Of a stretch of DNA of 26,304 nucleotides, positions 1 to 26,304 are shown piece after piece; position 1 is the stretch's first letter, and the number at the start of each line of letters is the position of its first letter. Below the pieces are notes generated by a model. The model did no database searches, had not been told where the DNA came from, and saw only the letters and a list, made by a program, of their open reading frames with translations. Source of the stretch: a bacterium (GTDB taxonomy: Bacteria; SAR324; NAC60-12); NCBI GenBank assembly GCA_965233585.1, contig CBDDTI010000023.1, positions 1 to 26,304 of the forward strand, given 5' to 3'. Both the position numbers and the translations under genes were made by a program.

Positions 1-1190
1 AACATGTTTCTTAACGTGTCGAAAGCCGTTTTCTGTGGCAGAACGTCAAGTGGTGTCAACGCGCAAATTCCGTGGCAGCCGTATGATGAAAATTGACGGA
101 AGCCTCGAACGAAACATCGATTTTGAGGTAGCAAATTTTGATGTTCATGAGAAAACTCGTTGGAAAACATCGATTCTGTAGCTACAAAGTGGAAAAATTT
201 GAGGATGTCTCGCACGAAATGCTCGTTTCGAGGCTCCAACATGTCTCGTCTCGTGGCATCGCCGTGTCTGTGGGGGAAGCTGCAAAACCTTTGCTTTTCG
301 AAGGGTTTCCAAACAGATTCCATCGCTTTGCGTGGCAGGCGTGGCTTTTCGTGACATTTTCACGTGTCTGCAAATGGTGTCGAAAGTCGTTTTGTGCGCC
401 TGTCACTTTTGCAAGGTTTTCAGAGGATGACTTTCATTTTTCGTGGCATGTGCAACACTTTGGACGTGTCCATGTTCATTTTGCATGGCAGGCGCAGCAC
501 TTTAGACGTGTCGTGTTGTGTGTTTTCGCGAATTGCATTGTCAGGGCTGCATCAAGCGGCGACAACGTGCAAATCGCACGGCAGGCATAGGACATCGTGA
601 GCCTGTCATTTTACATGGCAGGGGCAACATTTCCGACACTCTACACTTGACACACCACACTCTACACATTACACTAGACACTCCACACTTTACACTTCAC
701 ACTCCACACTCTACACTTTACACTCCACACTTTACACTTTAGACTTCAGACTCTACACTTTACACTCCACACTCTACACTCTGCACTCCACACTCTACAC
801 TCTACACTTTACACTCCAGACTTCACACTTTACTCTTTACACTCCAGACTCTCCACTTTACACTTTACACTCCACACTTTACATTTTACACTCCACACTT
901 TACACTTTACACTCTACACTTTACACTTTAAACTCCATACTTTACATTCCCCACTCTACACTTCACACTCTACACTTCACACTTTCCACCCCACACTTTA
1001 CACTCCACACTCCACAATCCCCACTCCACACACACTCCACACTGTGCACTCCACCCCCTTCCACATTCCACAGTGTCTACAGCGCACTGGTACGGTAACA
1101 GGGAAAAATTTACAAGACTGTTCAAATAATTTGTTTCACAAGAGTGTTTTACGTGATTGCATTCGGGTTCGTGGGCTGCATTTTGTTTTC
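1..1190 (+). repeat. Interspersed repeat rich in (C/A)(G/A)TGGCAGGCG motifs, followed by a heptamer minisatellite and a short unique tail; left end runs off the window
   Basis: Recurrent tggcag(g)cg-type motifs near 35, 72, 331, 486, 578 and 615, then an ACACT heptamer array and a tail ending ...ttcgggttcgtgggctgcattttgtttt. Architecture recalled from Symbiodiniaceae repeats (not verified). Overlapping ORFs have no recognisable domain. Confidence 0.6.
636..1070 (+). repeat. 7-bp minisatellite (TACACTT / TACACTC / CACACTC / CACACTT variants)
   Basis: Directly visible run of ACACT-core heptamers, e.g. tacactc cacactt tacactt. Confidence 0.95.
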
Positions 1191-1945
1191 CATAAGGATG
1201 GTGAAGGAACACGAAGGGACCACTAGCAACCTTGTGGAGGTGTTGATTTTATTTTTTGACAATCCTTGATGTTATTTTGGGAATTTGTTGATGTTTAGGT
1301 TCCTTGATTTCATATCCGAAATTTGACTGAATTTGTGGTTCCCCCAGGTTGGGGTCCTTAATCTAATTTTATTTTTCAAGGGTCCAACCATCCAACCCCA
1401 CTCCTTGGCACCACAAGGGGCTCATGTAAGAATCAAGCCCTTATCTCATTCCTACGGACTTTGTCGCCCGAAATGATGTTCGAGCAAGTCTTGGACAGTG
1501 GGCAAACAGCCTCGCAGTTTAGGCAGCACAAAGCCCACTCGTTGAGACACTCCTCGTGGTCATCATCATTCGGAGCAAAATAAGAAATATGAACGGACAA
1601 TACGGAAACGACGTGGTCCACTTGGACAACTTTGCAGGCTCTGCCACAAGAAATGATTATGAAACTTGGGATAGTGCTTTGACTTTTGCTTACTACTTCT
1701 TTGGTTGTTTAGCACTCTTCGATCGATGTATTTTTGATGGTACCAAGGTCAATTAGTGAACAAAGTTGCGGCCATCCCAACAAAGGATCCGTTGAGCCTT
1801 GCTTGCTTTCTAGTGGAGTTGCAAAACCAGAAATTGGATGAAATAAAAACCTTGCAGTTACACCAGCATAGAACCCAGATAGCAATGACATTTCTTGTGC
1901 CAGCCTTCAAGTTCGCATTTCAAGGAAGCAAGACTTGAAAACAAG

Positions 1946-1971
1946 GCAGCAGCAGCAGCAGAAGCAGCAGC
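1946..1971 (+). repeat. Short imperfect (GCA/CAG)n microsatellite
   Basis: gcagcagcagcagcagaagcagcagc. Confidence 0.85.
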
Positions 1972-1980
1972 GAAGGCAGA

Positions 1981-2362
1981 AAATAGGAAACCTGTAGGAA
2001 GGGTTGCTTGTTGTGACTCACGGACGGCAGAGCGAATCCACTGATGGACCGACAGGTGGTTGGAGTTGTATTTTCTGGAGTGATTGCAATGGTTGCAGTT
2101 GTCACGTCACCACAACTGCTGGATGTAGTGTGGTGTAGTTGTAGGTGTAGTTGTGGCTGTAGTGGCGTTGTAGTTGTAAGTTGTAAGTTGTAGTTGTGAT
2201 GTAGTAAATTAGTGTAGTTGCAGTTGTAGTTGTGGTGTGGTGTAATTAGTTTGTAGTGTATTGTAGTTACAGTGCAGTATCGTACAGTGCTGCAATGTAG
2301 TGGTAGTTGCAGTTGTAGTGTAATGTAATATAATGTAATTAGTGTATTTGGTAGTTGTAGCT
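1981..2362 (-). repeat. Interspersed repeat fragment: ~140-bp complex segment attached to an (ACTACA/ACTAC)n-type low-complexity array
   Basis: 2125-2362 is a GTAGTT/GTAGT/GTAAT array (seen directly). The adjoining 1981-2124 segment (minus strand ...ccaaccacctgtcggtccatcagtggattcgctctgcc...) resembles a repeat terminus recalled from Symbiodiniaceae genomes (not verified). Confidence 0.6.
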
Positions 2363-2394
2363 ATTTGTTTGTTTGTTCGCTTAGCTGCAAGCAT

Positions 2395-3686
2395 AAAAAC
2401 AAAACTATTTTGCGAAATTTAATTTACTGATATTAAAAATTTAATAATTTTATAAAATATTTTTTATTTTTAATTTAATTATATGTTTTAAAATTTTTTT
2501 TTAATTTTTGAATTAATAAAAACAAAAAGGATGTAATTTTACATTTTTTTTAGGAAATAAATAATTAAATAAAAAATTAATGGTTATATTTTAATATATT
2601 TTGAAATATATTTATTTATCTAAAATATTATATTTATTATAAAAAAATAATACAAAATTATACAATAATTATATTAATTAGATAATAACTAATTTGAGAA
2701 TATATAGGAATCTATTTTTTTTGTTATTAATATGAAAATTATATATTATAAATATATTATAAATAAACGATAAAAATAATAATATTAATATATAATATTA
2801 TATATTTTTATATATTTAAATATTATAGTTTAAAATTTTATTGAAAATAATATAAATAATTATTTAAAAAAATAAAAATATTATGTTAAATTTTAAATAA
2901 AAATAATAATAAATAAATATAATATTTAAGAAATTTACCAAAAAAAAAATATATATATATATAAATATATAAATAAAAATATTATATATAAATAAATAAA
3001 ATATAAAAAGGAAAACATATATACACATATATATATATACAAAAAGGAAGGCATTTACACGCTTATATATACACAAACATAGACATAACGTAGTTATAAT
3101 TGAAATAGGAATTGAATCTTGAGTATTATATATTTTCGTTATTCTGATTGTTTTATATATATAAATATATATATATGTTTTATATGTAGATATTTTTATA
3201 TATAGATCCTTTTATATATAGATATTTGATATAAATATTCGTTTATATATAAAAATGTATATAATAATATATAATAAAAAGTTATATTCGTTTAATTTAG
3301 ATTAATAATAAAAATCGAATTATATACATATACTAAATAGGTAATTTAGGAATATATTTTTTATTAAATAAAAACCCCCATATAGGCAAACCTGTCATAA
3401 CAAAAAAACGATATAAAAATATATAAAATTATTAAAATTTTATTATTTTGACCATAATTAATTTTATAAATGTAGATGTAACCCTAGACCGTTCCTAGAA
3501 TTTCCCCCTATTGAAAAATATATAATATTATTGACATATGCGATTATTTCTTGATTATATTTTTTGGTGGAATATATAATGCATTTTTATTTATTTTTAT
3601 AAAAAAATCAGGAATTTTATTTAATATAGGTCAGGATAATAAACCTGTTTTTTTTCCTTTTTTCTTAAAATAATTATATATATGTT
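2395..3686. other. Extremely AT-rich low-complexity tract (degraded repeat or low-quality consensus)
   Basis: Almost exclusively A/T with (TA)n patches and an abrupt onset after the GTAGTT array; no periodic unit and no credible ORF. Confidence 0.8.
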
Positions 3687-4770
3687 ATCGCGATCGTGAC
3701 CCATACTTCGAAACCGAAGCTACGCTGACAGAAACCAAAATAAAATAATATATATACGTCGGGGAACCCAGATACCAAGCACAAAACCTCAGAGGAATTC
3801 TTTTATCCGGCCACCTATACTCACACACTGGCAAAGAAATTTTGTCTTTGAATATCCATATCTGACCAGAACAAAGACATACTGCTGACTTAAATGAGAA
3901 TCCCCAAAAATTACCCTGGTATGTTGGGATGTCAGGATCAACCAATGTGTAATTTAATTTCTTCAGCAAAATGAAATAAAAAATATTACATATTGTTTGC
4001 TATATAATATCCAAAAAAAATATATGACATGATGCGAATTCCAATCTTAACTGAAATTTGCCTGCAGGGAGACAAAAAGCTTGTGCAAAAATTATGGTCG
4101 ACTTGGCCGTCTGAATATAATGAGCTTTGGGGGTCTTGGAACCACGTTATTGAAGTGTGTGAACAACGCATTGCGCTTGAAAACAGGACATCCAAGAACC
4201 AAAGGCTGACCGAGTGGCGTACCAGAATGCGCCAGTGCGCAATTTTTTTGGCAATCTGCATCAAAATTACAATAAGGTAACGAGAAAACAAATATTCTTG
4301 CAGAATCATGGTACCGCATCTTTTTGATTTAATAGCGTTTCTTTATTATCCTGCCTTGTGTCCCCTCCTCTTTCTCTCATTTTGTTTTTTGAATATTTTT
4401 GTTTGTTTGATTGGAATTTTTTTCAATGTCGACCACTTGGCACCCTTGTATCTTGTTTCATTTTAAAATTTTTTTAATTTGTGTTTTTTTGTGGCTGAAA
4501 ACACCTACCTACGTTTTACATAAAAAACCATTCAAGTGGGACAAACGGTTGGGTAAAATTTTTTCTAGATGTTCATTAGTCTAATTAATTTTTTTATTGC
4601 TTTGTCTTTCCTTTTCTTTCTTTTGGCACTCTTTCAAAGTGTGCGTTGTTTCTGTCTTCTTTTTTCTTGAAGTTTTCCCAACTCTTGTTTCCGCAGGAGT
4701 TATTATGGAATGAACGACTGGATGCCTCAAATACCCGAAGGTATCGGACACGGCAGCCAACGGGACATGA

Positions 4771-7246
4771 TCAATTCATGTTTTTACGTACAGTGGCCCT
4801 GACCCGGGCCATGTGGTGAAGAACCGCTCTATTATAGGCATCACACCGACGTGTGGGCCAAGCAAGACGATTTTGCAATTCATTTTCAGGGACCTCAGGG
4901 CGGTCGGAAGACAACTGTTCGGCGGAGCAATGCCAGGAGAGATGCCCCCAGATACGTGGGATTTGCTCATCGCAAAAGAAACATTGTTCCCTTACTTCGT
5001 GTCCACGCATCTTATTATAGCATTCCGTGGATGCGCAGAACCAAGCATTACGGCCATTTGATGTCTATCACACGTGAAAGAGAACAACTTGCGGCATCGG
5101 AAACACGACTTTCCTCATACGGCACATCAAGCAAAGAAGGCCTATCATGGCCGCTCTGCTTTTTCGAAAGGGCAAATTGCACTCGCCGCCAACTTTCTTT
5201 CACCTTGTGCTCGGTGAATTTCACGACCCAAATCCACATGTGCAAACATCCATGGACCGCAAAATTTCCAGTTCAGCTCTCGCATGCGTGCGCAAATGAA
5301 ACAGTGCCAACCTCCAGGTCGTGGCATCCTTCGCCAAGGGGCACGAACTTGGCGCATGGTCCGAATGGAAGACATGGTGGCCCAAAACTCAGCATGATAC
5401 ATATGACTCACGAGCATGCCATGCCTGTCGAAACGAAGCATCTGTAACTGCGGCAATCGTTCAAACCAATCGCCCCATGTGGTGAGTGAAATGATTCTGG
5501 ACCTGTACAACGATATCCTGATATCGCGGGCAACCGGCAATTTCTGCAAACGGTGAGCGGCAAACACTGCTTCTTGCAAACGGTTCTCATCTCAAGTAAA
5601 GGGGAACAATAAAGACGATCATTTTCCGTAAAGTTAATACCTAAGACCCGAGTGGCCGGTCGGAGACACTCACAGAACTCTGCGTCATTGATCTCTTGCT
5701 TTGGTAGCGCAGTGCCGGCAATAAAACGCATTTTTGAACATTTCACGGAGACCCAAAGTGGCACTCCAGCTGCGCCATCTATGGATGCGAACATTGCGCA
5801 CGCTCAAAGCGCGATCATAAACATATGCACCCTGACACAAGTCTGGAATGGAAGACACATCAGGAAGAGGCCCAATGAGCAACCTGACAAGAGGCGGGGG
5901 TGCAATGGCATCAACTTGCGGCATGGAGGTCTGGACATGCTCCGGCGTTGGGTGCACAGCTTTCCCCAAGCAAAGCCATCGCACAGGATGACCCATATGA
6001 ACATCAAAATGTTAGCCCACTCATCTGGCAACCCTTGCAGTTGCATGTTTTCAATGGGCAAACCTGGGTGGACAAAATCAAAACATTTGGAGAAATCTAA
6101 AGAAGCAAGAACTTTTTGGTTTTCAAACGCTTTATTGAGGCCGAAACCCCTGGATTTCAGGCTCTATGGCACTGCTCGGAGACCCGAGACGCAATCCATT
6201 CCTGAACCCTGTGGGGTCCAAGATGAGGAAACTAACCGTAGAAAAATGCTTGCAACTGCAATAGGCCGCAAAGACCCTACAGTCCCACCGCCTTCCTTTC
6301 TTAAATGAACCTGACAAACCTGCAGCCATGCCTGTGGGACTGTTATAACTGAAACCAATGCAAACCAAATCATGGTAGTTGTCCCAAGCAACACGCGGGA
6401 GATGGCAAACTTCGCTACCGGACCAACCGTCAAACCGGGCCAGAGCGGCCTGATGGATAAGGGCAATCAGTTTGGGGTCCATCAAGCCAAGGCTTCCATT
6501 GTTCTAAATTCTGGGGTAAGTGTGGAACGAGAACATCACGTTTCCAAAGACGCTGCCAAAAGAACAAATAACAATCAAGGGTTTGCGTGATCGTGAGCAA
6601 GAATCTTCGAATCAGAGCGTACTGTTGGAGGTTTGCGAGGCTTCACCCACCGGTCACCTCTGAGCCCCCCGATCATGTCGTGGATGTGACGAAAAGAAAT
6701 GTTTTCACAGAGAGTAATACTTGCGCACAGAAACGCTGTTACACACAAACACTTTATTCAAGTTTACCCACAGAAAATTCACAAATACAAATGAAATTTC
6801 GAGGTGAAGTTAATCCAGAGAACTTGTAGCATTCAACTGTCAAGCAAGCAAAAACGCACTGGGCGTCACGCACGCAGCGATTCGGATCGTTCTGCAGAAA
6901 ATGTATCTCCTGTCCGCTGTTTTTGTTCAAAAACCACCTTTTCAAGCAAACAGGATGGAAACAGAGACGCTTATTCCCGCAAACATATAGAAGCTAAAGA
7001 AAAGAGAAAAGCTTTTGAACACAGAAACTCAGAGCTACAAATTTTTTCAAACTAACACTTTGAATGAGACAGAGGAAAATAAGAAAAACGTGTATTTTTT
7101 CGGAAAAAGCGGACGAAAATATTTTGTTTCTTGTGGCGACATGAATATTGCGGCGATTTAGAAACATCTGCCATCCGCAACAAGAACAATTTTTTTCCTT
7201 CGAGTGGAATGAAAACAGGGTCTAACGTTGTGTCCAAGAAAATTTG
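4771..7246 (-). pseudogene. Degenerate non-LTR retrotransposon (LINE-like) ORF2: RT domain, thumb and C-terminal CCHC knuckle, with several frameshifts (array unit 1 plus the native 3' end)
   Basis: Minus-strand motifs in canonical order across frames: DGWSGSEV..LP (region 0), PQAWLQVCQVHLRK..LRPIAVASIFLRLVSS (RT1-2), LASLDFSKCFDFVHP (RT3), SMPQVDAIAP (RT4, PQG changed to PQV), GAYVYDRAL (RT5, YxDD mutated, 5814-5825), WSATLGL (RT6), RVLGINF (RT7), then CFFCDEQIPRIWGHLSWHC (Cx2Cx9Hx4C) and a stop at 4771. Confidence 0.9.
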
Positions 7247-7487
7247 GTCTATCACACGTGAGAGAGAAGAACTTGCGCCATCGGAAACACGACTTTCCTC
7301 ATACGGCACATCAAGCAAAAAAGGCCTATCATGGCCGCTCTGCTTTTTCGAAAGGGCAAATTGTACTCGCCGCCAACTTTCTTTCACCTTGTGCTCGGTG
7401 AATTTCACGACCCAAATCCACATGTGCAAACACCCATGGATCGCAAAATTCCCAGTTCAGCTCTCGCATGCGTGCGCAAATGAAACA

Positions 7488-8796
7488 CTAGGGAGGCCCT
7501 TTTGAGCGAAGCTGGTTTTGAGAAGGTTTTCCAGACCCAGAATTGGGTCCGTCGGAGCAAGCAGTTTTGTAGATGATTTTTTAGCTTTTTTTAAAACCTC
7601 GTAAACAATGCTTTTAAAGCTCCAAGAGACGCGGTGAACGTAGGAGGTACGAGTGGCTAACGGACGTGGTGACGAACGTAAGGCGAACGAGTGAACGGAC
7701 GAGTGCACGTGTGAGCGAACGAGTGAACGGACGTGTGCGTACAAGTGGACGGACGTGTGCGCGTACGTGCGTGCGTTTGCACGTTCACTGGCCGCGCGCG
7801 CGCGCACGTACGAAAATAAGGTCGACTGGAGTCGACCTTATTTCTGTACGTGCAAAGCGCTACAATACTAAATCAATACTAAAGAGGCAGGGTCGTGCAA
7901 AAATAAGGTCGACTTGAGTCGACCTTATTTTTGCGTACGTGCGCGCGCGCGTGGCGAGTGACCGTGCAAACGCACGGACGTACGCTCACATTTTCGCTCG
8001 CACGTACGCTCACTCGTACATACATACGGTCGCACGTACGTTCACTCGCACGCATGTCGTTCACACACACGTTCATACCCCCGTTCATGTCACTCGTCAC
8101 TACACGTACGCTAGATAAAAATATTTTTACGAGACTTTAAAAAAAACTAAATGATTTTGTTTCTTGTTGTGGCAAGCGGGGTGCATATCGGTTGCTGCTT
8201 GAACCCACTTGAAGTTAGCTTCTTATTATTTCGTTGCGTCTGGTGGCTTGATTGTTTGCTGCTAAAAGAAGGCGCATCAGCCTTTTGCAGCCTTAGGTGA
8301 TTGCTTGAAGTGTTTCTTGCCGTTGAGGAGTTTGTGGGTTTTCGCGCAGGTGGTCGGCTTCCATTTGATTGATTGTATTGAATACTTTACTGCCCCTTGT
8401 CGGCCCCCCTTGCCCCTGTAGACTCCTACCGAAGTTTTTAGCCCAGAAAGAACATGAATCATGATCTTTTCAGTCAATCCCGTTATTAATTAATAGTATT
8501 AATTTAAAACGGGATGGAGTAGGAATCTGCTTAGGAAAATATGTGGCAAGGTGACGTATTGAAGGCTTTCTTACTCCGCCATCGTTTCGATATCGTATCA
8601 ATTACATTGGGTAATTGAATTAAAACATAGCACGGAGTAGTGGAGTAGCGCGGAGTAGCGAAGGATTGGTGAATGTTGCCTGGGTGGTGCTGCATCGCAA
8701 ATCGCCACATCTGATACCACATGTGCGCTTTCAGGTTCCATTTCTGGGGCCGGAAAGTCAAAAGAAATCAGGCTTCGCATGTGCGGGCCTCCTCTG
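7488..8796. mobile_element. Module A1: non-autonomous element with imperfect bipartite terminal inverted repeats
   Basis: Left end ctag-GGAGGCCC-ttttga-GCGAAGC; reverse complement of the right end caga-GGAGGCCC-gcacat-GCGAAGC. No recognisable ORF. Confidence 0.75.
7581..8150. mobile_element. Foldback MITE (570 bp) nested in A1, 8-bp TSD ATGATTTT
   Basis: ATGATTTT at 7573-7580 and 8151-8158; ~25-bp imperfect TIR ttagctttttttaaaacctcgtaaa / tttacgagactttaaaaaaaactaa; internal 52-bp inverted arms 7761-7812 and 7934-7985 (4 mismatches). Confidence 0.85.
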
Positions 8797-9121
8797 TTCC
8801 AACTCTATATGCTGGTTGCTTAAATAAACGCAGTTGTAATTTTTTGTTTGTTGCAGGGGTCGGCCTTTGGTGTGGATTTTGCGATTTTGCGGTGTCATTT
8901 TTGGTACCGCCAGACGGTCCCAAAAATGGGACCGTGAAAGTGCTTTTCTTTTGTTCTTTTACTAAGCTGCGCATGTGGTCCCAAAAATGGGACCGCCAGG
9001 CGGTCCCATTTTTGGGACCGTGTTTAGGTTCATGTTTTTCAAGTTTTTTGTATCAGGGTTGCAGAAGTGCAATGTTTTGGTTTCCTTGTAACTTTGTGGC
9101 TTATGGCGACCGGACGGGCAA
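8797..9121. other. Spacer B: non-coding segment with four GGTCCCA-N4-TGGGACC-type palindromes
   Basis: Copies at 8889-8910 (degenerate), 8915-8934, 8977-8994 and 9002-9019; the last two together form a perfect 21-bp-arm palindrome 8977-9019 centred on 8998. Confidence 0.85.
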
Positions 9122-10401
9122 CTAGGGAGGCCCTTTTGAGCGAAGCTGGTTTTGAGAAGGTTTTCCAGACCCAGAATTGGGTCCGTCGGAGCAAGCAGTT
9201 TTGTAGATGATTTTTTAGCTTTTTTTAAAGCCTCGTAAACAATGCTTTTAAAGCTCCGAAAGACGCGGTGAACGTAGGGGGTACGAGTGGCTAACGGACG
9301 TGGTGACGAACGTAAGGCGAACGAGTGAACGGACGAGTGCACGTGTGAGCGAACGAGTGAACGGACGTGTGCGTACAAGTGGACGGACGTGTGCGCGTAC
9401 GTGCGTGCGTTTGTACGTTCACTGGCCGCGCGCGCGCGCACGTACGAAAATCTGTACGTGCAAAGCGCTACAATACTAAATCAATACTAAAGAGGCAGGG
9501 TCGTGCAAAAATAAGGTCGACTCAAGTCGACCTTATTTTCGTACGTGCGCGCGCGCGTGGCGAGTGACCGTGCAAACGCACGGACGTACGCTCACATTTT
9601 CGCTCGCACGTACGCTCACTCGTACATACAGTCGCACGTACGTTCACTCGCACGCATGTCGTTCGCACACACGTTCATACCCCCGTTCATGTCACTCGTC
9701 ACTACACGTACGCTAGATAACAAAAATATTTTTACGAGACTTTAAAAAAAGCTAAATGATTTTGTTTCTTGTTGTGGCAAGCGGAGTGCATATCGGTTGC
9801 TGCTTGAACCCACTTGAAGTTAGCTTCTTATTATTTCGTTGCGTCTGGTGGCTTGATTGTTTGCTGCTAAAATAAGGCGCATCAGCCTTTTGCAGCCTTA
9901 GGTGATTGCTTGAAGTGTTTCTTGCCGTTGAGGAGTTTGTGGGTTTTCGCGCAGGTGGCCGGCTTCCATTTGATTGATTGTATTGAATACTTTACTGCCC
10001 CTTGTCGGCCCCCCTTGCCCCTCTAGACTCCTACCGAAGTTTTCAGCCCAGAAAGAACATGAATCATGATCTTTTCAGTCAATCCCGTTATTAATTAATA
10101 GTATTAATTTAAAACGGGATGGAGTAGGAATCTGCTTAGGAAAATATGTGGCAAGGTGACGTATTGAAGGCTTTCTTACTCCGCCATCGTTTCGATATCG
10201 TGTCAATTACATTGGGTAATTGAATTAAAACATAGCACGGAGTAGCGGAGTAGCGCGGAGTAGCGAAGGATTGGTGAATGTTGCCTGGGTGGTGCTGCAT
10301 CGCAAATCGCCACATCTGATACCACATGTGCGCTTTCAGGTTCCATTTCTGGGGCCGGAAAGTCAAGTGAAATCAGGCTTCGCATGTGCGGGCCTCCTCT
10401 G
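9122..10401. mobile_element. Module A2: second direct copy of A (1280 bp)
   Basis: Collinear with 7488-8796 and with the same termini; net 29 bp shorter, with all the indels I found lying inside the nested MITE, plus scattered substitutions. Confidence 0.8.
9215..9755. mobile_element. Foldback MITE (541 bp) nested in A2, 8-bp TSD ATGATTTT
   Basis: ATGATTTT at 9207-9214 and 9756-9763; TIR ttagctttttttaaagcctcgtaaa vs tttacgagactttaaaaaaagctaa (24/25 match). Confidence 0.87.
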
Positions 10402-12352
10402 CAGTGCCAGCCTCCAGGTCGTGGCATTCTTCGCCAAGGGGCACGAACTTGGCGCATGGTCCGAATGGAAGACATGGTGGCCCAACCTCAGCATGATACA
10501 TATGACTCACGAGCATGCCATGCCTGTCGACACGAAGCATCTGTAACTGCGGCAATCGTTCACACCAAGCGCCCCATGTGGCGAGTTAAATGATTCTGGG
10601 CCTGTACAACGACATCCTGATATCGCGGGCAACCGGCAATTTCTGCAAACGGTGAGCGGCAAACACTGCTTCTTGCAAACGGTTCTCATCTCAAGTAAAG
10701 GGGAATAATAAAGACATTTTCCTCAAAGTCAATACCTAAGACCCGAGTGGCCGGTCGGAGACACTCACAGAACTCTGCGTCATTGATTTCCTGCTTTCGT
10801 AGCGCAGTGCCGGCAATAAAACGCATTTTTGAACATTTCACAGAGACCCAAAGTGGCACGCCAGCTGCGCCATCTATGGATGCGAACATTGCGCACGCTC
10901 AAAGCGCGATCATAATCGTATGCACCCTGATGCAAGTCTGGAATGGAAGACACATCATGAAGAGGCCCAATGAGCAACCTGACAAGAGCCGGGGTGCAAT
11001 GGCATCAACTTGCGGCATGTAGGTCTGGACATGCTCCGGCGTTGGGTGCACAGCTTTCCCCAAGCACAGCCATCGCACATGATGACCCCATACGAACATC
11101 AAAATGTTAGCCCACTCATCTGGCAACCCTTGCAGTTGCATGTTTTCAATGGGCAAACTGGGTGGACAAAATGAAAACATTTGGAGAAATCTAAAGAAGC
11201 AAGAACTTTTTGGTTTTCAAACGCTTTATTGAGTTGCCTCCATGCCGAAACCCCGGATTTCAGGCCTCTATGGCACTGCTCGGAGACCCGAGATGCATTC
11301 CATTCCTGAACCCTGTGGGGTCCAAGATGAGGAAACTAACCGTAGAAAAATGCTTGCAACTGCAATAGGCCGCAAAGACCCTAAAGTCCCACCTTGTTTC
11401 TTTCTTAAATGAACCTGACGTGCCTGCAGCCATGCCTGTTGGATTGTTATAACTGAGACCAATGCAAAACCAAATCACGGTAGTCATCCCAAGCAACAAG
11501 CGGGAGATGGCAAACTTCGCTACCGGACCAACTGTCACATCCGGCCAGAGCGGCCTGATGGATGAAGGCAATCAGTTTGGGGTCCATCCAGCCAAGGCTT
11601 CCATTGTTTTAAATTCTGGGGTAAGTGTGGAACGAGAACATCACGTTTCCAAAGACGCTGCCAAAAGAACAAATAACAATCAAGGGTGTGCGTGATCGTG
11701 GAGCAAGAATCTTCGAATCAGAGCGTGCTGTTGGAGGTTTGTGAGGCTTCACCTACCGGTCAACTCTGTGCCCCCCGATCATGTCATGGATGTGACGAAA
11801 AGAAACGTTATTCACAGAGAGTAATACTTGTGCACAGAAACGCTGTTACACACAAACACTTTATTCAAGTTTACCCACAGAAAATTCACACATAAAAATG
11901 AAATTTCCGGGTGAAGTTAATCCAGAGAACTTGTAGCATTCAACTGTCAAGCAAGCAAAAATGCACTGGGCGTCACGAACGCAGCGATTCGGATCATTCT
12001 GCAGAAAATGTATCTCCTGTCTGCTGTTTTTGTTTCAAAAACCACCTTTTCAAGCAAACAGGATGGAAACAGAGACGCTTATTCCCGCAAACATAGAAGC
12101 TAAAGAAAAGAGAAAAGCTTTTGAACACAGAAACTCAGAGCTACAAAGTTTTTCAAACTAACACTTTGAATGAGACAGAGGAAAATAAGAAAAACGTGTA
12201 TTTTTTTGGCAAAAGCGGACGAAAATATTTTGTTTCTTGTGGTAACATGAATATTGCGGCGATTTAGAAACATCTGCCATCGGCAACAAGAACAATTTTT
12301 TTCCTTCGAGTGGAATGAAAACAGGGTCTAACATTGTGTCCAAGAAAATTTG

Positions 12353-14497
12353 GTCTATCACACGTGAGAGAGAAGAACTTGCGCCATCGGAAACACGACT
12401 TTCCTCATACGGCACATCAAGCAAAAAAGGCCTATCATGGCCGCTCTGCTTTTTCGAAAGGGCAAATTGCACTCGCCGCCAACTTTCTTTCACCTTGTGC
12501 TCGGTGAATTTCATGACCCAAATCCACATCTGCAAACACCCATGGATCGCAAAATTCCCAGTTCAGCTCTCGCATGCGTGCGCAAATGAAACAGTGCCAG
12601 CCTCCAGGTCGTGGCATTCTTCGCCAAGGGGCACGAACTTGGCGCATGGTCCGAATGGAAGACATGGTGGCCCAAACTCAGCATGATACATATGACTCAC
12701 GAGCATGCCATGCCTTTCGACACGAAGCATCTGTAACTGCGGCAATCGTTCACACCAAGCGCCCCATGTGGCGTGTGAAATGATTCTGGGCCTGTACAAC
12801 GACATCCTGATATCGCGGGCAACCGGCAATTTCTGCAAACGGTGAGCGGCAAACACTTCTTCTTGCAAACGGTTCTCATCTCAAGTAAAGGGGAATAATA
12901 AAGACATTTTCCTCAAAGTCAATACCTAAGACCCGAGTGGCCGGTCGGAGACACTCACATAACTCTGCGTCATTGATTTCCTGCTTTCGTAGCGCAGTGC
13001 CGGCAATAAAACGCATTTTTGAACATTTCACAGAGACCCAAAGTGGCACGCCAGCTGCGCCATCTATGGATGCGAACATTGCGCACGCTCAAAGCGCGAT
13101 CATAATCGTATGCACCCTGACGCAAGTCTGGAATGGAAGACACATCATGAAGAGGCCCAATGAGCAACCTGACAAGAGCCGGGGTGCAATGGCATCAACT
13201 TGCGGCATGTAGGTCTGGACATGCTCCGGCGTTGGGTGCACAGCTTTCCCCAAGCACAGCCATCGCACATGATGACCCCATACGAACATCAAAATGTTAG
13301 CCCACTGATCTGGCAACCCTTGCAGTTTTATGTTTTCAATAGGCAAACTGGGTGGACAAAATGAAAACATTTGGAGAAATCTAAAGAAGCAAGAACTTTT
13401 TGGTTTTCAAACGCTTTATTGAGTTGCCTCCATGCCGAAACCCCGGATTTCAGGCCTCTATGGCACTGCTCGGAGACCCGAGATGCATTCCATTCCTGAA
13501 CCCTGTGGGGTCCAAGATGAGGAAACTAACCGTAGAAAAATGCTTGCAACTGCAATAAATAGGCCGCAAAGACCCTACAGTCCCACCGTGTTTCTTTCTT
13601 AAATGAACCTGACGTGCCTGCAGCCATGCCTGTGGGATTGTTATAACTGAGACCAATGCAAAACCAAATCACGGTAGTCATCCCAAGCAACAAGCGGGAG
13701 ATGGCAAACTTCGCTACCGGACCAACTGTCACATCCGGCCAGAGCGGCCTGATGGATGAAGGCAATCAGTTTGGGGTCCATCCAGCCAAGGCTTCCATTG
13801 TTTTAAATTCTGGGGTAAGTGTGGAACGAGAACATCACGTTTCCAAAGACGCTGCCAAAAGAACAAATAACAATCAAGGGTGTGCGTGATCGTGGAGCAA
13901 GAATCTTCGAATCAGAGCGTGCTGTTGGAGGTTTGTGAGGCTTCACCTACCGGTCACCTCTGTGCCCCCCGATCATGTCATGGATGTGACGAAAAGAAAC
14001 GTTATTCACAGAGAGTAATACTTGTGCAGAATGCACATACAAATGAAATTTCCGGGTGAAGTTAATCCAGAGAACTTGTAGCATTCAACTGTCAAGCAAG
14101 CAAAAATGCACTGGGCGTCACGAACGCAGCGATTCGGATCATTCTGCAGAAAATGTATCTCCTGTCTGCTGTTTTTGTTTCAAAAACCACCTTTTCAAGC
14201 AAACAGGATGGAAACAGAGACGCTTATTCCCGCAAACATAGAAGCTAAAGAAAAGAGAAAAGCTTTTGAACACAGAAACTCAGAGCTACAAATTTTTTCA
14301 AACTAACACTTTGAATGAGACAGAGGAAAATAAGAAAAACGTGTATTTTTTTGGCAAAAGGGGACGAAAATATTTTGTTTCTTGTGGTAACATGAATATT
14401 GCGGCGATTTAGAAACATCTGCCATCGTCAACAAGAACAATTTTTTTCCTTCGAGTGGAATGAAAACAGGGTCTAACATTGTGTCCAAGAAAATTTG
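12353..14497 (-). pseudogene. Array unit 3: degenerate LINE RT fragment (net 49-bp deletion near 14028; 4-bp insertion near 13555)
   Basis: Same motifs; period 2145 bp. Confidence 0.88.
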
Positions 14498-16686
14498 GTC
14501 TATCACACGTGAGAGAGAAGAACTTGCGCCATCGGAAACACGACTTTCCTCATACGGCACATCAAGCAAAAAAGGCCTATCATGGCCGCTCTGCTTTTTC
14601 GAAAGGGCAAATTGCACTCGCCGCCAACTTTCTTTCACCTTGTGCTCGGTGCATTTCATGACCCAAATCCACATCTGCAAACACCCATGGATCGCAAAAT
14701 TCCCAGTTCAGCTCTCGCATGCCTGCGCAAATGAAACAGTGCCAGCCTCCAGGTCGTGGCATTCTTCGCCAAGGGGCACGAACTTGGCGCATGGTCCGAA
14801 TGGAAGACATGGTGGCCCAAACTCAGCATGATACATATGACTCACGAGCATGCCATGCCTTTCGACACGAAGCATCTGTAACTGCGGCAATCGTTCACAC
14901 CAAGCGCCCCATGTGGCGAGTGAAATGATTCTGGGCCTGTACAACGACATCCTGATATCGCGGGCAACCGGCAATTTCTGCAAACGGTGAGCGGCAAACA
15001 CTGCTTCTTGCAAACGGTTCTCATCTCAAGTAAAGGGGAATAATAAAGACATTTTCCTCAAAGTCAATACCTAAGACCCGAGTGGCCGGTCGGAGACACT
15101 CACAGAACTCTGCGTCATTGATTTCCTGCTTTCGTAGCGCAGTGCCGGCAATAAAACACATTTTTGAACATTTCACAGAGACCCAAAGTGGCACGCCAGC
15201 TGCGCCATCTATGGATGCGAACATTGCGCACGCTCAAAGCGCGATCATAATCGTATGCACCCTGACGCAAGTCTGGAATGGAAGACACATCATGAAGAGG
15301 CCCAATGAGCAACCTGACAAGAGCCGGGGTGCAATGGCATCAACTTGCGGCATGTAGGTCTGGACATGCTCCGGCGTTGGGTGCACAGCTTTCCCCAAGC
15401 ACAGCCATCGCACATGATGACCCCATACGAACATCAAAATGTTAGCCCACTGATCTGGCAACCCTTGCAGTTGCATGTTTTCAATAGGCAAACTGGGTGG
15501 ACAAAATGAAAACATTTGGAGAAATCTAAAGAAGCAAGAACTTTTTGGTTTTCAAACGCTTTATTGAGTTGCCTCCATGCCGAAACCCCGGATTTCAGGC
15601 CTCTATGGCACTGCTCGGAGACCCGAGATGCATTCCATTCCTGAACCCTGTGGGGTCCAAGATGAGGAAACTAACCGTAGAAAAATGCTTGCAACTGCAA
15701 TAGGCCGCAAAGACCCTACAGTCCCACCTTGTTTCTTTCTTAAATGAACCTGACGTGCCTGCAGCCATGCCTGTGGGATTGTTATAACTGAGACCAATGC
15801 AAAACCAAATCACGGTAGTCACCCCAAGCAACAAGCGGGAGATGGCAAACTTCGCTACCGGACCAACTGTCACATCCGGCCAGAGCGGCCTGATGGATGA
15901 AGGCAATCAGTTTGGGGTCCATCCAGCCAAGGCTTCCATTGTTTTAAATTCTGGGGTAAGTGTGGAACGAGAACATCACGTTTCCAAAGACGCTGCCAAA
16001 AGAACAAATAACAATCAAGGGTGTGCGTGATCGTGGAGCAAGAATCTTCGAATCAGAGCGTGCTGTTGGAGGTTTGTGAGGCTTCACCTACCGGTCACCT
16101 CTGTGCCCCCCGATCATGTCGTGGATGTGACGAAAAGAAACGTTATTCACAGAGAGTAATACTTGTGCACAGAAACGCTGTTACACACAAACACTTTATT
16201 CAAGTTTACCCACAGAAAATTCACACATACAAATGAAATTTCCGGGTGAAGTTAATCCAGAGAACTTGTAGCATTCAACTGTCAAGCAAGCAAAAATGCA
16301 CTGGGCGTCACGAACGCAGCAATTCGGATCATTCTGCAGAAAATGTATCTCCTGTCCGCTGTTTTTGTTTCAAAAACCACCTTTTCAAGCAAACAGGATG
16401 GAAACAGAGACGCTTATTCCCGCAAACATAGAAGCTAAAGAAAAGAGAAAAGCTTTTGAACACAGAACTCAGAGCTACAAATTTTTTCAAACTAACACTT
16501 TGAATAAGACAGAGGAAAATAAGAAAAACGTGTATTTTTTCGGCAAAAGCGGACGAAAATATTTTGTTTCTTGTGGTAACATGAATATTGCGGCGATTTA
16601 GAAACATCTGCCATCGGCAACAAGAACAATTTTTTTCCTTCGAGTGGAATGAAAACAGGGTCTAACGTTGTGTCCAAGAAAATTTG
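14498..16686 (-). pseudogene. Array unit 4: degenerate LINE RT fragment
   Basis: Same motifs, e.g. CHRGLKSGVSAWRQLNKAFENQKVLASLDFSKCF read on the minus strand at about 15511-15610. Confidence 0.88.
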
Positions 16687-18875
16687 GTCTATCACACGTG
16701 AGAGAGAAGAACTTGCGCCATCGGAAACACGACTTTCCTCATACGGCACATCAAGCAAAAAAGGCCTATCATGGCCGCTCTGCTTTTTCGAAAGGGCAAA
16801 TTGCACTCGCCGCCAACTTTCTTTCACCTTGTGCTCGGTGAATTTCATGACCCAAATCCACATCTGCAAACACCCATGGATCGCAAAATTCCCAGTTCAG
16901 CTCTCGCATGCGTGCGCAAATGAAACAGTGCCAGCCTCCAGGTCGTGGCATTCTTCGCCAAGGGGCACGAACTTGTCGCATGGTCCGAATGAAAGACATG
17001 GTGGCCAAAACTTAGCATGATACATATGACTTACGAGCATGCCATGCCTGTCGACACGAAGCATCTGTAACTGCGGCAATCGTTTACACCAAGCGCCTTA
17101 TGTGGCGAGTGAAATAATTCCGGGCCTGTACAACGACATCCTGATATCGCGGGCAACCGGCAATTTCTGCAAACGGTAAGCGGCAAACACTGCTTCTTGC
17201 AAACGGTTCTCATCTCAAGTAAAGGGGAACAATAAAGACATTTTCCTCAAAGTCAATACCTAAGACCCGAGTGGCCGGTCGGAGACACTCACAGAACTCT
17301 GCGTCATTGATTTCCTGCTTTCGTAGCGCAGTGCCGGCAATAAAACGCATTTTTGAACATTTCACAGAGACCCAAAGTGGCACGCCAGCTGCGCCATCTA
17401 TGGATGCAAACATTGCGCACGCTCAAAGCGCGATCATAATCGTATGCACCCTGACGCAAGTCTGGAATGGAAGACACATCATGAAGAGGCCCAATGAGCA
17501 ACCTGACAAGAGCCGGGGTGCAATGGCATCAACTTGCGGCATGGAGGTCTGGACATGCTCCGGCGTTGGGTGCACAGCTTTCCCCAAGCACAGCCATCGC
17601 ACATGATGACCCCATACGAACATCAAAATGTTAGCCCACTCATCTGGCAACCCTTGCAGTTGCATGTTTTCAATAGGCAAACTGGGTGGACAAAATAAAA
17701 ACATTTGGAGAAATCTAAAGAAGCAAGAACTTTTTGGTTTTCAAACGCTTTATTGAGTTGCCTCCATGCCGAAACCCCGGATTTCAGGCCTCTATGGCGC
17801 TGCTCGGAGACCCGAGATGCATTCCATTCCTGAACCCTGTGGGGTCCAAGATGAGGAAACTAAAGTAGAAAAATGCTTGCAACTGCAATAGGCCGCAAAG
17901 ACCCTACAGTCCCACCTTGTTTCTTTCTTAAATGAACCTGACGTGCCTGCAGCCATGCCTGTGGGATTGTTATAACTGAGACCAATGCAAAACCAAATCA
18001 CGGTAGTCACCCCAAGCAACAAGCGGGAGATGGCAAACTTCGCTACCGGACCAACTGTCACATCCGGCCAGAGCGGCCTGATGGATGAAGGCAATCAGTT
18101 TGGGGTCCATCCAGCCAAGGCTTCCATTGTTTTAAATTCTGGGGTAAGTGTGGAACGAGGTCATCACGTTTCCAAAGACGCTGCCAAAAGAACAAATAAC
18201 AGTCAAGGGTGTGCGTGATCGTGGAGCAAGAATCTTCGAATCAGAGCGTGCTGTTGGAGGTTTGTGAGGCTTCACCTACCGGTCACCTCTGTGCCCCCCG
18301 ATCATGTCGTGGATGTGACGAAAAGAAACGTTATTCACAGAGAGTAATGCTTGTGCACAGAAACGCTGTTACACACAAACACTTTATTCAAGTTTACCCA
18401 CAGAAAATTCACACATACAAATGAAATTTCTGGGTGAAGTTAACCCAGAGAACTTGTAGCATTCAACTGTCAAGCAAGCAAAAACGCACTGGGCGTCACG
18501 AACGCAGCGATTCGGATCATTCTGCAGAAAATGTATCTCCTGTCCGCTGTTTTTGTTTCAAAAACCACCTTTTAAAGCAAACAGGATGGAAACAGAGACG
18601 CTTATTCCCGCAAACATAGAAGCTAAAGAAAAGAGAAAAGCTTTTGAACACAGAAACTCAGAGCTACAAATTTTTTCAAACTAACACTTTGAATGAGACA
18701 GAGGAAAATAAGAAAAACGTGTATTTTTTCGGCAAAAGCGGACGAAAATATTTTGTTTCTTGTGGCAACATGAATATTGCGGCGATTTAGAAACATCTGC
18801 CATCCGCAACAAAAACAATTTTTTTCCTTCGAATGGAATGAAAACAGGGTCTAACATTGTGTCCAAGAAAATTTG
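16687..18875 (-). pseudogene. Array unit 5: degenerate LINE RT fragment
   Basis: Same motifs (SMPQVDAIAP, GAYDYDRAL, RVLGIDF). Confidence 0.88.
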
Positions 18876-21063
18876 ATCTATCACACGTGAGAGAGAAGAA
18901 CTTGCGCCATCGGAAACACGACTTTCCTCATACGGCACATCAAGCAAAAAAGGCCTATCATGGCCGCTCTGCTTTTTCGAAAGGGCAAATTGCACTCGCC
19001 GCCAACTTTCTTTCACCTTGTGCTCGGTAAATTTCACGACCCAAATCCACATGTGCAAACACCCATGGATCGCAAAATTCCCAGTTCAGCTCTCGCATGC
19101 GTGCGCAAATGAAACAGTGCCAACCTCCAGGTCGTGGCATTCTTCGCCAAGGGGCACGAACTTGTCGCATGGTCCGAATGGAAGACATGGTGGCCAAAAC
19201 TTAGCATGATACATATGACTCACGAGCATGCCATGCCTGTCGACACGAAGCATCTGTAACTGCGGCAATCGTTTACACCAAGCGCCTTATGTGGCGAGTG
19301 AAATAATTCCGGGCCTGTACAACGACATCCTGATATCGCGGGCAACCGGCAATTTCTGCAAACGGTAAGCGGCAAACACTGCTTCTTGCAAACGGTTCTC
19401 ATCTCAAGTAAAGGGGAACAATAAAGACATTTTCCTCAAAGTCAATACCTAAGACCCGAGTGGCCGGTCGGAGACTCTCACAGAACTCTGCGTCATTGAT
19501 TTCCTGCTTTCGTAGCGCAGTGCCGGCAATAAAACGCATTTTTGAACATTTCACAGAGACCCAAAGTGGCACGCCAGCTGCGCCATCTATGGATGCGAAC
19601 ATTGCGCACGCTCAAAGCGCGATCATAATCGTATGCACCCTGACGCAAGTCTGGAACGGAAGACACATCATGAAGAGGCCCAATGAGCAACCTAACAAGA
19701 GCCGGGGTGCAATGGCATCAACTTGCGGCATGTAGGTCTGGACATGCTCCGGCGTTGGGTGCACAGCTTTCCCCAAGCATAGCCATCGCACATGATGACC
19801 CCATACGAACATCAAATGTTAGCCCACTCATCTGGCAACCCTTGCAGTTGCATGTTTTCAATGGGCAAACTGGGTGGACAAAATGAAAACATTTGGAGAA
19901 ATCTAAAGAAGCAAGAACTTTTTGGTTTTCAAACGCTTTATTGAGTTGCCTCCATGCCGAAACCCCGGATTTCAGGCCTCTATGGCACTGCTTGGAGACC
20001 CGAGATCCATTCCATTCCTGAACCCTGTGGGGTCCAAGATGAGGAAACTAACCGTAGAAAAATGCTTGCAACTGCAATTGGCCGCAAAGACCCTACAGTC
20101 CCACCGTGTTTCTTTCTTAAATGAACCTGACGTGCCTGCAGCCATGCCTGTGGGATTGTTATAACTGAGACCAATGCAAAACCAAATCACGGTAGTCATC
20201 CCAAGCAACAAGCGGGAGATGGCAAACTTCGCTACCGGACCAACTGTCACATCCGGCCAGAGCGGCCTGATGGATGAAGGCAATCAGTTTGGGGTCCATC
20301 CAGCCAAGGCTTCCATTGTTTTAAATTCTGGGGTAAGTGTGAAACGAGGTCATCACGTTTCCAAAGACGCTGCCAAAAGAACAAATAACAATCAAGGGTG
20401 TGCGTGATCGTGGAGCAAGAATCTTCGAATCAGAGCGTGCTGTTGGAGGTTTGTGAGGCTTCACCTACCGGTCACCTCTGTGCCCCCCGATCATGTCGTG
20501 GATGTGACGAAAAGAAACGTTATTCACAGAGAGTAATGCTTGTGCACAGAAACGCTGTTATACACAAACACTTTATTCAAGTTTACCCACAGAAAATTCA
20601 CACATACAAATGAAATTTCCGGGTGAAGTTAATCCAGAGAACTTGTAGCATTCAACTGTCAAGCAAGCAAAAACGCACTGGGCGTCACGAACGCAGCGAT
20701 TCGGATCGTTCTGCAGAAAATATATCTCCTGTCCGCTGTTTTTGTTTCAAAAACCACCTTTTCAAGCAAACAGGATGGAAACAGAGACGCTTATTCCCGC
20801 AAACATAGAAGCTAAAGAAAAGAGAAAAGCTTTTAGACACAGAAACATAGAGCTACAATTTTTTCAAACTAACACTTTGAATGAGACAGAGAAAAATAAA
20901 AAAAGTGTATTTTTCGGCAAAAGCGGACGAAAATATTTTGTTTCTTGTAGCGACATGAATATTACGGCGATTTAGAAACATCTGCCATTGGCAACAAGAA
21001 CAATTTTTTTCCTTCGAGTGGAATGAAAACAGGGTCTAACATTGTATCCAAGAAAATTTGGTC
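18876..21063 (-). pseudogene. Array unit 6 (terminal): degenerate LINE RT fragment
   Basis: Same motifs; ends aaatttggtc and then diverges into gtgacattaaag. Confidence 0.88.
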
Positions 21064-21699
21064 GTGACATTAAAGAATCTTCCCATCCGTTCCACATCTT
21101 TTCCAAATGATGCCAAAAAAGAAAAATTACTCAAGCATATTTTCCTATAGCAAGCTGAATTAATTCTGGCTAAAAAGCACAGAGGTTTTTTCTCCTGAAG
21201 AAAATACTAGAAATTTTTGTCGTTTTTTGGGACGCTTCCCATCCTTTCCATCTTTCCAAATGATGCAAAAATACAAAAATCTCACATTATTTAACCCTTT
21301 ATGGCTGACATGTACAGACAGGTGTCATCTAATCTCTTTCCAAAGTATCCCAAAGAGCACAGAAAAGTCACAAACAATTGACCGAGTGTTATTTTTCTTC
21401 AGAGTCCCTTCTGTAAAATTCATCTTTTTCAGTCTGGGATCAAACGTCGTCTTTTTTTTTTAAATCCCAAACCTTAAGTGGAGCAGATAAACACCGCATA
21501 TCCACTTCTTGCAAGAAGCAGCAAAAGAAAACAAAGACGGCAAAGGGAAAGCGGGAAATAGGGAAGAAATTATCCAAATACGCTGGTTGGAAGCAGGGGA
21601 AGAATTTGCATCCAAATCCGCGGTCAGCCAAACAAAGAGCAACAAATAAATACAGTCAATAAAACCATGTCCCCTTAGACAGCACCAGCTCTTTTCAGG

Positions 21700-22745
21700 G
21701 GCATGATAGGCGAAGATTTATTGTTGCAAGTCCCATACTTGCCACACCAAAGGTGTGGCATTCCAACGCCACACCTGAAACCAAGCGCTTCCATCAGAGG
21801 CAGCGAGTGGCATAAGTACCACAGATGCAATACAGGACACCTGCCATAAAAAAGAAAGATGGATGTCTGCAAGTGCCACGTCTGCCACCCTGAAAGCCCA
21901 TGCGTTCGGCGCCAGACCAAGGCTGGCCAGTGGTTGGCAAGTTCTGTGTAAGTTGGTAGTGTGACGACAAGCTGTGTTTAAGCAAGTTGTAAAATGGAAT
22001 TTACGTGTGAGGATGTCGAATGACGACATATTATATGGGAACGCCACGTGAAAATGCCAGTCAATATTATCAAGTGCCACCCCTTTGGCCGAACCTCGCC
22101 ATCAGAGCCAGCCCAGTACCACACATAGCGCCTGCCGCGCAAAAATGGAAATGGATGTCATTACGCGTCACCCCGGCCACGTGAAACCAAAATAGATATT
22201 TCCAACTGTCGAGGCAGGCAGGGAGGTTTGGAGGCGTGCTTTGAGCAGGTGGCCCAAGGATTATGCCTCATAAAAAGTGTTCATCGACATAACAAAACCA
22301 TATCGTTCCCAGGGACGCTTGACATCTCGACTTTGAGATTGATAGCTTGACGCACTGACCAACTGAGGTTTGGAAGCCTCTGCCGCAGGCCAAAACTTGT
22401 GCCTACGTTAAAAAGGTGCCTGCAAAAACTAACGCAAAAATTATACCCATGGCAGGCCACCATACCTGCCATTACCAACAACCGCGGCCTGAAACCAAGC
22501 GCGCCACGAAAAATAGTCCAATACCACAGGTACCACACCGAACACGCCAGAGTTGAAGTCGATGTCACCAGGTACCATCCTGTGATGTAGAATGAAAATC
22601 GATGTTTCCATATGCCAGGCCTGCCATCCGAAGAGCCGCGGGGTCCCGGCACCACACCTATAACAAGCACGCCACCAGAGCCAGCCCAGTGCCGTAAGTA
22701 CGACGCCAGAATAAGCTATGTATCGCCAAGTTGTGTGTAGGCAAG
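21700..22745 (-). repeat. Degraded interspersed repeat with AGTGCCACG(C/T)CTGCCAC and CAGAGCCAGCCCAGT motifs
   Basis: aagtgccacgtctgccac at 21871; cagagccagcccagt near 22103 and 22676; gatgtcacca motifs. The core is the reverse complement of the motif at 1-620. Boundaries are approximate. Confidence 0.6.
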
Positions 22746-22800
22746 TGGTCTAAGCAAAAAAGGCTGGACGCAATAAACGGAACCGAACGGGGCCGGATAG

Positions 22801-23240
22801 TATAAAACCAAAAACCTCACACAAAAATATAGGGAATTATAATAATTTCATCCAAAATATATTACCAAAATTATTTTAATAAAAATATTGTTTAAAAAAA
22901 TTATAAAAATAATATAAAAAATTCACCAAAAAAATTTATATAAAAACCTCGTACAAAAAAATTATATATCAATTTATTATAATAATTTTATTTAAAAAAA
23001 CTTATATAAATTTATCCAAAAAAAAAATTAAAAATATCAGGTTTAAAAAAAAAAAAAACAAATTACAAAAATAAAGATTTTATAAGGAAATTTTTAAAAA
23101 CATTTTATATAAACAAATTATAAAAAAAATAATAATCTTATTCGGAACTTGTTTATTAATAAATTAATTAAAAAAATTATTTTAAAATCCTTTTCAAATT
23201 TTTTATGGAGATTTCCTATAAAAAATTTATAAAAATAGTT
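22801..23240. other. A/T-rich low-complexity tract
   Basis: Poly-A runs, almost no G/C, no periodic unit. Confidence 0.8.
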
Positions 23241-23745
23241 TTTCGAAAAGATTTTGGACGTTCAATATCCAAGCTGACGAGAGTTGTCAGAGGCAATTAT
23301 CTCCACGGTTAATGAGTTAACATTAATGTACAAATAGATAACGGGGTTTGTAAACAACCGCAACGAATTGCCTGAATAGGAGGCCCATTCGCGTCCTACC
23401 GTGCGCGCAATTAACGGTAATGACGAGGGAAATCGCGACAATTCTTTTACTCAAATCCGTTCCCTTAATAACAAATTCTATAACGCGAAATATCGCCTAT
23501 ATACGGTTCGCGAAGCGCTTACTTACGCCAACGAAAATAAATTGCCCAAGTAAATCGTTCCACGCCATCACGATACTTGAGGGGGGGAACACGAAAGGTA
23601 GGTAAGCAAGAAAGGAACCGAAGAAAAATGAAGGGGAAAGGACAGGGAAAAAAACATAAAGCGGATTCTGGTAAAAGCGACGCGGCCATTTTCTTTCCAA
23701 AAATATGAAGGGGAGTCTGGTAAAAGCCACTGAAAGGCTTCGGCG

Positions 23746-24778
23746 ATGTGGTTAGGGTTGGTGGTGGTTGTGGTGTTGGTGTTGGTGGTAGTGTTTCTGG
23801 TGTTGTTGGTGTGGTTGGGTTTGTTGGTGGTGTTGGTGTTGTTGGTCGTGTTGTTGGTGTTGGTATTGTTTGTGTTCCTGTTGTTGTCGTTGTTGTTGTT
23901 GCTGTTGTTGCTGCTGCTGATGGTGTTGTTGTTGTTGTTGCTGTTGCTGCTGATGGTGTTGTTGTTGTTGTGTGTTGTTGTGTTGTTGTGTGTTGTTGTG
24001 TGTTGTTGTGTGTTGTTGTGTGTTGTTGTGTGTTCTTGTGTGTGTTGTGGTGTGTTGTGGTGTGTTGTGGTGTGTTGTTGTGTGTTGTTTGTGTTGTTGT
24101 GTGTGTTGTTGTGTGTTGTTGTGTGTTGTTGTGTGTTGTTGTGTTGTTGTGTTGTTGTGTGTTGCGTGTGTTGTTGTGTCTTGTTGTGTGTTGTGGTGTG
24201 TTGTTGTGTGTTGTGTGTGTTGTGTGTGTTGTGTGTGTTGTGTGTGTTGTGTGTGCGTGTGTGTTGCGTGTGTTGTGTGTGTTGTGAGTGTTGCGTGTGT
24301 TGTGTGTGTTGTGTGTGTGTGTTGTGTGTGTTGTTGTGTGTTGTTGTGTGTTGTTGTTGTTATTGTTGTCATTGTCGTTGTAGTTGTTGTGGTTGTTGTG
24401 GTTGTTGTGGTTGTTGTGTGTTGTTGTGTGTTGTGGTGTGTTGTTGTGCGTTGTGGTGTGTTGTTGTGTGTTGTGTGTGTTGTGTGTGTGTGTTGTGTGT
24501 GTTGTGTGTGCGTGTGTGTTGTGTGTGTGTGTGTTGTGTGTGTTGCGTGTGTTGCGTGTGTTGTGTGTGTTGTGTGTGTTGTATGTGTGTTGTGTGTGTG
24601 CTGTGTGTGTTGTGTGTTGTGTGTGTTGTGTGTTTTGTGTGTTTTGTGTGTTTTGTGTGTTGTGTGTTGTGCGTTGTGCGTTGTGCGTTGTGTGTTGGTG
24701 TTGTTGTTGTTGGTGTTGTTGTTGTCGTCGTTGTTGTTGTTGTTGCTGTTGGTGTTGTTGTTGTTGGTGTTGGTGTTA
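23746..24778 (+). repeat. Compound GT-rich microsatellite (GTT, GTGTT, GTGTGTT, GGT units)
   Basis: About 1 kb of almost only G and T; it explains the stop-free V/C/L and T/H/Q ORFs in several frames. Confidence 0.96.
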
Positions 24779-25240
24779 TCCCTGCAGCGTTTTTGCTCGG
24801 TTCCGTAGTGGCCGAAAATCGTCAAATCGGTGGTGTTTTCCCGTGTTTTTGCAACTCTCGGAGCAAAAAACACCGTAAATACCAATGTTTTTGGCGGGTC
24901 GGAAGCCCAACCAAAACCACGGTATTTACGATGTTTTTTGCCTCTGGTAGTAAAAAGCACGGTATTTACAGTGTTTTTTGGCCAGCACCTGGCAAAAACA
25001 CTGGTATTTACGGAGGTTTCACCATGTAGCAAAATGTAGTTTCTTGATCCGAAAAGAACAAAAATACTGTAAATTACAATGTTTTGAGTCTCCTCTTAGG
25101 GTGCGTGGGAGGTGTGGAGGGGGGGGGAGTGGGGGGGGTACTAAAATGACTAGCAATCTCCTGAAGAATCAGGTAACGGGGCTGGCCGCCCTCCCCTTTA
25201 CTTCGTAAAGTAAAACTCAAGGTAGCTTTCGTGATTTATA
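24779..25240. repeat. Interspersed repeat segment with ~40-bp-spaced GGTATTTAC motifs
   Basis: GGTATTTAC at 24921, 24961 and 25003, inverted at 24875; related aaaatactgtaaattacaatgtttt at 25061; short hairpin ctttac-ttc-gtaaag near 25196-25210. Confidence 0.65.
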
Positions 25241-25447
25241 TTCGGAAATTAGAACAAAATAATGTGAATTCCCGTGACGGCGCCCCTACAATCCACCCTC
25301 CGATCATTGCGTCTATAAGCGTCAGCGGATGCTTCGATGGCGTCATTGAGTATATTGGCTGGGTTGGCGACTGATTTGTTTTTTCGTACCCTTGTGCGCA
25401 AGTCTATGGTCGAAAGCAAGCAACCTGCAATACACGTCGCAGATATC

Positions 25448-25596
25448 TTGCCCGCTCTCAAACCTTCCAAACCCTTCCGCAGGCCTTTCGACGGAAACTC
25501 TCACCGCAGTCATCTATTGGTTTGTCCGCCCCTCAAACCCTCCAAACCCTCCCGTAGGCCTTTCCCAGCAACTCCCGCCACACGCCGCAGCCATCT
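25448..25596 (+). repeat. Diverged 74-bp tandem duplication
   Basis: ttgcccgctctcaaaccttccaaacccttccgcaggcctttc (25448) vs ttgtccgcccctcaaaccctccaaaccctcccgtaggcctttc (25522); both end in cgcag(t/c)catct. Confidence 0.8.
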
Positions 25597-25882
25597 GTTT
25601 TTTAGGACGTTCAAGCCTGCCGTTCATGGGCTTTCTGTTCTGACACGTGTTATTTCGTTTTCTTGCATGGTTTCCCAGCGACCCTCCCCGAACGAACGGG
25701 ATGACCCCACAACAATTTGATATACCGGGCACGAGTGGGCATGGCGCCGCCCCATTTTGGTGGTACTTAAACTCTCCCCGTTGTAAAATAGGCACATGTA
25801 AACCCTTGAAGCTTAAATGCCAAATTTAATTAATTAAGCCCTTGGAATCCAAATGTATACGGTCTATGCGCATTCCTTCCTC

Positions 25883-26304
25883 CCCCTTCAAAAGGGGTCG
25901 GCGGCACCAGGGCGTTAGCCCATTCCGGCGATGCCGTCGGTGGTGGCAACTAAACATAGCTTTAGCTACCCGGGGGCGCGCAGTGCCGCCGACCTTTTTG
26001 GTGCTGGGGTTTTCACATTTTTCGGGTCTAGGGTGGACAAAAAGAGGGTGAAATTTGAAGATGCGTTTTGGAAGTCCTAAAATCGGAAAAAAATGCCGTT
26101 TTGACACATTTTTCGGACGATGTTGTTTCGCTTTTCGGAAGTCACAAAATGTTGTAAATTACAACATTTTTGCGTTTTAACGTCGTAGCCACTTTCGGGG
26201 ACTAAAACTGTGGTATTTACACGGGTTCTTGCCATCTCACAGCGCAAAATGCTGTAAATTACAACACTTTGTGCGCATAGGCATAGGCCAACATAGCCCC
26301 AAGC
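25883..26304. repeat. Start of another element of the GTAAATTAC/GGTATTTAC family, with a terminal stem-loop; runs off the window
   Basis: 12-bp perfect inverted repeat ggtcggcggcac (25896-25907) / gtgccgccgacc (25983-25994); perfect palindrome aaaatgttgtaa-a-ttacaacatttt (26146-26170); GGTATTTAC at 26212. Confidence 0.55.

Follow-up and report, generated by a model that had tools for sequence, protein, structure and literature searches.

An A-B-A insertion in a host macrosatellite and its relation to a transposon-spacer satellite, most likely of coral

Composite transposons and transposon-linked satellites

The bacterial composite transposons Tn9, Tn10 and Tn5 consist of a middle segment between two complete modules; they use their outer ends, and the target duplication lies outside only. 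The insertion described here, found in a 26,304-nt contig (hereafter the window), resembles Tn9 and Tn10 in that its A-B-A arrangement has two complete end modules and a duplication at its outer ends only. It differs from all three in that the A modules are without a transposase, the middle is a constant repeat partner rather than captured cargo, and the modules are sister units of an array.

Among eukaryotic systems, miDNA4 of Xenopus and Xstir are described as Tc1/mariner-type MITEs with satellite repeats, thought to spread and to seed satellite DNA (PMC12628747), and the clam element DTC84 is assigned to the same class of satellite-carrying MITE. As these elements are described, the present family shares with them a non-autonomous, TA-targeting element tied to a tandem repeat that is also found as arrays. 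Whereas the repeats of miDNA4 and DTC84 are reported inside a single pair of termini, A is itself part of the repeat unit together with both of its termini, and as a consequence usable ends occur in many nested pairs within an array.

The heterochromatic Bari1 cluster of Drosophila melanogaster is similar in being a long head-to-tail array of a Tc1/mariner-type element, an organisation for which, according to a review of the Bari family, no comparable example has been described; the copies are characterised there as autonomous in size, directly abutting and lacking their first 2 nt (PMC8834629). Unlike Bari1, the non-coding A keeps both complete termini, with one to three copies of a 325-bp spacer between successive elements, and pieces of the array are dispersed with TA duplications. 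Alternative transposition, or macrotransposition, of maize Ac/Ds, as outlined in PMC4270019, provides a parallel in which the termini of two neighbouring elements are paired and the intervening DNA is moved; that system differs in being hAT, in making 8-bp duplications, in having been shown genetically, and in that the DNA moved is ordinary genomic sequence rather than a satellite partner. Finally, McGurk and Barbash in 2018 proposed tandem transposon dimers as a substrate for array growth by unequal exchange, the dimers in their account arising from double insertion and being separated by a target-site duplication only (PMC5932611). Here, by contrast, the spacer is 325 bp and not flanked by TA, and the A-B-A dimer itself appears to transpose.

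The insertion and its modules

The window (GenBank assembly GCA_965233585.1, contig CBDDTI010000023.1) is eukaryotic host DNA within a bacterial genome bin, and the host is most likely coral. It contains a host tandem array, or macrosatellite, of about seven non-coding units of 2189 bp (approximately 5060..21140, with no strand assigned), the second of which holds the insertion. This array is defined by repeat families D5-D20, which are spaced at 2141-2194 bp, and at 5095-5107 bp across the insertion. No long ORF, Rfam match or tRNA was detected in the macrosatellite or window (ORF list, Rfam gathering thresholds, tRNA scan), and no gene-like frame appears among the ORFs listed for the window and for one host unit.

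At the corresponding sites of the sister units (5302, 12592, 14737, 16926 and 19115) the sequence reads ...AAATGAAACAGTGCC..., and the empty site AAACAGTG is thus present in five of five. The interrupted unit reads ...GAAACA/CTAGGG...CCTCTG/CAGTGCC..., with CA on both sides. The insert occupies 2914 bp in the order A-B-A, at 7488-10401, both of its ends are element termini to the base, and the flanking unit resumes in phase; the duplicated target dinucleotide CA lies on the plus strand at 7486..7487 (left copy) and 10402..10403 (right copy). An earlier note, made from the window alone, had drawn the same boundaries from the empty site of the five sister units and had placed the duplicated CA at the outermost ends only, and comparison with those units upholds both points. 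The inner junctions, CCTCTG/TT and AA/CTAGGG, match neither copy of CA, again as that note had read them. Among the records listed for four read runs, none bridges a junction between the unit and A on either side, so that support for the insertion comes only from the present assembly. Run X1 has zero depth on the 2.19-kb unit, which means that its share of words, 0.58, comes from the repeat family rather than from this locus.

Self-comparison returned one long direct repeat, 7487-8796 against 9121-10401, and refinement of its limits divides the insert into A1 (7488..8796, 1309 bp), the spacer B (8797..9121, 325 bp) and A2 (9122..10401, 1280 bp), all on the plus strand. A1 represents the long form of a non-autonomous element, for which a short form of 741 bp also exists; it begins 5'-CTAGGGAGGCCC... 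and ends ...GGGCCTCCTCTG-3', and the same two ends delimit a solo copy on contig C307 as well as the metagenome copies considered below. The termini of A are inverted, with 17 of 28 terminal positions matching in register (a level reached by 6 of 100,000 shuffles, p = 6e-5) and matching blocks that include GGAGGCCC and GCGAAGC; the suggestion that each A has inverted termini of its own is borne out. A further family, M, resembles A at 13 of 14 terminal positions (BLAST E = 0.6) yet has 7-bp duplications, so terminal likeness alone does not fix the superfamily.

The long form of A contains a nested inverted-repeat element, N (TTAGC...CTAA). In A1 this element (N1, 7581..8150, plus strand, 570 bp) lies between the two copies of an 8-bp duplication, ATGATTTT, located at 7573-7580 and 8151-8158; in A2 it occupies the same site (N2, 9215..9755, plus strand, 541 bp), with ATGATTTT at 9207-9214 and 9756-9763. 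The two copies of N match at 529 of 538 positions, with four indel events. A joint from 7572 to 8151, at which 8 letters fit either side, is present in 1768 reads of X24, and all array copies are without A1 positions 94-660. Outside N, 730 of 739 positions are identical between A1 and A2, with 9 substitutions and several indels (a BLAST figure of 96% for the pair includes gap columns), and in a tree of 40 full-length copies they form one clade with 100/100 support. A1 and A2 are sister copies with a common nested N. The A and B modules appear to encode nothing, and no transposase; the few frames of 100-160 aa that overlap them (7457-7807, 8721-9125 and 8962-9441) do not look like genes.

Arrays, dispersed copies and CTG junctions

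A and B together make up the repeat unit of a very abundant satellite, most likely of coral. Arrays of alternating A and B, in which each A is followed by one to three tandem copies of B, fill the whole of contigs C195 (41 kb) and C24 (12 kb), and the units of C195 (~1.4 kb) are nearly identical to one another. Depth on A and B is 10^3-10^4 in coral runs; in X24, B is read at about 3,100-6,100 per strand and its flanks at about 1-15 per strand. B, which holds a 43-nt palindrome at 8977-9019, is, whole or as a remnant, the sole sequence between A copies on C195, C24 and C23 and at the 78 metagenome loci analysed. The earlier note had looked to copies with varied cargo between two As as support for a composite; neither the assembly nor those 78 loci contain any such arrangement, and B is never replaced. 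No unique B-like locus was found in the assembly. B was also considered as a MITE in its own right, with CTG...CTG ends, and this was rejected, since those ends agree at only 7 of 13 positions and are unlike the termini of A. The dinucleotides on either side of A within the arrays are AA and TT rather than TA.

Dispersed copies were tallied over the same 78 loci (L109 was dropped, as it overlaps L108), with the caveat that metagenome contigs can be chimeric. They hold 79 left ends of A, 36 of which adjoin the end of B and 43 unrelated DNA. The non-array left flank is TA in 39 of these 43 cases, with AT, CA, TG and GA once each, at loci where TA makes up 0.041 of dinucleotides (binomial P ~8e-50). 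Right ends number 19: fifteen adjoin the start of B (one degenerate), three TA and one CA, such that three of the four non-B right flanks start with TA. One locus, L058, is a complete element of 1439 bp that reads TA/A-57 bp of B-A/TA, with TA on both sides. Taken with the 39 of 43 left flanks, this indicates that the family makes 2-bp duplications at TA, as Tc1/mariner elements do.

The CA at the insertion is probably an off-target site of this TA-targeting family. Both the window copy (CA) and the solo copy on C307 (CA and CG) depart from the TA rule, and CA and TG are the commonest non-TA exceptions elsewhere (L072, L077, L059, C307). For Sleeping Beauty, integration away from TA has been reported at 28,794 of 2,018,489 sites, with a downstream consensus, CAGTTGAA, that matches the transposon end (PMC5801840), and a strong CA is given for the non-TA consensus (PMC7987939). 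The target at the window, CAGTGCC, similarly begins like A's own end, CAGAGGAGG. Other delimitations of the element were tried and set aside: a CACTA/Mirage type, whose 5' end would be CACTAG if the flanking CA were counted, because the metagenome flanks are TA and not CA; hAT-like ends (TAGGG/CAGAG), because there is no 8-bp duplication; and the limits AGGG...CCT with a CT duplication, because dispersed copies always read TA/CTAGGG.

B travels with A. TA-flanked left ends that are readable through the whole of A continue into B in four of four cases (L052, L058, L074, L082), and right ends followed by TA have B or a remnant of B before A in three of three (L039, L058 and L091, with L039 and L091 ending ...B-A/TA). 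Every dispersed copy that could be followed has B, these being few because numerous metagenome contigs end after about 120 nt of A. The earlier proposal that A-B-A was mobilised as one unit thus gains support from L058, from the B-A/TA ends of L039 and L091, and from the four loci in which A runs into B. The one solo A, on C307, has unequal flanks and no empty paralogue in the assembly: of the solo copies with 2-bp duplications that the same note had anticipated, the solo copy exists and the duplication does not. The opposite pattern, in which A always occurs as A-B-A or (AB)n and which the note would have counted against a composite, is close to what is found, but dispersed copies do have duplications and C307 does carry A by itself.

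The final 3 nt of A are CTG, and where A is missing from its usual place exactly these three are left. Junctions between two Bs read AA-CTG-TT, where B-A-B reads AA/CTAGGG...CCTCTG/TT; there are 24 such junctions on C195 and 8 on C24, and 716 raw reads of X24 contain them. Among the metagenome loci, five start TA/CTG/B (L042, L061, L069, L085, L087), two end B/CTG/TA (L069, L096) and one ends B/CTG/TC (L049), and L069 reads TA/CTG-B-A-B-CTG/TA. The Sleeping Beauty and mariner transposases are described as nicking 3 nt inside the element, with footprints equal to the 3-nt overhangs (PMC7827188). The CTG junctions may accordingly be the footprint expected from Tc1/mariner-type excision, a circumstantial case in which the states before and after are read at different loci. 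The 32 array junctions probably go back to a single amplified event, so that the independent cases number about 8-9. All of the observed footprints are CTG and none is CTA, which counts against the mechanism proposed below.

No transposase partner of A was found in the assembly, with its ~7-9 Mb of host DNA. Seven contigs, carrying 7 of the 11 DDE_3 matches in the assembly, were checked and hold no A-like terminus within 4 kb of the match; around these contigs, A-like termini with TA are limited to two weak 14-mers (3 mismatches) on C374. PF01359 (mariner) and PF03184 (pogo) have no match in the assembly, and control genomes were equally silent, so this result is uninformative. ORFs beside 3'-truncated or divergent A copies gave Pfam matches in 0 of 38 cases. 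The search of these seven contigs and 38 ORFs therefore produced no candidate for the autonomous partner that the earlier note had proposed to look for. A 20-mer from the 3' end of A had one match in a scan of 596 Gb of contigs, in a named Amaricoccus chromosome, and was discounted since about one match is expected by chance.

Proposed mechanism and alternatives

We hypothesize that A is a non-autonomous cut-and-paste element of Tc1/mariner (IS630-Tc1-mariner) type, with short imperfect inverted termini and a 2-bp duplication that is normally TA, and that in the host, most likely a coral, complete A elements alternate with the 325-bp B as an abundant satellite-like (A-B)n array. Each A of such an array has two ends to offer, left and right, so a transposase supplied in trans could pair ends belonging to different As; if the left end of one A were paired with the right end of a later one, a multi-unit piece would be moved. 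Probably a Tc1/mariner-type transposase acted in this way on the outermost ends of an array segment of two units, a process that would seed arrays at new loci. At the window, A-B-A would have been cut at its outermost ends and integrated into an unrelated 2.19-kb macrosatellite unit at a non-canonical CA. The donor would have been a homogenised array whose units already carried N, which would explain why both A1 and A2 have it; such a donor is plausible given the near identity of the units of C195 and the sister status of two As that share N. Once inserted, direct copies of A could give rise to a new array through unequal exchange, so that transposition would spread the satellite, and single A modules may also be cut out, leaving the 3-nt CTG.

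Since multi-module pieces bounded by outermost A ends recur, movement of A-B-A as one unit is the best reading of the locus. Against it, the duplication at the window is CA and not TA, and 2 bp could equally be microhomology of end joining; nor does it give an origin for the first A-B unit, because A within arrays is flanked by AA and TT rather than TA. The composite model of the earlier note survives in part: a discrete non-autonomous A, a 2-bp duplication and A-B-A moving together all find support, and the analogy with Tn9 and the idea of captured cargo do not. More broadly, and more tentatively, the family may constitute a natural 'sandwich' transposon, a proposal that we place somewhat short of an even prospect. 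The MITE-spacer satellite of coral would then still be a transposase substrate in which any left end pairs with any later right end and segments of one, two or more units move, pieces being excised (with CTG left behind) and pasted at TA, where they would regrow arrays.

The alternative that survives best, although we consider it unlikely, is end-joining capture, in which a linear piece cut out by a transposase, or a broken extrachromosomal circle from the (A-B)n array, was ligated by host repair into a break in the macrosatellite and CA represents microhomology. A site of CA in place of the family's TA would suit such an event, 2 bp is within the range of microhomology, the solo copy on C307 has unequal flanks, and at a depth of 10^3-10^4 fragments of the array should abound. 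Yet the ends of the insert coincide with element termini to the base, CA is duplicated and not merely shared, and the family integrates with a constant 2-bp TA (39 of 43), CA and TG being its commonest exceptions elsewhere too.

A true composite in the manner of Tn9 is improbable. Two independent insertions of A would have bracketed an ordinary B, the trio would have become mobile, and amplification into arrays would have come later. Such a history would account for the origin of the first A-B-A, and it fits both the duplication on the outside only and the ability of A to stand alone on C307. However, because A1 and A2 both contain the nested N, they are copies of a single module rather than two separate insertions; inside the putative composite B has TT and AA as its flanks, and not TA; and neither a different cargo (in the assembly and the 78 loci) nor a unique B-like locus (in the assembly) was encountered.

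We regard a rolling-circle origin as very improbable. The piece would have begun at the left end of A and ended at the right end of the second A, either by Helitron/IS91-like read-through past the first terminator or as a concatemer of an A+B circle, an origin of the kind proposed for the Bari1 tandem arrays (PMC8834629; PMC5932611). The insert does amount to 1.8 units of the 1634-bp period. Helitrons and Helentrons are characterised by insertion at A/T or T/T without a duplication, a 5'-TC terminus and a 3'-CTRR end with a hairpin. Of these features, the single one that fits is the minus-strand end of A, which is CTAG and has a T after it in each of the three contexts; a 5'-TC terminus and an A/T insertion site are both lacking, a 2-bp duplication is present, the family targets TA, and the inverted termini and 3-nt footprints point to cut-and-paste.

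It is scarcely credible that the arrangement is an artefact of assembly, with a solo A or a longer array truly at the site and A-B-A built from reads of a high-copy repeat. About 1 kb between N1 and N2 and the 646 bp at the right end are indeed high-copy sequence, and no bridging record is listed from another run; but A1 and A2 are told apart by those 9 substitutions and by several indels, the flanking unit resumes in phase beside each of them, and a 41-kb array of near-identical 1.4-kb units is resolved in the same assembly, suggesting that long reads were used. Next to no weight attaches to the LTR/TRIM-like alternative raised in the earlier note, in which A1 and A2 would be LTRs around an internal B and would share N through regeneration from one template, as their direct orientation, near identity and common nested insertion might suggest: three tested features contradict it, in that the termini are CT...TG where LTRs have TG...CA, the duplication of 2 bp is shorter than the 4-6 bp of such elements, and B, which starts TTCCAAC, offers no TGG-type primer-binding site beside A1. 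In addition, the arrays contain A-B-B and A-B-B-B units, and excision footprints are present.

How satellites spread to new chromosomal sites and how transposons are converted into satellites are open questions, for which the documented cases are mostly MITEs whose repeats are enclosed by a single pair of termini, or the one unexplained Tc1-like array, Bari1. In the family described here three signs occur together, namely a high-copy array of complete elements, dispersed multi-unit pieces with the family's duplication, and footprints of single modules. A specific mechanism, the pairing of ends from different array units, becomes testable in reef corals, which have already been noted for pervasive tandem duplication (PMC10236652). 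In practical terms, a species-representative bacterial genome bin contains several megabases of host DNA. If true, the 'sandwich' reading would amount to transposase-driven spread of a satellite, with the signatures of insertion and excision both caught.

The A-B-A insertion and its nested element

The insertion lies in one of about seven tandem, non-coding macrosatellite units of 2189 bp (window 5060-21140, ~5.06-21.14 kb), the well-aligned inner ones being 94-99% identical to one another. Five sister units preserve the empty site, AAATGAAACAGTGCC, and the filled unit reads GAAACA/CTAGGG...CCTCTG/CAGTGCC, so that the base-exact limits proposed in an earlier note for an A-B-A insert at 7488-10401 (2914 bp) hold, as does its observation that CA (2 bp) is duplicated exactly at the outer ends while the inner junctions are flanked by TT and AA. 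The insert comprises two direct copies of a non-autonomous element, A1 (7488-8796) and A2 (9122-10401), separated by a 325-bp spacer, B (8797-9121). The inverted termini that the note ascribed to A are likewise present: 17/28 positions match in inverted register, a number that 6/100,000 shuffles attain. In two coded organisms the joint equivalent to the empty site (window 7486/10405) is GAAACTCTGCC, not GAAACAGTGCC (2 contigs, 21 raw reads); this variant is as long as the empty site, its AG>TC change is probably a plain difference, and its TCTG equals the last four bases of A.

Both A copies contain a palindrome-rich element, N (N1, 7581-8150, 570 bp; N2, 9215-9755, 541 bp), with its own inverted ends (TTAGC...CTAA), bordered in each by the 8-bp direct repeat ATGATTTT. 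A1 positions 94-660 are absent from every other A copy, and the N-less joint, with 8 letters common to both sides, occurs in 1768 raw reads of another coral run. N is low-copy in coral reads, at a depth of ~10-85 in that run (both strands summed) against thousands for A and B. One contig of a further public run (X15) joins another flanking sequence to N at precisely 7581, and N is therefore a separate mobile family, possibly hAT-like judging by duplication length only. A1 and A2 share N and match at 730/739 positions outside it, and a tree of 40 full-length copies groups them as sisters (100/100 support); they are therefore copies of one N-bearing module, not independent insertions.

Target sites and arrays of the A family

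Flanks were tabulated by scanning metagenomes with the first 25 nt of A, which gave 79 loci; one overlapping locus was left out, and the other 78 contain 79 left ends of A. At 36 of these left ends A adjoins the end of B; the other 43 adjoin unrelated, mutually different DNA, with TA as the flanking dinucleotide in 39/43 (AT, CA, TG and GA once each), where TA makes up 4.1% of dinucleotides in the scanned loci (binomial P ~8e-50). Among 19 right ends, 15 adjoin the start of B, 3 TA and 1 CA, the last being an A nested in another A. This copy (L059:4001-4320) sits inverted at position 176 of its host A, with CA, not TA, as flanking dinucleotide. Given these flanks and a complete element with TA on both sides (L058: TA/A-57 bp of B-A/TA, the second A without its first 55 nt), the family duplicates 2 bp at TA. 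Such 2-bp duplications at TA are the hallmark of Tc1/mariner elements. The integration chemistry of that superfamily is described in PMC7827188.

CA at the window insertion is an exception to this rule. Sleeping Beauty used non-TA sites in 28,794 of 2,018,489 cases (PMC5801840), and its non-TA consensus copies the transposon end, with a strong CA (PMC5801840; PMC7987939); similarly, the window target CAGTGCC starts like A's own end, CAGAGG. A foldback-like MITE family, M (755-857 bp; C37:1267-2123, C358:19709-20463 and C628:12625-13397 of the window's assembly, G000), has inverted repeats of 68-163 bp, and over its first 17 nt it is similar to the right end of A (13/14). M nevertheless makes 7-bp duplications (TTTTAAC, ATTATAG), so terminal likeness is not diagnostic; families of differing duplication length share a terminal motif. 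A second family starts CACAGGGAGCCCTCACATCC (C205, C374, C461).

B was regarded in the earlier note as cargo, a description that fails in the arrays. In the window's assembly, the whole of contig C195 (41 kb) alternates 30 left and 31 right A ends with one or two copies of B (apparently three at one unit), most units being nearly identical; in C24 (12 kb), one to three copies of B separate 7 left and 6 right ends. Raw-read depth in coral run X24 is 10^3-10^4 for A and B and ~3-25 for the flanking unit. These arrays and depths make A-B a satellite-like repeat of high copy number, with B as its constant partner. A single solo A, flanked by CA and CG, occurs in C307. In X24, 943 raw reads join A's last base to an internal position (10401->10177) and 95 more join A1's end to it (8796->10177), implying an abundant A variant with its last 225 bp (10177-10401) tandemly repeated.

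B also travels with A. All four TA-flanked left ends readable across the whole of A run on into B (L052, L058, L074, L082), and B, or a remnant of it, precedes A at all three right ends that adjoin TA (L039, L058, L091). None of 9 complete A copies in the metagenome loci is a TA-flanked solo A, a small sample, as many metagenome contigs end ~120 nt into A. Because a solo insertion cannot gain B afterwards, the inserting pieces must include both A and B; the proposal that A-B-A was mobilised as a unit is, in this form and without the cargo, the best reading.

CTG junctions and a probable route of insertion

Wherever an expected A is absent, its position is occupied by exactly CTG, the final three bases of A. 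The sequence at B-B junctions is AA-CTG-TT, compared with AA-A-TT where the element is present (24 in C195, 8 in C24, 716 raw reads in X24); five loci start TA/CTG/B, two end B/CTG/TA and one B/CTG/TC, and L069 reads TA/CTG-B-A-B-CTG/TA within a TA-rich tract. Since the junctions within arrays probably go back to a single amplified event, ~8-9 cases are independent. For Sleeping Beauty and mariner, cleavage falls 3 nt within the transposon, and the 3-nt overhang remains as a footprint after repair (PMC7827188). That CTG and never CTA is left may reflect a mismatch between the two overhangs (CTA, and CTG's complement) that is confined to one strand's 3'-terminal base, which would be trimmed and refilled.

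We consider it fairly probable that end pairing across array units, followed by pasting of A-B-A, explains the insertion. An (A-B)n array would offer both ends of each A; the left end of one A would pair with the following A's right end, and the resulting A-B-A piece would be pasted into a macrosatellite unit, giving the structure in the window. The donor would have to be an array already homogenised for units that carry N. Once the piece was in place, the direct A copies could regrow an array by unequal exchange; dimers as seeds of arrays are argued for in PMC5932611. Searches of 7 DDE_3-bearing contigs and 38 ORFs beside truncated or divergent A copies found no transposase partner for A, and this best reading leaves the origin of B and the AA/TT inner flanks unexplained.

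For the window insertion, a lone event at CA, capture by end joining of an array fragment, either excised or circular, is an unlikely but serious competitor. It is improbable that the first A-B-A arose when ordinary DNA was captured in Tn9 style, and a rolling-circle origin is more so. We give slightly less credence still to an assembly artefact; junctions between the 2.19-kb unit and A were not seen among the records listed for the four runs compared. An LTR- or TRIM-like retroelement is the least credible, since termini, duplication length and primer site all fail to fit.

The A-B case has partial precedents. Tc1/mariner MITEs of the miDNA4 type carry satellites as repeats inside one pair of termini (review PMC12628747); in the Bari1 cluster, described as without comparable example, elements of autonomous size form an array with no spacers (PMC8834629); and maize Ac/Ds can undergo alternative transposition, in which termini from two elements are used (PMC4270019). 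The A-B case combines these: the satellite is a whole MITE plus spacer, and multi-unit pieces bear the family's duplication. No report of the coral A-B repeat was found in the open-access literature.

Origin of the contig

Contig C23, which the window covers completely, belongs to a bin of 12.0 Mb and 747 contigs. Just 17 contigs, 3.27 Mb in total, look prokaryotic, with densely packed long ORFs; frames of at least 150 codons cover less than half the length of 677/747 contigs (7.44 of 12.0 Mb), C23 included. The bin is mostly not bacterial, and its reported marker-based contamination is only 2.09%. The window contains no Rfam match, tRNA or gene-like ORF. It includes an (ACACTCT)n tandem repeat of 7/21 nt (636-1031), a stretch of 20-24% G+C rich in A/T palindromes (2000-4000), and a 1-kb GT-rich microsatellite block (23757-24777) built of TGTTGT / GTGTTGTGT units, in which G+C skew reaches 0.69.

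Words of the insertion region were found in 20 public runs, which belong to 10 studies; coral metagenome is the label on 14 of the 24 rows listed. The 2189-bp macrosatellite occurs at low depth in other coral runs, and contigs of two coded organisms carry the flanking unit, as do raw Hi-C reads from one of the two. Given the ORF-poor contigs, the coral-run matches and the flanking unit in other organisms, the window is eukaryotic host DNA, most likely from a coral, binned with a bacterium; coral-like host DNA is present within what serves as a species-representative bacterial genome.

Follow-up and report, generated by a model that had tools for sequence, protein, structure and literature searches.

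The window analyzed here is a stretch of 26,304 nucleotides that makes up the whole of contig C23 in a 12-Mb assembly of 747 contigs. At positions 8891–9019 it contains a cluster of nested hairpins, and the question raised by this locus is what such a cluster is and how it came to lie where it does. An initial annotation had considered an origin-like array, a protein-binding array, or the core of a foldback element. We find a protein-binding array to be the best of these readings, as far as can be judged from sequence: with a probability of roughly 0.6, the cluster represents the signature palindromic motif of a DDE_1 transposon family, probably a binding site for the transposase, in a non-coding derivative that has expanded into a satellite. 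Modules and larger segments are given on the forward (+) strand, and the palindromic features have no strand.

The motif GGTCCCA-W4-TGGGACC has three exact matches in the window, with a shuffle expectation of 0.05. The initial annotation had described two pairs of GGTCCCA-AAAA-TGGGACC hairpins, and the copies starting at 8916, 8977, and 9002 are indeed exact, but the first hairpin of the upstream pair (8891–8908, GGTGTCA-TTTT-TGGTACC) is a degenerate copy with three mismatches, in which five of the seven stem pairs are Watson–Crick pairs. The linkers were described correctly: GCCAGAC (8909–8915) precedes the exact 18-bp palindrome with an A loop at 8916–8933, as read directly from the sequence, and GCCAGGC joins the downstream pair. 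The two pairs are separated by a spacer of 43 nt (8934–8976). Direct reading also bears out that the downstream pair, consisting of an A-loop motif (8977–8994), the linker, and a T-loop motif (9002–9019), forms a perfect palindrome of 43 nt (8977–9019), in which a single A at the center separates two arms of 21 nt. The symmetry proposed for the cluster as a whole exists at the level of loop order (T,A..A,T), but this is a mirror order and not reverse-complement symmetry.

According to computed folds, the 43-mer as single-stranded DNA forms one 20-bp hairpin (−25.1 kcal/mol, z −9.9) that accounts for 87% of the ensemble. Since a lone 18-mer hairpin reaches only −6.9 kcal/mol, the long hairpin is predicted to dominate; the twin-hairpin form that had been put forward as an alternative fold is possible but much weaker. 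In a fold of 150 nt around the cluster, two independent hairpins are formed, and the motif pairs do not pair with each other.

The exact 18-mer is found at 190 sites in the assembly, which disposes of the possibility, raised at the outset, that the motif is single-copy. These sites are confined to three contigs, with 3 sites in C23, 42 in C24, and 145 in C195, and nearly always form the same triplet, with spacings of +61 and +25, within a module of ~324–330 bp that we call S (8794–9123 in the window). In front of S lies segment H (about 8148–8796), the last ~65–100 nt of which constitute an arm, T*, that appears to be an inverted copy of T and carries a motif variant at 8734–8751. S is followed by arm T (about 9121–9214), which carries the motif variant AGACCCA-GAAT-TGGGTCC at 9167–9184 and is homologous to the right arm of a transposase gene locus, L022, discussed below. 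Positions 8148–9214 of the window correspond to exactly one copy of a ~1.07-kb tandem unit, ordered H, S (one to three copies), and T, which fills C195 (41 kb) and C24 (12 kb). The head-to-tail joints 9123 to 8806 and 9206 to 8151 are also present in public sequencing runs, the latter in contigs from three runs. In one DNA run, the summed contig depth of the unit was ~1.0–2.3 million, compared with 3,600–12,900 for the flanks of the foldback copies described later, i.e. ~100–400 times higher. None of seven ORFs in the unit and ten ORFs in the window matched Pfam. Head-to-tail arrays, high copy number, and non-coding sequence are the properties of a satellite.

Two observations on variation in the unit may be recorded here. 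The whole of C24 consists of a satellite variant with a period of 1656 bp, in which S is present twice and H is longer by ~250 bp, the additional sequence lying near window position 8670. Insertions and loose ends were also seen at 8700–8710 in the reads of other samples.

C23 and the sister contigs C24, C195, and C307 are eukaryotic DNA that contaminates a bacterial bin, and neither the window nor these contigs should be taken as bacterial features. This conclusion follows from the public runs that hold the unit, which come from 10 studies and carry coral metagenome labels or coded organism names, from the paucity of ORFs in the assembly (in 589 of the 747 contigs, or 6.0 Mb, long ORFs cover less than 30% of the length, and a few long contigs are gene-dense), and from the window itself, in which no convincing gene was found. 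The host of the satellite and the transposon is most likely a eukaryote of the coral holobiont, namely a dinoflagellate symbiont (Symbiodiniaceae). A 21-nt dinoflagellate spliced-leader motif had no match in the assembly at up to two mismatches, a result that is uninformative on the host either way. Only nine contigs (184 kb), including C23, C24, and C195, have a G+C content of at least 43.5%, so the satellite may derive from another eukaryote than most of the contaminating contigs.

Relatives of the block were sought by scanning with the double-hairpin pattern, which gave no loci in a collection of genome contigs and 20 loci in metagenome contigs. Eighteen of the latter are S or the whole unit, at 77–97% identity. 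The other two, L022 and L025, are 96% alike and contain a transposase gene; what they have in common with the satellite is the hairpin region only. This gene contains two 43-nt palindromes at a distance of ~41 nt, and the part downstream of them encodes a DDE_1 domain (PF03184, E 4e-8; the transposase DDE_1 matches range from 4e-8 to 4e-10). The N-terminal part gave weak matches to HTH_Tnp_Tc5 that are below the cut-off (E 0.028 and 0.2), a signal that a pogo/Tc5-type protein would fit. A tblastn search of the present assembly with the L025 and L022 ORFs as queries found no transposase homologue, and gene-bearing loci and satellite never occurred together on one contig among the loci examined.

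In the gene, the spacer between the motif pairs is ~40–42 nt, both in L022/L025 and in a more distant relative, L041 (43 nt in the window), and the loop order is A,T..A,T. Compared with the T,A..A,T order of the window, this is a true higher-order inverted repeat; in L022, the two pairs are mutually inverted, with 46-nt arms that are 89% identical. The suggestion that the cluster is the core of a foldback element is in part borne out by the transposase genes, which carry the block as a small foldback module.

In total, 69 related proteins were found, and the named ones come only from Symbiodiniaceae: Effrenium voratum and Durusdinium trenchii, with Breviolum minutum in the P0029 cluster. The read-through prediction P0070 aligns with the full-length protein P0023 on either side of residues 208–298, which are encoded by the palindromes and have no counterpart in P0023. 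In L025, frame-restoring GT...AG borders of the intron-like insert can be read by eye. The predicted proteins P0002, P0003, and P0089 begin in the palindromes or read through them, which indicates that many genomic copies carry the block.

The gene in L022 is bracketed by inverted arms (972–998 and 3178–3204), and these arms align with the end of S plus T in the window. The alignment score is 39 for T (shuffle maximum, 26) and 44 for T* in reverse complement (shuffle maximum, 28). Taken by itself, the inverted repeat formed by T and T* scores 41, which is within the shuffle range (maximum, 43). The left and right parts of S have no significant similarity to L022, and only the middle of S and the arms do. 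With a relaxed motif, GGNCCCA-N4-TGGGNCC with up to two mismatches, five copies were found in the window unit (T*, three in S, and T; shuffle mean, 0.01) and six in L022 (one in the left arm, four in the insert, and one in the right arm; shuffle mean, 0.19). The linker is also shared between arm and core, CCAGAC preceding the hairpin in T and GCCAGAC preceding the hairpin in S. In C307, the stretch 25150–26010, which comprises T and H, has three relaxed copies, two of which are the T and T* arm copies.

Two further relatives, L038 and L041, lie in another contaminated bacterial bin (G001), and only the 3′ arm of each is covered. In L038 (44% protein identity), the relaxed motif occurs three times: the 3′ arm has a single copy, and two more, spaced 64 nt apart, immediately precede the DDE exon. 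A repeat finder places all three, in intron and arm, in one family. In L041 (42% protein identity), two motif pairs ~42 nt apart precede the DDE exon and one copy is in the 3′ arm, and the motif has shifted to GGACCCC...GGGGTCC in both the internal block and the arm. The L041 block sits just before an acceptor-like ...TGTGCAG|G, and its two pairs can join in a stem of 34 bp that spans the insert. Because L038 and L041 retain this layout, the combination of an arm copy and a paired block in front of the catalytic exon is a trait of the family and not an accident of one lineage. The initial annotation had also allowed for the motif being no more than a known MITE's subterminal repeat. This comes close, since the motif does lie in subterminal arms, but they are the arms of a transposon family for which we found no description in the main texts of the literature, where the 18-mer likewise had no match.

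A different short block beside the gene end is conserved between two loci: GCAAC, followed after 1–7 nt by GG(G)AGGCC, at 972–1002 and 3166–3204 of L022 and at 1300–1330 of L038. In both arms of L022 this end block has the form GCAAC...GGAGGCCC. Downstream of the gene in L041 (reverse strand), a looser version, ...GTGGAGGCC, is present, and GCAAC was not read there. The GCAAC/GG(G)AGGCC block may be a separate cleavage or binding site.

In the model that we favor, the block consists of four copies of the 18-bp palindromic motif, arranged as two head-to-head pairs with a 7-nt linker in each, and the motif is the signature of a DDE_1 (pogo/Tc5-like) family of DNA transposons in a eukaryote of the coral holobiont. 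Gene-bearing elements have one motif in each inverted arm and a double pair in an intron-like insert, which separates the DNA-binding part of the transposase gene from the catalytic part. The window has no counterpart of the gene but a 330-bp non-coding core, S, between arms of the same kind, T* and T. Since S occupies the place of the gene between the arms, it may be regarded as a gene-less derivative; its position and an 8-nt similarity at the ends point weakly to S being a deletion derivative of the gene region. T*-S-T, together with the ~540-bp rest of H, would then have been amplified head-to-tail to yield the very abundant satellite. The inverted TGGGACC half-sites would be bound by the transposase of the family, probably as a dimer and via the N-terminal helix-turn-helix region, and the internal block may be an extra binding platform that is regulatory or that aids pairing of the ends. 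It counts against this putative role that a palindromic motif would be equally expected if the function lay in a hairpin or cruciform.

Transposase-binding repeats in other systems include the 12-bp motifs of En/Spm, which occur in direct and inverted pairs, the subterminal repeats of Ac, and the IR/DR sites of Tc1-like elements. The present motif resembles these in being short, subterminal, and repeated, partly in inverted pairs, and the repeats of those elements are bound by the element's own protein. It differs in that its copies are most densely clustered inside the element, within an intron-like insert, and in that each putative site is a 7+4+7 palindrome. If the motif is a transposase site, it would provide a simple pair of a protein and an 18-bp palindrome, and the satellite may titrate the transposase.

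An alternative that we consider possible, though unlikely, is that the palindromes are passengers without any sequence-specific role, which arose through template switching or head-to-head duplication and owe their spread solely to the satellite and transposon that carry them. Much of what is seen in the arrays agrees with this. Among 80 aligned S copies, column agreement is mostly 95–100%, compared with 82–88% in the 43-mer region, where it is lowered by deletions. The perfect 43-nt palindrome has been kept in 57 of these copies and lost in 23, the hairpins showed no extra conservation across the 80 copies, and no other part of S is as prone to indels as the 43-mer. With conservation not above that of the flanks and the main indel hot spot located in the block, there is no sign of selection on the block in the satellite. 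The difference in loop order between the window and L025 also suits passenger palindromes. Such palindromes would not, however, be expected to recur as two pairs plus a spacer at the same place in the gene of a relative as distant as L041, to change alike in the arm and internal copies of that relative, or to be kept in the arms of three lineages. We retain the reading of the motif as a probable transposase site. Under this preferred reading, the block in the satellite is probably a passenger as well, and its main visible effect there would be the instability of a long palindrome.

A bolder extension of the binding-site reading, which we rate as rather unlikely, is that the block is a conserved cis-element of a dinoflagellate DDE_1 transposon lineage, in which the intron-borne end motif would act as a self-limiting decoy linking transposase binding to transcript processing or expression, with the satellite as a transposase sink. 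If so, hundreds or thousands of satellite copies would soak up the transposase.

We consider it improbable that the block works primarily at the RNA level, either as a mini inverted-repeat insert that acts as or defines an intron, or as the source of a ~20-bp hairpin RNA through which the transposon would be silenced by small RNAs. The gene-bearing loci lend themselves to such an interpretation: the insert is missing from the proteins of relatives, the GT...AG borders in L025 and the acceptor in L041 can be read by eye, the two pairs can form the 34-bp stem across the insert, and the 43-mer folded as RNA reaches −38.3 kcal/mol. In RNA libraries, contigs covering the unit are indeed present. 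Their unit-to-flank depth ratio is similar to that in the DNA run, however, so that the signal is explained by DNA carry-over, and these contigs give no evidence for transcription of the unit. At the gathering cut-off, there was no Rfam match; the matches below threshold were miRNA-like and far off, with 21–32 bits against cut-offs of 64–90, and the best-ranked of them had 28.8 bits against a cut-off of 89. An RNA-level role would also leave the motif copies in the arms unexplained. A precedent for foldable intron inserts is found in the dinoflagellate Amoebophrya, for which excerpts of one report describe introner elements, i.e. intron inserts with inverted repeats in which a hairpin bridges the intron (PMC7789003). 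The present insert is likewise foldable and intron-like, and the named relatives of the transposase are, broadly, from the group of organisms in which these introners occur. As far as those excerpts go, introners occur in many genes, whereas the present block was seen only in one transposase gene family (2 of the 20 loci) and in the satellite, with further copies of its motif in the element's arms (PMC7789003).

Even less probable, to the point of being very improbable, is a structural DNA element, with replication starting at a cruciform or hairpin, or with such a structure being recognized by an HUH or hairpin-telomere system, perhaps on a circular form of the unit. The strong fold and the very high copy number would be in line with this, and the head-to-tail order is compatible with rolling-circle copying. 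The origin-like role named in the initial annotation finds no partner, however: the unit has no Rep or HUH gene and no Pfam-recognizable ORF, no initiator gene lies nearby, and the gene that is associated with the motif encodes a DDE_1 transposase. The units also vary in S copy number and in indels, as chromosomal arrays do. A Helitron, or HUH rolling-circle element, was considered and rejected, given that no 5′-TC...CTRR-3′ ends were seen by eye, that the hairpins are internal, and that the associated gene is of the DDE_1 type. The inverted terminal repeats of parvoviruses are T-shaped and occur in flip and flop forms. Like these, the present cluster has two small internal palindromes side by side, with a loop orientation that varies between copies. 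It lacks the outer stem of such repeats, the whole 43-mer being one palindrome, and it is internal, not terminal, and has no viral genes.

The surroundings of the unit in the window show how a piece of the satellite may have traveled. The unit lies in a host array, R (5056–21063), in which a tandem repeat of 2189 bp, unrelated to the satellite, is present in ~7.5 units. The R units are 92–100% alike and non-coding, with ORFs that have no Pfam match, and within the assembly they are found on this contig only. One R unit has been interrupted by a 2915-bp block with the structure T-FB-H-S-T-FB-H (7487–10401), flanked by a 2-bp duplication of CA. The insertion point is AAACA|GTGCC, a sequence that five other R units of the window have without interruption; a filled and an empty site, as sought for a MITE, were thus found for the T..H block and not for S alone. 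The block begins with a copy of T (T′, 7487–7580) and ends with a copy of H (H′, 9764–10401). At the T/H junction it contains a foldback copy, FB1 (7581–8150), between two copies of an 8-bp duplication, ATGATTTT (7573–7580 and 8151–8158). A second one, FB2 (9215–9755), lies at the same site with the same duplication (9207–9214 and 9756–9763). Positions 7487–8796 are repeated at 9121–10401 with 96% identity, as a 1634-bp tandem duplication. The T/H junction has no foldback copy in C195, C24, and C307, or in the public-run data, where loose ends occur at 8151 and 9214. The identical 8-bp duplication, located each time at one and the same position in the unit, and the uninterrupted junctions elsewhere indicate one foldback insertion that was later duplicated with the unit. 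In terms of our model, a 2.9-kb piece of the satellite would have landed in R and later received the foldback insertion.

The two similar modules flanking 8151–9214 had led the initial annotation to regard the region as a cargo spacer, but a composite foldback transposon that mobilizes the DNA between its modules is hardly tenable, given that the modules are direct copies, each with its own identical 8-bp duplication and both parts of the 1634-bp tandem duplication, and that T′ and H′, not the foldback copies, form the ends of the inserted block. The foldback element itself has inverted ends, TTAGC...GCTAA, and the depth of its flanks, in the thousands in the DNA run, suggests that it is repeated in the source genome. 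Regarding its structure, we observed that the element, which measures 540–570 bp, has the inverted ends TTAGCTTTTTTTAAAG and CTCGTAAA, internal sub-repeats of 20–22 bp, and a (CG)n core. It also has a small AAATAAGGTCGAC...GTCGACCTTATTT hairpin, of which there are two copies in FB1.

The ends of S and of the T..H block are less uniform than a single mode of movement would predict. Where S lies beside foreign DNA, the boundaries read TA|CTG...CTG|TA in both left junctions (2/2) and in four of five right junctions, and never on both sides of one copy. The only insertion for which an empty site was found duplicates CA, not TA. The two ends of S share only C-GTT-C. In the window as well as in C307 and L017, the T..H block has the ends CTAGGGAGG...CCTCCTCTG, and other recurrent ends are located in distal T at 9201–9214 (L016, L032, and L034) and near 8495–8512 (L021, L024, and L034). 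No direct repeats were found between the flanks of L022. These junctions are inconsistent with one simple cut-and-paste element. As a speculation, excision of neighboring S copies might free T..H or T..H-S-T..H fragments, which would then be captured elsewhere.

Satellites derived from transposons, and hairpin-forming intron inserts in a dinoflagellate, are already known, according to the portions of the literature drawn on here (PMC5932611, PMC7789003). In Drosophila, the Tc1-like element Bari1 and hobo have both been described as forming tandem arrays (McGurk and Barbash 2018, PMC5932611). Judging from excerpts of that report, these arrays are like the present one in that sequence related to a DNA transposon is repeated head-to-tail at high copy number, with the transposon ends kept. 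By comparison with what those excerpts describe, the present unit is a non-coding derivative joined to ~540 bp of other sequence, with one to three S modules, and its junctions do not fit simple end-to-end dimers (PMC5932611). Bivalve MITEs with tandem repeats, such as DTC84 of Donax trunculus, also have short tandem modules between transposon-like flanks, as composite repeats that connect mobile elements with satellite DNA (PMC3879986, in part). Relative to DTC84 as presented there, the internal module found here is a hairpin-pair block that the satellite has in common with a transposase gene, where it lies in the intron-like insert.

The locus connects elements that are usually described apart: a palindromic motif at transposon ends, an insert in a transposase gene that resembles an intron, and a satellite of very high abundance. 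Among its features, the one that may merit attention is the end motif copy located in the intron-like insert. Repeats of the coral holobiont, to which this satellite belongs and which in this case are probably from Symbiodiniaceae, are poorly catalogued.

Several minor observations concern other loci and the rest of the window. At C307:25210–25953 (in L037), T and H are present alone, without S or a foldback copy, among retroelement-like and recombinase-like ORFs, and the ends of this segment are the ends of the block inserted in the window. In L031 (200–1960), a 1.3-kb insert follows the end of S, and S is itself divided by a C307-like piece of ~200 bp, which separates the first hairpin from the 43-mer. 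Tandem repeats of 440 bp and 117 bp follow the 3′ arm of L038 (1768–3262). In the window itself, a tandem repeat of 21/7 bp lies at 636–1031, and positions 2000–4000 form a 2-kb stretch of 20–24% G+C that is full of AT microsatellites. On the far side of the R array, a 1-kb GT-rich microsatellite (23757–24777) gives rise to spurious ORFs of 426–427 residues on both strands.
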